Source of the DNA: Candidatus Micrarchaeota archaeon
Lineage (GTDB): Archaea; Micrarchaeota; Micrarchaeia; Burarchaeales; JAKAKT01
Length of the DNA: 64,000 nt
Direction: 5' to 3'
NCBI GenBank assembly: GCA_041305385.1
Contig: JBFYLO010000011.1
Location: 8,577-72,576, forward strand
This document shows, one piece after another, positions 1-64,000 of the stretch. Below the pieces are notes generated by a model, which saw only the letters and a program-made list of their open reading frames with translations, searched no databases and was not told where the DNA came from. The position numbers were made by a program, and so were the translations under genes. Each line of letters opens with the position of its first letter. Position 1 is the first letter of the stretch.

Positions 1-356
1 TTCCTTATGACAAACGGAAGGAAGAGCTTCCTGAGGTTCCCATGCCTGTAGTCTACATATCTCCAGACTCTGGTCGCCATCGCCTTCGGGGTCAGCGGCA
101 TCTTCGCCCTGGACCCAGTGACAGGCATGTCAAGCGGGGCCGGCAATATGGTGAGCCCGCCGACAGCCACAGCATCAAGCTGTCCTGCAGCAATCCCTGC
201 AGTCTTGAGGGTCCACTCAAGTGCTTCTTTCGGGAACCCGCTTGAGTTTTTCTTCTTGTCGAACCTTTCCTGCTGGGCAGCGGAGATTATCCGCCCATCC
301 CGCATTAGGCATACTGAAGAGCAGTGCCCCACATGGAGTCCGAGTATCAAAACCAT
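1..356 (-). CDS. Carbamoyltransferase (NodU/CmcH/TobZ family, Kae1-like N-terminal domain). Partial: the 3' end runs off the window edge.
   Basis: Minus-strand translation from ATG at 354-356 gives MVLILGLHVGHCSSVCLMRDGRIISAAQQERFDKKKNSSGFPKEALEW..., which matches the carbamoyltransferase N-terminal pattern (ILG.H..HDSSA.L..DG.I..A.QEERF.R.KH...FP). It is absent from the ORF track because the frame is open to position 1. A TATA-like TTTAAAATTAT lies ~30 bp upstream at 384-394. The plus-strand ORFs 42..245 and 118..387 are Arg-rich shadow frames. Confidence 0.5.
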   Translation of the reverse strand, partial: MVLILGLHVGHCSSVCLMRDGRIISAAQQERFDKKKNSSGFPKEALEWTLKTAGIAAGQLDAVAVGGLTILPAPLDMPVTGSRAKMPLTPKAMATRVWRYVDYRHGNLRKLFLPFVIR

Positions 357-389
357 TGAATCAGCTCATTCATTTTTGAAGGGATAATT

Positions 390-1274
390 TTAAATCCCGC
401 TCAGTTTTTCAGGAAGTTCTGTTATTGAGTTCAAAACGAGCTTCGGCTTGTAATCCGGGCCAGCCTTCTCAACGTCCTCCTTGCTCGAGGCTCCGGTCAG
501 CACCAAAACTGTGTAGAGACCCATGTCATTGCCCCCGAGAATGTCGGTCTCGAGCCTGTCTCCAACGAGGAGTGTTTCCTCGGCTTTTGTCCCGAGTTCT
601 TTCAGCGCCTGCTCGAACATCAGCAAATACGGCTTCCCAACAACGATGTCTGGCTTCCTCTGGGCGGCCCAGACAAGGGAGGCGACCATCGAGCCAGCCC
701 CGGGGAGCGGCCCGCTCTCAGTGGGGAGGGTTGCGTCCTCGTTTGTGGCAATGAACTTTGCGCCCCTCTTCAGGGCCCTGAACGCGATTGCCAGCTTTTC
801 GTAGGTCAATCTCCTGTCAAGCCCGACAACCACAAAGTCCGCGCCATCGTCCATCACCAGGTCGAAGCCGGCCCTGTCCAGTTCTTCAGCCAGGCCCTCC
901 TCCCCGATTATGAATACCCTGCCTTTCCCGTACCTCTCCTTAAGGTAGCTCGCTGCGCAATAGGCAGAGCTCATGATTTCCTCTTCCTCAACCGAGAACC
1001 CGTTCTCGAAAAGGTATTTCCTAATCATCCTCCTGCTCCTAGTGGCGTTGTTGGTAAGGAAGCGGAGCTTCAGGCCCATGTCCCGAAGTTTCTTCACCGC
1101 AGCAGGAGCTCCGGGGACCGCGTCCCTCCCCAGCACAAGGACTCCGTCCAGGTCAATTGCAGATGCCTTGAAATCCAACCAATCACTCGAGAGAAATGGG
1201 CATAGAAAGATATTTAAATCTCCCAGCGAAAATCCAGAACGAAGGTGATAGTATGAGCAAATTCGTGATTGCAA
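390..1274 (-). CDS. HAD-superfamily hydrolase, subfamily IIA (NagD-like sugar phosphatase)
   Basis: HAD motif I is AIDLDGVLVLG. Downstream are LRFLTNN and a C-terminal GDRLETDILGG (motif IV). The DxDG motif sits ~40 aa into the ORF, so the true start is more likely the in-frame TTG at 1176-1178 (giving MDFKASAIDLDG) than the ORF-track start at 1274. Confidence 0.7.
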   Translation of the reverse strand: MQSRICSYYHLRSGFSLGDLNIFLCPFLSSDWLDFKASAIDLDGVLVLGRDAVPGAPAAVKKLRDMGLKLRFLTNNATRSRRMIRKYLFENGFSVEEEEIMSSAYCAASYLKERYGKGRVFIIGEEGLAEELDRAGFDLVMDDGADFVVVGLDRRLTYEKLAIAFRALKRGAKFIATNEDATLPTESGPLPGAGSMVASLVWAAQRKPDIVVGKPYLLMFEQALKELGTKAEETLLVGDRLETDILGGNDMGLYTVLVLTGASSKEDVEKAGPDYKPKLVLNSITELPEKLSGI

Positions 1275-1504
1275 AGCAGCTCGCTGGCAAAAAGCTTATT
1301 ACCAACGAAGGCGAGGAGATAGGCAAGCTCGTCGACGTGAACGTGAACGAAGTAACTGGCAAACTCGAGTCCATCGTCATTGAGCCGAATCCGGACAACC
1401 CGACCGCGAGGTCACTCCACAAGAGCGACGGAATGATATTGATAAAATACAACGCAGTTCTTGCTGTTTCTGACCACATAATAGTAGACAAGAAGGGCCT
1501 CTAG
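1253..1504 (+). CDS. PRC-barrel domain protein
   Basis: ATG at 1253 is preceded by AGGTGAT (SD-like) and TATTTAAAT (1211-1219). The small acidic beta-barrel-like sequence ITNEGEEIGKLVDVNVNEVTGKLESIVIE is typical of archaeal PRC-barrel proteins. Confidence 0.55.
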   Translation: MSKFVIAKQLAGKKLITNEGEEIGKLVDVNVNEVTGKLESIVIEPNPDNPTARSLHKSDGMILIKYNAVLAVSDHIIVDKKGL

Positions 1505-1544
1505 AGCCCGCTTGTTTTTATTTTTGCTCTTCCTACCCCTAGTC

Positions 1545-2195
1545 ATGGGTTTCATTGCCGGAGCTGACGAGGCGGGGAGAGGATGCTTGATAGGGCCACT
1601 GGTAATTGGGATAGCATTCGCCAAGGAGGGTTCGGAAGAGCAGATTCGCAGGCTTGGAGCAAAGGATTCGAAACTCCTCTCGCCTTCCTCTCGAACCCGC
1701 CTTTATTCCGAGCTCTCCTCAGTCTGCCGCTTCAAACTCGTCAAAATCACTGCAGAGGAGCTTAATTTACTAATGAAAACCAAGAGCCTGAACGAGATTG
1801 AGGCAATGAAGATAGCTGAGGGAATGAAAGGGGAGGAGGTTTTGGAATTTTTCGTGGATTCCCCGGATACAATCACAAAGAGATTTGAGAAGAGAATTCG
1901 CTCGTATGGCTTCAACCCCAAAAAACTCATCAGCGAGCACAAGGCAGACTCTAAATTCCCGATAGTTTCAGCAGCCTCGATTGCTGCGAAAGTGGAAAGA
2001 GACGAGGAACTTGAAAAAATAAAGCGCGAGGTCGGTTTCGATTTTGGGAGCGGCTATACCTCAGACGAGAGGACAATTGATTTCGTGAAAAAGAATCTCG
2101 CCAATAAGATTCTCCAAAAATATCTCCGCACCAAGTGGGTGACTCTCGACAACATGAAGCAAAGAAAGCTCGGGGATTTCGAAGAAGAGGACTAG
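1545..2195 (+). CDS. rnhB: Ribonuclease HII
   Basis: N-terminus MGFIAGADEAGRGCLIGPLVIGIAF matches the RNase HII GIDEAGRGP catalytic motif. ATG at 1545 is chosen over the upstream TTG at 1512. Confidence 0.85.
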   Translation: MGFIAGADEAGRGCLIGPLVIGIAFAKEGSEEQIRRLGAKDSKLLSPSSRTRLYSELSSVCRFKLVKITAEELNLLMKTKSLNEIEAMKIAEGMKGEEVLEFFVDSPDTITKRFEKRIRSYGFNPKKLISEHKADSKFPIVSAASIAAKVERDEELEKIKREVGFDFGSGYTSDERTIDFVKKNLANKILQKYLRTKWVTLDNMKQRKLGDFEEED

Positions 2196-3127
2196 AGCCT
2201 CAATCTCCCAATAACCCTCAGCCCCCTGTTCGCTCCAATCAACAGAGCCGAGTCTCCTTTTTTATAGGAAAATGGCTTTATGAGCGTCAGCTTAACTTTT
2301 CCGCTCCCCCCACCCTTCACTTCCCCTGAAACTTTACCGCTCGCATACTGCATCCCATAGGAAACAAAAACATCCTCGCTTCCAGAAACAGGAGTTCTTT
2401 GGAATTTTGTCATTTCGAGCCCGCAGGAAAGTTCATCCGCAGTCTCAAACCCTTCCCCATTAACCAGCTCAACCCCCCGCTCAACATCCTCGAGATCAAC
2501 TCCCTTCAAGCACAGCCCCGTCCTGTCCCCGGCGCTCGATTCCTGCACGTCCTTGTCCTGGACTTGAATGGAGCGCACAGAAGCAGTCTTGCCAGAGGGA
2601 AGAGCCCTCAACTCGCCATGCACTTTAACTGTTCCGCTCTTTACGATTCCCAGCACAACGAGCCCGACGCTTTTCACAACAAAGGCTGAATCCACAGGAA
2701 CTCGGAGAGGCGAAGAGACAGCCCGGTCAATATTAACCGAATCCAGTTTTTGGAGCATGGCTGAAGCATTGTTCTCGCAAGTTTCGAATTTCTCCACAGC
2801 TGTTCCCTTTGCAATCCCCGCCAATTCCTCTTTCGTTCCATCCCTGAAAACTACTACCCCTTTCATCCCAAGCGAATCAAGGGCGACAATGCATTCCCCA
2901 ATCTCCTTGCTCACTCCATCGAAAACAAGCAATGCAATGTCTGAGGAGTTCAGGCAATGGAGGAGCGAGACCAGTTTTTCTGGATAAAGGCTCGGCTCAT
3001 ACAAGCAAAGGACCGAATCATCAGTTTTCCTGTTGTAAATGGTATAATCGCTCGCTGTGCCCTTCTTTGCGAGTTTTCCCGCAGTCTCAAATTTCAGGTC
3101 TATTACGGTGACACCCAAGTTTCGCAT
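2192..3127 (-). CDS. EF-Tu/EF-1alpha-like three-domain protein with degenerate (non-canonical) G-domain motifs
   Basis: Domain II/III beta-barrel signature DSAFVVKSVGLVVLGIVKSGTVKVHGELRALPSGKTASVRSIQVQDKDVQESSAGDRTGLCLKGVDLEDVERGVELV aligns with EF-Tu/SelB domain II. The N-terminus NLGVTVIDLKFETAGKL lacks the GxxxxGK[ST] P-loop, and DxxG/NKxD are absent. Confidence 0.45.
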   Translation of the reverse strand: MRNLGVTVIDLKFETAGKLAKKGTASDYTIYNRKTDDSVLCLYEPSLYPEKLVSLLHCLNSSDIALLVFDGVSKEIGECIVALDSLGMKGVVVFRDGTKEELAGIAKGTAVEKFETCENNASAMLQKLDSVNIDRAVSSPLRVPVDSAFVVKSVGLVVLGIVKSGTVKVHGELRALPSGKTASVRSIQVQDKDVQESSAGDRTGLCLKGVDLEDVERGVELVNGEGFETADELSCGLEMTKFQRTPVSGSEDVFVSYGMQYASGKVSGEVKGGGSGKVKLTLIKPFSYKKGDSALLIGANRGLRVIGRLRL

Positions 3128-3155
3128 GGGAACGTTCTAGAGGAGAAAATTATTA

Positions 3156-4475
3156 TTAGTTCCCAAGCTCCCCGTGAACTCTCACTAAGAATTCGTTCAG
3201 CTTCCCAGGCTCGAGCTTCCCGCCAGCAGCGATGTTGTGCCCTCCCCCCAAGCCAATCCCCTCAGTCGCGGCGTGCAAGAGCTTCGAGAGATTAACTCCC
3301 TCCTTAATGAGCTTCTGCGTGGCCCTGCCTGAAATCTTTATGCTTCCTTCATCGTAAAATGCGATTGCAATTATCGGCTTGTCCCTGCTTATAACCGAAT
3401 ACAGCATCCCGGCTACGACCCCGATAATCCCGTCCTCAATTACTCCCCGTCCATCCAAAAAGTAGAACTTTCCATAGTCCTCAACAGCATTCCGCCCATA
3501 TTCAATGCCGTCCCTCAGGGCTTTCCTGTGCTTCAGCAGAAGGGCGCTCGCTTCCTTGTAGGCTCCCTCCTCGCCAAGGCAAACCCCTACCCCGACCTCG
3601 GGCTTCCCGTGCCTCCCGCAGGCATTAATCAAAGTGGAGAATTCCTTCGCATCCGAGAGCTCGGTTCCAGCCGGCCTTCTAGGGAGCCCATAAACCTCCC
3701 CAATCAGTTCGCTGGCACTGTGGCCCTTCCCTACAGAATAAAGGTGCTTCACAAGCCCGCTCACAAATGTTTTTTTCTCCTCCCTGCTCAGTTCCCCGTA
3801 TTTCCTCCAGTTTTCCCCTTGCTTGGGCTCAATCCCGATGTCAGCGAGAAATGTTCCGGCTTTCTCCTCGCTCCCGGTTATCCCAGGCAAGTAGGGTTCG
3901 GTGCAGTAGGCAAGAAAAGAAACTAGCGGCCTGCTCACCCTTCCGAAGAGCCTCAAGTCCTGCTCGCAAGTTATTTCACCAGCCTCAACTCCCTGCTCGA
4001 GCACTTTCCTGTTCCAGCCAATGAACGGGTCCTGCATGTCCCCAACTGAGCCAACGATTGCGAGGTCCGCAAGGGAAGGCTCGCTGAAAACCAGGTAAGC
4101 GGTGCTCGAAGCAGACAGCTCCTTCCCGCCGTCAATTCCGAAAATGAAGGGGTTCACCTGGAGCACCTTACTATCATTGGCCTGGTGGTGGTCTATTATC
4201 AGCACTTCCGAATCAGGCAGGAGCTCCCCAATCCTCTCCCCCATCGCCCCGCCAAAATCAACGAAAACAATTTCGCGCTCACCCCTCAGCCCCTTCACAA
4301 TCCCCTCATCGAGGCTCCTGAAAGTTCTATTCTGAGGGTCCTTCCCCATCCCCATGAGTCCTTTCTTCACAAGCGAGCCAGAGCAAACCCCATCGCAGTC
4401 GTAGTGGTTGACAATGAGAGGATTCTTCATTCTCGCAAGAAACTCTCGCCCCTCTTTGCACCTGTCCTCGAACAT
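3156..4475 (-). CDS. DHH-family phosphoesterase (archaeal RecJ/GAN-like nuclease)
   Basis: Contains HYDCDGVCS (DHH motif I), VDFGG and IIDHHQ (DHH motifs), and a GGGH-containing DHHA1-like C-terminus. TATA TTTAAATATTT lies on the minus strand at 4495-4506. Confidence 0.7.
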   Translation of the reverse strand: MFEDRCKEGREFLARMKNPLIVNHYDCDGVCSGSLVKKGLMGMGKDPQNRTFRSLDEGIVKGLRGEREIVFVDFGGAMGERIGELLPDSEVLIIDHHQANDSKVLQVNPFIFGIDGGKELSASSTAYLVFSEPSLADLAIVGSVGDMQDPFIGWNRKVLEQGVEAGEITCEQDLRLFGRVSRPLVSFLAYCTEPYLPGITGSEEKAGTFLADIGIEPKQGENWRKYGELSREEKKTFVSGLVKHLYSVGKGHSASELIGEVYGLPRRPAGTELSDAKEFSTLINACGRHGKPEVGVGVCLGEEGAYKEASALLLKHRKALRDGIEYGRNAVEDYGKFYFLDGRGVIEDGIIGVVAGMLYSVISRDKPIIAIAFYDEGSIKISGRATQKLIKEGVNLSKLLHAATEGIGLGGGHNIAAGGKLEPGKLNEFLVRVHGELGN

Positions 4476-4513
4476 ACATTAACTTCGCCAAAGAAAATAT
4501 TTAAACCGGTCAG

Positions 4514-4622
4514 GGCAGCAGGTGCCGCGGCGCTTGCAGTCTCGCCCTCGGCCGTCTGCAAGCGGCCGCCCCCGAGGGCTGGCCGAGCCATCCGGATGGC
4601 TCGCCGCAATTGGCACTGCTGC
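4514..4622. repeat. GC-rich triple-hairpin intergenic element, copy A (terminal inverted repeats GGCAGCAGGTGCC / GGCACTGCTGCC)
   Basis: Hairpins: CGCTTGCAG..CTGCAAGCG; GCCCCCGAGGGC; GAGCCATCCGGATGGCTC (perfect palindrome). It lies in the divergent intergenic region between the recJ-like gene and the small membrane gene. Homologous copies sit at 10501-10600, 11711-11806, 56250-56354 and 61649-61763. Confidence 0.55.
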
Positions 4623-4628
4623 CTAAGG

Positions 4629-4637
4629 TATTTAAAT
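4629..4637 (+). promoter_or_regulatory. Archaeal TATA box (TATTTAAAT) about 32 bp upstream of the ATG at 4669
   Basis: The same palindromic TATTTAAAT box recurs at 1211-1219 and 9335-9343, and as a near variant at 4495-4506. The ATG is preceded by GGTGGT (SD-like). Confidence 0.4.
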
Positions 4638-4668
4638 CCCGAGAGTCCAGAGTTCTACTGGTGGTAAG

Positions 4669-4884
4669 ATGAAAAGCCCAGCAGGCTTCTTGCTCGAAGT
4701 TATCGGTGCAGTCCTAGTGGTTGCTTCCATTGCAGCAGCAGGACCGGCAATCGGTTCAATAATAGGCGGAACCACGAATGCAGTTTCCGATGTTCTAGGG
4801 GTGGTGTTCCTCGCCATAGCGGGGGTGGTGGGATTTGCCCTTGGTCTGTTCATGCACAAGATTGAGGCACTCGCAGGTGAGTAG
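4669..4884 (+). CDS. Small hydrophobic membrane protein (2 TM), hypothetical
   Basis: Good TATA and SD context. The sequence is Gly/Ala/Val-rich with two predicted TM helices. Confidence 0.4.
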   Translation: MKSPAGFLLEVIGAVLVVASIAAAGPAIGSIIGGTTNAVSDVLGVVFLAIAGVVGFALGLFMHKIEALAGE

Positions 4885-5100
4885 ATGAAAACAAAATTCG
4901 CACTCGCATCGCTAATGCTTCCAGCTCTTTCTTTCGCCCAGAACGCGACCGCAGTTGCAACCCCCTATATCTCGCCCTATTACCCGCTTATAACCAGCCC
5001 ATACCTCGCAGCAACCCTCACCCTGCTCCGGGACATCACGATAATTGTCGTGCTCTGCGTGATTCTCTTCAAGCAGTTCGAGGGGAAAGAGAAGAAATAG
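4885..5100 (+). CDS. Small secreted/membrane protein, hypothetical
   Basis: N-terminal signal peptide MKTKFALASLMLPALSFAQNA and a C-terminal TM segment. Its start abuts the stop of the previous gene. Confidence 0.4.
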   Translation: MKTKFALASLMLPALSFAQNATAVATPYISPYYPLITSPYLAATLTLLRDITIIVVLCVILFKQFEGKEKK

Positions 5101-5142
5101 TTACCGCATCCTGCCAAAGAACAATCTTCTGGCCCGAGCTTC

Positions 5143-6261
5143 TTAACCGAACATCCTGTCGAAGAATCCCTTCCTTTCCTTTTCTTCAGAGTCCCCGATT
5201 TTCTTCAGCGCTTCCTTCTGCTCATCGGTCAATTTAGTCGGAGTCCTCAAAATTACCCGGACAATCAGGTCCCCGCTTCCCCTTCCCCGGATTCTCGTCA
5301 TCCCCTGCCCCCTTAACCTAAAGAGGGTGTGGGTTTGGGTTCCAGCAGGAACAGTGAGTGTCGCTTTCCCCTCAAGAGTGGGAACCTCAACTTCCCCACC
5401 GAGCGCCGCCTTTCCAAATGAGACGGGTACCTCGCAATAGAGGTCATCGCCATCGCGCTTGAAGAACTCGTGGGGCGCCACGTGAACCACCACATACAAA
5501 TCCCCAGATTCTCCACCGTCATAATTCCCTTGCCCGCTCAGCCTCAAATAAGCCCCATCCTCGATTCCAGCAGGGATTTTTACAGTAATCCTATCCTCTC
5601 TCCGAATGCTTCCGCTTCCGCCGCATTTCTTGCATGGCTTTTCGGGAATCGAGCCAGTTCCCCCGCATTTTTCGCAGTCAGAGACTGTCATAAATTGCGC
5701 AAAACCCATCCTTCTGGCACTTCGAACTTTTCCTCTCCCCCCGCATTTCGAGCAAGTCACCCGCTTTCCCCCAAGCGACCCGGTTCCCCTGCACTCGCCG
5801 CAAGGCCCATTCCTGGGAACCATCACTTCCTGCTCAATCCCTGTTCCTGCCTGCTCCAAAGTGATTTGGACATCATAGCGGAGGTCATTATTTCTCCTTC
5901 TTCCCCCTCCGCCCATCCCGAAAAACGATTCGAAGATGTCCCCGCCAAAGCTCCCCCCAGAATCCCCGAAACCGAACTCCCTGAAAACATCCTCGAAGTT
6001 TACGTTCCTGAAGATGTCCTCCTGGGAGTACATCCGGTCAAAGCCCGCATGCCCGAACTGGTCATATTGTGCTCTCTTCTGGGCATCCGAGAGTACAGCG
6101 TAGGCCTCTGAAATCTCCTTGAATCTCTCCCCAGCCCCGGAATCCTTGTTCCTGTCAGGGTGGTACTGGAGGGCGAGCTTCCTGTAGGCGGTTTTTATCT
6201 CATCCAGCGGGGCTGTTTTCGAAACTCCCAGGATTTCGTAGTAATCTTTCTTGGTAGTCAT
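5143..6261 (-). CDS. dnaJ: Chaperone DnaJ
   Basis: J-domain KDYYEILGV...YHPDRN, G/F-rich linker, and four CxxCxGxG zinc-finger repeats ([32 protein letters not shown]). Confidence 0.92.
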
Positions 6262-6272
6262 TTGGGAGTCCC

Positions 6273-8156
6273 CTATTTCTTGTCATTCACCTTGTAATCC
6301 GCATCGTAGACATTGTCCCCGCCAGGTCCGTAATTGCCCTTGAAGCTGTCGCTTCCTCCACTGGCTCCCGGGCCTGCGGAGCCCCCGCCCCCGCTTCCGC
6401 CAGCACCTGCGCTTCCCTGGTACATAGAACCCCCGGCCTTCTGCATCACGTCCTTTAGTGCGTCTCTCCTAATTTTCACCTGCGCAATGTCCTGGCCTTG
6501 GAGCGCTTTCTTTAGGTCTTCAGTCTTCTCAGAGACTTCCTTCTTCAGGTCTGCTGAAAGCTTTTCCCCATATTCCTTGAGCATCTTCTCAGCAGTATAC
6601 ACCAAGGTTTCCGCTTCATTCTTGGTCTCAGCCTGCTCGCGAACCTCCTTGTCCTTCTCCTCGAACTTCTTTGCCTGTTCCATCATCTTCTCGACATCCT
6701 CCTTCGAGAGCTTGTTCGGGGCCATAATGGTGATTTTCTGCTCCTTCCCAGTCCCCTTGTCCTTCGCAGAGACGCTGAGAATCCCGTTTGCGTCTATGTC
6801 GAAGGCGACCTCCACCTGGGGCACCCCCCTCTGGGCAGGCGGAATCCCGTCCAGCCTGAAGTTGCCGAGCTCGACGTTGTCGCGAGCCATTGCCCGCTCC
6901 CCCTGGAGGACATGGATGTCGACGCTGGTCTGGAAATCAGCAGCAGTCGAGAACACCTGGGTTTTCTTTGTCGGGATGGTTGTGTTCCTGTCGATGAGCT
7001 TGGTCATGACTCCCCCAAGGGTTTCAAGCCCCAGCGAAAGCGGCGTCACATCGAGCAGCAGTATGTCCCGCACTTCCCCACCGAGCACGCCTGCCTGAAT
7101 CGCAGCGCCGAAAGCCACGCACTCCATGGGGTCGACTCCCCCTTCTGCTTTCTTGCCAAGCATGCTCTCAACGAAACGCTGCACAATCGGCATTCTGGTC
7201 GGCCCGCCCACGAGAATCACCCTTCCGATATCATTTGGGGTAACCTTCGCATCAGCGAGCGCCTGTTCAACCGAGCCCCTGCACCTCCGAATCAGCGGTT
7301 CGACAATCTCCTCGAGTTTTGCCCTGGTGAAATCGAACACAAAGTGCTTCGGCCCGCTCGAGTCCGCGCTTATAAACGGCAAATTAATCTGCGAGTTCAA
7401 GGTTGTCGAAAGCTCAATCTTGGCCTTCTCAGCAGCCTCTCGAAGCCTCGTATTAGCAACCGGGTCTTTGGATAAGTCCAGTCCTGTCTCTCCCTTGTAG
7501 TAAGCAACAAGGTAGTCGACAATCGTCCTGTCCATGTCCGTTCCGCCCAGCTGGGTGTCCCCGCTCGTGGACTTGACCTCGAATACCCCGCCTCCGAACT
7601 CCATTACCGTTACATCGAGAGTCCCGCCCCCAAGGTCGAAGACCAGGATTTTCTGCTCCTTCCCGGCTTTGTCAAGCCCATAGGCGAGCGAGGCAGCAGT
7701 CGGCTCGTTGATTATCCTGACTACATCCAGCCCAGCTATCGCTCCGGCATCCTTTGTCGCCTGCCTCTGGTTGTCATCGAAATAGGCAGGAACAGTTATC
7801 ACCGCCTTCTCGACCTTGTCCCCAAGGAACGCCTCCGCGTCCCGCTTAATCTTCTGCAATATGAAGGCCGAAATCTGCTGTGGGGTATACTCCTTCCCAT
7901 AAACCTTGTACCTGTAATCAGTCCCCATTTTCCTCTTCGCAGCCATCACCGTTCCTTCTGGGTTGGTAACTGCCTGCCTTCTCGCCGGCTCGCCAACCAG
8001 CATCTGCCCGTCCTTGGTAAAGGCGACAAATGAAGGGAAGGCCTTCCCAGCCACTGTAGTTCCCTCTGCGCTTGGAATAAGCCTCGGCCTGCCTCCCTCA
8101 AGGACAGCAGCAGCCGAGTTCGAAGTTCCAAGGTCAATTCCGATTATTTTTCCCAT
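6273..8156 (-). CDS. dnaK: Chaperone DnaK (Hsp70)
   Basis: Contains [17 protein letters not shown] and the C-terminal GG-rich tail. The ATG at 8156 is preceded by GAGGTG; the ORF track extends to a TTG at 8177. Confidence 0.93.
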
Positions 8157-8211
8157 ATTCAACACCTCTAAACGCAAGTTTTTTCCAGGCTCGCAACAAA
8201 AAAATCCAACT

Positions 8212-8257
8212 GCCCGAGTTCTCGAGGCATCCCGAGATGCCTGTTTTCGAGCCGGGC
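8212..8257 (-). promoter_or_regulatory. Nested palindrome GCCCGAG..CTCGAGGCATCCCGAGATGCC..CGAGCCGGGC between grpE and dnaK; candidate operator or intra-operon attenuator
   Basis: Perfect GGCATC/GATGCC stem with a CCGAG loop, flanked by CTCGAG and GCCCG/CGGGC arms. A T-run follows on the minus strand. The CCGAG-loop hairpin resembles the repeat family. Confidence 0.3.
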
Positions 8258-8277
8258 GAGCATTTTTTTGTTTTGTC

Positions 8278-8829
8278 TCACCTAGCTTTCTCCTCTTCAG
8301 CAGGCTTCCTCGTCACGCTCACCATGGCGTGCCTGAGAATCCGCCCGTTGTAAATGTATCCCTTCCTCATCTCCTTTGCGACAACCCCCTCTCCCCCCTC
8401 GCTTTCGACCATCTCGACCGCATCGCACCGGTCAGGGTCGAACTTCTTCCCAAGGCATACTATGGGCTCCACGCCCTCCCCCTCTAAGAGGTCCTCCAGC
8501 TTCTTGTGCAGGAGGCGGATGCCGTTCCGCAGCTCGCTCTCGCTGCTTGCGTGCATATGGGCCTCTGCGGCCTCGAACTCGTCGGCAAGGGCTATGAGCT
8601 TTGCAAGGACTGCCCCCCTGCCCTTTTCCGAGGCCTCGCCCTTCTCCTTCTCCGTCCGTTTCTGGTAGTTCTCGAACTCCGCCTGAAGCCTCTTCAGGTC
8701 ATTCACGAGCTCCGAGTTTTCCTTTTTCAATCCCTCGGCCTCGCTTTCCCCGGTTTCGAGAGCCACCTTGTCCTCCCCTTCTCCGCACTCAGCCCGCTCT
8801 TTCTGTTGATTCTCCCCTTCGACCATCAC
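8278..8829 (-). CDS. grpE: Nucleotide exchange factor GrpE
   Basis: Coiled-coil N-terminus [14 protein letters not shown] and the conserved GrpE C-terminal beta domain. It overlaps the upstream regulator gene by 4 bp. Confidence 0.85.
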
Positions 8830-9275
8830 AACCCCCCTCGCTCATTCCTCTTGAGCAGCCGTTTTTCCCTCATCTGGAATTCCCTTTCCAGCTCATCCAT
8901 GTCCTGGTCGATTTCCGCAGCCATTTTCTCAAGGTCCTCGAACATGGTGAGAGCCTGCTTCCGAAGCTCGTGCATCGTCATCTGCAGGTTCTCGTTCCTT
9001 AGGTGATAGCGCCTGTTCTCCCTCTCAACAATGCCTGCTTCCTCGAGCCTCTTCAGGTGGTGGAGGCAGGTTATCCGATTAACCCCCGAGAGTTCGGAAA
9101 GCTCGGAGCCCCCAATGCCATCGCTCCGGGAATACTTTACGACAGTCCGGAAGACTTGGACAACGGTCCTGTCCGTATCCCTGCCGGAGACTATCCCAGC
9201 AGCCTCGCACAGGGCCTCAATGGGGTCGCCCTTCCCTGGGACCCTCCTAATCCTTATCATCAGGCCTTCGGCCAT
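8826..9275 (-). CDS. Winged-HTH transcriptional regulator with C-terminal coiled coil, first gene of the grpE-dnaK-dnaJ operon
   Basis: HTH region GGSELSELSGVNRITCLHHLKRLEEAGIVERE and a Glu/Arg-rich C-terminal helix. There is a 4-bp stop/start overlap with grpE. Confidence 0.6.
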   Translation of the reverse strand: MAEGLMIRIRRVPGKGDPIEALCEAAGIVSGRDTDRTVVQVFRTVVKYSRSDGIGGSELSELSGVNRITCLHHLKRLEEAGIVERENRRYHLRNENLQMTMHELRKQALTMFEDLEKMAAEIDQDMDELEREFQMREKRLLKRNERGGL

Positions 9276-9485
9276 TTTTTCACTCCGAAATCGTTAATAT
9301 GATTTTAACAGTCTATTTTTTATGGGGGGAAAAGTATTTAAATGTTCATATCATCTTGACAGTTTTTGCGAACCCTTGGCTTTGCGAGCCATTATAAACC
9401 CATAAGTCCATAATTAGTCTGCCTCGTTGAGAGGCCCCGTCATATGCGGGATTAGCGCACTCAGAGTGCGAATTGGAAAAAATAG

Positions 9486-9722
9486 GTGGAAAGTATGGAT
9501 GAAGAAGGAGAAGACCGCGACGATCGCGGATTTGGCGGACACGGCAGAGGCGGCGGTCGCGGCGGAAGCAGGTTTGGCGGCGGCGGCAGGGGCTTCGGCC
9601 CAAGGGAAATGCACAAAGCAACTTGTTCCGATTGCGGACAGGAGTGCGAAGTGCCGTTCAAGCCAACAGACGGCAGGCCTGTTTACTGCAGGGACTGCTA
9701 CCAAAAGCACAAGAAGTTCTAG
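9486..9722 (+). CDS. RGG-box plus CxxC-x17-CxxC zinc-ribbon protein (putative nucleic-acid binding)
   Basis: Sequence is MESMDEEGEDRDDRGFGGHGRGGGRGGSRFGGGGRGFGPREMHKATCSDCGQECEVPFKPTDGRPVYCRDCYQKHKKF. AGGTGG precedes the ATG, and an oligo-T tract follows the stop. Confidence 0.6.
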   Translation: MESMDEEGEDRDDRGFGGHGRGGGRGGSRFGGGGRGFGPREMHKATCSDCGQECEVPFKPTDGRPVYCRDCYQKHKKF

Positions 9723-9750
9723 GTTTTGTAAACCTGAATTAAACTAATGC

Positions 9751-9776
9751 TTCTATTTCTATTTTTTATTTTAAGG
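9751..9776 (+). terminator. Oligo-T tract (TTCTATTTCTATTTTTTATTTT) downstream of the RGG gene; archaeal-type terminator
   Basis: T-rich run within 30 bp of the stop codon at 9720-9722. Confidence 0.35.
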
Positions 9777-9862
9777 CCCTAGGGGAAGCGCTAAGCGAGA
9801 AAAAATTCGAGTTAAAAAAAGAAATCACACAGAACTCTTGCCCCGAGAGCCTCCAGTTTGTT

Positions 9863-10432
9863 TTACTGGTATTTCCCGTTAATCGTTCCCGAGTCCGAGT
9901 GCTGGATGTTGTACTGGTCCAGGGCATAGGGGAACAAGAGCTGGTAGTTATACGCCCCCCCACTCGCCCCTCCGCACGGGTAAGAGGAGTTCGAGCCGAC
10001 AATCGTCCCGTTTATGATTACCTGCCTCCCAGCAGGCACACTGACCACCCAGACCCCGTTCACCGGGTCATGGACCAGGTCAAGCGGGTTCCCGACCTCA
10101 TCCCTGACCCCGATTGGCTGGTTGATGAACCCGCAGTTCGGGGCCCAGGGCTTCCTGAACTTCATGGTATACGCATCGTTACTTCCGTTTACCCCGAGGT
10201 CCAGGTCTATCCCGCCGATGTTCGCAAGCGCCAAGGTCACATAAGAGGTATCCTGGCTCCCGCCGACGAAATTCCAGGCCACCGGCCTCAATACAGAGAA
10301 CCCGGCAGCCTGCATCACTGAGGAAGGGTTGAACACCCCGAGGTTCCAAAGGACTACCGCCAGCACAACTATGACGAGCACTGCCCATCCGTAGCTCATC
10401 ATGTACTCAAAAGAGCCCTGTCCCTTACTCAT
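9863..10432 (-). CDS. Archaeal type IV pilin-like protein (class III signal peptide)
   Basis: N-terminus MSKG|QGSFEYMMSYGWAVLVIVVLAVVLW is a basic leader, with Gln at +1 and Glu at +5 relative to the predicted prepilin peptidase site, then a hydrophobic helix. The remainder is a Gly/Asn/Ser-rich secreted domain. TATA CTTTATAAC lies on the minus strand about 35 bp upstream. Confidence 0.7.
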   Translation of the reverse strand: MSKGQGSFEYMMSYGWAVLVIVVLAVVLWNLGVFNPSSVMQAAGFSVLRPVAWNFVGGSQDTSYVTLALANIGGIDLDLGVNGSNDAYTMKFRKPWAPNCGFINQPIGVRDEVGNPLDLVHDPVNGVWVVSVPAGRQVIINGTIVGSNSSYPCGGASGGAYNYQLLFPYALDQYNIQHSDSGTINGKYQ

Positions 10433-10500
10433 TCAATCGACAATATATTGGAAGAACGGTTATAAAGGATTGCCTACTCTGGCTCTGTAAAAAACCTTGG

Positions 10501-10600
10501 GGCAGCAGCGCACCGCGGCAGGCGGCATCCGGATGCCGCCTGGTCGGCTCCCGGGAGCCGACCTGCCTGCCCGGGCAGGCAGCCGCATGTTGGGGGCGCT
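10501..10600. repeat. GC-rich triple-hairpin intergenic element, copy B
   Basis: TIR GGCAGCAGCGC...GCGCTGCTGC. Hairpins are GGCGGCATCCGGATGCCGCC, GGTCGGCTCCCGGGAGCCGACC and GCCTGCCCGGGCAGGC. It sits in the divergent intergenic region between the pilin and tdh-like genes. Confidence 0.55.
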
Positions 10601-10758
10601 GCTGCTGGGCATTTCTACAGGGCCCCTACTCTCGTTCATCTGCTCCAACCTCCAAAACAAATCCTGAAATCGGGGATTTGCAGGTTCAGCAACTAGGAAA
10701 TCTTATAAACATCAACGCACAATTGCAGTTCTGATTTCATTATCACGGAGATGTTGAA

Positions 10759-11700
10759 ATGGGAAAAATACTGGTGACTGGCGCATTCGGGCTTGTTGGC
10801 TCAGACCTCGTCCCGGCGCTCCAGAAAAAGTACGGCAGGGAAAACGTAATAGCAATGGCCCATTCCCACTCCCCAGAGCATTTCGAGGGAGTTATTGAAA
10901 GCGGGGACGTGACTGCCCCGGATTCAGTCGAGAGGATAATAACGCAGTACGGAGTGTCTGAAATCTATCACCTATCTGGCATCATCTCAGCAGGAAGCGA
11001 GAAGAATCCCGCGCTCGCCTGGGCAGTGAACCTGGGCGGGCTGAAGAACGTTCTCGACCTCTCCGTGAAGCACAAACTGAAAGTGTTCTGGCCCAGCTCC
11101 ATCGCAGTCTTCGGCCCGACCACCCCGACGCAGAACACCCCCCAGCACACCGTCCTCGAGCCCACGACAATCTATGGGGTTGCAAAAGTCGCAGGCGAGC
11201 TCCTATGCCAGTACTACTCTTCGAGATACGGGCTCGATGTCAGGAGCCTCAGGTATCCCGGGCTTCTGGGCTGGAAGGCGCGGCCAGGGGACGGGACCAC
11301 TGAATATGCGATTTGGATTTTCTATGGGGCCATAAAGGAGGGAAAATACACTTGTTTCCTGAAAGAGGATTCTGTTCTTCCGATGATGTACATCGATGAT
11401 GCGATAAAAGGGACAATTGACCTCATGGACGCAAAGAAGGAGAGGATAAAAGTCCGGACAAGCTACAACTTCGCGGCGATGAGCTTCGCTCCGAAGGACA
11501 TATGTGAAGAGCTGAAAAAGCACGTCCCCGGGCTTAAGATGTCCTGCGAGCCGGACTTCAGGCAGAAGATTGCGGATTCCTGGCCAAAATCCATTGACGA
11601 TTCGGAAGCGAGGAAGGACTGGGGCTGGAAGCCAAAATACGATTTGCCAGCCATGACCAAGGAGATGCATCTTCACCTGAGCGAGAAACTGAAAAAATAA
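10759..11700 (+). CDS. NAD-dependent epimerase/dehydratase-family L-threonine 3-dehydrogenase-like (SDR-type TDH)
   Basis: Rossmann motif ILVTGAFGLVGSDLVPAL, catalytic YGVAKVAGE (YxxxK), and the characteristic C-terminus DWGWKPKYDL of UDP-Gal-epimerase-like threonine dehydrogenases. Confidence 0.7.
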   Translation: MGKILVTGAFGLVGSDLVPALQKKYGRENVIAMAHSHSPEHFEGVIESGDVTAPDSVERIITQYGVSEIYHLSGIISAGSEKNPALAWAVNLGGLKNVLDLSVKHKLKVFWPSSIAVFGPTTPTQNTPQHTVLEPTTIYGVAKVAGELLCQYYSSRYGLDVRSLRYPGLLGWKARPGDGTTEYAIWIFYGAIKEGKYTCFLKEDSVLPMMYIDDAIKGTIDLMDAKKERIKVRTSYNFAAMSFAPKDICEELKKHVPGLKMSCEPDFRQKIADSWPKSIDDSEARKDWGWKPKYDLPAMTKEMHLHLSEKLKK

Positions 11701-11710
11701 AAAACTAGAG

Positions 11711-11806
11711 CACGCGGTTCCTGCCGTCTCACTCAAAGCCGTCGGCAGGAAGTCTGCCCCCAGGCAGACCGAGTGCCCCGAGGCACTCGCCGCAATCGGC
11801 GCTGGG
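11711..11806. repeat. GC-rich triple-hairpin intergenic element, copy F
   Basis: Hairpins CCTGCCG..CGGCAGG, GTCTGCCCCCAGGCAGAC and GAGTGCCCCGAGGCACTC, followed by a GCCGCAATCGGCGC tail. The same tail is found in copies A and C. It sits in the convergent intergenic region between the tdh-like and ferritin genes. Confidence 0.5.
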
Positions 11807-11810
11807 AAAC

Positions 11811-12284
11811 CTACTCCCTCTTTCCAAGCTCCTTGTCGAGCACCATGAGGCCGCTTCCAGAGTTCCCAACAATCTTGAGCTTCTGGACAATCTCGTTCGC
11901 CGAATCCTCTTCCTCGACCTGCTCGTCTATGAACCACTTGAGCATGCTCCCGCTCGCCCTGTCCTTCTCGGACTCCGCAAGGTCAGCCAGGCCATAAATC
12001 ATCTGCGTTACATTCTTCTCGTGTTCGTACGCCTGCTCAAAGACCTCAAGCGGGCTCTTCCAGGAGCTAGGAGGCTTTTCAATAGTTTCAAGCACAACTC
12101 TCCCTCCCCTTTCAGCCACGAAATCGAAGAACTTCATCGCGTGCTTTTTCTCCTCCTCGGCCTGCTTTCTCATCCAGTGGGCAAATCCCTTCAAATTCTC
12201 TGCCTCAAAATAGGCTGCCATGGACAGATAAAGATAGCCTGAGTAGAGCTCGCGGTTTATCTGCCGGTTTATTGCGTCATTCAT
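11811..12284 (-). CDS. Ferritin (non-heme, Ftn-like)
   Basis: MNDAINRQINRELYSGYLYLSMAAYFE...EEEKKHAMKFFDF carries the ferroxidase E/ExxH residues. An internal ATG at 12284 is chosen; the ORF track's 12380 start would overlap the peroxiredoxin gene. Confidence 0.7.
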   Translation of the reverse strand: MNDAINRQINRELYSGYLYLSMAAYFEAENLKGFAHWMRKQAEEEKKHAMKFFDFVAERGGRVVLETIEKPPSSWKSPLEVFEQAYEHEKNVTQMIYGLADLAESEKDRASGSMLKWFIDEQVEEEDSANEIVQKLKIVGNSGSGLMVLDKELGKRE

Positions 12285-12310
12285 TTTTTTCTTAATCTCC
12301 ACACAATCAC

Positions 12311-12874
12311 CTATATTTTTCCAACCAGGTCCAGGCCCGGCTTCAGCGTCTTCGCCCCAGGAGCCCAGTTCATAGGGCACACCTGCCCATTGTGGTCTCT
12401 CACGAACTTCGCAGCCTGCAGCTTCCTTATGAGCTCGGCGCTGCTCCTCCCGATGCTGTTGTCATGGACCTCATAAGCCTTCAGAATCCCGTCAGGGTCG
12501 ATGAGGAACGTTCCCCTAAGTGCAACACCCTCCCCCTCAATGTAGACCCCGTAGTCCCTTGAGATTTTCCCGGTCTTGTCCGAGAGCATCGGGTACTTGA
12601 TTTTCCTTATCATGTCAGATTGGTCGTGCCAGGCCTTGTGCACGTATTCGCTGTCAGTGCTTACCCCGACCACCTCGGCTCCAAGACTCTTGAACTTCTC
12701 GTATTGGTCTGCAAGCTCCCCGAGCTCAGTCGGGCAGACAAAGGTGAAGTCCCCAGGGTAGAAAAACAGCACAACCCATTCTCCCTTGTAATCTGACAGG
12801 TGAACGGTCGTCAATTCATCCCCATGATACGCCTTGCCGCTGAAGTCAGGGGCAGGTGCATTTATAGTTGGCAT
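12311..12874 (-). CDS. Peroxiredoxin (2-Cys Prx, AhpC/TSA family)
   Basis: Peroxidatic Cys in FTFVCPTE, a resolving Cys near the C-terminus (VCPMNW), and a conserved Prx fold sequence. Confidence 0.9.
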   Translation of the reverse strand: MPTINAPAPDFSGKAYHGDELTTVHLSDYKGEWVVLFFYPGDFTFVCPTELGELADQYEKFKSLGAEVVGVSTDSEYVHKAWHDQSDMIRKIKYPMLSDKTGKISRDYGVYIEGEGVALRGTFLIDPDGILKAYEVHDNSIGRSSAELIRKLQAAKFVRDHNGQVCPMNWAPGAKTLKPGLDLVGKI

Positions 12875-12958
12875 AGGACTACCTCCGTTATAATTAACGC
12901 TTGTTGATATTCATAAATTGGTCATTTATTTAAACCTTTTGGTTCGAAATCTAAACAT

Positions 12959-13576
12959 ATGAAAAACAGGGAAAAAGAGCTGGCGAGGGAAGTGCTCAAG
13001 CTCAAGCGCGAGATTGGGCCTTTAGTGGGCAATCGGGTTGCCGAGCTCAAGGGGAATCCCGATTGGTTCTCCGAGCTTTGCTTCTGCCTGCTTACTGCGA
13101 ACTATACTGCAGAAGGAGGAATCCGAATCCAGAAGGAAGCAGGGGGGGATTTCCCGAAAATGTCCCTTGGGGAATTGCGGGCATTCCTGAAAAAATGCGG
13201 GCACAGGTTCCCCAACGCCAGGGCGGGTTTCATTCACGAGGGGAAGAAGCACACTGGCAAGTTAACGTGCTTAGTCAACATGAAAGACTCTCACGAACGC
13301 CGGGAGTGGCTAGTTGCAAACGTAAAGGGGTTAGGGTACAAGGAGGCAAGCCACTTTCTTAGGAACGTCGGCTATATGGACGTCGCAATAATCGACAGGC
13401 ACATCATAAACCTGCTAGTTGAGTATGGAATCATAACAAGGCCAAAAACAATAACAAAAACCCGGTATCTTGAAATCGAGAAAGCCCTTGAGAAGTTGGC
13501 GAAAGCGACTCGTTTCAGTTTGGGCGAGCTCGACTTTTATCTTTGGTACATGAAGACGGGAAAAGTGCTGAAATAG
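12959..13576 (+). CDS. ogg: N-glycosylase/DNA lyase (archaeal Ogg2-type 8-oxoguanine DNA glycosylase)
   Basis: HhH-GPD region GLGYKEASHFLRNVGYMDVAIIDRHI with catalytic Lys/Asp; the length and layout match archaeal Ogg. Confidence 0.7.
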   Translation: MKNREKELAREVLKLKREIGPLVGNRVAELKGNPDWFSELCFCLLTANYTAEGGIRIQKEAGGDFPKMSLGELRAFLKKCGHRFPNARAGFIHEGKKHTGKLTCLVNMKDSHERREWLVANVKGLGYKEASHFLRNVGYMDVAIIDRHIINLLVEYGIITRPKTITKTRYLEIEKALEKLAKATRFSLGELDFYLWYMKTGKVLK

Positions 13577-13691
13577 TTGCCCTCTTCAGACCCGGTTCGA
13601 GAACAAACGTCGTAAAGCTCACTGAGAAATACAGGAGACTGTTTCTGGAGTAGCGATTGTAATATAAATCCATCCGTTTATACTTATATTC

Positions 13692-13940
13692 GTGAAAACT
13701 AATATATTGGGCGTAATCTCAGACCCAACCCGTTTCTCAATCCTCTCAGCTCTTTCGAACTACGAGCGATGCGCATGCGGAATCCCCACTCTTGTCAAGA
13801 AATCCCAGCCCGCAGTCTCCCAGCACCTGGCTGTTCTTAAGTCAGTGGGCTTAGTCGTCATGAGGCGAGACGGGGCGAGGAGGATGTACTCGCTGACTCC
13901 GAAGGCGAAGAGGGTCTTAAGGGACGTCTCAAAGTGGTGA
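13692..13940 (+). CDS. arsR: ArsR-family transcriptional regulator
   Basis: GTG start. HTH is LGVISDPTRFSILSAL...CACGIPTLVKKSQPAVSQHLAVLKSVGLV. TATA TAATATAAAT lies ~25 bp upstream, suggesting a leaderless transcript. Confidence 0.75.
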   Translation: MKTNILGVISDPTRFSILSALSNYERCACGIPTLVKKSQPAVSQHLAVLKSVGLVVMRRDGARRMYSLTPKAKRVLRDVSKW

Positions 13941-13944
13941 CTGA

Positions 13945-14178
13945 ATGAAAATCGAAGTCTTCGGAAGCGGTTGTGCGAAATGCAAGGAACTCGAAAGAAG
14001 AACCAGGGAGGCAGTTGCCAAAGCCGGGCTTAAGGCGGAAGTCGAGCACGTCTACGATTTGGGCAAGATTGTCGAGAAAGGCATTTTCTCGACCCCTGCA
14101 ATCACAGTTGACGGCAAACTGCTGGTTTCCGGAAGAGTTCCCGAGGTTTCCGAACTAATCTCTTTGCTGAAGAAGTGA
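13945..14178 (+). CDS. Thioredoxin-fold protein (redox-active disulfide protein, CxxC = CAKC)
   Basis: MKIEVFGSGCAKCKEL...TPAITVDGKLLVSG. This small thioredoxin-like protein is typically paired with an ArsP/DUF318 permease. Confidence 0.6.
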   Translation: MKIEVFGSGCAKCKELERRTREAVAKAGLKAEVEHVYDLGKIVEKGIFSTPAITVDGKLLVSGRVPEVSELISLLKK

Positions 14179-14179
14179 G

Positions 14180-15292
14180 TTGATGAACGACAAATACCTG
14201 TTCGCACTGTTCGCAACAGTTTTCCTGTTCGCCTACCTGTTGCCTGCTGAGGAGAGCTGGCCCGAGTCTCCGATAACCGGCGGGCTTGCGTTTCTTCATG
14301 AATACGCGAAATTCCACATGCTCACCGGGCTTTTGCCGGCGTTTTTCATCGCCGGGGCCATTGCGTCGCTCATCAAGAAAGAGCTGGTCCTGAAATACCT
14401 GGGCTCGAAAACCAGCAAGCCCGTCTCCTACGGTGTTGCCGCGGTTTCAGGCTCGGTTTTAGCAGTATGCTCATGCACAATCCTGCCGCTCTTCGCCGGA
14501 ATATGGAAGAAAGGCGCAGGACTAGGCCCCGCAATCGCGTTCCTCTTCTCAGGCCCGGCAATCAACGTTGCAGCAATATTCCTGACCGCCTCAGTGCTTG
14601 GCTTTCAAATCGGCCTCGCCAGAGGGGTTGCAGCCATTTTCCTCTCAATAGTCATCGGCCTGTTGATGGCTTTCATTTTTTCAAAAGAGGACAAAGCTCG
14701 GGGAGAACTGGTTTCGGAGGCAAAGTCTGGACTCCCCCTAAGCACTGCAGTTGTTTTCATAGCCTTGCAGGTCCTCTTTCTCGTGGCCAATGGCCTAGCA
14801 CTGGATTTCTCCATGAAACTGAGCCTTTTCGCCATAATACTCCTCTCAGTTGCCTATATCGCCTGGTTCCGGCTTCCCCGTGAATACGCAAAATCATGGC
14901 TAGATGAAACGTGGTCTCTCTCGAAAACGATGCTCCCGGTTCTCTTCGCGGGAGTTTTCATCGCCGGGCTGGTCCAAGCAATACTGCCAGCGGAACTAGT
15001 TTCATATTATGTTGGCGGGAATTCATTTACAGCGAACATACTCGCCTCTATCTTCGGTGCGCTCATGTATTTTTGCACCTTGACCGAAGTCCCGATAGTC
15101 CAGATGTTCGTTTCCAAGGGAATGGGTTCTGGTCCATCCCTTGCGCTACTGCTTGCAGGCCCGTCGCTCTCGCTTCCGTCAATGTTAGTGCTTAATCGGG
15201 TTTTAGGGGCAAAGAAGACAATTGCGTATGCATTGTTCGTCATTCTGTTCTCCGCATTAGCCGGAGTTACCTTTGGGTGGATTAATGGTTGA
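14180..15292 (+). CDS. DUF318/ArsP-family permease (putative organoarsenical efflux permease)
   Basis: About 8-10 TM helices and a conserved AVCSCTILPLFAG (CSC motif as in ArsP TPFCSCS). It is located downstream of arsR and the thioredoxin-like gene. Confidence 0.6.
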   Translation: MMNDKYLFALFATVFLFAYLLPAEESWPESPITGGLAFLHEYAKFHMLTGLLPAFFIAGAIASLIKKELVLKYLGSKTSKPVSYGVAAVSGSVLAVCSCTILPLFAGIWKKGAGLGPAIAFLFSGPAINVAAIFLTASVLGFQIGLARGVAAIFLSIVIGLLMAFIFSKEDKARGELVSEAKSGLPLSTAVVFIALQVLFLVANGLALDFSMKLSLFAIILLSVAYIAWFRLPREYAKSWLDETWSLSKTMLPVLFAGVFIAGLVQAILPAELVSYYVGGNSFTANILASIFGALMYFCTLTEVPIVQMFVSKGMGSGPSLALLLAGPSLSLPSMLVLNRVLGAKKTIAYALFVILFSALAGVTFGWING

Positions 15293-15743
15293 AATCGTCA
15301 GCTATTCAAGGAAGGATTCCCTCCAGGCTCTTGAACTAATCGGGCAGGTGACGGAGGACTGGGGCGAGGGGTGGAAGGAGCTGGTCTCGGGCATGTTCGA
15401 GAACGAGAGCAGCTGCCCGTTCCAGCTTGAGAAATTCGTGGCGAAGGAAAAGGACGAGGTGCTCGGGCTCCTGGTTTTGAAGAAGGAAATCTGTGCCTCG
15501 GTGATTTATTTTTTGGCAGCAAAGCCTGGGAGAAGGGGGGAGGGAATTGGGAGCGAACTCCTGAACCGAGCCGAAGAGTGCGCCAAGAATTCCAAATGCT
15601 CTTTTCTCCGGGTGGATGTCTACGATGGATTTGAGAAGAACAAGGCGTTCTATCTGAAGAATGGGTTTGAGCCCTCGGGAAAAGTGGACAATTACTACGA
15701 GTTCGGGGACTCGCAGGCCTTCTTTTTCAAGAAAATTCAGTGA
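15285..15743 (+). CDS. GNAT-family N-acetyltransferase
   Basis: Acetyl-CoA motif RRGEGIGSELL and NGF. ATG at 15285; the ORF-track TTG at 15273 overlaps the arsP end. Confidence 0.7.
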   Translation: MVEIVSYSRKDSLQALELIGQVTEDWGEGWKELVSGMFENESSCPFQLEKFVAKEKDEVLGLLVLKKEICASVIYFLAAKPGRRGEGIGSELLNRAEECAKNSKCSFLRVDVYDGFEKNKAFYLKNGFEPSGKVDNYYEFGDSQAFFFKKIQ

Positions 15744-15744
15744 G

Positions 15745-17154
15745 CTAGTCGCCGAGCTTTTGGCTTATCTCCTTGTGCATCTGGACAAAAACTGCTTTGC
15801 ACCCATCGTGGGAGGCGTTGGAGTTGCAGCTCTTGAGGGCCTTTTTTACCTCGCTCTCGGAAACTACTGTTTGATACAAGTAAAGGCTTCTCGCATAAAT
15901 GAAGAACGGGCAATCACCACCACCTCGAGTCAAGTGCAGTCCAAGAGTTCCCATGTCAAGATGGGAAGAAGACAACAGTTCGCCAGGCAACCCAAAATAT
16001 GCATCGTATCTCGCATCGGCGTCTGGAGGAACTGGTTTTTCTCTCTTCGTAAACTTTACTGATTCAGAGCCGTACAAACCTCGCATAATCAATGGAAATG
16101 CATTGCCTTTAATCGTTATTATTGGTGCACTCGGAACACCGACCAAAGCTACATTCTTCCTTATCCGAACTCCTCCAAACTGTCCATTTGCGGCTTCTAA
16201 CCCTTCTACCGGATATCCGCCGAAGTCTCTTCCATGTATCATGAAAATCGTTGATTTGTCCGAACCAAAAATATAACTGAAAATGGCTAGATAAGAGACG
16301 GATTCTTCTCTCCATAAGTCTCTTATTGCTCGTACTTGTTCTTCAGTAACGCCGCTTATAAAACCGTCTCCGGATTTCATCTCTGTCTTTCCAATTAGGG
16401 GATATCTTTGCATAAAGTCTGCAAGCTTTCCTCTAAACTCAGGGTCATGAGTTAGAATTATCTTCAATTTTACGTCTCCAAAAAAAGCGCTTCCGACCTT
16501 CCCAAGAAATGAAGCATATTTTTCTCCCAACTGCAACACAGCATGTTTAACCTCCTCACCGTCCATTTTAAGCAAACTTGCATTTGCTGCAGAAGAGACC
16601 GCATATTCATAGCTTGGGACTACAAGCGTCAGCTCTTGTCCTGTTGCCCTAGCGATCTCAAAATAACGAGTTGCTTTTACCAACACGTCCCATGAAACCT
16701 TCGTTAGTCCAGAAATCTCCAGCTTCCATTGCGTTGGGAACTCAGTTATCCCCAATTCATCTATGACGCTTTTCGGGATATCGGCTCCGCCATCGAAAAT
16801 TGGTTTCGGTGGTGGGTTCTCTAAAGCCCATTTTACAATTCTCCCATTCGTCACCCCATGTGCAACTACGTCACCATGGTGTAAAAAACAGAAACCGCCA
16901 ATAATCTGTCCATCTCCACCTCGAACTCTTTTTTCAATTAGACTTAGATTTTCACTAAAAAACGCAGAAAATCTGGCCCCGCGGTATCCCTCCACGGTCT
17001 CCTCGCTAACCACTCCTTTTTTTAGAGGGCCAAAAACAGTTATTGGTGCAAATGTCTCTTTACTGGTCCAATGCTGTGTCGCCATCGGGAAAACGTGTTT
17101 CGTGAAATGTCTAGACGTCCCATCAGTTGAAAGAATCCCCTGTCGCATGCCCAT
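15745..17154 (-). CDS. Conserved hypothetical protein (469 aa); weak ASKHA-like N-terminal DxGxT motif
   Basis: Contains ILSTDGTS, GGDGQIIGG and HHGD. No confident family assignment. It is co-directional with and immediately downstream of cysS. Confidence 0.35.
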   Translation of the reverse strand: MGMRQGILSTDGTSRHFTKHVFPMATQHWTSKETFAPITVFGPLKKGVVSEETVEGYRGARFSAFFSENLSLIEKRVRGGDGQIIGGFCFLHHGDVVAHGVTNGRIVKWALENPPPKPIFDGGADIPKSVIDELGITEFPTQWKLEISGLTKVSWDVLVKATRYFEIARATGQELTLVVPSYEYAVSSAANASLLKMDGEEVKHAVLQLGEKYASFLGKVGSAFFGDVKLKIILTHDPEFRGKLADFMQRYPLIGKTEMKSGDGFISGVTEEQVRAIRDLWREESVSYLAIFSYIFGSDKSTIFMIHGRDFGGYPVEGLEAANGQFGGVRIRKNVALVGVPSAPIITIKGNAFPLIMRGLYGSESVKFTKREKPVPPDADARYDAYFGLPGELLSSSHLDMGTLGLHLTRGGGDCPFFIYARSLYLYQTVVSESEVKKALKSCNSNASHDGCKAVFVQMHKEISQKLGD

Positions 17155-17185
17155 TATTTCTAAGAATTCAGTTTTATATCCTTTT

Positions 17186-18424
17186 TCAGATAGGGAAAGC
17201 CCCGGTCGCCCTGTCGAACTCGCGGATTGCCTTCAGGAACTCCCTCATGCATCCCCTGCAGAGCAAGCCCGTCCTTCTCCTCCTGTCTGCCTCCCCAATC
17301 AGCTCCACGGCGTGCCTGAAAGCAGTTTCGAAATCGAGTCCGTCATTGAGGGCCTCGAAAAAGAGCCTCCTTTTCTCCAGAATAACAGGGCAGAAGTGCT
17401 CCCTCACCTTGCACCTCTTCGTGTTCTTTATGTGTTTCATAGTGTTCCTAAACTCCCGATACTTGGCTTCGTATTCCCGGAGCCTGGAAAGGGTGAAGTT
17501 CACCTTTTTGGTATACGGTTTTGAGAGGAGAAGCCACTTTATCGCAGTCACCGAGAACCCCATGCCCTGCAGCTGCTCGACTGAGTAGTAGTTCTTGAGG
17601 CTCTTGCTCATCTTCTTTCCGTTCACCATTAAGTGCCTCACGTGGAACCAGTATTTTGCCGGAATCTCTCCAGTCAGCGCCTGCACCTGGGCAATCTCGT
17701 TCTCGTGGTGCGAGAAGATGTTGTCGAACCCGCCTGCGTGGATGTCCATGGGAATTTTCAGGAATTTCATGCAGAGGACAGGGCATTCTGCGTTCCAGGA
17801 GGGCATTCCCTTCCCGAGCTTTGTTTTCCAGTAGATTTTTCCGTGCGATTTGCGGTAAGCATACCAAAGGAGGAAGTCGCCTGCCTGGAATCCCTGGTAA
17901 TCGTAGAGGCGAACGCGGGAGTTGAGCTGCTTTTTCATAAACTTGTATTTCGAGAGAATCCCGTAGTTCTTGGATTTCGAGATGTCGAAATAGATGTCCC
18001 CATTCAGCCCATAGGCATACCCTTTCTTCATCATTTCCTGAATTGCCGCAACCATCTCCTTGACATTTTTCGAAGCTCGCGGGTAACAAGTTGCAGGGAG
18101 GAGCCCGAATTCCTTGGTCCCATCGAAAAAGACTTTTGTGTTCTTCCTCATCAGACTCCAGAACTCGGTTTTGCTTTTTTTGGCAGCGGCAATCCCCTTC
18201 GTCTCAAGGTCCGTGATGTTCATTATGTGCCTGACCTTGTATCCATCGTGGACGAGGACCCGCTTCAGCAAATCCTCATAAATGAAGGTCCGGTAATTCC
18301 CAAGGTGCGGGAGGTCATAGACCGAGGGGCCGCAGGTGTAGAACTGAATCTCTTTCGGGTTCACAGGTATGAAATCCTCCTTCCTTCCAGTTATTGTGTT
18401 GTAGAGCCTAAGGGCCAAACTCAC
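17186..18424 (-). CDS. cysS: Cysteine--tRNA ligase
   Basis: Class I motifs: HLGNYRT (HIGH variant), KMSKS and the CysRS-specific FSHHENEIAQ. The short C-terminal domain gives 412 aa. Confidence 0.85.
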   Translation of the reverse strand: MSLALRLYNTITGRKEDFIPVNPKEIQFYTCGPSVYDLPHLGNYRTFIYEDLLKRVLVHDGYKVRHIMNITDLETKGIAAAKKSKTEFWSLMRKNTKVFFDGTKEFGLLPATCYPRASKNVKEMVAAIQEMMKKGYAYGLNGDIYFDISKSKNYGILSKYKFMKKQLNSRVRLYDYQGFQAGDFLLWYAYRKSHGKIYWKTKLGKGMPSWNAECPVLCMKFLKIPMDIHAGGFDNIFSHHENEIAQVQALTGEIPAKYWFHVRHLMVNGKKMSKSLKNYYSVEQLQGMGFSVTAIKWLLLSKPYTKKVNFTLSRLREYEAKYREFRNTMKHIKNTKRCKVREHFCPVILEKRRLFFEALNDGLDFETAFRHAVELIGEADRRRRTGLLCRGCMREFLKAIREFDRATGAFPI

Positions 18425-19182
18425 ACCTGCATGCGCTTGAAGCTATAAGTGCCAATGAGAATTGCGATTATCATCGTGGTCCCTATCACTAGCAGATCAA
18501 CAATTATTGGAAATTGCCCTCCCCCGACCATCACCTGCCTCAGCGCATCCACTCCGTAGAACAGCGGGTTGAGTTTAACCACGACGTCGAGCCAGCCCGG
18601 GAGGTTGCTGGTTGGAAACAGGGCCCCGGAGAACAGGAACATGGGCCACATCACGAAAGTCATCACCAGGTTGAATCCCTCGGGGCTCGAGAGGTTCGCC
18701 CCGATTATCAGGCCGATACTCACAAGGCAGGCCCCGAGATAGACTGCTATGAGAAAAGCGAGAATTGCCGTCAGAGGACTCAGGTTGAAACCAAACAGGG
18801 TGCTAGCAATCACCAACAGAAGGCCTGTCTGAATCGCCCCATCGGTGACTCCCCCAAGCATTTTCCCTATGAATACAGAGGTTCTGCTGACTGGGGCAAC
18901 CAGGACCTCCTTCAGGAAATCCAATTTCCTGTCCCACACGATGTAAACTCCATAGAAAAGCGAGACAAACAGCACATTCATCGAAATTATTCCTGGAAAC
19001 ACGAAATCCTTGTAGTTGACTCCCTGCAAATCAACAGATGCCCCGAGCCCGGTCCCGAGGGCTGCGAGCCAGAGGAGCGGGGTGATTATGGACGAGACTA
19101 CCCTCTCCTTTTCCCTGAAGAAAACCTTGACTTCCCGGAGCCAAATGCCGTAAATCCCAGTTAGTTCGCTCATAAATCTCAT
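18421..19182 (-). CDS. ABC-2 type transporter permease
   Basis: Six predicted TM helices, 4-bp overlaps with both neighbours, and ABC-2 family topology. Confidence 0.7.
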   Translation of the reverse strand: MRFMSELTGIYGIWLREVKVFFREKERVVSSIITPLLWLAALGTGLGASVDLQGVNYKDFVFPGIISMNVLFVSLFYGVYIVWDRKLDFLKEVLVAPVSRTSVFIGKMLGGVTDGAIQTGLLLVIASTLFGFNLSPLTAILAFLIAVYLGACLVSIGLIIGANLSSPEGFNLVMTFVMWPMFLFSGALFPTSNLPGWLDVVVKLNPLFYGVDALRQVMVGGGQFPIIVDLLVIGTTMIIAILIGTYSFKRMQV

Positions 19183-20141
19183 CTATTGTTCGAGTTCATG
19201 GTCCTCTCGAAAATGCCCCCTTCCGCATGGTCCTCCCTGATGTCTTTTCCAGTGTAGTGGATGAACACGTCGTTCAAAGTCGGTTTTCGGACCTCTATTT
19301 CTCCAAGCTCGCCAGTTTTCGCCAAAAGCGCGCAGAGGTTCTTCCCAGCGTTCTCGACCTTTATTTTTACGAGCTCCCCACTCCGCTCGATTCCCTTCAC
19401 GAACTTGAGCCCCTTCGTGAGCTTCGCGATGTCCTTGTCCGTTTTCGCCATTACTATGTCGTCTGCCCCAAGGCTCTTTTTCAATTCGAATGGAGTCCCA
19501 AGGGTGATTAGCTTACCGTGGTCAATTATGGCAATCCTGTCCGCCAGATTTTCGGCTTCCTCCATGTAATGGGTTGTCAGGAGAACGGTTATGTTCTGCT
19601 TTCTCGCCAGGTCCCGTATGTAAGTCCATATGTGGTTCCTGGTCTGCGGGTCAAGGCCAGTTGTCGGCTCATCGAGGAAAAGAACCTTTGGCATGTGCAG
19701 GAGGCCCCTGGCTATTTCTGCCCGCTTCCTCATCCCTCCTGAGTAAGTTTTAATCTGCCCGTCCGCCCTGTCAAAGAGCCCCACGATTTTCAGGACTTCG
19801 GGGATTCTCCTGAGCCTCTCGCTCTTTTCCATTCCGTACAGCAATCCATGAAGCTCGAGGTTCTCCCTCGCTGTGAGCAGGTCGTCTATGCTCGGGGACT
19901 GGAAGACAATGCCTATTGACTTTCTTACTTGGAGAGCCTGGTCCCTGATGTCAAATCCGTTGACAGTGGCAGTCCCGCTCGTGGGCGCGAGAAGCGAGGT
20001 CAGCATCGAAATTGTCGTTGTTTTTCCAGCCCCATTGGGCCCGAGGAGAGCAAAAATCTCGCCCTCCTTAATCACGAGGTCCAGAGCATCCACTGCCGTC
20101 AAGTTGCCGAACTTCTTAGTAAGCTTGAAAGTCTTAATCAC
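19179..20141 (-). CDS. ABC transporter ATP-binding protein
   Basis: Walker A GPNGAGKTT, signature YSGGMRKR, and Walker B LLFLDEPTTGLD. Confidence 0.88.
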   Translation of the reverse strand: MIKTFKLTKKFGNLTAVDALDLVIKEGEIFALLGPNGAGKTTTISMLTSLLAPTSGTATVNGFDIRDQALQVRKSIGIVFQSPSIDDLLTARENLELHGLLYGMEKSERLRRIPEVLKIVGLFDRADGQIKTYSGGMRKRAEIARGLLHMPKVLFLDEPTTGLDPQTRNHIWTYIRDLARKQNITVLLTTHYMEEAENLADRIAIIDHGKLITLGTPFELKKSLGADDIVMAKTDKDIAKLTKGLKFVKGIERSGELVKIKVENAGKNLCALLAKTGELGEIEVRKPTLNDVFIHYTGKDIREDHAEGGIFERTMNSNNR

Positions 20142-20243
20142 AATAAGCCCTTTAGAGAATAGGTCCCGGGAATTTAAAACATTAGCGGAGGCTTAACATC
20201 GTTAGGAATTCCAATTAAAAAATCTTCCCGCCAAATTCTTTTC

Positions 20244-20540
20244 ATGAAAAAATTCAAGTCTGGTTCAGAGTTCAAGGCAAGCCTAAACAATGACGAAGTG
20301 ACTGCAGTTTTCTACATGGCCTACTGCCCTTTCTGCCGCGCATTCTGCCCGAAGTTTGAAGCGAAATTCGGCAAGAGCGATAAGCACGTTATGGTTGCCA
20401 TTGATGAGGATTCGGATTGCTCCTGGGTTGACTACAAAATCGATGCTGTTCCAACTGTGCTTGTTTTCAAGGGGAAGAAAATTGTGAAGCGATTCGATGC
20501 GGTTCCCGGAGCCGGGCTGAAAATTGAAGACGTGAAATAA
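20244..20540 (+). CDS. Thioredoxin-like protein (CPFC active site)
   Basis: AVFYMAYCPFCRAF...VPTVLVFKGKK. Confidence 0.6.
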   Translation: MKKFKSGSEFKASLNNDEVTAVFYMAYCPFCRAFCPKFEAKFGKSDKHVMVAIDEDSDCSWVDYKIDAVPTVLVFKGKKIVKRFDAVPGAGLKIEDVK

Positions 20541-20542
20541 GA

Positions 20543-21292
20543 CTAACTCGAAGCATTTTTCCAAAGAAGCTTAAAGTGGATGTTGTAAGCTTTCGCCAGC
20601 TGCTTGCTCACCATCATGACTGCAAAGAAATCGTCCTGCGTTGGATGGTAAATGATCACCCTGTCCGCATAGAGAATTATTGAAGATGGGAGGTCCATCC
20701 CGCTCGGAAGCCATCGCACCTTTACGTTCTCCCCCCTCAGTTCTTCTAAGCCCTGTTTTTCCGCGCTCGCCAGCACATACCTGTTGATTTTGAGTTTTTC
20801 CATCTGCTTTAGGAAATTCAGCCACCAAACTCCCACAACTTGATACGACCTCCCAGTCCACCCGATTGTCCTCCATTTCGCCCCCATTTTAGTGTGCTTC
20901 ATCAAGTCCATGAATACTGTCTTGAATCCCTCCTTCCCCCTAAACATCATTACGTCGAACCGTTCCCCCCTCTCAGGAGTTATCTGCTTTATTTTCTTAA
21001 TTGCAGCGTCAAGTTCAGTGTTCAGTCTCTTCAGTTCAGCTTCCTTTTGCCTTAGAACATCCCTCAATCTCTCAGGTTCAGCAGCCTGAAAATGCCTCTT
21101 GTTGTCCCTTATGGCAAATGAGGCGAGCCCTTTCGTTCCTAAGGAATTCAACGAGTCGTACACGTGCGGCCTGCTGATGTTCGTGCGCTTAACCAGCGTG
21201 CTCGCCGGGCAGGGGCCGTATTCAGCAAGAAGAAGATAGACCTCTGCCTCCTGTTTTGAGAGGCCAAGTCTCTCGAGCTCCGGTATTTCCAT
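20543..21292 (-). CDS. TrmB-family transcriptional regulator
   Basis: N-terminal wHTH LGLSKQEAEVYLLLAEYGPCPASTLVKRTNISRPHVYDSLNSL plus a C-terminal TrmB sensor-like domain. ATG at 21292 is chosen over the long hydrophobic extension to 21403. Confidence 0.7.
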   Translation of the reverse strand: MEIPELERLGLSKQEAEVYLLLAEYGPCPASTLVKRTNISRPHVYDSLNSLGTKGLASFAIRDNKRHFQAAEPERLRDVLRQKEAELKRLNTELDAAIKKIKQITPERGERFDVMMFRGKEGFKTVFMDLMKHTKMGAKWRTIGWTGRSYQVVGVWWLNFLKQMEKLKINRYVLASAEKQGLEELRGENVKVRWLPSGMDLPSSIILYADRVIIYHPTQDDFFAVMMVSKQLAKAYNIHFKLLWKNASS

Positions 21293-21356
21293 ATGGAGGG
21301 CCTGTTGTCCATTTTCAGGACAACATACCTTATTAGGCAGGAAAACATAAATACGT

Positions 21357-22484
21357 ATGTCCATGAGCAACAGGACAAAAAAAGTAGTCCGAGGGACAAT
21401 CAAAAAACCTACGGACTACGGGTTTCAGGTCATAACTCCCTGGTTCCGCGAGCACCAGAAGACCGAGGCAAGGGAAAAACTGATTTCCGAAGCCCTCCGA
21501 AAAGGCCGGATGAGCCTTTATGTTCACATCCCTTTCTGTAAATCCAAATGCGCCTATTGTGCCTATGTCTCAAGGACGCCCACGACCGACCTAGTGGACT
21601 CATACTTCGAAGCTCTAAAAAACGAGATTCAGTTATTTGGGTCGCTTTCGAACGTCCAAGTGACATCAATATACTTTGGAGGAGGCACTCCAACGCTCAT
21701 CCCAACAAAACTACTAGAAACGATGGCTTTCGTGCGCTCTCGGTTTTCAGTGAAGGAAGGCGCAGAAATAACAGTCGAAACCCACCCGAAAACAGTAAAT
21801 ACGCGCCTTTTATCTTCTCTGAAAAAAGCAGGCGTTAACCGGCTTTCCATGGGTGTCCAGTCATTCTCAAATGAAATTTTGAAAGCTATGAACCGAGGCC
21901 ACACGGCAGAGGAGGCGATTGATGCAGCACAAAAAATCAGGGCTGCAGGGTTTCAGAGGTTCAATATAGACCTAATTTACGCCTACCCAAAGCAGGACAT
22001 TGAAATTTGGATGAAAACCCTTGAGCAGGCAGTTGTGCTTTGCCCTACTGAGATTACAACTTACCGTGTAAGGCTCGGAAACAGGGGGGGCAAAACGCCG
22101 CTCAGGCTCCAGTATGAAACGAGCCCGGAAGACTTTCCGGACGAGGCTCTCGTATCAAAAATGGAGACAAGTACGAGGAAAATCTTGGGGAAGAACGGCT
22201 ATTCCGAAAGTCCCGTCGGATGGTTCATAAAAGAAGGAGTGTGCGAGCCACAGATGTGCATCGACAGGTGGAGGGACCAGGTCCCGCTGATTGGATTTGG
22301 GCCCGGGGCATATTCCATGGGGCAGCTCTCCCAATACCAAAACACCAGCAATATACTGGAATATGTTGAACGAGCTGATCCCAGCAACCCAACCGCATTA
22401 ATAGAAAAGGGCATGGTTTTGACCAAAACCGAGGCGGAAGCGGCCAGGGATTGGAAAAAGAAAAAGTTTTCTGACAACGAGTGA
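21357..22484 (+). CDS. Radical SAM protein, HemW/HemN-like (heme chaperone / coproporphyrinogen III oxidase-like)
   Basis: LYVHIPFCKSKCAYCAY (CxxxCxxC), GGGTPT and the HemN C-terminal domain. Confidence 0.75.
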   Translation: MSMSNRTKKVVRGTIKKPTDYGFQVITPWFREHQKTEAREKLISEALRKGRMSLYVHIPFCKSKCAYCAYVSRTPTTDLVDSYFEALKNEIQLFGSLSNVQVTSIYFGGGTPTLIPTKLLETMAFVRSRFSVKEGAEITVETHPKTVNTRLLSSLKKAGVNRLSMGVQSFSNEILKAMNRGHTAEEAIDAAQKIRAAGFQRFNIDLIYAYPKQDIEIWMKTLEQAVVLCPTEITTYRVRLGNRGGKTPLRLQYETSPEDFPDEALVSKMETSTRKILGKNGYSESPVGWFIKEGVCEPQMCIDRWRDQVPLIGFGPGAYSMGQLSQYQNTSNILEYVERADPSNPTALIEKGMVLTKTEAEAARDWKKKKFSDNE

Positions 22485-22531
22485 CTATCGGCTAGAAATC
22501 CCTTTAAGCTTAACCAGGCATACCAAGTCGG

Positions 22532-25102
22532 ATGGCAGACCTGGATTTGACGAAAATAAATGGCCTTTCCGAAGCAGAAGCAGCCGAATTCTTAATAAAA
22601 AATGGCCCAAACGAGCTCCCCTCATCAAAACCAAGGGGCGTGCTCCACATGGCCATCGAAGTGATAAAGGAGCCCATGTTCCTCCTGCTCATTGCCGGGG
22701 GCCTCATCTATCTCGCCCTGGGCGAACCCAGGGATGCAATGCTCCTGTTCTTCTTCGTGTTCGTAGTCATCGCAATAACTTTCTACCAGGAGAGGAAAAC
22801 CGAGCGGGCGCTCGAAGCCCTCAGGGACCTCTCAAGCCCGAGAGCCCTGGTGATTAGGGGCGGGGAGCAGAGGAGAATCGCCGGGAAGGAAGTGGTGAAG
22901 GGCGACATAATCCTCCTTTCAGAGGGGGACAGGGTCCCGGCTGATGCGGTTGTCCTTGCATGCTCAAACCTCTCAGTTGATGAGTCTCTTCTCACTGGCG
23001 AGTCTGTCCCGGTGCGAAAGTCGACCTGGGATGGGGAAGCGAAAATGTCCGCCCCTGGAGGAGACGACCTCCCGTCAATCTATTCCGGAACCCTTGTCGT
23101 TTCCGGAAGGGGAGTTGCGAGAGTCGAGTCAACTGGAATGAGCACCGAGATGGGAAAAATAGGGAGGGCGCTCACAACAATTGAAACTGAAAAGACGCTT
23201 CTCCAAAAGGAGACTGCAGTGATTGTCAGGAATTTCGCTCTGGCAGGGCTTCTCCTGTGCGCCCTGGTTGTAGCTTCCTATGGATTAATTCAAAACCAGT
23301 GGCTTTCAGGCCTTCTTGCAGGAATAACCACTGCCATGGCTATTCTCCCGGAGGAATTCCCGGTAGTTCTAACTGTATTCCTTGCTCTCGGGGCCTGGAG
23401 GATGTCAAAGAAGAACGTTCTTGCGAGCAGGATTCCTGCGCTCGAGACACTTGGCTCGGCGACAGTCCTTTGTGTGGACAAGACCGGAACCCTGACCATG
23501 AACCAGATGTCAGTGGCAAGCCTTTATGCCAGGGGCAAATCATGGTCCCAGGAAGAAGGAGGGTTCCCGGAGGAGTTCCACGAGCTTCTCGAATTCGGGA
23601 TTCTCGCAAGCCAGAAGGACCCGTTCGACCCGATGGAGAAGGCGGTGCGAGGCCTCGGGGAAACCGCCCCATTCAAGTCCGAGCACATTCACAACGACTG
23701 GGTCCTGATCCGCGAGTATCCGCTCTCCGAGAAGCTGCTTGCGATGTCCCACGTCTGGAAATCGCTGGATGGAAAGGATTATGTGATTGCAGTCAAGGGA
23801 GCGCCCGAGGCTGTCGCCGACCTCTGCCATTTCCCAAAAAGGCAGAACGAGGAGCTCTCCAAAAGCATAACCGAGCTAGCCTCCGAGGGCCTCAGGGTGC
23901 TCGGGGTTGCCAAAGCCCAGTTCAAGGCAAAGAGGCTTCCCAAGGAGCAGCACGATTTCGAATTCGAGTTCCTCGGGCTCATCGGATTCTCGGACCCAGT
24001 CAGGCCTGGGGTTCCCGGGTCAGTGAAAGATTGCCATTCAGCCGGCATTCGCGTCATAATGATAACCGGGGACTACCCAGCCACTGCGAGCAACATCGCG
24101 AGGCAAATCGGGCTTGCGAACCCGCAGAACGTAATCACGGGCCCGGAACTTGATGCGATGCCGGACTCCGAGCTTCAGGAGCGCATAAAGACCACCAATC
24201 TCTTCGCGAGAGCAGTGCCTGAGCAGAAGCTTCGGATTGTGAACGCCCTCAAGGCGAACGGTGAGATAGTCGCCATGACGGGTGATGGAGTGAACGACGC
24301 CCCAGCGCTCAAGGCCGCACACATAGGTGTGGCCATGGGGAAGAGGGGAACGGATGTAGCGAGAGAGTCCTCGGCCCTCGTCATTCTTGATGACGACTTC
24401 TCCTCAATCGTTGGCGCAGTCAGGATGGGACGAAGGCTCCTGGACAACATAAAGAAGGCGATGGCCTACATTTTCGCAATCCATGTGCCCATAGCAGGCC
24501 TCTCCCTCATCCCAGCAGTCATGAATTGGCCGGCAATGCTCTTCCCAGTTCACGTTGTCTTCCTCGAGCTCATAATCGACCCAGCCTGCTCCATAGTGTT
24601 CGAGGCAGAGCGGGAAGAGGCGGACGTGATGGGGCGCAAACCGAGGGACCCGAAGAAGCCGCTGTTCGGGAAGAGGGCCGTGGGCCTAAGCCTCCTCCAG
24701 GGCGCAAGCGTGCTCGCAATCGTGCTCGCCATCTACTGGTTTTTCCTTTCCAATGGACCATTCGGCGCCGATGGCCCAGAGGCCCGCACAATCGCCTTCA
24801 CCACCCTGGTTATCGCGAACCTGAGCCTCATACTGTCAAACCTCTCATGGTCGCACTCGTTAATCGGCTCGCTTCGGTCCGGCAATTCCGCGCTCCTGGT
24901 TGTCTTGGGAGGGGCGCTCGGAGTTCTGGCTCTTGTGCTCTACGTTCCTTTCCTCCAGAAACTCTTCCATTTCGCCCCGCTTCATGCTGAAGATATCCTC
25001 CTGTGCCTTTCCGCAGGCGCCCTAAGCGTAATCTGGTTTGAGGCGCTGAAGTTCGTGCACAGAAAGAGCAGGGGAGTTTACGATGGCCCGATAACGCCCT
25101 AG
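22532..25102 (+). CDS. Cation-transporting P-type ATPase (type II, Ca2+/Mn2+-like)
   Basis: DKTGTLT phosphorylation site, TGDGVNDAPALK, TGES, PEEFP in the M4 region, and ten predicted TM segments. Confidence 0.9.
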   Translation: MADLDLTKINGLSEAEAAEFLIKNGPNELPSSKPRGVLHMAIEVIKEPMFLLLIAGGLIYLALGEPRDAMLLFFFVFVVIAITFYQERKTERALEALRDLSSPRALVIRGGEQRRIAGKEVVKGDIILLSEGDRVPADAVVLACSNLSVDESLLTGESVPVRKSTWDGEAKMSAPGGDDLPSIYSGTLVVSGRGVARVESTGMSTEMGKIGRALTTIETEKTLLQKETAVIVRNFALAGLLLCALVVASYGLIQNQWLSGLLAGITTAMAILPEEFPVVLTVFLALGAWRMSKKNVLASRIPALETLGSATVLCVDKTGTLTMNQMSVASLYARGKSWSQEEGGFPEEFHELLEFGILASQKDPFDPMEKAVRGLGETAPFKSEHIHNDWVLIREYPLSEKLLAMSHVWKSLDGKDYVIAVKGAPEAVADLCHFPKRQNEELSKSITELASEGLRVLGVAKAQFKAKRLPKEQHDFEFEFLGLIGFSDPVRPGVPGSVKDCHSAGIRVIMITGDYPATASNIARQIGLANPQNVITGPELDAMPDSELQERIKTTNLFARAVPEQKLRIVNALKANGEIVAMTGDGVNDAPALKAAHIGVAMGKRGTDVARESSALVILDDDFSSIVGAVRMGRRLLDNIKKAMAYIFAIHVPIAGLSLIPAVMNWPAMLFPVHVVFLELIIDPACSIVFEAEREEADVMGRKPRDPKKPLFGKRAVGLSLLQGASVLAIVLAIYWFFLSNGPFGADGPEARTIAFTTLVIANLSLILSNLSWSHSLIGSLRSGNSALLVVLGGALGVLALVLYVPFLQKLFHFAPLHAEDILLCLSAGALSVIWFEALKFVHRKSRGVYDGPITP

Positions 25103-25170
25103 GTCTCCCCAACACGGTTCGCCCGGCCCAGAGATTCCAGAACCAAGCGAGCCGCATTATTTTTTGGTTG

Positions 25171-25419
25171 CTACTTCTTCGAAGTGCTAACTCCGAGCAG
25201 CGAATACAGCAGGCATGAGTTCCTCACAGCTGTCACGAGCAGTATCAGCCCCAGAAACGCAAGAACCGCCTTAACCCACAAATCAAATTTCGCCATTCCG
25301 AACTCCATTGTAATAACGAGCGCCAGAAGCGAAATTCCGAGTATCAGCCTAACAACCTTGTCTCTCGAACCCACATTCTTTTCATTAATCATCTTCATCA
25401 GGTTCATACAATCACCCAA
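25171..25419 (-). CDS. Small inner-membrane protein (DUF2892/YgaP-like)
   Basis: SRDKVVRLILGISLL plus a second TM helix, typical of DUF2892. Confidence 0.45.
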   Translation of the reverse strand: MGDCMNLMKMINEKNVGSRDKVVRLILGISLLALVITMEFGMAKFDLWVKAVLAFLGLILLVTAVRNSCLLYSLLGVSTSKK

Positions 25420-25505
25420 AGTCTTAGCGCTGCGAATCCTTATTAAATGTTTTCGCTGAAAACCCCTCTGTATCCGGCGAAAGCCGGTCGGAGAACGGTG
25501 ATGGA

Positions 25506-25733
25506 ATGGTGGATCTCACTCCAATCGAGCAAAACATCGTGAGGGCGCTCCAGGAGCTGGGCGCGTCTGACGAAACAAAGATGAAGACAGCGGATGACGT
25601 GATGAAGAAGTGCAAGATGGCGAAGGGGCAGATTGCCAACGCACTCATTACCCTGGTGAACAAGGGAGTCGTCGTGCGGAAGGCCCGCGAGAAATCCGCA
25701 GGCTACTTCGTTAAGAAGCAGGAAGGCCAGTAG
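25506..25733 (+). CDS. Small winged-helix DNA-binding protein, hypothetical
   Basis: 75 aa, basic, with a helix-turn-helix-like segment GQIANALITLVNKGVVVRK. Confidence 0.35.
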   Translation: MVDLTPIEQNIVRALQELGASDETKMKTADDVMKKCKMAKGQIANALITLVNKGVVVRKAREKSAGYFVKKQEGQ

Positions 25734-25769
25734 CTACTTTTCTCTTTTCATACCCCCAGCGCAAGCCTG

Positions 25770-26483
25770 CTAGCCGAGCCCGATGCACTTGGTGGGCGAA
25801 ACCTCCGCGAGCTTGGCGAAGTTCCCAGTCAATATGAGCACCCCTATAATCACCAGGACAGCCCCCATGAGCCTGTTGAAATACATGAATGCCCGTCCGT
25901 GTTTCCTTATCAAGCCGCTCACTTGTGCCGTGAAAGCGCCCGTTATCGCGAAGGGGACCGCCAGTCCAAGCGAGTAAAGCAGGAGAAGAATGAATGAGCT
26001 CCCAGGGGAGGTTGTTGCGATTCCCAGTATCGCCGCCAGCGTAATCCCGACGCAGGGAGACCAGCTTATCGCAAAAGCCGCCCCGAAAATAAACGAGGTC
26101 AGGTAGGCGTAGCGCGTCTTCATGGGCTTCAGCTTCCTCTCCTTCTCCAGGAATCCGAGCCTGATGAGCCCAAGCACCGAGAGCCCGAAGAAGACAATCG
26201 CAAGTCCGGACGCCTTGCTCACGACATCCAGGGCCTGTGAGGATAGGCTGTCAAGCGCGCCTTTCACCAGCACCCCGAGAACCGAGAACACGACGACAAA
26301 TCCCATTATGAAGAAGAACGTGTTCATCATCGTCTTCTCCCGTGCCGCGTTTTTCCCTGCGCCCTCGCTGAGGCCGAAACCGCCCAGGTATGAGACAAAA
26401 GCAGGCACCAGGGGAAGGAAGCACGGCGAAAGCACAGAAGCCAGCCCCGCCATGAATGCAGTTATGAGCGCTATCTCTGCCAT
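25770..26483 (-). CDS. ccdA: Cytochrome c-type biogenesis / thiol-disulfide transporter CcdA (DsbD core)
   Basis: VLSPCFLPLVPAFVSYL and WSPCVG show the two conserved Cys in TM1 and TM4; six TM segments. Confidence 0.8.
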   Translation of the reverse strand: MAEIALITAFMAGLASVLSPCFLPLVPAFVSYLGGFGLSEGAGKNAAREKTMMNTFFFIMGFVVVFSVLGVLVKGALDSLSSQALDVVSKASGLAIVFFGLSVLGLIRLGFLEKERKLKPMKTRYAYLTSFIFGAAFAISWSPCVGITLAAILGIATTSPGSSFILLLLYSLGLAVPFAITGAFTAQVSGLIRKHGRAFMYFNRLMGAVLVIIGVLILTGNFAKLAEVSPTKCIGLG

Positions 26484-26750
26484 AAGTCTCCCGCTTTAAA
26501 TGCTGCGGGCAAGAATAAAAAACCGCCAGTCGATGCCATCCAGATAATGGCATGGGCGGACATACGCCCAACCAACGAGATAACTCGGGTTGCGCCCGAG
26601 CCTCGCCAACGCCGAGCGCGCAACGCCGGCGAACCCGAAAAATCAGGTTGGCATGGTGTAGCTCTTCCGAAGTGCCCTTCAGGCAACCCTGGAAATCATC
26701 TGGCGCTTGTGGTTCTGGCCTATCTCTGGGATTCGCCCTATTAATCTGTT

Positions 26751-28007
26751 TCAGCCTTTTTTCCCAGCGAACAGCGAGATAATCGCGGAGATTGCAACCA
26801 GCCCCCCGACCAGCATGAGAGGCGTTGCATAATCCCCCACAGCAAGCCCAACCGTTATGTCGCTTTTAGATACCAGCGCGTAGTCAAGCATCAACGCCAT
26901 TATCTGCGGTCCGACTATCCCCCCGAATCCATAGGCAGTGAACATGAACCCATAGTTTACCCCCATGTTCTTGGTCCCGAACGCATCCGCAGTGGCAGAC
27001 GGGAAGAGGGAGAAGTTCGCTCCGAAGCAAAGCCCTATGAGCGCCATGGAGGCGAAGAGCGACCAGGGCGAGAGATTGCTCGAGAGAAGCACTGTCCAGA
27101 GGAGCAGGGCCTGGAGCCCGAACACAGCGAGCATCGTTTTCTGCCTTCCAACCTTGTCCGAGAGCCAGCCCCCCAAAATCCTGCCGGCCCCGTTGAAAAT
27201 CGCCAGCGCTCCAACTGCCAATGCCGCGAGCGAGGCTGCAGCGGCTTTGTCCATGCCGTGTACGCTGGTGAAGGAGAGCTTCGCGAATGTTGCGAGGTTC
27301 CCGATGACCATGAGGCCAGCGGCAGCGGCGAATGCAAACATCAGCCAAAGCATCCAGAAATTCTTGGTCATGAGCATCTGCCTGGGCCCGCACTCGTTTT
27401 CCGCGCAACTTTTCGCCGATGCCTTCTGCTCAGCCGGGTTCCTGAGCAGGAGCGCGCCAATTGTTATGATGATTGCGATTGCAACCCCAAGGGCGAGGAA
27501 CGTTTGCGTTATTCCCTGCATTTCGATGAGCTTCTGCGCAACCGGGGCGAGGAGAAGCGAGCCGAACCCGAACCCGAAAACAATTATGCCGCTCACCAGG
27601 CCCTTCTTTTTCTCGAACCACTTCACCCCGGCGGCAATGGGCGTTACATAAGCGAGCCCAACACCGGAGCCGCACAATACTCCATAAGTTATGTAAAGAA
27701 TCAACGGCGAGCTTGCGAACAGCGCAGTGGCGATGAACCCGAGCCCAAGCAGAATCCCTCCTGCGAGCGCGACCATCCTCGGGCCCTTTCGGTCCTGAAT
27801 CATCCCGGCGGGAATCATGGATACTGCAAACATCGCGAGCATCACCGAGAAGGCGAGCTGAACCTCGGTTTGCGACCATCCATATTTTTCTACGAGCGGG
27901 CCGGCGAACACGCTCCAGGTATACGTTACCCCGAGCATCAGGTTTATGAGAACCCCGCCTGCAACGACCACCCACCCTGCCCTTTCCTGTTCATCCATAA
28001 TCATCAC
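26751..28007 (-). CDS. MFS transporter, oxalate/formate antiporter (OFA) family
   Basis: 12 TM segments and an OFA-like N-terminus AGWVVVAGGVLINLMLGVTYTWSVF. Confidence 0.8.
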   Translation of the reverse strand: MMIMDEQERAGWVVVAGGVLINLMLGVTYTWSVFAGPLVEKYGWSQTEVQLAFSVMLAMFAVSMIPAGMIQDRKGPRMVALAGGILLGLGFIATALFASSPLILYITYGVLCGSGVGLAYVTPIAAGVKWFEKKKGLVSGIIVFGFGFGSLLLAPVAQKLIEMQGITQTFLALGVAIAIIITIGALLLRNPAEQKASAKSCAENECGPRQMLMTKNFWMLWLMFAFAAAAGLMVIGNLATFAKLSFTSVHGMDKAAAASLAALAVGALAIFNGAGRILGGWLSDKVGRQKTMLAVFGLQALLLWTVLLSSNLSPWSLFASMALIGLCFGANFSLFPSATADAFGTKNMGVNYGFMFTAYGFGGIVGPQIMALMLDYALVSKSDITVGLAVGDYATPLMLVGGLVAISAIISLFAGKKG

Positions 28008-28110
28008 CAGATTGAAATCACGTTTTAGCGGAAAAAGTTAAAAACGTTAACAACTCGCTAGCCGTATTTTTTCAGAAAGGCTTATGAACCCCAGGAGTTC
28101 AGATTAACTC

Positions 28111-29613
28111 ATGGTTCCCTCTAGTTCAAACGGACATGAAAACGGCAAGGAAAAGGAAGAAAAAATTGAGAAGGAGGAGAAGAAAGAAGAGAAGAGGGAC
28201 GAGAAGCCGGAGAAGAAAGAGGAGGAAAAAAAGGAAGAGAAGCGAGAGGAAAAACGGGAAGAGGAGAAGAAGAGTGAGAAGAAGGACGAAAAACAAGAGA
28301 AGAAAGAGGAGAAGAAAAACGGGGAGAAGCCCGAGAAAATCAAATTCTTGTTCGTTTCATTCGAGGGATTGATAGGCGACCTCGCGTGGCAGGTGAAGAG
28401 GGAGGGCCACGAAGTCAAATACTACATACACTCCAAGACCGAAAAGGACGTCGCAGACGGTTTCGTGGACAAGTGTGATGACTGGAAGGCGCTCAAGGAT
28501 TGGGCAGACGTGTTCGTGTTCGATGACGTGGGGTTCGGGAAAATTGCAGATGACTTGAGAAAAGAGGGGAAGGCAGTCGTGGGCGGGAGCGAATACGGGG
28601 ACATGCTCGAGGATGACAGGGAGTTCGGCCAGGACGAGCTCAAGAAGCTTGGCGTCAATGTTCTCCCCCACTGGGACTTCAAGGACTTCGATGCTGCCAT
28701 AGAGTTCGTGCAGAAGAATCCTGGCAGGTATGTGATAAAGCCAAACGGGAAGGCGCAGAACGAGAAGGAGCTCTCCTACATCGGGCAGGAGGAGGACGGC
28801 AACGACATCATCAACGTGCTTGCCCACTACAAGAAGAGCTGGTCCAAGAAGCTCAACGACTTTCAGCTTCAGAAGTTCGCCCAGGGGGTCGAGGTCGCTG
28901 TCGGGGCCTTTTTCAACGGGAAGGATTTCGTTTATCCGATAAACGTGAATTTCGAGTACAAAAAGATGTTCCCAGGAGACATAGGGCCGAACACCGGGGA
29001 GATGGGAACGCTGATGTTCTGGTCCCCACCAACCACGCTGTTCAATGAGACGCTTCTCAAGATGAAGGATGCGCTCGCGCAGGCAGGATACGTTGGCTAC
29101 ATCGACCTCAATTGCATCGCCAATGCGAAGGGAATTTATCCGCTAGAGTTCACCTCGAGGTTCGGCTACCCGACAATCAGCATACAGATGGAAGGGGTGA
29201 CGAGCAACTGGGGGGAGTTCCTGAGGGCTCTTGCCAAAGGCGAGACTACTGAGTTCAGGACCAAGAAGGGATTCCAGGTGGGCGTGGTGATTGCAGTTCC
29301 CCCATTCCCGTTCACAGACCTGTCTTCCTTCAGGAAATATTCCGAGGATGCAACCATCATTTTCAAGAAGCCCATGACTGATGGCGTGCACATCGGGGAT
29401 GTGAAGCTGGTTGAGGATGACTGGCGGCTTGCGGGCCAATCTGGCTATGCAGTGGTAGTGACGGGCTCGGGGCTGACAGTCGACGATTCACAAAAGCAGG
29501 CCTACAAGCGAATTGAGAACATCCTGATTCCGAACATGTTCTACAGGACCGACATCGGGGAGCGCTGGTCCAGGGACAGCGACATGCTGCACACCTGGGG
29601 CTACTTGTACTGA
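28111..29613 (+). CDS. Phosphoribosylamine--glycine ligase (PurD)-like ATP-grasp enzyme with a K/E-rich N-terminal extension
   Basis: PurD signatures: KFLFVSFEGLIGDLAWQ (cf. KVLVIGSGGREHALAWK), GDIGPNTGEMGT (cf. GDKDTGPNTGGMGA), EFTSRFGYPT (cf. EFNCRFGDPE), and the C-terminus AYKRIENI..YRTDIGER. No other pur genes are nearby. The start is uncertain: either the ATG at 28111 or an internal TTG around 28345. Confidence 0.6.
   Translation: MVPSSSNGHENGKEKEEKIEKEEKKEEKRDEKPEKKEEEKKEEKREEKREEEKKSEKKDEKQEKKEEKKNGEKPEKIKFLFVSFEGLIGDLAWQVKREGHEVKYYIHSKTEKDVADGFVDKCDDWKALKDWADVFVFDDVGFGKIADDLRKEGKAVVGGSEYGDMLEDDREFGQDELKKLGVNVLPHWDFKDFDAAIEFVQKNPGRYVIKPNGKAQNEKELSYIGQEEDGNDIINVLAHYKKSWSKKLNDFQLQKFAQGVEVAVGAFFNGKDFVYPINVNFEYKKMFPGDIGPNTGEMGTLMFWSPPTTLFNETLLKMKDALAQAGYVGYIDLNCIANAKGIYPLEFTSRFGYPTISIQMEGVTSNWGEFLRALAKGETTEFRTKKGFQVGVVIAVPPFPFTDLSSFRKYSEDATIIFKKPMTDGVHIGDVKLVEDDWRLAGQSGYAVVVTGSGLTVDDSQKQAYKRIENILIPNMFYRTDIGERWSRDSDMLHTWGYLY
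28136..28343 (+). repeat. Roughly 200-nt strand-asymmetric polypurine (GA-rich) low-complexity tract encoding a K/E-rich peptide
   Basis: More than 90% A/G on the plus strand (gaggagaagaaagaagagaag...). It encodes EKKEEKREEKREEEKKSEKKDEKQEKKEEKK at the 5' end of the purD-like ORF. Confidence 0.6.
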
Positions 29614-29683
29614 TTGCCGCGCGTATTTTCCCCAGCAGCGTATTAGTTGTTAGCTATTTATTCTCCGCAGTCCATACCCTATC

Positions 29684-31297
29684 ATGCCAGAACTAACCGA
29701 CTCGAAGCAAACTCAGAATCCCGACACTATTAAGCTCATTAACCTTCTTGGTAACCTAGATGGACCAACCAGAAATGAAGGATGGTTAACGGATCTCTGC
29801 ATACTCATCAAGACCGGCGAGAATTGGAAAATAGCGGCTGCGAACTTCGAGAAGCTTTCCAAGTACTTGGAAGAAACTCTTTGCCTTGCGGAAACATCCA
29901 ACTTTCGTCCCTCGATTGTAGCTGAAATAGTGGCGTTTCTAGGACTTAAAGGCTGTGCTGAGGCAACGGAATTTGCAGCCGCGGTATCGAACAGCCCTCA
30001 AAATAAGTTTGCTTCGGCGTTTGCCCAGGAACTAGTCAGGAATATCGCAGACGGCGGTTGCAACTACTTCGCTTCAAACTACGCAATCTTCAGGCAAGCC
30101 GTTTTACGCAACATCTCAGATCCCTTCATGCAGATTCTTCTGCACAGCTCATTCAATGTCGCGAAATCTCCGGCTATCCAGGATGATATCAACAAATTCA
30201 TCTATGGGGAACCAGATACACTCAAAAAATCCCACAGTATAATTTCGCACTTCATGATTAACAAGGACAACCCGCTCAAACCAAAGTGGTTCAGAAAAAT
30301 ACTGGCGTTGTATTCCGACAGGGCAACTCTGGGCCTTACTAACGAGGAAGTATGCGGTTTTGACGGAATCAAGAGCACAATCGGGCGTTCTCTTGAAGAC
30401 CCCGAGCTTATGAGAATGGCGTTCGAGAGCGGAAACGCGGAAATTGGAAAAATAGTAGTGGATCGTCTTGACAGCTTCAGGAACAATCCCGCCAAAGAAA
30501 AATCAGAGCAATATGCCCGCTTCATTCAGGAGGCTTATTCGAAAGCTCTTGAAGGCGATTCGTATCATCTTACTCTAGTGTCGTTCATGCAAGAACGACG
30601 CTTCGATGCTCCAGCCAAACTTCTGAAAGAAAATTTCTTTACAAAAATTCTCCCTAACATAAAGAATGATTCAAGTTGGGCATACCCGATTATGGCAAAA
30701 AACTGCATCGCAGAATTCGATTGGGGTTTCTATAAAAAAGTTTTCAGCAAGATGAACGAACTGTACGAGAAAGAGCAATTGGACGAGCTGTCCAAAATAG
30801 TCGGGATATTGACGGCAGAAATAGGGGCATTCCCCGCGCCGGAAGTGGGGTTTCTTAAGAAAATAGAAATAGCCGCCTATCTTCTTTCCAGCGGCGGGAT
30901 TACCAAAAAGCTCTTTGGTTCCATTGGCGCAATCCTGGGGCTTGCCAAAGGGAACATCCCGGTAAGCCGCGTCTTGAACCTAGTGGGCGAGGACGAGAAG
31001 GCACGGACTTTTGCTCTCATGTCGCTTTCCGTTGCTGTCGAATACACCGCGTTCAGTTTTAACCTCAAACCAGAGCAAGGACAAGAAGACGGCGGCTTCG
31101 TTATTGGCGAATTGGATGACGCGGTGGAAAACACATTCAAAAAAATGGGCAAAAAGGAAAAGGGGAAGCTTTTTTCAATGCTTCATGACGAGAAGATGCA
31201 GGCCGACTTGCTGGGGAACCCAAAGACGAAATACGGCGCCCTCTATCTACTGAAGCTGTTCGATTACCTTTCTGAAAAAGAAAATGCCCCTAATTAA
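29684..31297 (+). CDS. Hypothetical alpha-helical protein (537 aa), no recognisable domain
   Basis: Long clean ORF within an AT-rich island (~42% GC versus ~55% in flanks). There are no TM segments, and the sequence is predicted helical-repeat-like. Confidence 0.5.
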   Translation: MPELTDSKQTQNPDTIKLINLLGNLDGPTRNEGWLTDLCILIKTGENWKIAAANFEKLSKYLEETLCLAETSNFRPSIVAEIVAFLGLKGCAEATEFAAAVSNSPQNKFASAFAQELVRNIADGGCNYFASNYAIFRQAVLRNISDPFMQILLHSSFNVAKSPAIQDDINKFIYGEPDTLKKSHSIISHFMINKDNPLKPKWFRKILALYSDRATLGLTNEEVCGFDGIKSTIGRSLEDPELMRMAFESGNAEIGKIVVDRLDSFRNNPAKEKSEQYARFIQEAYSKALEGDSYHLTLVSFMQERRFDAPAKLLKENFFTKILPNIKNDSSWAYPIMAKNCIAEFDWGFYKKVFSKMNELYEKEQLDELSKIVGILTAEIGAFPAPEVGFLKKIEIAAYLLSSGGITKKLFGSIGAILGLAKGNIPVSRVLNLVGEDEKARTFALMSLSVAVEYTAFSFNLKPEQGQEDGGFVIGELDDAVENTFKKMGKKEKGKLFSMLHDEKMQADLLGNPKTKYGALYLLKLFDYLSEKENAPN

Positions 31298-31880
31298 TCC
31301 GCTCTTTTGCGCTGCAGATAGCAGCATAATTCTTCCTGACTCTCCTCAGCACTTCAGCAACTGCCCTCCCGAACCTCCTTGCTTTCCAGAACGAGACATG
31401 CGTCCTCCCATGCATATGGCCGTCAACAGGCAGATTGAGCGAGAAGGCCGGGTACTTCTTCCCGTAAACCGCGGTCTCATCGATGTGCCCAGTCTTGAAA
31501 CTCACTTTCAGCCTGGGTATCCTCCCCAGGACCCTTCTCAGCTCGGCCCTGTTCACATTGTGCGGCCACTCCACGTTTATATCCGATTTTCTGGCCGCAG
31601 TTGTGAGGTCTATGGGGATATAGAGCGCATTTCCCTCTCTCTTCATCACCTTCTTCGCCCCGGCCATTGTGGTCTCCTCCTCACCGGTGAAGTAGAACTT
31701 AATCCTCCTATCCCTGACCCGGGGCATGACCGAGCGAAGCACCTCGGCAACGCAGATGATGTTGTCCAGATTCCCGTAGTAATACCGCCTCTTCTTTCTC
31801 CTAAGCAGCTTGATGCTGGCGGCATTCCAGACGGTGTCGCAGTGAACGCTTACGACGATTTTTCCGTCTTTTTTAGGCAT
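31290..31880 (-). CDS. Small putative zinc hydrolase with M28/M42-like metal-ligand pattern (HxD..D..EE..H), hypothetical
   Basis: VSVHCDTVW, GNLDN, FTGEEETT and DGHMHGRTH. At 196 aa it is much shorter than canonical M20/M28/M42 enzymes. It overlaps the upstream ORF end by 8 bp in a convergent arrangement. Confidence 0.3.
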   Translation of the reverse strand: MPKKDGKIVVSVHCDTVWNAASIKLLRRKKRRYYYGNLDNIICVAEVLRSVMPRVRDRRIKFYFTGEEETTMAGAKKVMKREGNALYIPIDLTTAARKSDINVEWPHNVNRAELRRVLGRIPRLKVSFKTGHIDETAVYGKKYPAFSLNLPVDGHMHGRTHVSFWKARRFGRAVAEVLRRVRKNYAAICSAKERIN

Positions 31881-31932
31881 AAAATCGGGAGAATGATATG
31901 CGGGAATAGCTTAAAATAGGCACTGGGGCCAG

Positions 31933-33048
31933 TCAGCCGAACGTAAATGCATAGATTCGTACATTCTTCCCGCTAATCCGGAGTTCGAGCCTGTGCTGTC
32001 CGTAGGATTCACCCCGAGCGACTCGGTACATCTCATGCCCGGAGACATCGGTCGATCCCGCGCTTTTTCCGTCTATAAATGCCTCGATTTTTCCGCCCCC
32101 GCTACTTCCGGCAACCAGGTTCACGTCCTTTGCAGTGTAGACGAGGATTACTCGCCCACCAGGACTCGAGAGTTCAAGTGAGTCCCCGGCATCAATCCAC
32201 TTTCCTTCTAGATAAGGTTTGTTGGATTCAAAAGCTGCAGGGAGCTTAAAGTCGTGTTCTCCGCCAATTTCCATAATCACGGGCTGGTTCCCGAGAGGCG
32301 CCCGCCTGAAGTTGTAGCCAAAATAAATCTCGGGGGTCTGGATGCCCTGATAGTTGATAGTTTCAGTTCCCTGGGGGGCTGATTTATCAGGGCCAATCTC
32401 GTTTCCGTTCAAATCCTCGAGCAATCCCCTTATCCTGCCCTCAGTTTCTTCATACCCCCCTTCCCCGAAGTGAGTGTAGACAATTTTTCCATTCTTGTCA
32501 ATGAGGTATTTTGCCGGCCAGTAGTGGTTATGGTAGGCACGCCAGGTAGCATAGTCATTGTCAAGGACAACGGGATAATAAAGGCCGTTCTTTTCCGCTG
32601 CCTGTTTCACGTTTTCATAATTTTTCTCGAACTCGAATTCTGGGGTATGAACACCGATTATGAGGAGGCCCTTGTCTGCGTATCTCGTCTGCCATGCGCG
32701 GAGATAAGGGAGTGTCCTTATGCAGTTTACGCAGCTATAAGTCCAGAAGTCAACGAGAATGATTTTCTTTCCAATATTCTCGCCAATTGAAACCTTTTCT
32801 GTATTAACATAACCATGAAGTCCCGAAAGCTCCGGAGCCATCCTCCCAATCTGCGCACTTTCGATACCAAACGCTCCAAGGAGCGCCCTCTGCAAGTCCT
32901 CGCTAGTCACAATAACCACCGCCAAGGCGATCATGAGGAAAAAGCCAATGAACAGCAAATCTGCTTTTTCCAAGAAAATCCCATTGCTTTTCGCTCTTTC
33001 AGAATATAAACCGATAGGTTTTGAAAGCGAACTGGAGAAAAGTGCCAA
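31933..33048 (-). CDS. Membrane-anchored TlpA/ResA-like thiol:disulfide oxidoreductase with a C-terminal DipZ-like extension
   Basis: N-terminal TM, thioredoxin fold with WTYSCVNC (CxxC), and a ~150-aa C-terminal beta-rich domain. Confidence 0.65.
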   Translation of the reverse strand: MALFSSSLSKPIGLYSERAKSNGIFLEKADLLFIGFFLMIALAVVIVTSEDLQRALLGAFGIESAQIGRMAPELSGLHGYVNTEKVSIGENIGKKIILVDFWTYSCVNCIRTLPYLRAWQTRYADKGLLIIGVHTPEFEFEKNYENVKQAAEKNGLYYPVVLDNDYATWRAYHNHYWPAKYLIDKNGKIVYTHFGEGGYEETEGRIRGLLEDLNGNEIGPDKSAPQGTETINYQGIQTPEIYFGYNFRRAPLGNQPVIMEIGGEHDFKLPAAFESNKPYLEGKWIDAGDSLELSSPGGRVILVYTAKDVNLVAGSSGGGKIEAFIDGKSAGSTDVSGHEMYRVARGESYGQHRLELRISGKNVRIYAFTFG

Positions 33049-33097
33049 ATCCTAACCAGTCTCCCCAAAAGTAATTTATACTGCCCATGGGAGGTGT

Positions 33098-33895
33098 ATG
33101 CATATGTCGGGGATTATGCGGTTGCTAAGGCATCGGCACCTGGTGGTGCTCTACTGTTTCGCGCTCTCGATTTTCTCGTTCTTCTTCTTGTCTCCGGACG
33201 GCTCAAACTCAATAGTCGTGTTCATCCTAATCGCACTTCTCCCGTTCATAATCAGGCCGCTCCATGGCCCCCAAGTAAAAATAACCTGCTATCTCCTTTT
33301 GGGAATGCTCGGCTACTGGGCCATGGGAAGCTCGTTTGTTTCGTCCGGCTTCCTCCCAGAGCCCACCTTACCAGCGACAGTGGCGCTTTCAGCATTGGGC
33401 GCAATCCTCGCCCTCGTTACCTACTCAGATGGCAAGCTCTCAGGATATGCATTCGCCGGCGGCTCGCTAGTCCTGTTATTCCTTGCCACCAAGGACATAT
33501 GGTCCATCTCCTCCGCGTTGCTCCTTTTCATATCAACCCAAATAATCGTCTACTTCGTCTACAAGATATCTGGGCCAGAGGACTTTGCGAAGAACCTCAT
33601 GAAAGGCCAGGGATTCTCCGCCCTGTTTCTCTTCTGCGCAGCGCTAGTCCCGGTTCTTGAGGGTGCGTTGCTAGGTGTTTACTCATTCCCAAACCCAGTT
33701 TCCATTGGCGTGTCTTTCGCATACGTTCTCCTGGCGAACATCCTGTTCGTCGGCCTGACGCTCTATGCGTTCGACACCGTGCTCGCAAGGATAAAACTCA
33801 AGCGCTATATCGAAGAGGACAGGGTCCTGTATGGCTCCATTGGGCCGCAGTCAGCCAGGGAGCATCAGCTTCTTCCAAGGAAGGCGAAGAAGTGA
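33098..33895 (+). CDS. Polytopic membrane protein, hypothetical (7-8 TM)
   Basis: Hydrophobic throughout; no motif recognised. Confidence 0.45.
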   Translation: MHMSGIMRLLRHRHLVVLYCFALSIFSFFFLSPDGSNSIVVFILIALLPFIIRPLHGPQVKITCYLLLGMLGYWAMGSSFVSSGFLPEPTLPATVALSALGAILALVTYSDGKLSGYAFAGGSLVLLFLATKDIWSISSALLLFISTQIIVYFVYKISGPEDFAKNLMKGQGFSALFLFCAALVPVLEGALLGVYSFPNPVSIGVSFAYVLLANILFVGLTLYAFDTVLARIKLKRYIEEDRVLYGSIGPQSAREHQLLPRKAKK

Positions 33896-34099
33896 GGGGC
33901 GTGCATAACTGCTGAGGACGTCGGGGGAGCACAGCAGAGCACACGCCTCCATCTTGAGGACAGGCCGCGCGTTGTCCAGACGAACCTATAAATTAGGGAC
34001 TGTTCTAAAGGACGTTGGAGTCGCAGGAACGCGCCTGCTAAAACCAAGAGGGAGATTTAAACGGTTTTAGAGGAGGAGCTTAGGTTCACGCGTTTCGCC

Positions 34100-35176
34100 G
34101 TGGACCGTGCCTCAGTTGCCACATTCTGGGTCGACAAGAGCAGTCGCTTTCTTTACGTGAACGAGCAGACATGCCGAAGCCTCGGATATTCGAGAAAGGA
34201 ACTGCTCTCCATGTCCGTTCCTGATATCGACCCTAATTACCCGAAGAAAAAATGGCAAGCCCACTGGAAGGAAGTCAAAAAAAGAGGCACGTTGACCATA
34301 ACCGCCCAGCACAGGGCCAAAGACGGCAGGCTGTTTCCAGTCGAGATGTCCCTCAATTATCTTGCTTTTGGGGGCAAAGAATACGAAGTTGCCTTCGCCA
34401 AGGATATCACAGGTCAAAAGCAAGCCGAAGAGGACCTCACAGAGAGCCAGGAGCTGTTTCGTTCCACCCTGAACTCGATGGACGATGCGGTCATCATCCT
34501 AGGGAAGACCGGGTTTATTCTCGGCTACCACAAGCCTCCGGGCTGGGAGAACTTTTTGAACATTATCCCCTTCATTGGAAGGAACTATGAAAAGGTGCTC
34601 CCAAATGATTTGGTGATGAGATTGAGGCCTGCAGTCGAAAGGGCATCCAACACGGGGTGCGTGCAGCATTTCGAGCACAACCTTCAGATAGGGAACATGA
34701 TGGGCTGGTTCAGCGTGAAGGTTTCTTCCCGGAGGGACATCTCAGGAAAAATTTCCGGGTTCACGATAGTCTCCCGAAACATCACGGAGCGCAAGCGCTC
34801 TGTCGAGAAGCTCGCAAGAAGCGAGAACAAGTACAAAAGGCTGGTGGAGAACTTGGATGAGGGAGTCTGGTCGATAGACAAGGATGCCTACACGACATTC
34901 GTGAACTCGAGGACGGCGCAGATGCTCGGTTACTCGCAGAACGAGATGGCGGGCGAGCACATGTTCTCATTCATGGACACCAAGGGGGCTGAGCTTTTTA
35001 AGAAGCACCTCCAGAAGCGGAAGAGGGGAATTCGGGAATCCTATGAATTTGAATTGATAAGGAAGGACGGCTCGCGCTTGCAAGCCCATATCAACGCGTC
35101 GCCCCTTTTTGACGACGAAGGCAGTTACATCGGAGCCATAGCCGCCCTGACAGAATTGGGCAAGAGGAAGAAATAG
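34100..35176 (+). CDS. Tandem PAS-domain sensor protein without output domain
   Basis: Two PAS S-box-like regions (FWVDKSSRFLYVNEQTCRSLGYSRKELL... and GVWSIDKDAYTTFVNSRTAQMLGYSQNEM...). Confidence 0.7.
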   Translation: MDRASVATFWVDKSSRFLYVNEQTCRSLGYSRKELLSMSVPDIDPNYPKKKWQAHWKEVKKRGTLTITAQHRAKDGRLFPVEMSLNYLAFGGKEYEVAFAKDITGQKQAEEDLTESQELFRSTLNSMDDAVIILGKTGFILGYHKPPGWENFLNIIPFIGRNYEKVLPNDLVMRLRPAVERASNTGCVQHFEHNLQIGNMMGWFSVKVSSRRDISGKISGFTIVSRNITERKRSVEKLARSENKYKRLVENLDEGVWSIDKDAYTTFVNSRTAQMLGYSQNEMAGEHMFSFMDTKGAELFKKHLQKRKRGIRESYEFELIRKDGSRLQAHINASPLFDDEGSYIGAIAALTELGKRKK

Positions 35177-35213
35177 GCCCAGCGCCTTTTTATACAATGG
35201 GTTTCAACAGTCT

Positions 35214-35534
35214 TTGGGAGGTGGTCATTTGGCCATAGTCAAAGAGTTTTCAGAATTCCTTAAGAAATACCAGGTGATAGGGCTCGCGGTTGCGTTCATA
35301 ATCGGCGCTGCCTCAACAAAGCTCGTGACAGCGCTCGTGAATGACATAATAATGCCAATCGTCGCTGTCGCGGTCCCTGGGGGGGAGTGGAGGACGGCCG
35401 AGCTCATCGCAGGGCCAATAAAGTTCCTCATTGGGGATTTCGCAGGAGCAGTTATCGATTTCCTGATAATTGCAGCAGTCGTCTTCCTCATTGTGAAAAT
35501 GCTAATGAAGGAGGATGCGACCCAGAAGAGGTAG
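35214..35534 (+). CDS. mscL: Large-conductance mechanosensitive channel MscL
   Basis: IVKEFSEFLKKYQVIGLAVAFIIGAASTKLVTALVNDIIMP matches the MscL TM1 consensus. Confidence 0.8.
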   Translation: MGGGHLAIVKEFSEFLKKYQVIGLAVAFIIGAASTKLVTALVNDIIMPIVAVAVPGGEWRTAELIAGPIKFLIGDFAGAVIDFLIIAAVVFLIVKMLMKEDATQKR

Positions 35535-35582
35535 AACGGTAACGTTGATTAAGGACCTCTTCCCTTATTTTTTCGTGATTCT

Positions 35583-36362
35583 ATGGTTTCGAAGAAGAAA
35601 ACCCCGGCTTTGTTCATCGGGCACGGTTCACCGATGAACGCGATTTCGAACAGCGAGTTCACAAGGACCCTTTCGCACCTCGGCCACAGGCTGCCGAAGC
35701 CCAAGGCAATTCTCGTCATCTCCTCCCATTGGCTTACGAAGGGCACGTTTGTAACCTGCAACGAGCATCCGAAAACCATCCACGATTTCCTGAATTTTCC
35801 CGATGAGCTGTACTCACTTCAATACCCTGCCTGCGGCAATCCGAAACTCGCCAAGCAATTGGCCGATTCCTCAAAAGGCTCAATCTTCTGCTCGCCGGAC
35901 TGGGGCCTCGACCACGCAGCCTGGTCTATGCTCAGGCACATCTACCCGAAAGCGGATGTTCCTGTTCTAGAATTGAGCCTCAATGTTGAAAAACCTCCGG
36001 AATACCACTACAAACTTGCAAGCAAGCTCGCTCCTTTTAGAAAAGAAGGAGTCATGATAATCGGCACTGGCAACATGGTCCACAACCTCTGGCACATGCG
36101 GAGGGACTCTCACGCGCCACCTTACAGATGGGCAAAGCACTTCGACGAGGTCTTGAGGGAAAAACTATTAAAATGCAAGCACAAGGACCTCGTAAATTAC
36201 TCTAGATTGGGCGAGGCTTCCACTCTCGCAATACCCAACAAAGACCACTACCTGCCCATGCTCTACATTCTCGGGCTGCAGGAGAAGGGCGAGAAGCTCG
36301 AGTTCGTTTACGAGGGAATCCAGAACGGCTCGGTGTCCATGAGGAGCTTCATGATTTCATGA
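35583..36362 (+). CDS. ygiD: 4,5-DOPA-dioxygenase-extradiol-like (YgiD / LigB-type class III extradiol dioxygenase)
   Basis: PALFIGHGSPMN, SSHW, TIHDF, GNMVHNL and HYLPMLYILG match YgiD throughout. Confidence 0.8.
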   Translation: MVSKKKTPALFIGHGSPMNAISNSEFTRTLSHLGHRLPKPKAILVISSHWLTKGTFVTCNEHPKTIHDFLNFPDELYSLQYPACGNPKLAKQLADSSKGSIFCSPDWGLDHAAWSMLRHIYPKADVPVLELSLNVEKPPEYHYKLASKLAPFRKEGVMIIGTGNMVHNLWHMRRDSHAPPYRWAKHFDEVLREKLLKCKHKDLVNYSRLGEASTLAIPNKDHYLPMLYILGLQEKGEKLEFVYEGIQNGSVSMRSFMIS

Positions 36363-36437
36363 GTCAATTGCGCGAAAAGGGAAAAGCCTCTCTTTAGCTG
36401 AAATTAGGGTCCACTTAGTTTTTAGGGGGCACGGACG

Positions 36438-36498
36438 CTTGGTGGGAAGCGCTCTGCCTGACTGAGGAGAGGGCGTTTCCGCGGAAACAAGGCGCGCC
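36438..36498. repeat. Left copy of a ~65-bp imperfect direct repeat bracketing the HEPN/MNT cassette
   Basis: GGTGGGAAGCGCTCTGCCTGACTGAGGAGAGGGCGTTTCCGCGGAAAC... Its counterpart is at 37531-37597 (GAGTGGAAAGTGCTCTGCCTGACCGCCGAAGGAGACTGCATTTCCTAGGAAT...). The shared core is GCTCTGCCTGAC, and each copy has an internal palindrome (GTTTCCGCGGAAAC vs TTCCTAGGAA). Confidence 0.45.
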
Positions 36499-36933
36499 TT
36501 ACTTTTTCAGGAGCTTCTCCCTTATCCTCTGCACGAACTTCGTGGCATTTTCAAGTGCGCGCCTTGCCTCGTCATCTCCTACGCTGCCAATGGCTTCCCC
36601 ATACATCACATCGTGCCTTCTCACCCTGTAATTGTCAAACATCCTGTGTGGCCCGCCGCTCTCATCGGGCATTACTGCAGAGCAAAACTTCACCACGGTG
36701 ACATGGTGCGCTTCAGATAATGGTGCGTACCCCTTGGCAGCCATCAGCGCGCGCCCGGCGGACAGCATGGCGTTGTAGGCGATGGCAAGCGCCCAATCGG
36801 GGTTCCCCCCTTTCAGGTTGTCATTTGCCGCCTTCAGGTCCTTTTGTGCAACAGAAATCAGGCTTTGCGCCTTCTCCGGGTCAGGCTCCACCTTTTTTAC
36901 CATGCGATCTTTCAACAAGTCCGACAAATTCAT
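36499..36933 (-). CDS. HEPN-domain protein (toxin component of a HEPN/MNT pair)
   Basis: HEPN fold helices with a conserved R..H-like region (RHDVMYG). It is positioned immediately downstream of, and overlapping, the nucleotidyltransferase gene. Confidence 0.7.
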   Translation of the reverse strand: MNLSDLLKDRMVKKVEPDPEKAQSLISVAQKDLKAANDNLKGGNPDWALAIAYNAMLSAGRALMAAKGYAPLSEAHHVTVVKFCSAVMPDESGGPHRMFDNYRVRRHDVMYGEAIGSVGDDEARRALENATKFVQRIREKLLKK

Positions 36934-37486
36934 CGTAATCGCCCTCCAGCCATGCCACGCCCTTTTTCACGATGTCTCGAAGAAAGGGGCTTCCGTCGCG
37001 AAGCTTCTTTTGGAAGTCGCCCCAGCTCCAGTGAATGTAATTGACCTCCCTGGAGATTCTCCCACCTGCCTGGAACATGCGCCGCGAAAGCTCCCCATCA
37101 TCGCAGTCCCCGATAACCATCACGTCAATGTCGCTTCCAGCTGCTTCCTTCCCGCTTGCCATGCTCCCGAAGACAAAGGCGTACCTGACAGCCGCCAGCT
37201 TTGCAAGCGCCACCTTCAGCTCTCCGAAAGCGCCGTCAGTCTTGAGGTAAAGCCCGCGCATTTCGGGGTATACCGGAGACCTTCTGTCTGGATAAAAAAA
37301 GACCTGTCTCCCCTTCTTTTCCCTTTTCAGGAGGCCCATCCATTCAAAAAGCGCAAGCTCGCGAGCTGCTTCTGATGGAGAGACGCCTGCCCTCCTTGCA
37401 ACCTCCCGAAGGTGCAACCCCTCCTGGAAAAGGGCGACCCCCAGTACCTTGGCCCTGGCAGAGGAGCCGAGCAGTTTTTCAAGCAT
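36881..37486 (-). CDS. Minimal nucleotidyltransferase (MNT) with N-terminal wHTH (antitoxin component of a HEPN/MNT pair)
   Basis: NTase motif GSMASGKEAAGSDIDVMVI (GS...DxD) and an N-terminal HTH GLHLREVARRAGVSPSEAAREL. It overlaps the HEPN gene by 53 nt. Confidence 0.7.
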   Translation of the reverse strand: MLEKLLGSSARAKVLGVALFQEGLHLREVARRAGVSPSEAARELALFEWMGLLKREKKGRQVFFYPDRRSPVYPEMRGLYLKTDGAFGELKVALAKLAAVRYAFVFGSMASGKEAAGSDIDVMVIGDCDDGELSRRMFQAGGRISREVNYIHWSWGDFQKKLRDGSPFLRDIVKKGVAWLEGDYDEFVGLVERSHGKKGGA

Positions 37487-37530
37487 GTTCTTTATTTAGA
37501 CACAATTGTCCTTTTAAAGTTAACGATATT

Positions 37531-37597
37531 GGCCGAGTGGAAAGTGCTCTGCCTGACCGCCGAAGGAGACTGCATTTCCTAGGAATTCGGCAAACGC
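37531..37597. repeat. Right copy of the direct repeat bracketing the HEPN/MNT cassette
   Basis: See the left copy at 36438-36498: about 70% identity over ~65 bp in the same orientation. Confidence 0.45.
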
Positions 37598-37980
37598 TAT
37601 CTGTTCGACTTAGATTTTTTTAAAAGGGGTTGCGCCATCATAAATCCAGAATAGATGACGCCTAACAAAATTATCGCTTCTAGAGGACCATACAATGGAT
37701 AATACAAAAAAAAGTAACTTCTTGGTTCATAATTGCAGCAGCAGGGAGATTCTGAGGCTTTCCGCGGGCATGGCAGTTTGTCAGCCCCTTTTTCGCATTC
37801 AACTATCGAATCGACTCTCTCTTCGCACCATCGCTCACATTCTGGGCCAATCATGCACTGTAAATTACTAGTTGAACCAGCACTGGAATTATGCAAAAAC
37901 ACCAGAACAGAATTCAGAAATATGAACATGGCCAATGTCAGCAAAGCAAGCTTCCAGTTCAGATAATGCGTCAGATGCAC
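37597..37980 (-). CDS. Cys-rich small membrane protein, hypothetical
   Basis: Two terminal TM helices flank a Cys-rich loop (CMIGPECERWCEERVDSIVECEKGADKLPCPRKASESPCCC). It lies in an AT-rich stretch. Confidence 0.35.
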   Translation of the reverse strand: MHLTHYLNWKLALLTLAMFIFLNSVLVFLHNSSAGSTSNLQCMIGPECERWCEERVDSIVECEKGADKLPCPRKASESPCCCNYEPRSYFFLYYPLYGPLEAIILLGVIYSGFMMAQPLLKKSKSNR

Positions 37981-38194
37981 GTATTCTTATGGGCAACCCG
38001 GATTAAAACCTTGCTACGGTCTGCTAACTTTAGTTGCATCAGACCGCCTGTCTATCCTCATCGCCTGCGAGGGCTTGGAGATCACCTTCGTCATCATCTG
38101 CGGTTAACTTTGCAAACGTAGAATATATCTCTTCTGCGGTCGCCAACCCCATCTTTATTAATTAAACCGGCATAAACCGTCCGGGGTTGATTTT

Positions 38195-38911
38195 ATGGAG
38201 AAACCAGTTCATCTATTAGTTGTGCTTCTAGTCAGTGCCGTTCTTCTGTTCGGCTGCAGCCAGCCGCAGCAGACAGGCGATTCCCAGCAACCGGGAACAA
38301 ATTCTCTTCCGACAGGAGCCAATGAAAATACCGGAGTGGCCCCGCAACAGCCCTCTTCAGTAAACCAGCCAACTGCAAAGCCCACTGAGCCGAAGCCGAC
38401 TGAGACCCAATCCAAGGACTTCAGCAGTCTCTACTCATACTCCTCGCTCACAAGCTACGAATACAGGGTAACCGCCACTTCCGAAACCGGCCAGAGTTCA
38501 GTGACAAACCTCAAGACCAAGGTTTCCTCAGACGCTTACAAGGGGACCCCGGCTTGGCTCACCCAGACCGACATGAGCACTGAAGGGACTTCTGTCATGA
38601 CAAAACTGTGGGTCGATAAAAAGACAAACGCCTGCCTTGCTACCAAGAGCGTTATAAATTACGGCGGGCAGACAATGGAGAACGAGGCGCCCTGCCCCAC
38701 CGAAGGCCCCAATTCCGCTTCGGGAACATCGGGAACCGAATCCAAAAAGCTGAAATACGAGGGAATAGAGTCAGTTTCAGTTCCCGCAGGCACGTTCCAG
38801 GCGGAGAAATATTCAATTCAGGGCTCTTATTACTGGACAAGTGCGAGCGTTCCGATACCAGTGAAGATGACATACGGGACAACTAAGATGGAACTCGTCT
38901 CCTACTCTTAG
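38195..38911 (+). CDS. Secreted Ser/Thr-rich lipoprotein-like protein, hypothetical
   Basis: Signal peptide with lipobox-like LLFGCS, followed by a long low-complexity S/T/P/Q-rich linker and a beta-rich C-terminal domain. Confidence 0.5.
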   Translation: MEKPVHLLVVLLVSAVLLFGCSQPQQTGDSQQPGTNSLPTGANENTGVAPQQPSSVNQPTAKPTEPKPTETQSKDFSSLYSYSSLTSYEYRVTATSETGQSSVTNLKTKVSSDAYKGTPAWLTQTDMSTEGTSVMTKLWVDKKTNACLATKSVINYGGQTMENEAPCPTEGPNSASGTSGTESKKLKYEGIESVSVPAGTFQAEKYSIQGSYYWTSASVPIPVKMTYGTTKMELVSYS

Positions 38912-38912
38912 T

Positions 38913-39593
38913 TCAGAGGAACAGTGCAACGGAATAAGCCCCGAGAGCGATGAACACAAGAGTGAACATCGTGCACCCGAGCAGAAGCGCAGTGTTCAGG
39001 GAGTCGAAGACCCCCCCGAGGTCCCTCTTTGCCTTTGCGAGGTCGCTCTTTGCTTTCGAAAGGTCGTCCCGCACCGCCTTTATCCCCTGCTGCGACTCCT
39101 TCATGGACGATGAAACCGATGAGAGCGAGTCAGCCTGCCCCCCTAGCGAATTCGAAGAGGAATAGAGGCTCTGCGCAGCTGATTTCAGGGAGGTTGAGGC
39201 GTCGCTTCCGCCTGGAAGAGAGGAGGCCTGGGTTGCAAGCTCGTCAATTCCATCGGCCAGCTCCTTGGTGCTGGAGGAGTAACCCTGGAATCCAGCGGAA
39301 AGGTCTTCAGTTAATCCTGGGACAGTGTTCATCGCATTATATGCGCCCTGCAGGCTCTTGTCCAGGTTGTTCACAGCGCTCGATGCAGTGTCCAGCTGCG
39401 AGAGCGTGCTCTCCCTAAGCGTATTGATTGACGGGGAAAGGGTCAGGTAAACCAGCACTACCAGCACCAAGCCTACGAATGAGGCGAATACCCCGACTCC
39501 GGCGAAACCGTAGCGGGCCCATTTCCCCAGTCCCTTGAATCCGGCTCCGCCTTCAGTTTCCTTTCCGTTTTCTTGGTTTTCCTCTTGTGGCAT
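38913..39593 (-). CDS. Bitopic membrane protein with long Ser/Ala-rich coiled-coil-like ectodomain, hypothetical
   Basis: TM segments near both termini. The start is uncertain: an internal ATG at 39593, or 39644 in the ORF track. It overlaps the 3' end of the NHL gene in another frame. Confidence 0.4.
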   Translation of the reverse strand: MPQEENQENGKETEGGAGFKGLGKWARYGFAGVGVFASFVGLVLVVLVYLTLSPSINTLRESTLSQLDTASSAVNNLDKSLQGAYNAMNTVPGLTEDLSAGFQGYSSSTKELADGIDELATQASSLPGGSDASTSLKSAAQSLYSSSNSLGGQADSLSSVSSSMKESQQGIKAVRDDLSKAKSDLAKAKRDLGGVFDSLNTALLLGCTMFTLVFIALGAYSVALFL

Positions 39594-41472
39594 AGTAAAC
39601 AACCACCACTGCGACAAGCAGCAGCACCAGAACTCCAATCCCAATTATCGTTAGCTGGTTGGTTCTGTCAATTCCAGCTCTCGCGCCATCGATGGAATCA
39701 AGGGCGCTTTTCACCTTCTCAACAGCCCCGTCCGGGTCCCTGTCGAGCATCGCTTCGGCCTCGCTTAGCCGCTTCTCTGCAGGGGACATGTCAGGCTTGA
39801 AGAAATAAGACATTCCATAGGTTTTGCTCAGCTCCTGCCGGGCAGCCGAGAGCTTCCCCCTCGCTGATTCAACCCTGGCCGCATGGCCCTGGAGAAGGAG
39901 CTTGGCGACATTAATCTTTCCCTTCGCAGCTGAGAGCTTCTCCCTGCACTGGCCGAAGTCATAGGAGTTGCAGGACTCGCGCGCAGCATCGAGAGCCGAG
40001 GTTATTTCGGTGAAGTTGATGTCAAGGATATAGCCAGATGCCGAAGCAGAGACTTCTGACAACTCGTTCTGGGCGTCGGAGATCGCGAGCAGAAGTTCGC
40101 TCTTGGTCGTGGAGCTTTCCCCGGAAGAGCCGGAGACAGAAGCCTTGAATTCGAGGACCCTGGGATGGAGGGCAGTTGAGTTGAAGGCCGCGTCATAGTA
40201 TTTGCCAGCATCCAGCATCGCCTGTATCCTGATAATCTCAGCCCTAAGGGAGCTTGAGTCAACATTCAGGTTATACCTAGATGCTTCCTGGTCCGCCAGG
40301 TCCAATGCCTGTTCATCCCCAAGGGTTATCCTGAGAACCTCCGTATGTATGCTCGAGGCAAGGCTCGCGTTGAGCTTTTCAGTCTCGGAGACCGATTGGG
40401 TTGCATTGAAATAGGCATTCGAGAATCTTCCCCCAGCGAACTCGGACCGCGCCTTCTCCAGGAGCGACCCGCCCAGGTCTTCAAACGAGAACCCGAGGTG
40501 CGTGGCTGCGGAAATTCTGCTGCTGAGCGAACTGTGCCGGGCCTCGGCAACCTCGATTTTTTTGGACGCCTCGCCCTGGGTCTGGTAATACGGTATGTAC
40601 TGGAATATCTGTATTACGGCGTGTCCGGAGTCTGCCACGTAAAGTTTACCCGAAGACTCAACACGAATCCCGACTGGCTGCGAGAAAGAAGTCCAGGGGC
40701 TTCCGTTCATTCGGTCAACGCACCGGTAATCCTTGTCGAATACCACTATCCGATCATTTTCGGAATCCGAGACGAAGATGAATCCCTCATCGCTTACGGC
40801 GACTCCCCGGGGCGAGTTCAGAACGCATTCATAGGAGCCCCTTATGGAACTCACCTGGGAGCCGTTCAAATTGAAAATCTGGACCCGGTTGTTTCCCCTG
40901 TCCGCCACGTAGATGAGGCCGTTCTTTATTTCTATCCCAGCGGGCTCGCTCAGCTGCCCTTCGCCGAATCCCCTGGAACCGATTTTTCCCGCATAGGTCC
41001 TGTCCTTCAGGTCGAAAAGTTTGATTATTCCCCTGCCGGTGTCCGAGACATACATCAGGTTCCCAAGGACCGCGACTCCGGATGGGATGTTGAAGGAATA
41101 GGCGTCCGAATCAGACACCGAGAAGCCGTTCGAGTAAAGCCAGTTGTCGTAAACCACCACATCGTTAGTGCCCGTGCTTGCGACATACACCTTGTTGTTA
41201 TCTGCGAACCAGAACGCCTTGGGGTAAAGCATCTTGCCGAGTGCCGCGCCACTTATTATCTTGTTGGGCTCGCCCTTGTAGAACTCGACCACCCTGCTGT
41301 TGCCGGTATCGAGCACATAGAGGTAATCCCCGCTCGGTTGCACGTCAGAAGGCGAGGAGAGGTTGATCCACTTCCCAGTGTCCTTTATGTAAACCTTTCC
41401 AACATAGCTGAACTCCGCGTAGGGACAGAAGGCAAGCAGTAGAAGCATGGCAAGCGCAACCCAGTTCCTCAT
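39553..41472 (-). CDS. Cell-surface NHL-repeat (six-bladed beta-propeller) protein with coiled-coil stalk and C-terminal TM anchor
   Basis: N-terminal signal peptide. Repeated NHL motifs include YVLDTGNSRVVEF, YVSDTGRGIIKLFD, YVADRGNNRVQIF, FVSDSENDRIVVFD and YVADSGHAVIQIF. A ~250-aa helical region follows, then a C-terminal TM plus KRKG tail. Confidence 0.75.
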   Translation of the reverse strand: MRNWVALAMLLLLAFCPYAEFSYVGKVYIKDTGKWINLSSPSDVQPSGDYLYVLDTGNSRVVEFYKGEPNKIISGAALGKMLYPKAFWFADNNKVYVASTGTNDVVVYDNWLYSNGFSVSDSDAYSFNIPSGVAVLGNLMYVSDTGRGIIKLFDLKDRTYAGKIGSRGFGEGQLSEPAGIEIKNGLIYVADRGNNRVQIFNLNGSQVSSIRGSYECVLNSPRGVAVSDEGFIFVSDSENDRIVVFDKDYRCVDRMNGSPWTSFSQPVGIRVESSGKLYVADSGHAVIQIFQYIPYYQTQGEASKKIEVAEARHSSLSSRISAATHLGFSFEDLGGSLLEKARSEFAGGRFSNAYFNATQSVSETEKLNASLASSIHTEVLRITLGDEQALDLADQEASRYNLNVDSSSLRAEIIRIQAMLDAGKYYDAAFNSTALHPRVLEFKASVSGSSGESSTTKSELLLAISDAQNELSEVSASASGYILDINFTEITSALDAARESCNSYDFGQCREKLSAAKGKINVAKLLLQGHAARVESARGKLSAARQELSKTYGMSYFFKPDMSPAEKRLSEAEAMLDRDPDGAVEKVKSALDSIDGARAGIDRTNQLTIIGIGVLVLLLVAVVVVYYATRGKPRKRKGN

Positions 41473-41523
41473 GACCGGTTATTTCCCGATAACCCTTAAA
41501 ACCCTTGCCTATGAAATCCACTC

Positions 41524-42237
41524 ATGGCAGACGCATCAATCATAATACCTTCTCTTAACGAAGGAAAGAACATCGAAGCGTGCCTGAAGGCAGCCAGGGC
41601 CCAGAAGACCAGACTGGACTATGAAATCGTGGTTTCGGATGGCGGGAGCACAGACAACACGCGGGAAATCGCCGGGAAATATGCCGACAAGATGATAACA
41701 GCAAAGCAGCGCGGGATATGGATTGGCAGGAACAAGGGCGCAGAGGCCTCAAGCGGAAAGACTTACATTTTCATCGATGCGGACACCGTAATCCCGCCCA
41801 ATTACATCGATTCGGTGTTTCCGATTCTCCAGGGCCCCGGGATATCGGGCCTCTCCTGCGCCTTCGTATTCTCGGACAGGAACACCAAGCTCAAGATTAT
41901 AGAGGAAATATGCAACGAATACCTGCTGTTCAGGGGCTCTTTTGGAAAGGGCGAGCTCCTCGGCTTCAATGCAGTGGTCCCAAAGAAGTATTTCAAGAAG
42001 GCAGGTGGCTTTCCCAATGCCCCGCTCGAGGACGGGGCGCTTGCGATAAAGCTCAGGAGGTTGGGCAGGCTCGTTTTCCTCCCAGAGCCAAAGGTGACGA
42101 CCAGTTCCAGGAGAATTGAAAAGCAGGGAATCCTAAAATCAACCCTATACTATTCGCAGATAGCACTCAAGAGCTCGCTTCCCAAATCCCCGCTCGAGAG
42201 GCTCCTTCTCTACAGGGACTACGTGCCCATCAGGTGA
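41524..42237 (+). CDS. Glycosyltransferase family 2 (GT-A, dolichyl-phosphate sugar synthase-like)
   Basis: IIIPSLNEGKNI, VVSDGGSTDNT and FIDADT (DxD). Confidence 0.8.
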   Translation: MADASIIIPSLNEGKNIEACLKAARAQKTRLDYEIVVSDGGSTDNTREIAGKYADKMITAKQRGIWIGRNKGAEASSGKTYIFIDADTVIPPNYIDSVFPILQGPGISGLSCAFVFSDRNTKLKIIEEICNEYLLFRGSFGKGELLGFNAVVPKKYFKKAGGFPNAPLEDGALAIKLRRLGRLVFLPEPKVTTSSRRIEKQGILKSTLYYSQIALKSSLPKSPLERLLLYRDYVPIR

Positions 42238-43431
42238 TTAGAACTCAGTGAGCCTTCTCTGCTTCAGCACAAAACTTTCCTCAATGTATTTTCTCATCGG
42301 GACCCGAAGGCGGGAGGCGATATCTGCTAACGCTTCCTCTCTTGTCCCGAACTTCTTCCCTCCATTCTCGAATGCCTTTCTGACAGTCTCCCTTATCACC
42401 CAGACCCCCATAGGAAGCATGTATCCTTCGTAAATCTCCCTGAAAACCATAACCCTCGCCTGCCTTTTCATCCCCCCGAGCCCCTCGCAAACCCCAAACC
42501 GCGCAGCGTAATAGCCTCCCCCCTGCTTGTCCGCGTATTTCGTCCTCCCCGAATAGGGCTCCCTCTCTTCTATCACCTTGTAGGCATCCGCCCCCTGGGT
42601 CCACACCGTCCCAGGGGCCCAGGCCTCGAATCCCTCGTATTCCCAGGCCCCAGGCATCAGCAAAATTTCGAAGTGGTTGTGCAGGTATTCGTTGGAGAAC
42701 ACCATAAACTCGCCAAGTTCCCGGTGGTCCCGAATTTTCTCCATCAGCCCCTTTGCTAGCATGTCATCGGTTGCAGTGATTCCCCACCTGGTTGGCACGA
42801 GCTTCCTGTCAGCCGGCTTCCCGAGAATCCCTGCAGTCAGGAGCTTCATAAGGTAATAGTTTTCATAGCCTTTCGAGGAAAGCTCCCTAACCGCTTCATC
42901 CGCCTTCATCCCTTCCCCGACAACCGAGTCGACTTTCCTCGGGATGTAGGGGTTATCAGCAACCCTCATCCTGTCGAGAGGCGCCACTGCGCCCATTGGC
43001 TGGAGGATTCCAGAGAAGCTCATGTTGAAGAACGGCTTCTTGGTGAACCTGACCTCCATGTCGACGCTTTTCAGCGACATCACTGCTTCCTGGGCCTCGA
43101 GAACGAGCCGCTCCCTGGTTTTCACGTGCTGGGGCTTGCTGCCCCGCACGAGCATGGACCTCTGCCTTATCACTTCCCCGTACTCCAGTCCATACCAGTC
43201 CCTCGGGGTGTCGCTGTTGTCCCCCAGGGACACCATGGGCCCCCAGCTCACCACCGGGTAGTTGAAGTGACCAACGAAGACATTCGGAGGGGACGGGCCG
43301 AACACCTCCTGCTTCATCTCAGGCGCAGCTGAGAGCTGGTAGTTCAGTTTCTGGAGGTGCGGGCAGAACTCGAGGCCGCAGAGCCTCTTCGAACCCTTGC
43401 AGGTGACGCACATCGAGTAATCGGGCTTCAT
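42238..43431 (-). CDS. nreA: DNA repair protein NreA (archaeal Nre family)
   Basis: N-terminal Cys cluster MCVTCKGSKRLCGLEFCP and Nre-family length. ATG at 43431 is preceded by GGGGAAACG; the ORF-track start at 43503 would overlap the divergent neighbour. Confidence 0.65.
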   Translation of the reverse strand: MKPDYSMCVTCKGSKRLCGLEFCPHLQKLNYQLSAAPEMKQEVFGPSPPNVFVGHFNYPVVSWGPMVSLGDNSDTPRDWYGLEYGEVIRQRSMLVRGSKPQHVKTRERLVLEAQEAVMSLKSVDMEVRFTKKPFFNMSFSGILQPMGAVAPLDRMRVADNPYIPRKVDSVVGEGMKADEAVRELSSKGYENYYLMKLLTAGILGKPADRKLVPTRWGITATDDMLAKGLMEKIRDHRELGEFMVFSNEYLHNHFEILLMPGAWEYEGFEAWAPGTVWTQGADAYKVIEEREPYSGRTKYADKQGGGYYAARFGVCEGLGGMKRQARVMVFREIYEGYMLPMGVWVIRETVRKAFENGGKKFGTREEALADIASRLRVPMRKYIEESFVLKQRRLTEF

Positions 43432-43477
43432 CGTTTCCCCCAGTAGGTTTTTGTTATTAACTATAATATAATTTGGC

Positions 43478-44371
43478 ATGGGCTTTTTCGAGCAGTATTT
43501 CATCCAGCCGATTTGGGACAGGACCGGCTACAACCCTGTGAACACAATCACCTACGGCATCATCGCGCTCCTCGCTGCCTATGGGATGTACCTGGTTCTC
43601 AAGAAGGAAAAAATCCACATCGACCAGAAGTTCGTCCTCTCAATCATTCCGTTCATTCTCCTCGGCTCGACCATCCGCTCGGTTGTGGATGCCGTGGACA
43701 GGGGGGCGATGGGCGCCCACAGGGATGCGCTGTTCGGCCTGCTCGGCGCAGTCCAGGATTCGCACATCTATGACTATGGTTACATCACAGTCACCCCAGG
43801 CATTTACGTGGTCATCGGGCTCCTCACCTTCTTCTCAGTCCTCATCGCCAACCGCCTGAAAAAGCCGATGCTCGCCCCTGTTTTCGGTTTAATTTTATGG
43901 ATTCCACACATAGTGATTCTCCTGCCCATGATGGCCTACTGGGTTTACGGGCTTCTCGTGATGGCTCTCGCATTCCTGGGAGGGCTTGCCGGATATTTCT
44001 ACCTCAAGCGGGCAGGAGTCAGGCCCTTTGCTTCTCTTGTAGTCTTCTCCCACGCATTCGACGGTGCCGCAACCTACATCACAATCAACATATGGAACAA
44101 GTTCGAGCCAGCATGCTTCAAGCTCGGGCACTGCTATGGGGAGCAGCACGTGGTCTCAGCAGGGCTCGGGGATTTCGGGAACATGCTGTTCGCCCCCATA
44201 GGCGGCTACTTCCTCTTCTTCCTCGTAAAGCTCCTCTTCTCCACTGTTGCAGCAGAGGTTACTGAGAAGGATGCGAAGGGGGAGGAGAGGGATTTCATCA
44301 TCCTCCTGCTCATAATTTTCGGCCTCGCCCCAGGGGTTAGGGATATCCTCACATTAATGACAGGTGCCTGA
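43478..44371 (+). CDS. Archaeal polytopic membrane protein (DUF63-like), hypothetical
   Basis: Seven to eight TM segments; the assignment is tentative. Confidence 0.4.
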   Translation: MGFFEQYFIQPIWDRTGYNPVNTITYGIIALLAAYGMYLVLKKEKIHIDQKFVLSIIPFILLGSTIRSVVDAVDRGAMGAHRDALFGLLGAVQDSHIYDYGYITVTPGIYVVIGLLTFFSVLIANRLKKPMLAPVFGLILWIPHIVILLPMMAYWVYGLLVMALAFLGGLAGYFYLKRAGVRPFASLVVFSHAFDGAATYITINIWNKFEPACFKLGHCYGEQHVVSAGLGDFGNMLFAPIGGYFLFFLVKLLFSTVAAEVTEKDAKGEERDFIILLLIIFGLAPGVRDILTLMTGA

Positions 44372-45118
44372 ATGTTGACTCTCATCGGAATTGGAATCTG
44401 GAACGAAAAGGACATTTCAGTCAGGGGGCTTGAGGAGCTGAAGAAGTGCGAATTGGCTTTCGCAGAGAGATACACCCATTTCGGGGATAAGGAGACAATA
44501 ACAAAACTCGAGAACCTCGCGAACAAAAAAATAAAAATTCTCTCGAGGGAGGAGGTTGAGGGGGAAGAGAGGATTCTCGAGAGAGCGAAAGACAGTTCCG
44601 TGGTTCTTCTTGTCGGCGGGGACCCGATGATTTCGACAACCCACATCTCACTAGTTCTTTCTGCCCGCAAGAAAGGAATCGAAACAAGAATCATCCACTC
44701 CTCCTCAATCTTCACTGCCGCAGTCGGGGAGAGCGGGCTGCAGATTTACAAGTTCGGGAAAACCGTTACTCTGCCCTTTTGGAGGGAGAATTACAAGCCC
44801 ACCAGCACTTATGACGTAATCTCCCAGAACAAATCACTCGGCCTGCACACGATGGTCTTCCTGGACATTGCGGAAAAAATGATGGACGCGAAAGAGGCAT
44901 TAGAGCTGCTCGCAAAAATGGAAAAATTAAAAAAAGGGAAAATCGCCAGGCCCCGGGATTCAGCCGTGGTTCTGAGCAGGATTGGAAGCGGGGAGCAGAA
45001 AATCAGTTTTGGAAAAATTGGAGAGCTTTTGAAGCAGGACTTGGGGAAGCCTCCGTTCATATTAATTTTCCCCGGGAAGCTCCATTTCCTGGAGGAAGAG
45101 GGACTGCATGCTTTTTAA
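44372..45118 (+). CDS. dph5: Diphthine synthase (diphthamide biosynthesis methyltransferase)
   Basis: MLTLIGIGIWNEKDISVRGLE, GGDPMISTTH, LQIYKFGKTVTLPF and the PPFILIFPGKLHFLEEE tail match Dph5 end to end. Confidence 0.88.
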   Translation: MLTLIGIGIWNEKDISVRGLEELKKCELAFAERYTHFGDKETITKLENLANKKIKILSREEVEGEERILERAKDSSVVLLVGGDPMISTTHISLVLSARKKGIETRIIHSSSIFTAAVGESGLQIYKFGKTVTLPFWRENYKPTSTYDVISQNKSLGLHTMVFLDIAEKMMDAKEALELLAKMEKLKKGKIARPRDSAVVLSRIGSGEQKISFGKIGELLKQDLGKPPFILIFPGKLHFLEEEGLHAF

Positions 45119-45162
45119 AGCCTAAAACGCATAATACATTACTTATTCTCAGAGGTGTTTAT

Positions 45163-45678
45163 GTGGGAGAAAACAAGATAAGAATAGCAATAGTGGACCC
45201 TTTTAATGTCGCTCCGCCTGAACTTAGGGCAATTCTTGACGACTCCGGAAAGTTCGAAATAACGCACACATACCCTACAAATACCCACTCCCACCTAGTC
45301 GATTTGGCAATTGCAGTTGTCCCAAAAGGGAAAACAACCGCAGACATTGGCTATAGGAGGCAGATGCAAAATTTATCGCACAGGTTTTCTGACTCTGGAG
45401 TCTCTGTGCTGTTTGTGGCAAGCACAAAACTTGCAACAGGCCTTTCCTTGGCTCCGTTCATCACCCCAGAAGAAATTCAGTCCAAACCGAATGATTTTTT
45501 GGCTATGGTCGAGGGCCTAATCAAAAAGAAAGAGACCGGCGGGATGAGCGGGGGTTCGCTCGATAAAGACCCAAGCACAAGACATTTCATGAGGGGCCTA
45601 AATCAAGACCCATCCTGCGGGAGGCATCTGAAAACCCAACCCCATGGCCCGCCGAAGTGGCTCAAACAGAGATGGTAG
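45163..45678 (+). CDS. Hypothetical protein
   Basis: 171-aa ORF with no recognised domain. Confidence 0.3.
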   Translation: MGENKIRIAIVDPFNVAPPELRAILDDSGKFEITHTYPTNTHSHLVDLAIAVVPKGKTTADIGYRRQMQNLSHRFSDSGVSVLFVASTKLATGLSLAPFITPEEIQSKPNDFLAMVEGLIKKKETGGMSGGSLDKDPSTRHFMRGLNQDPSCGRHLKTQPHGPPKWLKQRW

Positions 45679-45766
45679 TCCAGAAAGGGAACGGTCTAAG
45701 GAGTGGTTATGCGACTGATAACATGCCGGAAGCCAACATCCGCGCAGGAGGATGACCATCTTTTAA

Positions 45767-46240
45767 TTATTTTTTTCTCGGGGTCGCCTTGAGCTTCTGC
45801 GCCCTTTCCGACTTTTTCTCGAGCGAGTCCTTGAGCTCAACGAGCAAATCCTCATCTGGCTTGGAAAGTGCCGCCTCCATCCTCGCGAGGGCATTGGCGG
45901 AAATCTTGTCCTTGAGGAGCGACTCGAGGGTTTCCAAATCCTTCTCGCTGAACGGAGCCTTTCCAGCCTTAACATTCTCGTAGGCCTTCTCAAGAATCGC
46001 GATTATCTCATCCATGTCATCAGGGGGAATGCCCGCCAGGTCCAGGACCGTTGCGATTCCCTGGGCGAGGACCTCGTCCCTCTCCTCGGCTTCGGATATT
46101 ATCTGCTCGAGCTTCCTTGTTTCGGAAGGCGAGAACTCCGCGCCCTTTGCAGCTGCCATTACTTTTGAGCAGAACTGGCTCCGCTTTCTTTTGCTGTCCG
46201 AAGTTTTTGAGATTTCCATTTTCTGCATCCGAATACCCAA
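45767..46240 (-). CDS. Hypothetical acidic alpha-helical protein
   Basis: 157-aa ORF, predicted all-alpha, Glu/Lys-rich. Confidence 0.3.
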   Translation of the reverse strand: MGIRMQKMEISKTSDSKRKRSQFCSKVMAAAKGAEFSPSETRKLEQIISEAEERDEVLAQGIATVLDLAGIPPDDMDEIIAILEKAYENVKAGKAPFSEKDLETLESLLKDKISANALARMEAALSKPDEDLLVELKDSLEKKSERAQKLKATPRKK

Positions 46241-46283
46241 CAGTTTAAAGCATTGCTATTAAATAAATACTTTCGGTGTTTTA

Positions 46284-47063
46284 ATGCGCGGGGGAAAGGC
46301 CAGGAAAAGAAGGCAGGCGAAGCAGGAGCAGGCCCCCCCAGGGAAATTTCTCAGGGATGCGTTCATCCCCAATTTTTCAGGCTCGAAATGGCTTATGCTC
46401 GCGATACTCGTGGCCACGGGCCTGTTCCTAACCTACTTCATCACGCGGCCAATCCCCCCTCCAATCGTCGTCTCCTACGCAGACCCCCTCGTGCCTCTCA
46501 CAGGGCTGAAGATGGTCTCCGGCGAAAACTACGTTTATTCCTGGTCAGACCCGCAGCTCGGGGAAGTTCGCATTGAGAATAAGGTCGGGAACCTGGCGGG
46601 TGAATGCCTGCTGGTTACCACCGAGTCAAACAACGCCACAATCCCTTTCTGCCTGGATGGGAAGACCGGGGAGCCGATTGACCCCTCGAGGCAGGGCCAG
46701 ACCCTGAACGTCAGCCCGCAGTTTTTCCAGTCCTGGATGCTTGCCCTCACCGATGGCTGGACCTGGAGGGCGAGCGTGAACACGACTGTCGAATGGCTCG
46801 GCTCATCCGAGACCATCGAGTCGGCTTCGAACTACCGGGTCGCAGCGAGAGGCACAGTCAAGGGGAGGGAGGCCTTCAAGGTGCTCATTGAGACTTCAAT
46901 GGCCAGAATCAGCAATGAGAAGAGGTATCCATCGGAAACTGCGACCCAGGTCGTCTGGGTGGATGCAGAAAAAAGGGTCCTTCTCTATGCAGGCTCCGAG
47001 GAGGGTCACCTCGAGCTGATGGAGGCGCCATTCAAAGTCGAGCCCTACTCAGAGCCGAAATAA
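46284..47063 (+). CDS. N-terminally membrane-anchored extracellular protein, hypothetical
   Basis: Basic N-terminus, a single TM helix (WLMLAILVATGLFLTYFI), and a beta-rich ectodomain with N-glycosylation-like sequons. Confidence 0.4.
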   Translation: MRGGKARKRRQAKQEQAPPGKFLRDAFIPNFSGSKWLMLAILVATGLFLTYFITRPIPPPIVVSYADPLVPLTGLKMVSGENYVYSWSDPQLGEVRIENKVGNLAGECLLVTTESNNATIPFCLDGKTGEPIDPSRQGQTLNVSPQFFQSWMLALTDGWTWRASVNTTVEWLGSSETIESASNYRVAARGTVKGREAFKVLIETSMARISNEKRYPSETATQVVWVDAEKRVLLYAGSEEGHLELMEAPFKVEPYSEPK

Positions 47064-47066
47064 CTG

Positions 47067-48035
47067 CTAAAGATTGAGTAGCCCAATCCTCTTCGCATAG
47101 CCAACCACTTCATCGTATTCCTCCTTCCTCAGCGTTCTCCCCATCTCCCCTTTCGCTTTGTACTCCGGCTTGTACTGGTCCATTATGTTGACCCTGGTCC
47201 CCGGGCCGAGGTTCTTCCTTATCCACTTGAGAATGGGCTTCGAGCAGCACTCGGCGTGCCCGGGCAGGAGGAGGTGGCGGATGAGGAGGTCGGAGCTCTT
47301 CGAGGCGAGCAGGTGGTTTCTCGAGACGACCTCAAAATAATTTTCAGCTCCTGAGAACCTCTCAGCGCACCCGTCATTCCCATACTTGAAATCGCCCAGG
47401 AAAAGGTCCACAACTCCGTCGAGCAGCCTCATCGATTCCTCGCTCATGTACATGTTCGAGTTCCAGACGACTGGCAAATCCGCCTCCAGCAAAAGGAGGG
47501 AATTGAGTATGTTGTGGAGATTAGGCGTTGGTTCGCCCCCCACAAAGTTCACGTTTCTTATCCCGTTCCTCATCCCGCTTACCCAGGCTGCAATCATCTG
47601 CGGGGTCCATAGGTACCCGCCCTTCGGGTCCTGGCTTATCTCCCAGTTCTGGCAGAAGCAGCATTCGAAGTTGCAGCCGGAGAAGAATATGGTTCCCGAG
47701 GGCACGAGTTCCGCCTCCTCCCCAAGGTGGACGAAGGCCGACGAGACGAAGGAATCCTTCCCAACCCTGCAGAAGCCAAGCTTCTTTCTCCTGTCGACCT
47801 TGCACCTTCGCTCGCAGAAGATGCAGGATTCGAGAATCTTTTCCGAGATGTAGGACTTCAGGCCGAGAAGAGAGAATTCGCCATCGCTTTTCCCCTCGAG
47901 AGCTTTCTCGTGCTTTTTCCACGCATCCTCGAGGTTTCTGGGCTTTTCAGCATGCGTTCTCTTTGCAATGAGATACTTCGGCTTCGCCTTCCCTTCGAGA
48001 ATTGAAAAATATCTTTTCAGCGGCGAGGATTTCAT
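47067..48035 (-). CDS. Radical SAM protein, PflX/pyruvate-formate-lyase-activating-enzyme-like
   Basis: CNFECCFCQNW (CxxxCxxC) and the conserved PflX N-terminal Cys pair CIFCERRC. Confidence 0.7.
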   Translation of the reverse strand: MKSSPLKRYFSILEGKAKPKYLIAKRTHAEKPRNLEDAWKKHEKALEGKSDGEFSLLGLKSYISEKILESCIFCERRCKVDRRKKLGFCRVGKDSFVSSAFVHLGEEAELVPSGTIFFSGCNFECCFCQNWEISQDPKGGYLWTPQMIAAWVSGMRNGIRNVNFVGGEPTPNLHNILNSLLLLEADLPVVWNSNMYMSEESMRLLDGVVDLFLGDFKYGNDGCAERFSGAENYFEVVSRNHLLASKSSDLLIRHLLLPGHAECCSKPILKWIRKNLGPGTRVNIMDQYKPEYKAKGEMGRTLRKEEYDEVVGYAKRIGLLNL

Positions 48036-48219
48036 CTTATCTCACTTTCGAGTAAACGGTCCCGATAATTTTTCTAAGAGCGCGCGGCCCTTCATCCTCG
48101 AAATAATATGAAATGAAAATCTTTCCAGAATACATTTAACCCCGAAAACCAGCACCAGAAAAATGAAAATGTACGTAAATTTCATTTTCGCACCGGTTCA
48201 CTATCTTAATTTAAACTAT

Positions 48220-48951
48220 TTAATAGGGTGTCTGAGCTCTGACCGTCACCGTTCCTACTATAGTCCTTATGTTTGCGCTTCCTTCATCAGCAAAGTAGTA
48301 CCTGACGTACAGCTTACCGTTGTATTGTTGACCGGAGGCGAGGTTGCCACCAATAACTATGCTGTCTCCATTCGCGTCAGTGCACAATAATGGGTCATTG
48401 GGCGAGAAAGCCTGACCCATTGAAGCTGAAATGTCTTGAGCTTCAAAATCCGTTGGGCCGATTTCCTGGGTGCATTTCATGCCTACGAAATGAATGGTCT
48501 TCTGCAACCCATTAACTAGAGTTACGTTCAAGGTTCCATCAGTGGACAAATACGTCTTCTGGCAGTTTATTCCTGCAGGCATCATGCAGATTTCTGGGCT
48601 GCCAGGATAGCACTCGCTCGTATACGAAAGCAAAACAATCAAACAGGATATCCCCAATAAATTGAATAATAGCACCGATATTCCCCCCCAAACCCACTTC
48701 TTTTTATCTATCTGCTTTCTGGTAATAAACCAAAACACCAAAGCAAAAAGAGAAATAACGACCGAAAAACCGAAATACGGCAATTCTACATGGTGTGCGC
48801 AATCGTCTATCAATAAGAAAAAAATGTTATACGTCAGAGCGAGAACAAGCAGGGCGAGAGAGATTTTGGACAGGTTCTGCGGCAGTCTCATGTGTGTTTT
48901 TTGTTCTGAAGAAGTTCTTATCTTTTTCGTTCGAAATGATTTGGTTCTCAC
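48220..48951 (-). CDS. Membrane protein with extracellular C-terminal domain, hypothetical (AT-rich island)
   Basis: Three TM helices then a Cys-containing beta-rich domain. The alternative ATG at 48891 would remove the 4-bp overlap with htpX. Confidence 0.4.
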   Translation of the reverse strand: MRTKSFRTKKIRTSSEQKTHMRLPQNLSKISLALLVLALTYNIFFLLIDDCAHHVELPYFGFSVVISLFALVFWFITRKQIDKKKWVWGGISVLLFNLLGISCLIVLLSYTSECYPGSPEICMMPAGINCQKTYLSTDGTLNVTLVNGLQKTIHFVGMKCTQEIGPTDFEAQDISASMGQAFSPNDPLLCTDANGDSIVIGGNLASGQQYNGKLYVRYYFADEGSANIRTIVGTVTVRAQTPY

Positions 48952-49859
48952 ATCGACCTCAACCGCTTTATCCTGTCCTCTATCGGCGGATGAGTCGAAA
49001 ACAGCCCCGAGAGCAGCTTTCCCTTCAATGGGTTTGAGATGTAGAGTGGGGCGGTCGCATCGGTCGCGTGCTGAAGCTGGTGGTTGTCCTTCGAGATTTT
49101 CTCCAGGGCACTGGCGAGCCCGTCAGGATATCTCGTAAGCAGCGCCCCGCTCGCATCCGCCAGGTATTCCCTGTTCCTAGAGAGCGCAAGCCTTACAAGC
49201 TGGGCAAATATCGGGGCCAATATCGCTAGGACAAGCGAGATGAGCACTATCACCCCGGCTCCCCCGCCTTTCCTCCCCCCGCCTCCCCCTATGTTCCCCC
49301 TCAGGCCGATTCTGAGCATGAAGTCGCTGATGAGGGCTATGAACCCGACCATAACAACGGCGAAAGTCGCGAGCCTTATGTCGTAGTTCTTTATGTGCGC
49401 CATCTCGTGGCCTATCACTCCTTCGAGCTCGTACCTGCCCACGATGTTCAGGAGCCCGGTGGTGACTGCAATCGCCGAGTGCTTGGGGTCCCTCCCAGTG
49501 GCAAAGGCATTGGGGGCGGGGTCCTCAATCACATAGACCTTCGGCATGGGGATGCCGGCTGCTATGGAAAGCCCCTCGACTGTGTTGTAGAGGTGCGGGA
49601 ATTCGCTCTTCTCAGCAGGCCTTGCCCCGGATATGGAAAGGACGAGCTTGTCGCTGTAGTAATAGCTGAATATGGACGAGGCAATGGCAACAATCATGAG
49701 GACCGGGAAAAGCGCGAACCCGAGCCCCCCCATATCCCAGAAAATACCGAGTGCCTCGGCGAATATGAAGGCGGTGAAAAGCACGAAAATGATGAAGAAT
49801 GCGATTATGGCCATCGATTTCCTTTTGTTCCAAGTTATCTCGTCGTAGAGAAGGGCCAA
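48948..49859 (-). CDS. htpX: Zinc metalloprotease HtpX (peptidase M48)
   Basis: HEMAHIKNYD (HExxH), four TM helices, and a C-terminal STHPPIEDRI. Confidence 0.88.
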   Translation of the reverse strand: MALLYDEITWNKRKSMAIIAFFIIFVLFTAFIFAEALGIFWDMGGLGFALFPVLMIVAIASSIFSYYYSDKLVLSISGARPAEKSEFPHLYNTVEGLSIAAGIPMPKVYVIEDPAPNAFATGRDPKHSAIAVTTGLLNIVGRYELEGVIGHEMAHIKNYDIRLATFAVVMVGFIALISDFMLRIGLRGNIGGGGGRKGGGAGVIVLISLVLAILAPIFAQLVRLALSRNREYLADASGALLTRYPDGLASALEKISKDNHQLQHATDATAPLYISNPLKGKLLSGLFSTHPPIEDRIKRLRSM

Positions 49860-49896
49860 GCAAACAACCTCGCTCGTTTTATGTCATTTTGAATTA

Positions 49897-51582
49897 TTAA
49901 CTTTTCTGAGCTGGGGGCTCCCAGACTTCGTAGCCTGCCTCGAGAGCCCTGGCGGGGTCCCTGACATAAACTACAGTGAAGTTGCTCGAATGCTTGTTTT
50001 CAAGCATGCACTCAAAATCCGTCGGGTTATAACACGTGGGGCAGGAGAGTTTTAGCCGTCCGTATCCCCTAGTTATGTTGACTAAGTTGAGCGCCCCGGA
50101 ATCTGAACCTAAATAAGTTATCACCACATAGTCTGTCTTTAATTCCGGGTCTCTGAACTCCCCACAGGATACGTTCGACCAGCTATGGCAAAAGTAGGTT
50201 TTCAACCCAGTGTAGTGCATAAGGGGGACCTCAACATTGTTCATCTTTACGGTCTCGGCATTACTCCTCTTCATACGGTTTATCGGTTCAATAAAACAAC
50301 TGTACAAAAGCTTGGGTGGCTCGTTCACGATTCTAAAATAATTCGGTATTGTCTGGCCGGGGTCATATCCTATGTGAAAGAGGTATAAGGTTTTTTCGTT
50401 GAAGAGCCCATAGCATGACCACAGCAAGGGAGTCTTGATAAGCACATTCTGTTCAAAAATAATCGCAGGCGGAAAAAAGAAGACGCATGATACCAGGTAT
50501 CCCACCATTACTTGGGAAAGCAGAGGTAACCTCCTGTGCAGGAACTCGATTAGTCCCGCACTAATGAAATACGCCAGGGGCATGAGCGGGGCAATGAACC
50601 TCAACGCCCAGTAATCAACAAACGACAAAGCCACGATGCTAAAAACAAAAAGCAAAACAATTAAACTGAAAAATGGGTCTGCTTTTAAGGGTTGCTTCTT
50701 CAGGAGAGCAACGAAAAACGCAATCAGCAACAGCGGGTAAAAAAGGAACTGCCCCAGGTTTCCGACATAGCCCAAAACGTTCAAAACAAATGCATCTTGG
50801 CCTGCAGACGATTTCCCGGCTTTTTCCCACATCTTAACATAGGCTAGCCACGGGGCAGTAAGAAGCAAGAACGAAATTCCCAGCACAGCAATCCAGGCAA
50901 TCGTCTGCCTCCTGCGCTCAGGGGCCTCGAAAACCAGATAATGGATGCAAAATGCCCCGAAAACTGCAACTGAAAGCACGAAGTTTGAGGAGTGGAAGAG
51001 AGCGGCGTTTGATAGAACGAACAGGGCGCCCATCGCAAGAGTTCTTTTTTCCCTCAGTTTCAAATAACTGTAAAAGGCGATTCCAAACAAAAGGCAAGTG
51101 AGCGAATAATACCTCCCTTGTCTAAACAGCGCAAGCATCGGGACTGATGTGGCCATCAGGAAAAGAAAAAAAAGGCGCGGCCAAAGAGACAGCCTGTCCT
51201 TCAATAAACAATACCACAAAACAACTGATAGAACGCCGAACAATGCAAACGGCGCCCTCGCAGAGAAGTTGCTCTCCCCCAGAACCTTGAAGGAGAATGC
51301 AGTTATGTAATACGGGAACCAGGTGTGTTGCGTGTGGATGAAATCTTCATTATAATCGGCGTCATTCATCCATTTAGCCCCTATAGTCACCAAGTTTTTT
51401 CCGTCATAAACCAAGGGCAGGCCAGTCCTAAGGATGTTCTTTGCAATCATTGCGCTCTCGGCTTCATCCCACCAAAGGTATTCCGCGCCCAAATTCCAGA
51501 ATAGGAGAATAAAGAATATGAAAAACATTGCAGCTGCTGCGAGATTTTCTAGGTTTAAGGCGACTTTTGGCAAAGGTCGCAT
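49897..51582 (-). CDS. GT-C fold membrane glycosyltransferase (ArnT/PMT-like, family 39/83-like)
   Basis: About 12 TM helices and a WWDEAE motif in the first extracytoplasmic loop (the DE catalytic motif of ArnT/PMT enzymes). ATG at 51582 is chosen to avoid overlapping lemA. It lies in an AT-rich region. Confidence 0.5.
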   Translation of the reverse strand: MRPLPKVALNLENLAAAAMFFIFFILLFWNLGAEYLWWDEAESAMIAKNILRTGLPLVYDGKNLVTIGAKWMNDADYNEDFIHTQHTWFPYYITAFSFKVLGESNFSARAPFALFGVLSVVLWYCLLKDRLSLWPRLFFLFLMATSVPMLALFRQGRYYSLTCLLFGIAFYSYLKLREKRTLAMGALFVLSNAALFHSSNFVLSVAVFGAFCIHYLVFEAPERRRQTIAWIAVLGISFLLLTAPWLAYVKMWEKAGKSSAGQDAFVLNVLGYVGNLGQFLFYPLLLIAFFVALLKKQPLKADPFFSLIVLLFVFSIVALSFVDYWALRFIAPLMPLAYFISAGLIEFLHRRLPLLSQVMVGYLVSCVFFFPPAIIFEQNVLIKTPLLWSCYGLFNEKTLYLFHIGYDPGQTIPNYFRIVNEPPKLLYSCFIEPINRMKRSNAETVKMNNVEVPLMHYTGLKTYFCHSWSNVSCGEFRDPELKTDYVVITYLGSDSGALNLVNITRGYGRLKLSCPTCYNPTDFECMLENKHSSNFTVVYVRDPARALEAGYEVWEPPAQKS

Positions 51583-51592
51583 CTCACCACTT

Positions 51593-52171
51593 TCAGAACT
51601 CAACCTTCACTGGTCCTCGCGCAGCCTCTTCAGTTTCGAAGTATTCCCTTATCTTGAAACCCAGAATCGAGGCAATCAGGTTGGACGGGAACATCTGGAC
51701 CTTGTTGTTGTAGCTCATCACGTTGTCGTTGTAGAACTGGCGCGCGTAGGCAATCTTGCTCTCGGTCCCGGCGAGCTCCTCCTGGAGCATCTTGAAGTTC
51801 TCGTTGGCCTTCAGCTGCGGGTAGTTCTCAGCCACTGCGAAGAGGCTCTTCAGAGTCTGGGTGAGCATATTGCTGGCCTGGGCCTTGTCCTTCACGCTGG
51901 TGCCATCCATGGCAGTGGCCATCTGGGCCCTGGCCTTGGTCACATTCTCGAAGACTTCCCTTTCGTGCTTGGCATAGCCCTTGACGGTGTTCACCAGGTT
52001 TGGTATGAGGTCGTACCTCCTCCTGAGCTGGACGTCAATCTGCGCCCATGCGTTGTTTATCTGGTTGCTCAGTGCAATCAGGCCGTTGTAGGTCAAAACA
52101 ACAAAGAGCAAAATTCCTAAAACTACGACCAGAAGCGCAATTCCGATGATCTCAAGCATCATCCTCACCAC
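51593..52171 (-). CDS. lemA: LemA family protein
   Basis: N-terminal TM, then [43 protein letters not shown] matching the LemA consensus. Confidence 0.8.
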
Positions 52172-52174
52172 CTC

Positions 52175-52342
52175 CTATTTTTTAACCGAAAGGGGTATCG
52201 CCCCCTTCCCAAATTCCGCGAATGCTATGTCGACCGGGTTTATCATCCCAGCGACTATCTCTACAAACGGCGGCGCGCCAAGGGAAAGCTGAAGCGCCCT
52301 GGCACCGATTATTCTAGCCTTTTCAAACCTGTTAAGCTGCAT
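52175..52342 (-). CDS. rpoK: DNA-directed RNA polymerase subunit K (Rpo6/Rpb6 homolog)
   Basis: Not in the ORF track (55 aa). Minus-strand translation gives MQLNRFEKARIIGARALQLSLGAPPFVEIVAGMINPVDIAFAEFGKGAIPLSVKK, the canonical RpoK motif RFEKARIIGARALQ. The stop is 3 nt from the lemA start. Confidence 0.8.
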   Translation of the reverse strand: MQLNRFEKARIIGARALQLSLGAPPFVEIVAGMINPVDIAFAEFGKGAIPLSVKK

Positions 52343-52419
52343 AGAAACCCCTCAACTCCTCTAATATGTCATCAATAGACTTTTTAGCCTTTTCCCCAAG
52401 GAAAACTTCCAGGAGCATG

Positions 52420-53598
52420 TCACCTGAGCAGGACTTCCAACACCTTCAGGAGTTGCGGCCTCCTGAGCAGCACCTTCTTAACCACCGGGATGAAGTTGCT
52501 CTTGAGAAGCTTGTCAATATCCTCGTCAGTGACCGTGCCAATGACTGCGTTCAGGTCGTCATCATTTAGTTTCTCGAGGACCTTCCTGAGCTTGAGCCTC
52601 TTGAGGAGCTTTGCCTCCCTCTTCCCCCTCCATGCAGTCTCATATTCGAAAAGGCTTTTTGCATCAGTCTTGTCCGCGAGCGCGCATTTCGCAGCAACCC
52701 TGCCAGCCATCATCCCGGCGTCCATGGCCAGGCAGATGCCTCCCCCATGAATCGGGTCGACCTGGTGCGCAGCAGTCCCTGCAACCATGAACCCATCGAG
52801 CACCAGCCCCTTCATGGGCGCGCCGACCGGAATGAGGCCCGCTTTCAGGGCCACTGGCTGGGCGTTTTTCAGTCTGTCAGTCTTCAGGAACCTGTTGAGA
52901 TATTCGATTGCATGGCCCTTCTCGTTCCCGCCTACCCCGACTCCCACATTCGCGACGTCCTTTCCCTTCGGGAATATCCAAACGTATCCGCGCGGCGCAT
53001 ATTCCCTTGTGAAGTATATCTCGATGAGGTCCTCGCAGTCGACGTTGACCATCTCGTACTCGGCCCCAAAGTCAGAGTCATACAATGTCGCAACTGAATT
53101 GATGCCCGCCATTCTTGCGACAGTGCTCTCCCCCCCGTCGCAGGCGATGAGGACTTTCGATTGGTATTCTGTCTTTCGCCCGTCGCTTTCTACGACCACT
53201 CCCGCGACCTTCCCCATGTCCTTCTTTACGCTGACTACCTCGCTCTTTATCATTATCTCGGCCCCTGCCCTTCCTGCCTCGAAAGCCAAGTCCTTATCGA
53301 AAACTTTCCTGTCAACGACGACTCCCTTGGTTTCTGCAGTTTTCACCTTTATGCTGTCCTTCATGTTCGGGGCAATAACCCGCGCTCCGTTGATGTGGGC
53401 GCTCACCGCCTTCTCGCTCATCTCCATCCCAAGCTCGGCAATCCAGTGGCCCCCAATCCCCTCACCGCACCTGACAGGAGCCCCGATTTCCTTCCTCCGC
53501 TCAATCACCAGAACTTCGGCTCCTGCCTTCGCCGCCTCCCTCGCAGCCATGCTCCCTGCCGGGCCAGCCCCGACAATGATTACGTCGTATTTCTCCAT
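52420..53598 (-). CDS. Geranylgeranyl reductase (digeranylgeranylglycerophospholipid reductase, FAD-dependent)
   Basis: MEKYDVIIVGAGPAGSMAAREAAKAGAEVLVIERR (FAD Rossmann), RCGEG, and a GGR-family C-terminal domain. Confidence 0.85.
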   Translation of the reverse strand: MEKYDVIIVGAGPAGSMAAREAAKAGAEVLVIERRKEIGAPVRCGEGIGGHWIAELGMEMSEKAVSAHINGARVIAPNMKDSIKVKTAETKGVVVDRKVFDKDLAFEAGRAGAEIMIKSEVVSVKKDMGKVAGVVVESDGRKTEYQSKVLIACDGGESTVARMAGINSVATLYDSDFGAEYEMVNVDCEDLIEIYFTREYAPRGYVWIFPKGKDVANVGVGVGGNEKGHAIEYLNRFLKTDRLKNAQPVALKAGLIPVGAPMKGLVLDGFMVAGTAAHQVDPIHGGGICLAMDAGMMAGRVAAKCALADKTDAKSLFEYETAWRGKREAKLLKRLKLRKVLEKLNDDDLNAVIGTVTDEDIDKLLKSNFIPVVKKVLLRRPQLLKVLEVLLR

Positions 53599-53662
53599 GA
53601 CCATCACCAATAACAAACCCGGCTCGAGTCTGCCACCTCGTTCATTTTTTTCTCCATGACCA

Positions 53663-53836
53663 TCATTTCTTCCTCACTGTTATCGCACCCATCGGGCAGG
53701 CCTTCTCGCAGTTCCCGCACGAGATGCACTTCTCATCGCAAAGGATCATCGTTTCCCTAAGCCTGAGCGCATCAACTGGGCAGACTGCCACGCAGGCGCC
53801 GCAATAAGCGCATTTGCTCTTGTCAACGTCTATCAT
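53663..53836 (-). CDS. 2x[4Fe-4S] ferredoxin (57 aa) upstream of geranylgeranyl reductase
   Basis: Not in the ORF track. Sequence is MIDVDKSKCAYCGACVAVCPVDALRLRETMILCDEKCISCGNCEKACPMGAITVRKK, with two CxxCxxCxxxCP clusters. Confidence 0.7.
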   Translation of the reverse strand: MIDVDKSKCAYCGACVAVCPVDALRLRETMILCDEKCISCGNCEKACPMGAITVRKK

Positions 53837-53900
53837 GAGACACTACCTCCTCTCCAGGATTAATCCCACTTATCATGAAAAATCAAATATAAAATAATAC

Positions 53901-54962
53901 CTATTTTTTCAGGGCAGTCTTCCATTTCTCTTCGATTCTCGCAATCGCAATCCTCTCGGCCCTCTCCCGCAGGCTCCTCCCAGGTTCCTCGAGGACCCCC
54001 ATGGTCGTTCTCCTCATCGAGTTGACCACTATCTCGGTCATGTCGACGACATTCCCGCCTATGTATTCCACGTGGGAGCTGAGGCTCGCCCCACCGCAGG
54101 CAAGTATGTCAGGGATGACATTGACGCCTCTTGCTTCGAGCATGGACTCCTCGTCTCTCCCAAGGACCCCCAGCTCTCCCTCGACCAGGATTCTCGGCCT
54201 TATCTCATTGGCGAGGTTTCGGTCTATTGCCGGAATGGTTATGAGCATCAGGTCCGTCTGTTCAGCAAGGGCCTGGGAAACAGTTGCAGGATTCCCCCTT
54301 GGAAATGCGTCAACCCTGCCCCCGGAATTCACGAGTTTGGCAAGGGATTCGACATCAAGCCCCTCCCTGTTTATCGTGGCCCCGTCCAGCTCACCGGCAG
54401 CCACCACCTTCACCCCGTTCCTCGCCAAGACCCTTGCCGCAAAGAGCCCGTCTCTCCCGAGCCCGAAAACAGATGCCTTCGCCCCGCCAATTTTCTCAAA
54501 ACCGAGCGCAGCCAGGGCACAGTTTGCAATCCCAAGTCCTGCCCCTCCCGCCTCGAAGGGAATCCCCCTGAGCTTCGACGGCTTTCCAGCAGCGCCCCGC
54601 ACATCCCCGCACGAATAGGCATAGAGCTCCATCACTTCCTCGCCCGCGCCCCTGCCAGGGCAGGCGACAAAGGAGTTGTTCGCAAGAGGGGCTATTGCAG
54701 ATGCGAATTCCCGAACATCCGCCTTCACGTTCTCGCCCTTCAGAAGGCAGGCGCACCCTCCTCCGAAAGGAACGCCGTGGAGCGAGTTCATGAACGTATA
54801 GCGCCTTGCGAGCTGGGAGGCGTATTCTATGGTGATTTTGTCAAGAAGATGGAGCCCCCCGAGCCCGGGGCCGAGAGCAGTGTTGTCTACTATCAACAAC
54901 CCGAGGCTGCCTGTTTGGGGCTTGTAAGCCTGCATGAGCCTCTCCGGGCCGTATTTGTCCAT
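53901..54962 (-). CDS. Glu/Leu/Phe/Val dehydrogenase-family protein (leucine-dehydrogenase-like) with catalytic Lys replaced by Cys
   Basis: MDKYGPERLMQAYKPQTGSLGLLIVDNTALGPGLGG aligns with the LeuDH N-terminus (MEKYDYEQLVF..GLKAIIAIHDTTLGPALGG). The GGGK motif reads GGGCACLLKG here. NAD-binding GLGRDG is present. ATG at 54962 is chosen rather than 55013. Confidence 0.6.
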   Translation of the reverse strand: MDKYGPERLMQAYKPQTGSLGLLIVDNTALGPGLGGLHLLDKITIEYASQLARRYTFMNSLHGVPFGGGCACLLKGENVKADVREFASAIAPLANNSFVACPGRGAGEEVMELYAYSCGDVRGAAGKPSKLRGIPFEAGGAGLGIANCALAALGFEKIGGAKASVFGLGRDGLFAARVLARNGVKVVAAGELDGATINREGLDVESLAKLVNSGGRVDAFPRGNPATVSQALAEQTDLMLITIPAIDRNLANEIRPRILVEGELGVLGRDEESMLEARGVNVIPDILACGGASLSSHVEYIGGNVVDMTEIVVNSMRRTTMGVLEEPGRSLRERAERIAIARIEEKWKTALKK

Positions 54963-55011
54963 GCAAGAACTTCTCATATCCCAATAAAAAGCCTTTTGGA
55001 GAAATACCATC

Positions 55012-56187
55012 ATGCTCGAGTACGTGCTCGCATTCCTTGGGCTCTACTCCGTGGTGTTCTACTTCCTGCTCTACCTGACGGAATCTGAGAATGTCAGGGA
55101 GGACCCGAAGCCCAAGGGAACGCCGACGGTTTCGGTAATCATTCCCGCCTACAATGAGGAGAAATCCATCGGGAAAACCATTGAGTCGATACTCGCCCTC
55201 GATTACCCCAAGAAAAAACTCGAGGTAATCGTGGTTAACGACGGCTCAAAAGACAGGACGAGCGAAATAGCTAAAAGATACCCCGTAAAGCTAATTGAAA
55301 AGAAAAACTCGGGCAAGGCGAACTCAATCAACGTTGCCCTCGGGCAGGCGAGGGGCGAGCTGGTTGCAATCATGGATGCGGACTCCTACGTCTCAAAAGG
55401 TGCGCTGCTGAAAATGGTCGGGTATTTCGAGGACCCGGAAGTTGCGGCAGTCACTGCGGCCATGAAGGTCTGGGAGCCGAAAACACTGGTCCAGAAGATG
55501 CAAAAGGGCGAATACCTGATAAACGCATTTTTCAAAAAACTCCAAAGCTTCATTGATGGCATTTCCGTGACCCCGGGTCCTTTTTCAATTTATAAGCGGG
55601 CGGTGCTTCTGGAGCTGGGAGGATTCGATGAGCACACGATAACTGAAGACCAGGAAATCGCCCTCAGAATCCAGTCAAGGAACCTGAGAATCGAGAACTC
55701 CATCAACGCCGAGGTTTTCACCGATGTTCCCTCGAATTTGAGGTCCCTTTTCAAGCAGAGGAGGAGGTGGTACTTAGGCTATCTCCAGAACATCTGGAAG
55801 CACAAATCCCTATTCAGCCCGAAATATGGCGACTTCGGAATGTTTGTCATGCCCCTGGCCGCGGTCCTTCTAATCCTCTCTGTGCTCTCGCTGTTCATTG
55901 CCTACGTCCCCAAGTCCCTTGACCTCAGCCTGAGGCTCGACCCCTCAGCCCTCACTTTCTTTTACCTGGAACTCACCCCGACCCGGGTCGTGTTCCTGTT
56001 CATTTTCGCCATAAACGCCCTGGCTTTTTACTTCACATTGAGGAACACGCGCGAATACGGGTTCCTCGGAAACTTTTTATCGCTGATTGCTGTATCCTCA
56101 TTGATGCTCCTGCTCTGGATAGTGGTCCTCGCCGAGCAAATCGCAAACCTCTTGAGGGGCTTCAGCCCCACCTGGAGAGGCGAATGA
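55012..56187 (+). CDS. Processive family-2 glycosyltransferase (cellulose/chitin/PNAG-synthase-like, QxxRW)
   Basis: VSVIIPAYNEE, DGSKDRT, DAD, the processive GT2 motif QRRRW (KQRRRWYLG), an N-terminal TM and four C-terminal TM helices. Confidence 0.75.
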   Translation: MLEYVLAFLGLYSVVFYFLLYLTESENVREDPKPKGTPTVSVIIPAYNEEKSIGKTIESILALDYPKKKLEVIVVNDGSKDRTSEIAKRYPVKLIEKKNSGKANSINVALGQARGELVAIMDADSYVSKGALLKMVGYFEDPEVAAVTAAMKVWEPKTLVQKMQKGEYLINAFFKKLQSFIDGISVTPGPFSIYKRAVLLELGGFDEHTITEDQEIALRIQSRNLRIENSINAEVFTDVPSNLRSLFKQRRRWYLGYLQNIWKHKSLFSPKYGDFGMFVMPLAAVLLILSVLSLFIAYVPKSLDLSLRLDPSALTFFYLELTPTRVVFLFIFAINALAFYFTLRNTREYGFLGNFLSLIAVSSLMLLLWIVVLAEQIANLLRGFSPTWRGE

Positions 56188-56249
56188 AAGGACAAAGTTG
56201 CCAACAACTTTGGCCGCATTGGAATTAGCAAATTCCAATACAATATGAA

Positions 56250-56354
56250 GCAGCTGCATGGCGCGGTGCGAAGCTCCCGGGAGCTTCGCAGTCGGCATTC
56301 GAATGCCGACCGAGCCATCCGAATGGCTCGCCGCCAATTGCCGATGCAGCTGCC
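56250..56354. repeat. GC-rich triple-hairpin intergenic element, copy C (TIR GCAGCTGCAT...ATGCAGCTGC)
   Basis: Hairpins GCGAAGCTCCCGGGAGCTTCGC, AGTCGGCATTCGAATGCCGAC and GAGCCATCCGAATGGCTC, then a GCCGCCAATTGCCG tail. It lies in-frame inside the ORF-track extension of the 56245 ORF. Confidence 0.55.
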
Positions 56355-56355
56355 C

Positions 56356-57024
56356 ATGGTGGATGAGATGCAGAGAAAAATCAGCCCGCTCCACATCGTC
56401 GCCCTTTTCATAACGTCCCTAATATTCATAATCGGGATTCTAATCGGCTGGCAGATGGGATACACTGCCGAGAGCAAGATGAAGGGAGAGCTTGAGGGGC
56501 TCAGGAGCGAGCAGTATGCCCTGGATGTCCTTTCCCTCATGAGGGAGACCGGCGAGGCCGGGTGCCCAGCGCTTCAGAACGAGTTCGCCGAACTTTCAAC
56601 AATGACCATCGAATATGGTAACAGCCTCGATTACATGGAGAAGAAGCTGGGAAAGCTGGACCCCGAAGTCATGAGCCTCAAATCCGATTATTCGTTGATG
56701 CAGGCCAGGAACTACCTTCTGTTGAAGGACATGGACAAGAACTGCGGCTCAAGCCACATCATAATTCTGTACTTCTACACTAATGAGGACTACTCCGCAA
56801 GCACGGACCAGGGAATTGCCCTCCAGGATGCACTCGCCCAGTTGCCCGCGATTCGCGAGAAAACCGCCATCTACCACTTCGATGTAAATGTGAATAACCC
56901 GGTGATGGATGCATTCAAGGAGCAATATGGGGTTACTAAAGTTCCAACCATGATAATCAAAGGGAAGAAATACGAGGGCTATGTGAGCGCTGAAAAATGC
57001 AGGGAGATTTTTGAGAATGCGTGA
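56356..57024 (+). CDS. Membrane-anchored thioredoxin-fold protein, hypothetical
   Basis: The start is taken at ATG 56356, immediately after the repeat element. The ORF-track start at 56245 would translate the repeat as RSSRELRSRHSNADRAIRMARRQLPMQ. An N-terminal TM is followed by a glutaredoxin-like C-terminus VPTMIIKGKKYEGY. Confidence 0.4.
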   Translation: MVDEMQRKISPLHIVALFITSLIFIIGILIGWQMGYTAESKMKGELEGLRSEQYALDVLSLMRETGEAGCPALQNEFAELSTMTIEYGNSLDYMEKKLGKLDPEVMSLKSDYSLMQARNYLLLKDMDKNCGSSHIIILYFYTNEDYSASTDQGIALQDALAQLPAIREKTAIYHFDVNVNNPVMDAFKEQYGVTKVPTMIIKGKKYEGYVSAEKCREIFENA

Positions 57025-57033
57025 GGCGGGAGA

Positions 57034-57537
57034 ATGATGCTGTTCACCTTTTGGAATGATGACATCTCGAGAAAGCTCGAGAAATCGGACAAATCCGCAG
57101 CCCTATTCTGGAGGCTTTCGAACCTTTTCGGAAAGCTTTGCATGTTCCCGTTGGCAGCAGGAGTCGTCTGTCTTCTCATTGCAGCACTTGGCCCACCCAT
57201 ACTCAGTTCAATGTTCGGCGAATTAACCGCCGATCTGAACATGCCGGTTGCGAAGAACATCAGCTCAATCTCTGAAAACACTCGCGATATTTTCTCGACC
57301 CTCGGCCTCCTTGCGTTCATCATAGCCGGATTGCTCATCATCCCCTATTCAGTCGCAACTGGAATGCTTGCTCTTAGGATGAAGGATAACGGCTGGGGCA
57401 TAGCCCTGCTCCTCGGCTTCTTCCTGTGGCCCCTGGCCATTCTGGGCCCCATATACAAGCAGCGGAAGCGAAAGGAGTTCTCAAACAAAACTGAGGCGGT
57501 TGAATGTTCTGGGAAGACGACATCTCGAAAAAGCTGA
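57034..57537 (+). CDS. Small polytopic membrane protein, paralog 1 (FWxDDISxKL family), hypothetical
   Basis: Begins MMLFTFWNDDISRKLEK...FWRLSNLF, with 3-4 TM helices. It overlaps paralog 2 by 34 nt in another frame. Confidence 0.4.
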   Translation: MMLFTFWNDDISRKLEKSDKSAALFWRLSNLFGKLCMFPLAAGVVCLLIAALGPPILSSMFGELTADLNMPVAKNISSISENTRDIFSTLGLLAFIIAGLLIIPYSVATGMLALRMKDNGWGIALLLGFFLWPLAILGPIYKQRKRKEFSNKTEAVECSGKTTSRKS

Positions 57538-58034
57538 CCGAGGCTGGAAGGAAAAACACGGGCACTCTCTGGAAGGTCTCGAACCTGTTTGCGGTTCCAG
57601 CGGTCCTCGCTATGCTTGCGCTAATCGGCGGAATCGTCCTTCTAATAGTTGCTGCCTCGGCCACCTTTCTCTTCGGTCCATCGCCAACCACCGACACCAT
57701 AAAAAACGTTGTCCCAGTGATAGCTCTGCTGCTCTTTATCGCTGCAGGAGTCCTTTACCTCTTTTTCCTCGTCTATGCTGTCATTGTAGCTGCCATAGCA
57801 TTTGATTTCGGAGATGTTTGGTGGGGGGCGGCGAACCTGCTAATTGGCATTACGGCTCCGTTCTACAAATATTTCAAGGCCAAGGAGATTCGGGAGAAGG
57901 GGCTCCAGCTGAAAGAACTTAACAATTCGCCGGCTGAAGTGGAAAAAAACAAACAACCTCCTGAAGCCGAGCCCGTTGTTCAGCCGCCCGCCCCCGAGCC
58001 TAAAAAGCCCACTAGAAAAAAAGTTTCCTCTTAA
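57504..58034 (+). CDS. Small polytopic membrane protein, paralog 2 (FWxDDISxKL family) with Pro-rich basic tail, hypothetical
   Basis: Begins MFWEDDISKKLTEA...LWKVSNLF and ends PPEAEPVVQPPAPEPKKPTRKK. Confidence 0.4.
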   Translation: MFWEDDISKKLTEAGRKNTGTLWKVSNLFAVPAVLAMLALIGGIVLLIVAASATFLFGPSPTTDTIKNVVPVIALLLFIAAGVLYLFFLVYAVIVAAIAFDFGDVWWGAANLLIGITAPFYKYFKAKEIREKGLQLKELNNSPAEVEKNKQPPEAEPVVQPPAPEPKKPTRKKVSS

Positions 58035-58041
58035 TATCCAA

Positions 58042-58323
58042 TCACTCGAGCCATCCATAGCCAGCGTTTCTCCTCATTATCGTAGTTACCCGGACCTCGT
58101 TTCCAACAATAGCATAAACGACCCTGAAATCCCCGGCTCTCAGGCGGTAAAAAGCCGGATTAAACGAGCCTTCGAGTTTCTTTATGTCCGCGCCGCTTCT
58201 TTTTCTGAAAGGGTTTTCCCCAAGAGCCGAAAGCGCCTTCTTTATCCTCCGCTGGTCCTTCTGCTCGAGCTCGTAAAACGATTTGCGGGCAGCGTCAGAA
58301 ACCAAAACTGAGAAACCGTTCAT
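58042..58323 (-). CDS. RelE/ParE-family type II toxin
   Basis: 93 aa, KKALSALGENPF...RLRAGDFRVVYAIVGNEVRVTTIMRR, with typical RelE/StbE-fold conservation. It overlaps the upstream small gene by 4 bp. Confidence 0.65.
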   Translation of the reverse strand: MNGFSVLVSDAARKSFYELEQKDQRRIKKALSALGENPFRKRSGADIKKLEGSFNPAFYRLRAGDFRVVYAIVGNEVRVTTIMRRNAGYGWLE

Positions 58324-58514
58324 AGCTCATCAGCCGGAGTGAACCCCTCGTTCCTCAGAATCCACTTCTGCCTCTCGAGGAATCCGTGCAAGGTGGCGAC
58401 TTCCATGAGCTCATTCAGTATGTCGTTGTATGTCTGCTTCTTGCTGCCGAACTCCTTGAGCTTGTCTCGAGTCCTAACGTCTATCGATATCGTCGTGTTC
58501 ATATAATCAAACAT
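58320..58514 (-). CDS. Putative antitoxin partner of the RelE-like toxin
   Basis: 64-aa acidic protein immediately upstream with a 4-bp overlap. Confidence 0.5.
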   Translation of the reverse strand: MFDYMNTTISIDVRTRDKLKEFGSKKQTYNDILNELMEVATLHGFLERQKWILRNEGFTPADEL

Positions 58515-58550
58515 AATTGTTAGATTTAGTTATATTTAAGCCTTGCCCAC

Positions 58551-58766
58551 CTACTTGAACAGATCCTCGATGCCATCGTCGTCCTCAATTTCTTCCAGAA
58601 CCGAATTCTCTGCAGGCGGGGCTTCAATTTTCCTCCCGCCCGCGCAGTTCTTGCAGACATTCCCCCTGTAATCAAAGCAGGCGGGGCATACCTTCGCCCC
58701 GCACAGGGGACACGTGTGCTTCACGGTCAATTTCCCGCAGATGTCGCATAATCCGGCGAAGTCCAA
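58551..58766 (-). CDS. Cys-rich zinc-ribbon protein (8 Cys), hypothetical
   Basis: CDICGKLTVKHTCPLCGAKVCPACFDYRGNVCKNC plus an acidic tail. Confidence 0.45.
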   Translation of the reverse strand: MDFAGLCDICGKLTVKHTCPLCGAKVCPACFDYRGNVCKNCAGGRKIEAPPAENSVLEEIEDDDGIEDLFK

Positions 58767-58812
58767 GGTATCACCATTTAAATAACGCCGTTTATATATT
58801 ACTGGTGATGCT

Positions 58813-61269
58813 TTGAACTGGCACTACTCGCTTTTCGTAATACTCTTCTTGGCCTCGTCTCCTTTTGCTACGCTGATAGCCGAACAATCTACAGACAAAG
58901 AGATTTCTGTGCCGACTTCGATTTCTGAAAACAAAATTGGGATGGCAAACCCGGCAGCAGTTTACTGCATTGAGCTTGGCTATGGTTACAAAATCACCAA
59001 AGGGCCATTGGGCGAATATGGGACTTGCATTTTCCCGGACAAGACCGAGTGCGAAGAGTGGCAGTTTCTTGCTGGTAAATGCGGGCAGAGCCACTCCTAT
59101 TGCGCGAAGCAAGGCTATGGGATAAAAACGATGAGCGATGGGAAGGACCCGTTCTCCCCGGAATATGCGGTTTGCACTTCCGTTGATAAAAAAATTGAAA
59201 TTGATTCTGTTTCAAAACTATTCGACCTGCAAACAAAATCACTGAAAGGGTCGATTACTATTTCGGTCAAAGAAGCCGTAGCTGCCCCCACATCGTCTAC
59301 ACAAGCCCAGGAAACTCCATCAGTTCTTCCCCCATCTTTTGACTGGAGAGATTACAATGGTCAGAATTGGATGACTCCAGTTAGAGACCAAGGCAGTTGT
59401 GGTTCATGCTGGGTTTTTTCGACAGTTGGAGTGGTTGAGGCTCTTTTTAACTTACTTGACAATACTCCAGGACGAGATTTTGACCTCTCAGAACAGACCA
59501 TAGTTTCTTGCAACGGAGTGGGTAATGGTTGTCTTGGAGGAGACCCAAGATTTGCGCTCTCATACATTAAAAATACCGGAATCCCGGATGAGATGTGTTT
59601 TCCCTATGTTGCTCAGTACGCGTCATGCTCAAATAGATGTCCAGACTGGATGGAAAGATCAGTAACCATAACGAGTCATGGGGAAATGTGGAACGTCTCC
59701 GGTATGGAACTTGTTCCTCTGGATATCGAAACAGTAAAAAGATATCTAATCGAGAAGGGACCACTTGAAACTGTTATGAGCACCCGTGGCAGTTTCATAA
59801 ATTTTAACGGAACTTTTGTTTATGTTTGTAACGGTGATCGAAATCTCACGCATTCTGTAATCATTACGGGTTATAATGATAACTTTACCCTCCCTCAAAA
59901 CCCATACACGAACAGCGGAGGTTACTGGATTATTAAAAACAGTTGGGGTTTAGTGGGTGATGGGTATATCTACATAAAATATGGGGAATGCGGCGTGCCT
60001 ACGATGATAACCTACGCTAAAAAATGCCTGGAGGCAGGAGCGCAATGCAATAATAATCTTCAGTGCTGCTCTCGCGATTGTAATGGCGGGACGTGTTCTC
60101 AGCGATGTGGTGATGATGATTGTGATGGAAATGAAACCTGTGAAACTTGTAAGCAAGATTGTGGTCGTTGCTCTTGTGGAGATGGGGAGTGTACTCATAC
60201 TGGCATTACGAGCCAATTTGAAAGATGCGATAATTGTCCAGAAGACTGTGGCCAGTGCACAGGGTGCGGAGACGGTTTTTGCGTCCCCCCTGAAAACTGC
60301 TTAACGTGTCCAGGAGATTGCATTAGTTGTTGTGGTGACGGACAGTGTTTAGGAAACGAAACAACAGTTACATGTCCAAATGATTGCGGAAGCCTTTGTG
60401 GCGATGGAGCATGTAATGGGTACGAAGACACCCGTGAATGCCCAGAAGACTGCGGTTCATTGTGCGGCGATTGGACATGCAATGGAAATGAGACCTGTTT
60501 ATCCTGCCCGACAGACTGTTTCTACTGTTTCGCCGACCCAGCGGTCCAAAACATCAGTTGGACGCCGGATTCACCAACTAACTGTAGCGGATACGGCAAC
60601 GTTGAGGTGAAGAACATAGGGACTTTCCCGAGCCCACGGGGGGTTTACTCAATTTATGCCGATAACATACTCATCGGTCAAGGGTTTACTAGTGAACTCC
60701 CGCCAGGGCGGTCCAACTACATCGGCTTCCTTTACAATCCCATATCAACGTCCTCACCTTACCGGATGATTGAAGCATCGATAAATGTTGTCAACGATTC
60801 TAACCCTGAAAACAACCGGCTCGTCAAGCAGATAACTCTCAACTGCTACTGCGGTAACGGGAGATGCGATTTGAATGAGAATACAGCAACCTGTCCTTCT
60901 GACTGCCCACTCCAATTCTGCGGAGATGGAACCTGCAATTCTGGAGAGACGTGCTCTTCATGTCCGAGTGACTGCGGAACGTGTATATGTACCCCAGCCT
61001 ATTTCTGCAAAGACATCAACACGCTGGCGTACAGAAATTTCAAGTGCTACGTTAGCTATTCGAGCTGCAATGGGGGAATCTGCTGCAATGGCAAATGCCA
61101 AAAGGCACTCCCCGGAGCTACGTGCATCGATGTCAATACGGTGGTGGCAGCACAAAACATTGCGCAGGTGCAGGGCCCTGAGCTTCCGACTGTTCTCGCA
61201 GTTCTGAGCATGGTTGTCTTGGTGGGGGTAGTGCTCTATGCGTTCATAAAAATAGAAACGAGGTTCTGA
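58813..61269 (+). CDS. Membrane-anchored secreted papain-like (C1) cysteine protease with N-terminal DUF333 domain and a C-terminal array of Cys-rich repeats
   Basis: TTG start with signal peptide. DUF333-like NPAAVYCIELGYGYKI..GTCIFPDKTECEEWQF. C1 peptidase motifs are QGSCGSCWVFSTVG (catalytic Cys) plus downstream His/Asn regions. There are at least eight repeats of C[GS]DGxCxxxExxxxCPxDCGxxC. The C-terminus has a TM anchor LPTVLAVLSMVVLVGVVLYAFI. The island is AT-rich. Confidence 0.75.
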   Translation: MNWHYSLFVILFLASSPFATLIAEQSTDKEISVPTSISENKIGMANPAAVYCIELGYGYKITKGPLGEYGTCIFPDKTECEEWQFLAGKCGQSHSYCAKQGYGIKTMSDGKDPFSPEYAVCTSVDKKIEIDSVSKLFDLQTKSLKGSITISVKEAVAAPTSSTQAQETPSVLPPSFDWRDYNGQNWMTPVRDQGSCGSCWVFSTVGVVEALFNLLDNTPGRDFDLSEQTIVSCNGVGNGCLGGDPRFALSYIKNTGIPDEMCFPYVAQYASCSNRCPDWMERSVTITSHGEMWNVSGMELVPLDIETVKRYLIEKGPLETVMSTRGSFINFNGTFVYVCNGDRNLTHSVIITGYNDNFTLPQNPYTNSGGYWIIKNSWGLVGDGYIYIKYGECGVPTMITYAKKCLEAGAQCNNNLQCCSRDCNGGTCSQRCGDDDCDGNETCETCKQDCGRCSCGDGECTHTGITSQFERCDNCPEDCGQCTGCGDGFCVPPENCLTCPGDCISCCGDGQCLGNETTVTCPNDCGSLCGDGACNGYEDTRECPEDCGSLCGDWTCNGNETCLSCPTDCFYCFADPAVQNISWTPDSPTNCSGYGNVEVKNIGTFPSPRGVYSIYADNILIGQGFTSELPPGRSNYIGFLYNPISTSSPYRMIEASINVVNDSNPENNRLVKQITLNCYCGNGRCDLNENTATCPSDCPLQFCGDGTCNSGETCSSCPSDCGTCICTPAYFCKDINTLAYRNFKCYVSYSSCNGGICCNGKCQKALPGATCIDVNTVVAAQNIAQVQGPELPTVLAVLSMVVLVGVVLYAFIKIETRF

Positions 61270-61315
61270 GGCTCACTCCGCTTCAATCCCGTGGTCTCTT
61301 CGCGCTCGATTCGTC

Positions 61316-61642
61316 TCATTCCACTTCGATTTCCACAACCTTCACTTCATTGGCATTGGTCTCAATATCAGGCGAGCCGCACTTCGGGCAGCGAATGGGC
61401 GAGAACTGCGTCGAGGTCTCCTTCTTGCACTTGTGGCACTTGAGATAAGGTTTCATCATCTTGACTTCGAGTTTTGCATTTCCCGCAGGAGTGCTCTCGG
61501 AAAGCATGAAGAACAATTCCCTGAACTCGGCCACATCGGTTATGTTCGAGCCCACCTCAATGCGGATTCTCTTTACTTTCTTCCCTTTTGCCCCCTCGAG
61601 GACAGCGGAAAGCGCGGCTTTCACATAAGGCATCTCTTGCAT
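61316..61642 (-). CDS. hypA: Hydrogenase nickel-insertion / maturation protein HypA
   Basis: 108 aa with an MQEMPYVKAALSAVLE N-terminus (HypA MHE.s.a.sI...) and a C-terminal zinc site CHKC...CPKCGS. Confidence 0.6.
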   Translation of the reverse strand: MQEMPYVKAALSAVLEGAKGKKVKRIRIEVGSNITDVAEFRELFFMLSESTPAGNAKLEVKMMKPYLKCHKCKKETSTQFSPIRCPKCGSPDIETNANEVKVVEIEVE

Positions 61643-61648
61643 GATTCA

Positions 61649-61763
61649 CACAACTTCCGCAGCGCCACGGCGCGGTGAGAAACGCCCCGAGCGTTTCTCA
61701 GTCGGCCTCCGAAGGCCGACCAAGCGCCTCGCAGCGCTTGCCGCTTATTGCCGGTGGCGCTGC
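61649..61763. repeat. GC-rich triple-hairpin intergenic element, copy D (TIR GCAGCGCCAC...GTGGCGCTGC)
   Basis: Hairpins GAGAAACGCCCCGAGCGTTTCTC, AGTCGGCCTCCGAAGGCCGAC and CAAGCGCCTCGCAGCGCTTG, then a GCCGCTTATTGCCG tail. It lies between the NuoI-like gene stop and the hypA start. Confidence 0.55.
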
Positions 61764-61768
61764 TTTTT

Positions 61769-62434
61769 TCACTTGTTTCTTTTCACCCAGGGCGGGGCAT
61801 CCTTGAATTCCAAATCTTCGGCGGGCTTCCCGTCCCCCTCGATTATACCGCCCCCAGTTTTTTCTTCACTCTGGGCTTCCCCGCCTCCCCCCTCCAGCTC
61901 CTTCCTGGCCTTTTCCACTAGGGTTTCCTCTTTCTCTTGCTTGGGCTCAGGGGGCTTCTCCTCTGGCTTGGGCTGGGCGGGCTTGAGCCTGCATTCCGGG
62001 CATCTGGCGAACAGCTTCGGGTCCATCCTCTTCGTTTCAATCATGTAATTCTTCTGGACAAGGGCCATGGTGTCCTTGCCGCATACCTCGCACTTGGCCA
62101 TCTCGTAAATTTTCTTGGCATAGAGCTCCTTGTCCTCGCGCGCCTCCTCGTAGCGGTCGGTGAATATGACTGCGTTCACGGGGCAGACGTCGGCGCACCT
62201 TCCGCAGGATATGCAATGGGGGAGCCAGTAGACCAGGGATTTCCTGTCGAACTTTATGCACTTGGCAGGGCAGGCTGCTGCGCAAGCCCCGCAGGCTATG
62301 CATGCGTCTGAAATCTCAATCATGCCCCTGAACCTCGCCGGGGGCAGCACCTTCCTGGCCGGGTAGGGGACAGTGCTTGGCATGCGGAAGAGGTTCTTCA
62401 GCACGTCGTCAATCATCCTTGGAATCAGTTTCAT
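61769..62434 (-). CDS. NuoI/EchF/HycF-like 2x[4Fe-4S] ferredoxin subunit of a membrane-bound hydrogenase, with extra Cys motif and K/E/P-rich tail
   Basis: CIACGACAAACP and CISCGRCADVCP, an additional CEVCGK...CPEC, and a C-terminal PKPEEKPPEPKQEKEE low-complexity region. Confidence 0.75.
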   Translation of the reverse strand: MKLIPRMIDDVLKNLFRMPSTVPYPARKVLPPARFRGMIEISDACIACGACAAACPAKCIKFDRKSLVYWLPHCISCGRCADVCPVNAVIFTDRYEEAREDKELYAKKIYEMAKCEVCGKDTMALVQKNYMIETKRMDPKLFARCPECRLKPAQPKPEEKPPEPKQEKEETLVEKARKELEGGGGEAQSEEKTGGGIIEGDGKPAEDLEFKDAPPWVKRNK

Positions 62435-63414
62435 CCAACAACACCGTTATAGACCAATACAATTAACATCTGGATTATCGCGAACAGGAGCAGGCCCTTC
62501 AGGTAGAAGCCGGAGGCCTGGTGGACCTTGAACCTCCCGGAGACTGCTTCCACAATCGCCATGAGAATCGCTGCGAAGAGCGCCACAGCCATCTGGAACA
62601 CGAGCATCATGAGGACCCCGAGGGCTGAAACTGAGAGGAAGGGGACCGCTTTCTCGATGCCCTGGAACGCCGGCATGAGGAAGGCTCCGGGCTCGGGAAT
62701 GGGCATGAACAGGGTTGCGAAAAGCATGGGGAAGACATAGAATTTGAGGGCTTCAGTAATCTTGTAGGCTGCGAGGAGCCTTCCCGAATATTCGGTGTAA
62801 ATGCCCTCCACTATCTCGGTCTCAGCCTCGGTCACGTGGAACGGCGCCCTTCCCAGCTCCCCGAGCATGCAGGCGAAATAGACCGCTGCACCAAGGAGGA
62901 GCAGTGCGTTCGAAGCCGCGTCCATGGCCCCAAGGGAGAAGCTCTTCGCCAGGAAGGCCACTGAGAGCAGGACCAATGTCATGGGGAGCTCAAACGAGAT
63001 GACCATCGTTATCTCCCTGGAGGCGCCGATTGCCGAGAAGGGGGAGCCCGAGGCAGAGGCCCCAAGTATTATCCCGATGCTCGAGAGTATAATCACATAA
63101 AGGAGCACGAACAGGTCGCCGCCGAATCCCCAGAGCGAGACCTTTGCTATGGGCACGAGCAGCACCGCAGTTGAAATCGCAGCCACTGAGACCAGCGGGG
63201 CGAGTATGAACAGGGGCCTGACCGCACCCTTCGGAATCAGCGTCTCCTTCGAGAGCAGTTTCAATATGTCATAGAGGGGCTGGAGTATGGGCGGGCCTAT
63301 CCTGTTCTGCAGCCTCGCGAAAAGCTTCCTCTCGACTCCTTGAAGTATTATCCCGAATAGGAAAGCGAACAGCAGGAGCACAGCCGAGCCCAGCAAATAT
63401 TGGACAGCATCCAT
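62431..63414 (-). CDS. NuoH/EchB/HycD-like integral membrane subunit of energy-converting hydrogenase
   Basis: RKLFARLQNRIGPPILQPLYDILKL and eight TM helices. It has 4-bp overlaps with both neighbours. Confidence 0.8.
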   Translation of the reverse strand: MDAVQYLLGSAVLLLFAFLFGIILQGVERKLFARLQNRIGPPILQPLYDILKLLSKETLIPKGAVRPLFILAPLVSVAAISTAVLLVPIAKVSLWGFGGDLFVLLYVIILSSIGIILGASASGSPFSAIGASREITMVISFELPMTLVLLSVAFLAKSFSLGAMDAASNALLLLGAAVYFACMLGELGRAPFHVTEAETEIVEGIYTEYSGRLLAAYKITEALKFYVFPMLFATLFMPIPEPGAFLMPAFQGIEKAVPFLSVSALGVLMMLVFQMAVALFAAILMAIVEAVSGRFKVHQASGFYLKGLLLFAIIQMLIVLVYNGVVG

Positions 63415-63415
63415 C

Positions 63416-64000
63416 CTATCTCCTCATCTTCCTCAGTTCCCTGAATGAAACATACCTGCCCGTCCCCCTTTCATCGATGAAAGAAACCCGGTCCATGCAC
63501 CCGATGCATGGGTCGATGCTTGCTATGATTATCGGGATGTCCGCGATATGCTCGTCCTTGAACATTGCGGGAATCGAGAGCACGTTCGCAAGGGTCGGCG
63601 CCCTTACCTTGTAGCGGGCTGGCCTCGGCCCGCCCTCGGTCCTCATGTAGTGGATGTCCTCGCCCCTTGGTGCCTCGGTCCTGCTCACCGCCTCGCCCTT
63701 CGGCATCTTCCAGTTGTCGTTCCTGAAATCCCCGGCAGGCATGTTCCTGAGCGCCTGCTCGATTATCCTGATGGACTCCTTAAGCTCGAGAATCCTGACC
63801 ACTGTCCTCCCGAAAACATCCCCGCTGTCCCAGGTTATCACGTCGAAATCGAGCTCACCATAGGCGAAATACGGGTCGTCCCTCCTGACATCGATATCGG
63901 CCCCCGAAGCCCTGGCAGTCGGCCCGACAGCCCCGAGCTTGTAAGCCTCGTCCTTGGTGAGCACCCCGACCCCTGCAACCCTTCTCTCGATTATCGGGTC
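63416..64000 (-). CDS. [NiFe] hydrogenase large subunit, group 4 (EchE/MbhL/HycE-like), C-terminal part. The 5' end lies beyond the window.
   Basis: The frame is open to the window edge (...DPIIERRVAGVGVLTKDEAYKLGAVGPTARASG). It is NuoD-like but retains the C-terminal Ni-binding DPCIGCMDR (DPCxxC), and hypA lies downstream. Confidence 0.75.
   Translation of the reverse strand, partial: DPIIERRVAGVGVLTKDEAYKLGAVGPTARASGADIDVRRDDPYFAYGELDFDVITWDSGDVFGRTVVRILELKESIRIIEQALRNMPAGDFRNDNWKMPKGEAVSRTEAPRGEDIHYMRTEGGPRPARYKVRAPTLANVLSIPAMFKDEHIADIPIIIASIDPCIGCMDRVSFIDERGTGRYVSFRELRKMRR

Follow-up and report, generated by a model that had tools for sequence, protein, structure and literature searches.

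Three prime end of a probable Mrp-Mbh-type group 4 [NiFe]-hydrogenase operon from a Micrarchaeota genome, with a structured palindromic repeat placed in front of hypA

The last part (positions 61,316 to 64,000) of a 64,000-nt stretch of contig JBFYLO010000011.1 from a Candidatus Micrarchaeota archaeon, the whole stretch being called here the window, carries on its minus strand the C-terminal half of a [NiFe]-hydrogenase large-subunit gene, an NuoH/MbhM-like gene, an NuoI-like gene, a 105-nt repeat copy (copy D) and hypA (Table 1). The large-subunit ORF is open to the window end, the gap between it and the NuoH-like gene is 1 nt, the NuoH-like and NuoI-like genes overlap by 4 nt through ATGA, and the NuoI-like gene is separated from hypA by 126 nt, the spacer in which copy D lies. 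Inspection of the sequence and Pfam searches placed all the gene features of a preliminary description of this DNA where it had put them, all on the minus strand.

Table 1. Positions of the hydrogenase-related features and of the five repeat copies in the window
Feature	Positions	Strand	Evidence or context
[NiFe]-hydrogenase large subunit (MbhL-like), C-terminal half, 194 aa	63416..64000	-	PF00346 (Complex1_49kDa), 6e-56
MbhM/NuoH-like membrane subunit, 327 aa	62431..63414	-	PF00146, 3.5e-63
NuoI/MbhN/HycF-like 2x[4Fe-4S] subunit, 221 aa, with HycF-type C-terminal extension and acidic tail	61769..62434	-	Profiles
Cys quartet C115/C118/C145/C148, predicted single-metal site	61991..62092	-	Aligned to HycF
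Low-complexity acidic/Lys/Pro tail of the NuoI-like subunit	61772..61990	-	Homologue comparison
HypA, nickel metallochaperone, 108 aa	61316..61642	-	PF01155, 5.6e-17
Repeat copy D	61659..61763	+	Covariance model, 111 bits; between NuoI-like gene and hypA
Repeat copy C	56250..56353	+	Covariance model, 116 bits; between genes for GT2 glycosyltransferase and thioredoxin-like membrane protein
Repeat copy E	10502..10605	+	Covariance model, 104.5 bits; between divergent genes
Repeat copy A	4515..4622	+	55.1 bits; between dnaJ and a DHH-family gene; first hairpin longer
Repeat copy B	11705..11805	+	37.7 bits; degenerate, closing stem eroded; between convergent epimerase and ferritin genes

The large-subunit fragment contains the C-terminal nickel-ligand motif DPCxxCxx(R/H) of group 4 large subunits in the form DPCIGCMDR (63488-63514, minus strand), followed by a 23-aa C-terminal extension (63419-63487), so that the end of the protein reads ...IASIDPCIGCMDR/VSFIDERGTGRYVSFRELRKMRR. 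The motif aligns to DPCYSCTDR of HycE, and the alignment runs on through the C-terminal extension that is cleaved from HycE. The fragment was 68-82% identical to its counterparts in five Micrarchaeota loci (L001-L005), the next best matches reaching at most 50%. In relatives with 77-81% identity the sequence EHICGICSYTH aligns to the N-terminal nickel ligands of both MbhL and HycE; the N-terminal nickel-binding cysteines anticipated earlier are therefore present, as a CGIC pair, in the large subunit of close relatives. The evidence on the subgroup consists of pairwise scores of the full-length orthologue from L004, which matched MbhL with 304 bits (1.5e-89), HycE with 297 bits and MbsL with 185 bits (2.6e-53). 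A non-hydrogenase relative, either an Mbx/MBS-like sulfane reductase or a complex-I/Fpo-like oxidoreductase, is hardly credible at this locus: it would agree with the C-terminal half taken alone, for which Nqo4 of T. thermophilus complex I gave the best PDB score, slightly above MbhL or HycE, and with the NCBIfam names NuoD and FpoD obtained for the fragment, all far below their cut-offs, but it conflicts with the DPCIGC motif of the window, whose cysteines are lost in complex-I NuoD according to the alignment, with the CGIC pair kept in the relatives, with the much higher score of the L004 orthologue for MbhL than for MbsL, and with the neighborhood, since hypA adjoins in the window and hypD and hypF adjoin the operon in L002 and L004. 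The initial assignment to a group-4-type energy-converting [NiFe] hydrogenase, and not to complex I, was upheld by the C-terminal nickel ligands.

The part of the gene cluster located beyond the window end could be read in the Micrarchaeota relatives, which possess a full Mrp-Mbh operon of 14 genes with hypA behind it. The operon comprises genes for MnhE, MrpF, MnhG, MbhD, MbhE, MnhB, NuoK-like and NuoL-like proteins together with those for MbhI-like, small-subunit, NuoC-like, large-subunit, MbhM and MbhN proteins. All eight Mrp-antiporter-like subunits (MnhE to NuoL-like) were detected by Pfam in L001, where the small-subunit gene (PF01058, 4.5e-30) precedes the large-subunit gene by two positions, with the same layout in L004; the NuoC-like protein of the relatives is encoded by a separate gene (124-142 aa) and their large subunit has 390 aa. 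The small-subunit, NuoC-like and NuoL-like genes, proposed previously to lie past the window end, were found in close relatives just upstream. The order large - NuoH-like - NuoI-like, described at first as deviating from the canonical ech and hyc orders, does differ from that of ech but is not unusual: it is the mbhL-mbhM-mbhN order of the Mbh family, present in 69 of the 80 related loci, and the longer series small - NuoC-like - large - NuoH-like - NuoI-like (mbhJKLMN) of the Mrp-Mbh type, which corresponds to the HydDB group 4d architecture, is present in L001 and L004.

An Ech-type enzyme (group 4e), encoded by six genes echABCDEF without Mrp small subunits, was not supported as a candidate, the operons of the relatives having 14 genes, including those for MnhE/F/G/B-type subunits, and the large-NuoH-NuoI order being unlike that of ech. 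Another member of the phylum, 'Ca. Fermentimicrarchaeum limneticum', already has a published membrane-bound group 4 [NiFe] hydrogenase (Kadnikov et al., 2020, as cited in PMC8561730); it was labelled group 4e (Ech type), at odds with the 14-gene Mrp-Mbh operons of the present relatives.

The NuoI-like subunit has two CxxCxxCxxxCP motifs, an additional C115-x2-C118...C145-x2-C148 arrangement and a PKPEEKPPEPKQEKEE tail. The additional CxxC..CxxC motif, pointed out earlier as an extra feature, is indeed present but is not new, aligning with the known Cys quartet of HycF/HyfH (PMC9474812); in HycF, Cys117/120/155/158 bind one metal ion (PMC9474812). A profile of the clade matched HycF best (7z0s_F, 2.2e-22, residues 14-154), and the two quartets line up at every position (CevC/CrvC and CaeC/CpeC). 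The HycF and HyfH models of NCBIfam covered residues 12-153 with scores as high as those of NuoI, and P. furiosus MbhN matched only residues 8-102. The quartet was invariant in all 13 Micrarchaeota clade members and was absent from 65 non-Micrarchaeota loci; as judged from these sequences, a HycF-type quartet is unusual for an Mbh-type operon. The tail, which varies among the relatives from 0 to approximately 215 aa, ends in a conserved FKDAPPWVKR (PPWVKR at 61778-61795), a motif found in 12 of the 14 homologues, and six-frame translations of other loci, 2.2 million residues in all, contained no C-terminal PPW[VI]. The predicted Cys4 single-metal site, the putatively disordered acidic tail and the PPWVKR peptide may together represent a docking or tethering device. 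The metal site would bridge two branches of the group 4 enzymes by its presence in an Mbh-type operon and offers a natural variant for probing metal-site function.

These properties bear directly on a possible formate-hydrogenlyase or Hyf-type enzyme (group 4a), in which electrons would be delivered via a HycB-like protein docking on the HycF-type extension. The preference of the clade profile for HycF, Cys quartet included, the equal scores of HyfH, HycF and NuoI models, the HycE-like cleavable extension and the nearly equal scores of the L004 large subunit with HycE and MbhL are all in line with such an enzyme, which we nevertheless regard as very unlikely, given that in the relatives the NuoC-like protein and the large subunit are separate, unlike the fusion seen in HycE, that their operon includes MnhE, MrpF, MnhG, MbhD, MbhE and MnhB genes typical of Mbh, and that neither hycB-like nor fdhF-like genes, nor any extra Fe-S or molybdopterin gene, were found in or adjoining it. 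Moreover, the NuoH-like subunit, whose best solved homologue was P. furiosus MbhM (6cfw_M, 4.7e-35), is far closer to MbhM than to HycD (125 versus 85 bits). With high confidence, therefore, the region is read from its sequence as the 3' end of a Micrarchaeota (DPANN) Mrp-Mbh-type group 4 operon together with hypA, into which copy D has been inserted.

The way in which such a complex would operate can be outlined by homology with the MBH of P. furiosus and the FHL of E. coli. Electrons from reduced ferredoxin would enter at the two [4Fe-4S] clusters in the NuoI-like subunit, move on via the cluster in the small subunit and arrive at the large-subunit [NiFe] site, where protons would be reduced to H2. 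The MbhM/NuoH-like subunit, the link between the peripheral and the membrane arm, would relay the energy to an Mrp-antiporter-like module in the membrane, whose genes lie past the window end and which would build an ion gradient. Nickel would be put into the large-subunit precursor by HypA (with HypB), after which a HycI-type endopeptidase would cut off the 23-residue extension behind DPCIGCMDR.

The P. furiosus MBH (mbhA-N; PDB 6CFW), the type example of the Mrp-linked group 4 enzymes, shares with the Micrarchaeota locus the L-M-N order, the whole 14-gene layout with Mrp-like small subunits (seen in the relatives), the best scores of MbhM for the NuoH-like subunit and of MbhL for the full-length large subunit of a relative, and both nickel-ligand cysteine pairs, the N-terminal one being read in the relatives. 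In contrast to it, the NuoI-like subunit is prolonged by a Cys4 extension of the HycF type and by an acidic tail that ends in PPWVKR, hypA follows directly after the operon, and the host is a DPANN archaeon with approximately 52% GC and not a hyperthermophile of the Thermococcales. The common features with E. coli HycF/HycE (PDB 7Z0S) and HyfH are the Cys quartet in the C-terminal extension and the cleavable C-terminal extension of HycE, to which that of the large subunit aligns; the differences from FHL, as read in the relatives, are an unfused NuoC, the Mrp-like module and the absence of a HycB or FdhF partner, and the acidic tail and PPWVKR are likewise absent from HycF. Most DPANN genomes lack an ion-gradient-forming electron-transfer complex (PMC6349945), and a Mrp-Mbh hydrogenase with its maturation genes in Micrarchaeota, a phylum from which such an enzyme has already been reported, therefore bears on the self-sufficiency of small archaea in energy conservation. 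The unusual points of the region itself are limited to the genome-specific palindromic repeat before hypA and a few clade-specific protein details.

Copy D, located between the stop of the NuoI-like gene and hypA as originally proposed, belongs to a genuine family of five copies in the window, all in one orientation and with GCAGC...GCTGC ends. The one correction to the earlier description is that the element exceeds a simple direct repeat in length (105 nt) and in structure, being a nested palindrome with a four-way junction fold composed of a closing GCAGC...GCTGC stem, an inner stem of GCGG/CCGC and three hairpins that abut one another. The predicted folding energy was -71.3 kcal/mol for the plus and -74.6 kcal/mol for the minus strand (z about -7 to -8). 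The four helices are kept in copies that are only approximately 62-81% identical, with compensatory changes at 25 of 40 pairs and Watson-Crick pairing at 186 of 190 pairs. Copies A and B were left out of the covariance-model building. A scan for three abutting perfect hairpins recovered C, D and E in the window, with A and B scoring below a triple, and gave no such arrangement in 2.25 Mb of unrelated DNA. Rfam 15 gave no match at gathering thresholds across the whole window, and its matches on copies D and C were at chance level only (at most 17 bits).

The spacer between mbhN and hypA is 3-31 nt long in four relatives and does not contain the element, and for this reason copy D is considered a lineage-specific insertion rather than a conserved regulatory device; in L005 the spacer is longer and AT-rich, likewise without the element. 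The gene pair flanking copy C overlaps or abuts in the relatives, the orthologous spacer being empty there, and no copy was found in any relative's locus or elsewhere outside the window. In the interval from the stop of mbhN to the ATG of hypA, T runs on the minus strand reach a length of 3 and never four or more; a T6 (61764-61769) follows copy D on the plus strand only, where the element was called terminator-like. The proposal that copy D terminates or insulates the transcription of hypA was thus not sustained, the coding strand being free of oligo-T and the T6 lying on the opposite one. Without sense-strand oligo-T the copy is not a typical archaeal terminator for mbh-to-hypA transcription and is most likely part of the operon transcript, in which it would fold into a highly stable four-way junction 16 nt ahead of the start codon of hypA.

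Bacterial REP/BIME elements stabilize upstream mRNA. This precedent, together with the stability of the fold, the short distance to hypA, paralleled by the 14 nt between copy C and the ATG of its downstream gene, and the plus-strand T6, which could block antisense transcription into the mbh operon, speaks for copy D as a site-selected regulatory element, which would decouple hypA from the structural genes through termination or insulation, or else through RNA stability or processing. We consider such selection possible but unlikely: apart from the missing oligo-T on the coding strand and the absence of the element from the five spacers and from all the loci of the relatives, the five copies occupy co-directional (in both senses), convergent and divergent contexts, and their occurrence in every intergenic context fits opportunistic insertion. 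Copy D is therefore most probably a selfish REP/MITE-like insertion, whose influence on the expression of hypA or on the stability of the mRNA would be secondary at most.

Similar to the bacterial REP/BIME and the archaeal and bacterial MITEs, the element is short, non-coding, strictly intergenic and multi-copy, with inverted-repeat ends and presence/absence at orthologous sites. It deviates from them in the combination of diverged copies with compensated, almost exclusively Watson-Crick helices and in the single orientation; no shared or duplicated flank was seen by eye at the copies, and no transposase was present among the annotated window genes, which make up part of the window ORFs. As an element class of its own, it would maintain a four-way junction on both strands, being able to split tight operon pairs such as mbhN|hypA, and its orientation on the chromosome would be fixed at insertion, as in single-stranded DNA, replication-coupled mobilization. 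The NuoI-like subunit allows a corresponding reading, in which Cys4 site, acidic tether and PPWVKR would act as a module that recruits an electron donor, or some other partner, to a hydrogenase of the Mbh type. Taken jointly, a new class of DPANN intergenic element and a new NuoI-like docking module are a speculative proposal. The repeat provides a clean example of translationally coupled genes between which a small structured element has been inserted. It could mark the lineage and, if more copies are collected, may turn out to represent a new family of archaeal repeats.

HypA downstream of the insertion was recognized by PF01155 with 62.2 bits (cut-off 28.9) and also by TIGR00100, and possesses the zinc site CxxC-x12-CxxC (C69/C72/C85/C88). 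Its N-terminus, however, departs from the Met-His-Glu nickel-binding motif, reading MQE (ATG CAA GAG; CAA at 61637-61639), while HypA of all six relatives starts with MHE. His2 is a direct nickel ligand critical for binding; in H. pylori, the H2A mutant of HypA bound no nickel and hydrogenase activity was lost (PMC7055735). The His2Gln change could therefore impair maturation in this genome. A further step, that hypA is decaying or non-functional here and the hydrogenase is perhaps unmatured or uses another nickel-delivery route, draws on the same H. pylori phenotype, on the restriction of the substitution to the window and on the insertion upstream. It appears doubtful, in view of the rest of HypA being intact, 76-83% identical to the L004 and L001 proteins and with its zinc site kept, of the undamaged structural genes and of a difference confined to a single third-position change (CAA versus CAC/CAT), which could be an assembly or consensus error. 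Beyond hypA, the window shares with the relatives a syntenic series of GT2, Glu-dehydrogenase-like and geranylgeranyl reductase genes.

The minus-strand genes at the end of the window, a real module which is ordinary in kind, form the last part of an Mbh-type energy-converting hydrogenase operon together with hypA. All features named in the preliminary description (genes, nickel motif, extra cysteines, tail, repeat and hypA) were recovered at 61316-64000. The four genes are co-directional: a 1-nt gap separates the large-subunit gene from the NuoH-like gene and the latter overlaps the NuoI-like gene in an ATGA, these three being translationally coupled, while hypA lies 126 nt downstream of the NuoI-like gene, with a repeat copy within the spacer. 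The approximately 46 annotated ORFs of the window (Pfam or NCBIfam) contained no further hydrogenase or hyp gene and are otherwise ordinary housekeeping genes, and motif scans of the window gave no match for hypB/C/D/E/F and hycI. A digeranylgeranylglycerophospholipid reductase is also encoded in the window, which identifies the genome as archaeal.

Coordinates of the hydrogenase module, the repeat family and associated features (window positions unless a related Micrarchaeota locus is named)
Feature	Position	Strand	Remarks
Large-subunit fragment, NuoD/49-kDa fold	63416-64000, open at window end	-	194 residues, PF00346 6e-56
NuoH-family protein	62431-63414	-	327 aa, PF00146 3.5e-63
NuoI-like protein	61769-62434	-	221 aa, two CxxCxxCxxxCP motifs, Fer4 families
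PPWVKR C-terminal motif of NuoI-like subunit	61778-61795	-	conserved end of hypervariable acidic tail
HypA	61316-61642	-	108 aa, PF01155, 62 bits
HypA N-terminus	61634-61642	-	Met-Gln-Glu (ATG CAA GAG)
Five repeat copies	4515-4622, 10502-10605, 11705-11805, 56250-56353, 61659-61763	+	~105-nt nested palindromes, four-way junction
ParE-family toxin gene	58042-58514	-	PF05016
Papain-family (C1) peptidase	58813-61269	+	818 aa
GARS-like ATP-grasp protein	28111-29613
GAA/GAG-rich imperfect tandem repeat	28138-28344	+
PPWV[KR] C-terminal peptide in relatives	L001 5215-5649, L002 11514-12614, L004 11478-12458
mbhN-hypA spacer of L001	12290-12320		31 nt
2x[4Fe-4S] ferredoxin gene of L214	4460-4636		58 aa

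The C-terminal nickel ligands (DPCIGCMDR) are present in the large subunit, whose fragment ends in ...IASIDPCIGCMDR-VSFIDERGTGRYVSFRELRKMRR. The 23-residue extension after this motif aligns with the C-terminal peptide of E. coli HycE, which an endopeptidase cleaves off once nickel has been inserted. The N-terminal ligand pair falls outside the window; the orthologue from the related locus L004 (77% identical over the shared half) contains EHICGICSYTH, aligned with the CGIC motifs of P. furiosus MbhL and HycE. Among solved structures, its best match was MbhL (6cfw_L, 1.5e-89), followed by HycE (1.8e-87), while the non-hydrogenase MbsL scored well below both (2.6e-53). The NuoH-like subunit was closest to MbhM (4.7e-35, against 4.9e-23 for E. 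coli HycD). The order of large subunit, NuoH-like and NuoI-like genes had been called non-canonical, yet a large subunit followed by MbhM and then MbhN homologues was present in 69 of 80 related loci, and the gene-order argument for novelty fails. Based on the nickel ligands, the MbhL and MbhM matches, the CGIC motif of the relatives and the gene order, the module is provisionally filed as a Mrp-Mbh-type group 4 hydrogenase. An enzyme of this kind is already on record for the phylum Micrarchaeota, a group 4 enzyme of which has been labelled 4e in the literature (PMC8561730).

When the large-subunit fragment was searched against GTDB, each species being represented by one genome, five loci were found at 68-82% identity, all five annotated as Candidatus Micrarchaeota, the next-best matches (50% identity or less) belonging to Atribacterota, Thermoplasmatota and Asgard archaea. 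Synteny with the relatives continues beyond hypA with a GT2 glycosyltransferase, a Glu-dehydrogenase-like gene and a geranylgeranyl reductase. In L001 and L004, eleven genes precede the large-subunit gene according to Pfam: MnhE, MrpF, MnhG, MbhD, MbhE, MnhB, NuoK-like, a NuoL-like antiporter subunit (503-514 aa), a small protein without a Pfam match at the MbhI position, a NuoB-like small subunit and NuoC-like. Together with L, M and N they make up the 14-gene mbhA-N layout of Pyrococcus furiosus, and we infer upstream operon genes for the genome of the window as well. Just upstream of the operon, hypF and hypD were found in L002 and L004. In L214, a small ferredoxin gene located ~3.2 kb downstream of hypA and adjoining the geranylgeranyl reductase gene encodes a candidate electron donor for the hydrogenase.

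The NuoI-like subunit carries, besides its two ferredoxin motifs, a further C115xxC118...C145xxC148 quartet and a Pro/Glu/Lys-rich tail. The extra cysteines are no novelty in themselves. The NCBIfam HyfH and HycF models align through residue 151-153, and a profile of ten members of the Micrarchaeota clade sharing the quartet had E. coli HycF as its best match (2.2e-22), with CevC aligned with CrvC and CaeC with CpeC; P. furiosus MbhN aligns only to residues 8-102. To detect the homology with HycF, the full protein, the clade profile or the NCBIfam models were needed, the 70-aa quartet segment alone giving only chance matches in the PDB. In the cryo-EM structure of FHL, the corresponding Cys117/120/155/158 of HycF bind one metal ion, tentatively assigned as iron, where HycF meets HycB and FdhF (PMC9474812). 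The quartet was invariant in all 13 Micrarchaeota sequences and occurred in none of 65 non-Micrarchaeota loci; a HycF-type quartet is thus unusual in an Mbh-type context.

The tail after the quartet is Glu/Lys/Pro-rich and freely variable in sequence and length (0 to ~215 residues), and it ends in [FL]K[DE][AG]PPWV[KR]R in 12 of 14 homologues. A C-terminal PPW[VI] was found in no other ORF of the window and was absent from 2.2 million residues of six-frame translation of unrelated loci. The tail with PPWVKR may act as a tethered short linear motif docking onto the complex or a partner. The combination of a HycF-type metal site, an acidic tether and PPWVKR in an Mbh-type complex is worth keeping. 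An AlphaFold2 model of the subunit from a shallow alignment of ten sequences had a mean pLDDT of 48.5, which is insufficient for comparing folds. In L001, one MbhE-like subunit also ends in PPWVK. Elsewhere in the window, the GAA/GAG-rich tandem repeat encodes a low-complexity, Glu/Lys-rich N-terminal region of the GARS-like ATP-grasp protein.

In HypA, the zinc site (C69, C72, C85, C88) is intact, and the N-terminus has Gln at position 2, compared to Met-His-Glu in all six Micrarchaeota relatives. His2 of the MHE motif is a nickel ligand, and the H2A variant of Helicobacter pylori HypA neither bound nickel nor supported hydrogenase activity (PMC7055735). The His2Gln change, also worth keeping, is either an error of the consensus sequence, confined to the third position of one codon, or genuinely weakens the chaperone in this genome. 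From hypA to the syntenic GT2 gene, the gene content differs from that of the relatives; this interval includes the ParE-family gene, overlapping an upstream DUF7557 gene with which it forms a probable toxin-antitoxin pair. The C1 peptidase gene, converging on hypA, encodes a secreted or membrane-anchored protein with an N-terminal DUF333 domain and an extended array of Cys-rich CGDG(x)C-type repeats, and was absent from the equivalent position in L001, L212 and L214.

The repeat in the mbhN-hypA spacer (copy D) belongs to a family of five (copies A-E), all folding into a four-way junction with z-scores from -3.6 to -7.9 on the plus and from -2.1 to -7.0 on the minus strand. A closing stem with conserved ends GCAGC...GCTGC and an inner stem GCGG/CCGC enclose three hairpins of 7-10 bp that abut directly and have loops of 4-6 nt (CCGA, CCGG or TCGA), and the 3' side has a 5-6-nt bulge. 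With copies C, D and E as its only input, a covariance model retrieved the left-out copies A (55 bits) and B (38 bits); even with filters off, it had no other match in the window. The plus orientation exceeded the minus by 23 bits (A) and 12 bits (B), hence all five copies point the same way; the repeat search had presented copy E as inverted, which was ruled out by the model and the asymmetric bulge. The chance probability of the shared orientation is 1 in 16, which is only suggestive, and the GC skew keeps one sign across the whole window. The 40 modelled pairs gave 190 pair cells, of which 186 were Watson-Crick (one G.U, three mismatches), and in 25 pairs both partners varied although the family has only five copies. 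Such strong covariation, with G.U nearly absent, suggests that both strands need to adopt the structure, which would point to DNA palindromes, or to RNA of either sense, and not to an RNA gene on a single strand.

The family appears confined to this genome. Within the window, only copies C, D and E showed three abutting perfect hairpins, and 2.25 Mb of other DNA had none; Rfam contained nothing similar, and the covariance model found no copy in any relative (80 kb of Micrarchaeota DNA). A strict 25-base pattern matched 36 stretches in JGI metagenomes, none fitting the model, and a looser one matched 95 in IMG/VR, none with the triple-hairpin architecture among the 80 listed; all these outside matches were rejected as chance. 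Between mbhN and hypA, relatives have 3 nt (L214), 5 nt (L004), 8 nt (L212 and L213) or 31 nt (L001), and L005 has an AT-rich spacer of ~220 nt without the element. Similarly, copy C lies between GT2 and thioredoxin-like genes 180 nt apart in the window, a pair overlapping or abutting in L002, L212 and L214. The repeat is therefore an insertion at both places, and the interruption of two tightly coupled gene pairs by a genome-specific element is worth keeping.

In archaea, transcription termination depends on oligo-T in the non-template strand. From the mbhN stop to the hypA ATG, T runs on the coding strand reach 3 nt at most, which speaks against the suggested role of the repeat as a terminator or insulator of hypA transcription, and no TATA-like box was seen in the same interval. 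On the opposite strand, T6 directly follows copy D, which could stop antisense transcription; the bacterial sigma-70/terminator scan, not applicable to archaeal promoters, was used only to flag this plus-strand hairpin. As judged from the sequence, read-through from mbhN into hypA is most likely, and would produce an intercistronic four-way junction (~-75 kcal/mol) that stops 16 nt short of the hypA start codon. Other relatives have spacers of only 3-8 nt; the L001 spacer, in contrast to that of the window, contains TTATAAAT ~26 nt upstream of its hypA ATG, which would be compatible with a separate hypA promoter giving a leaderless transcript.
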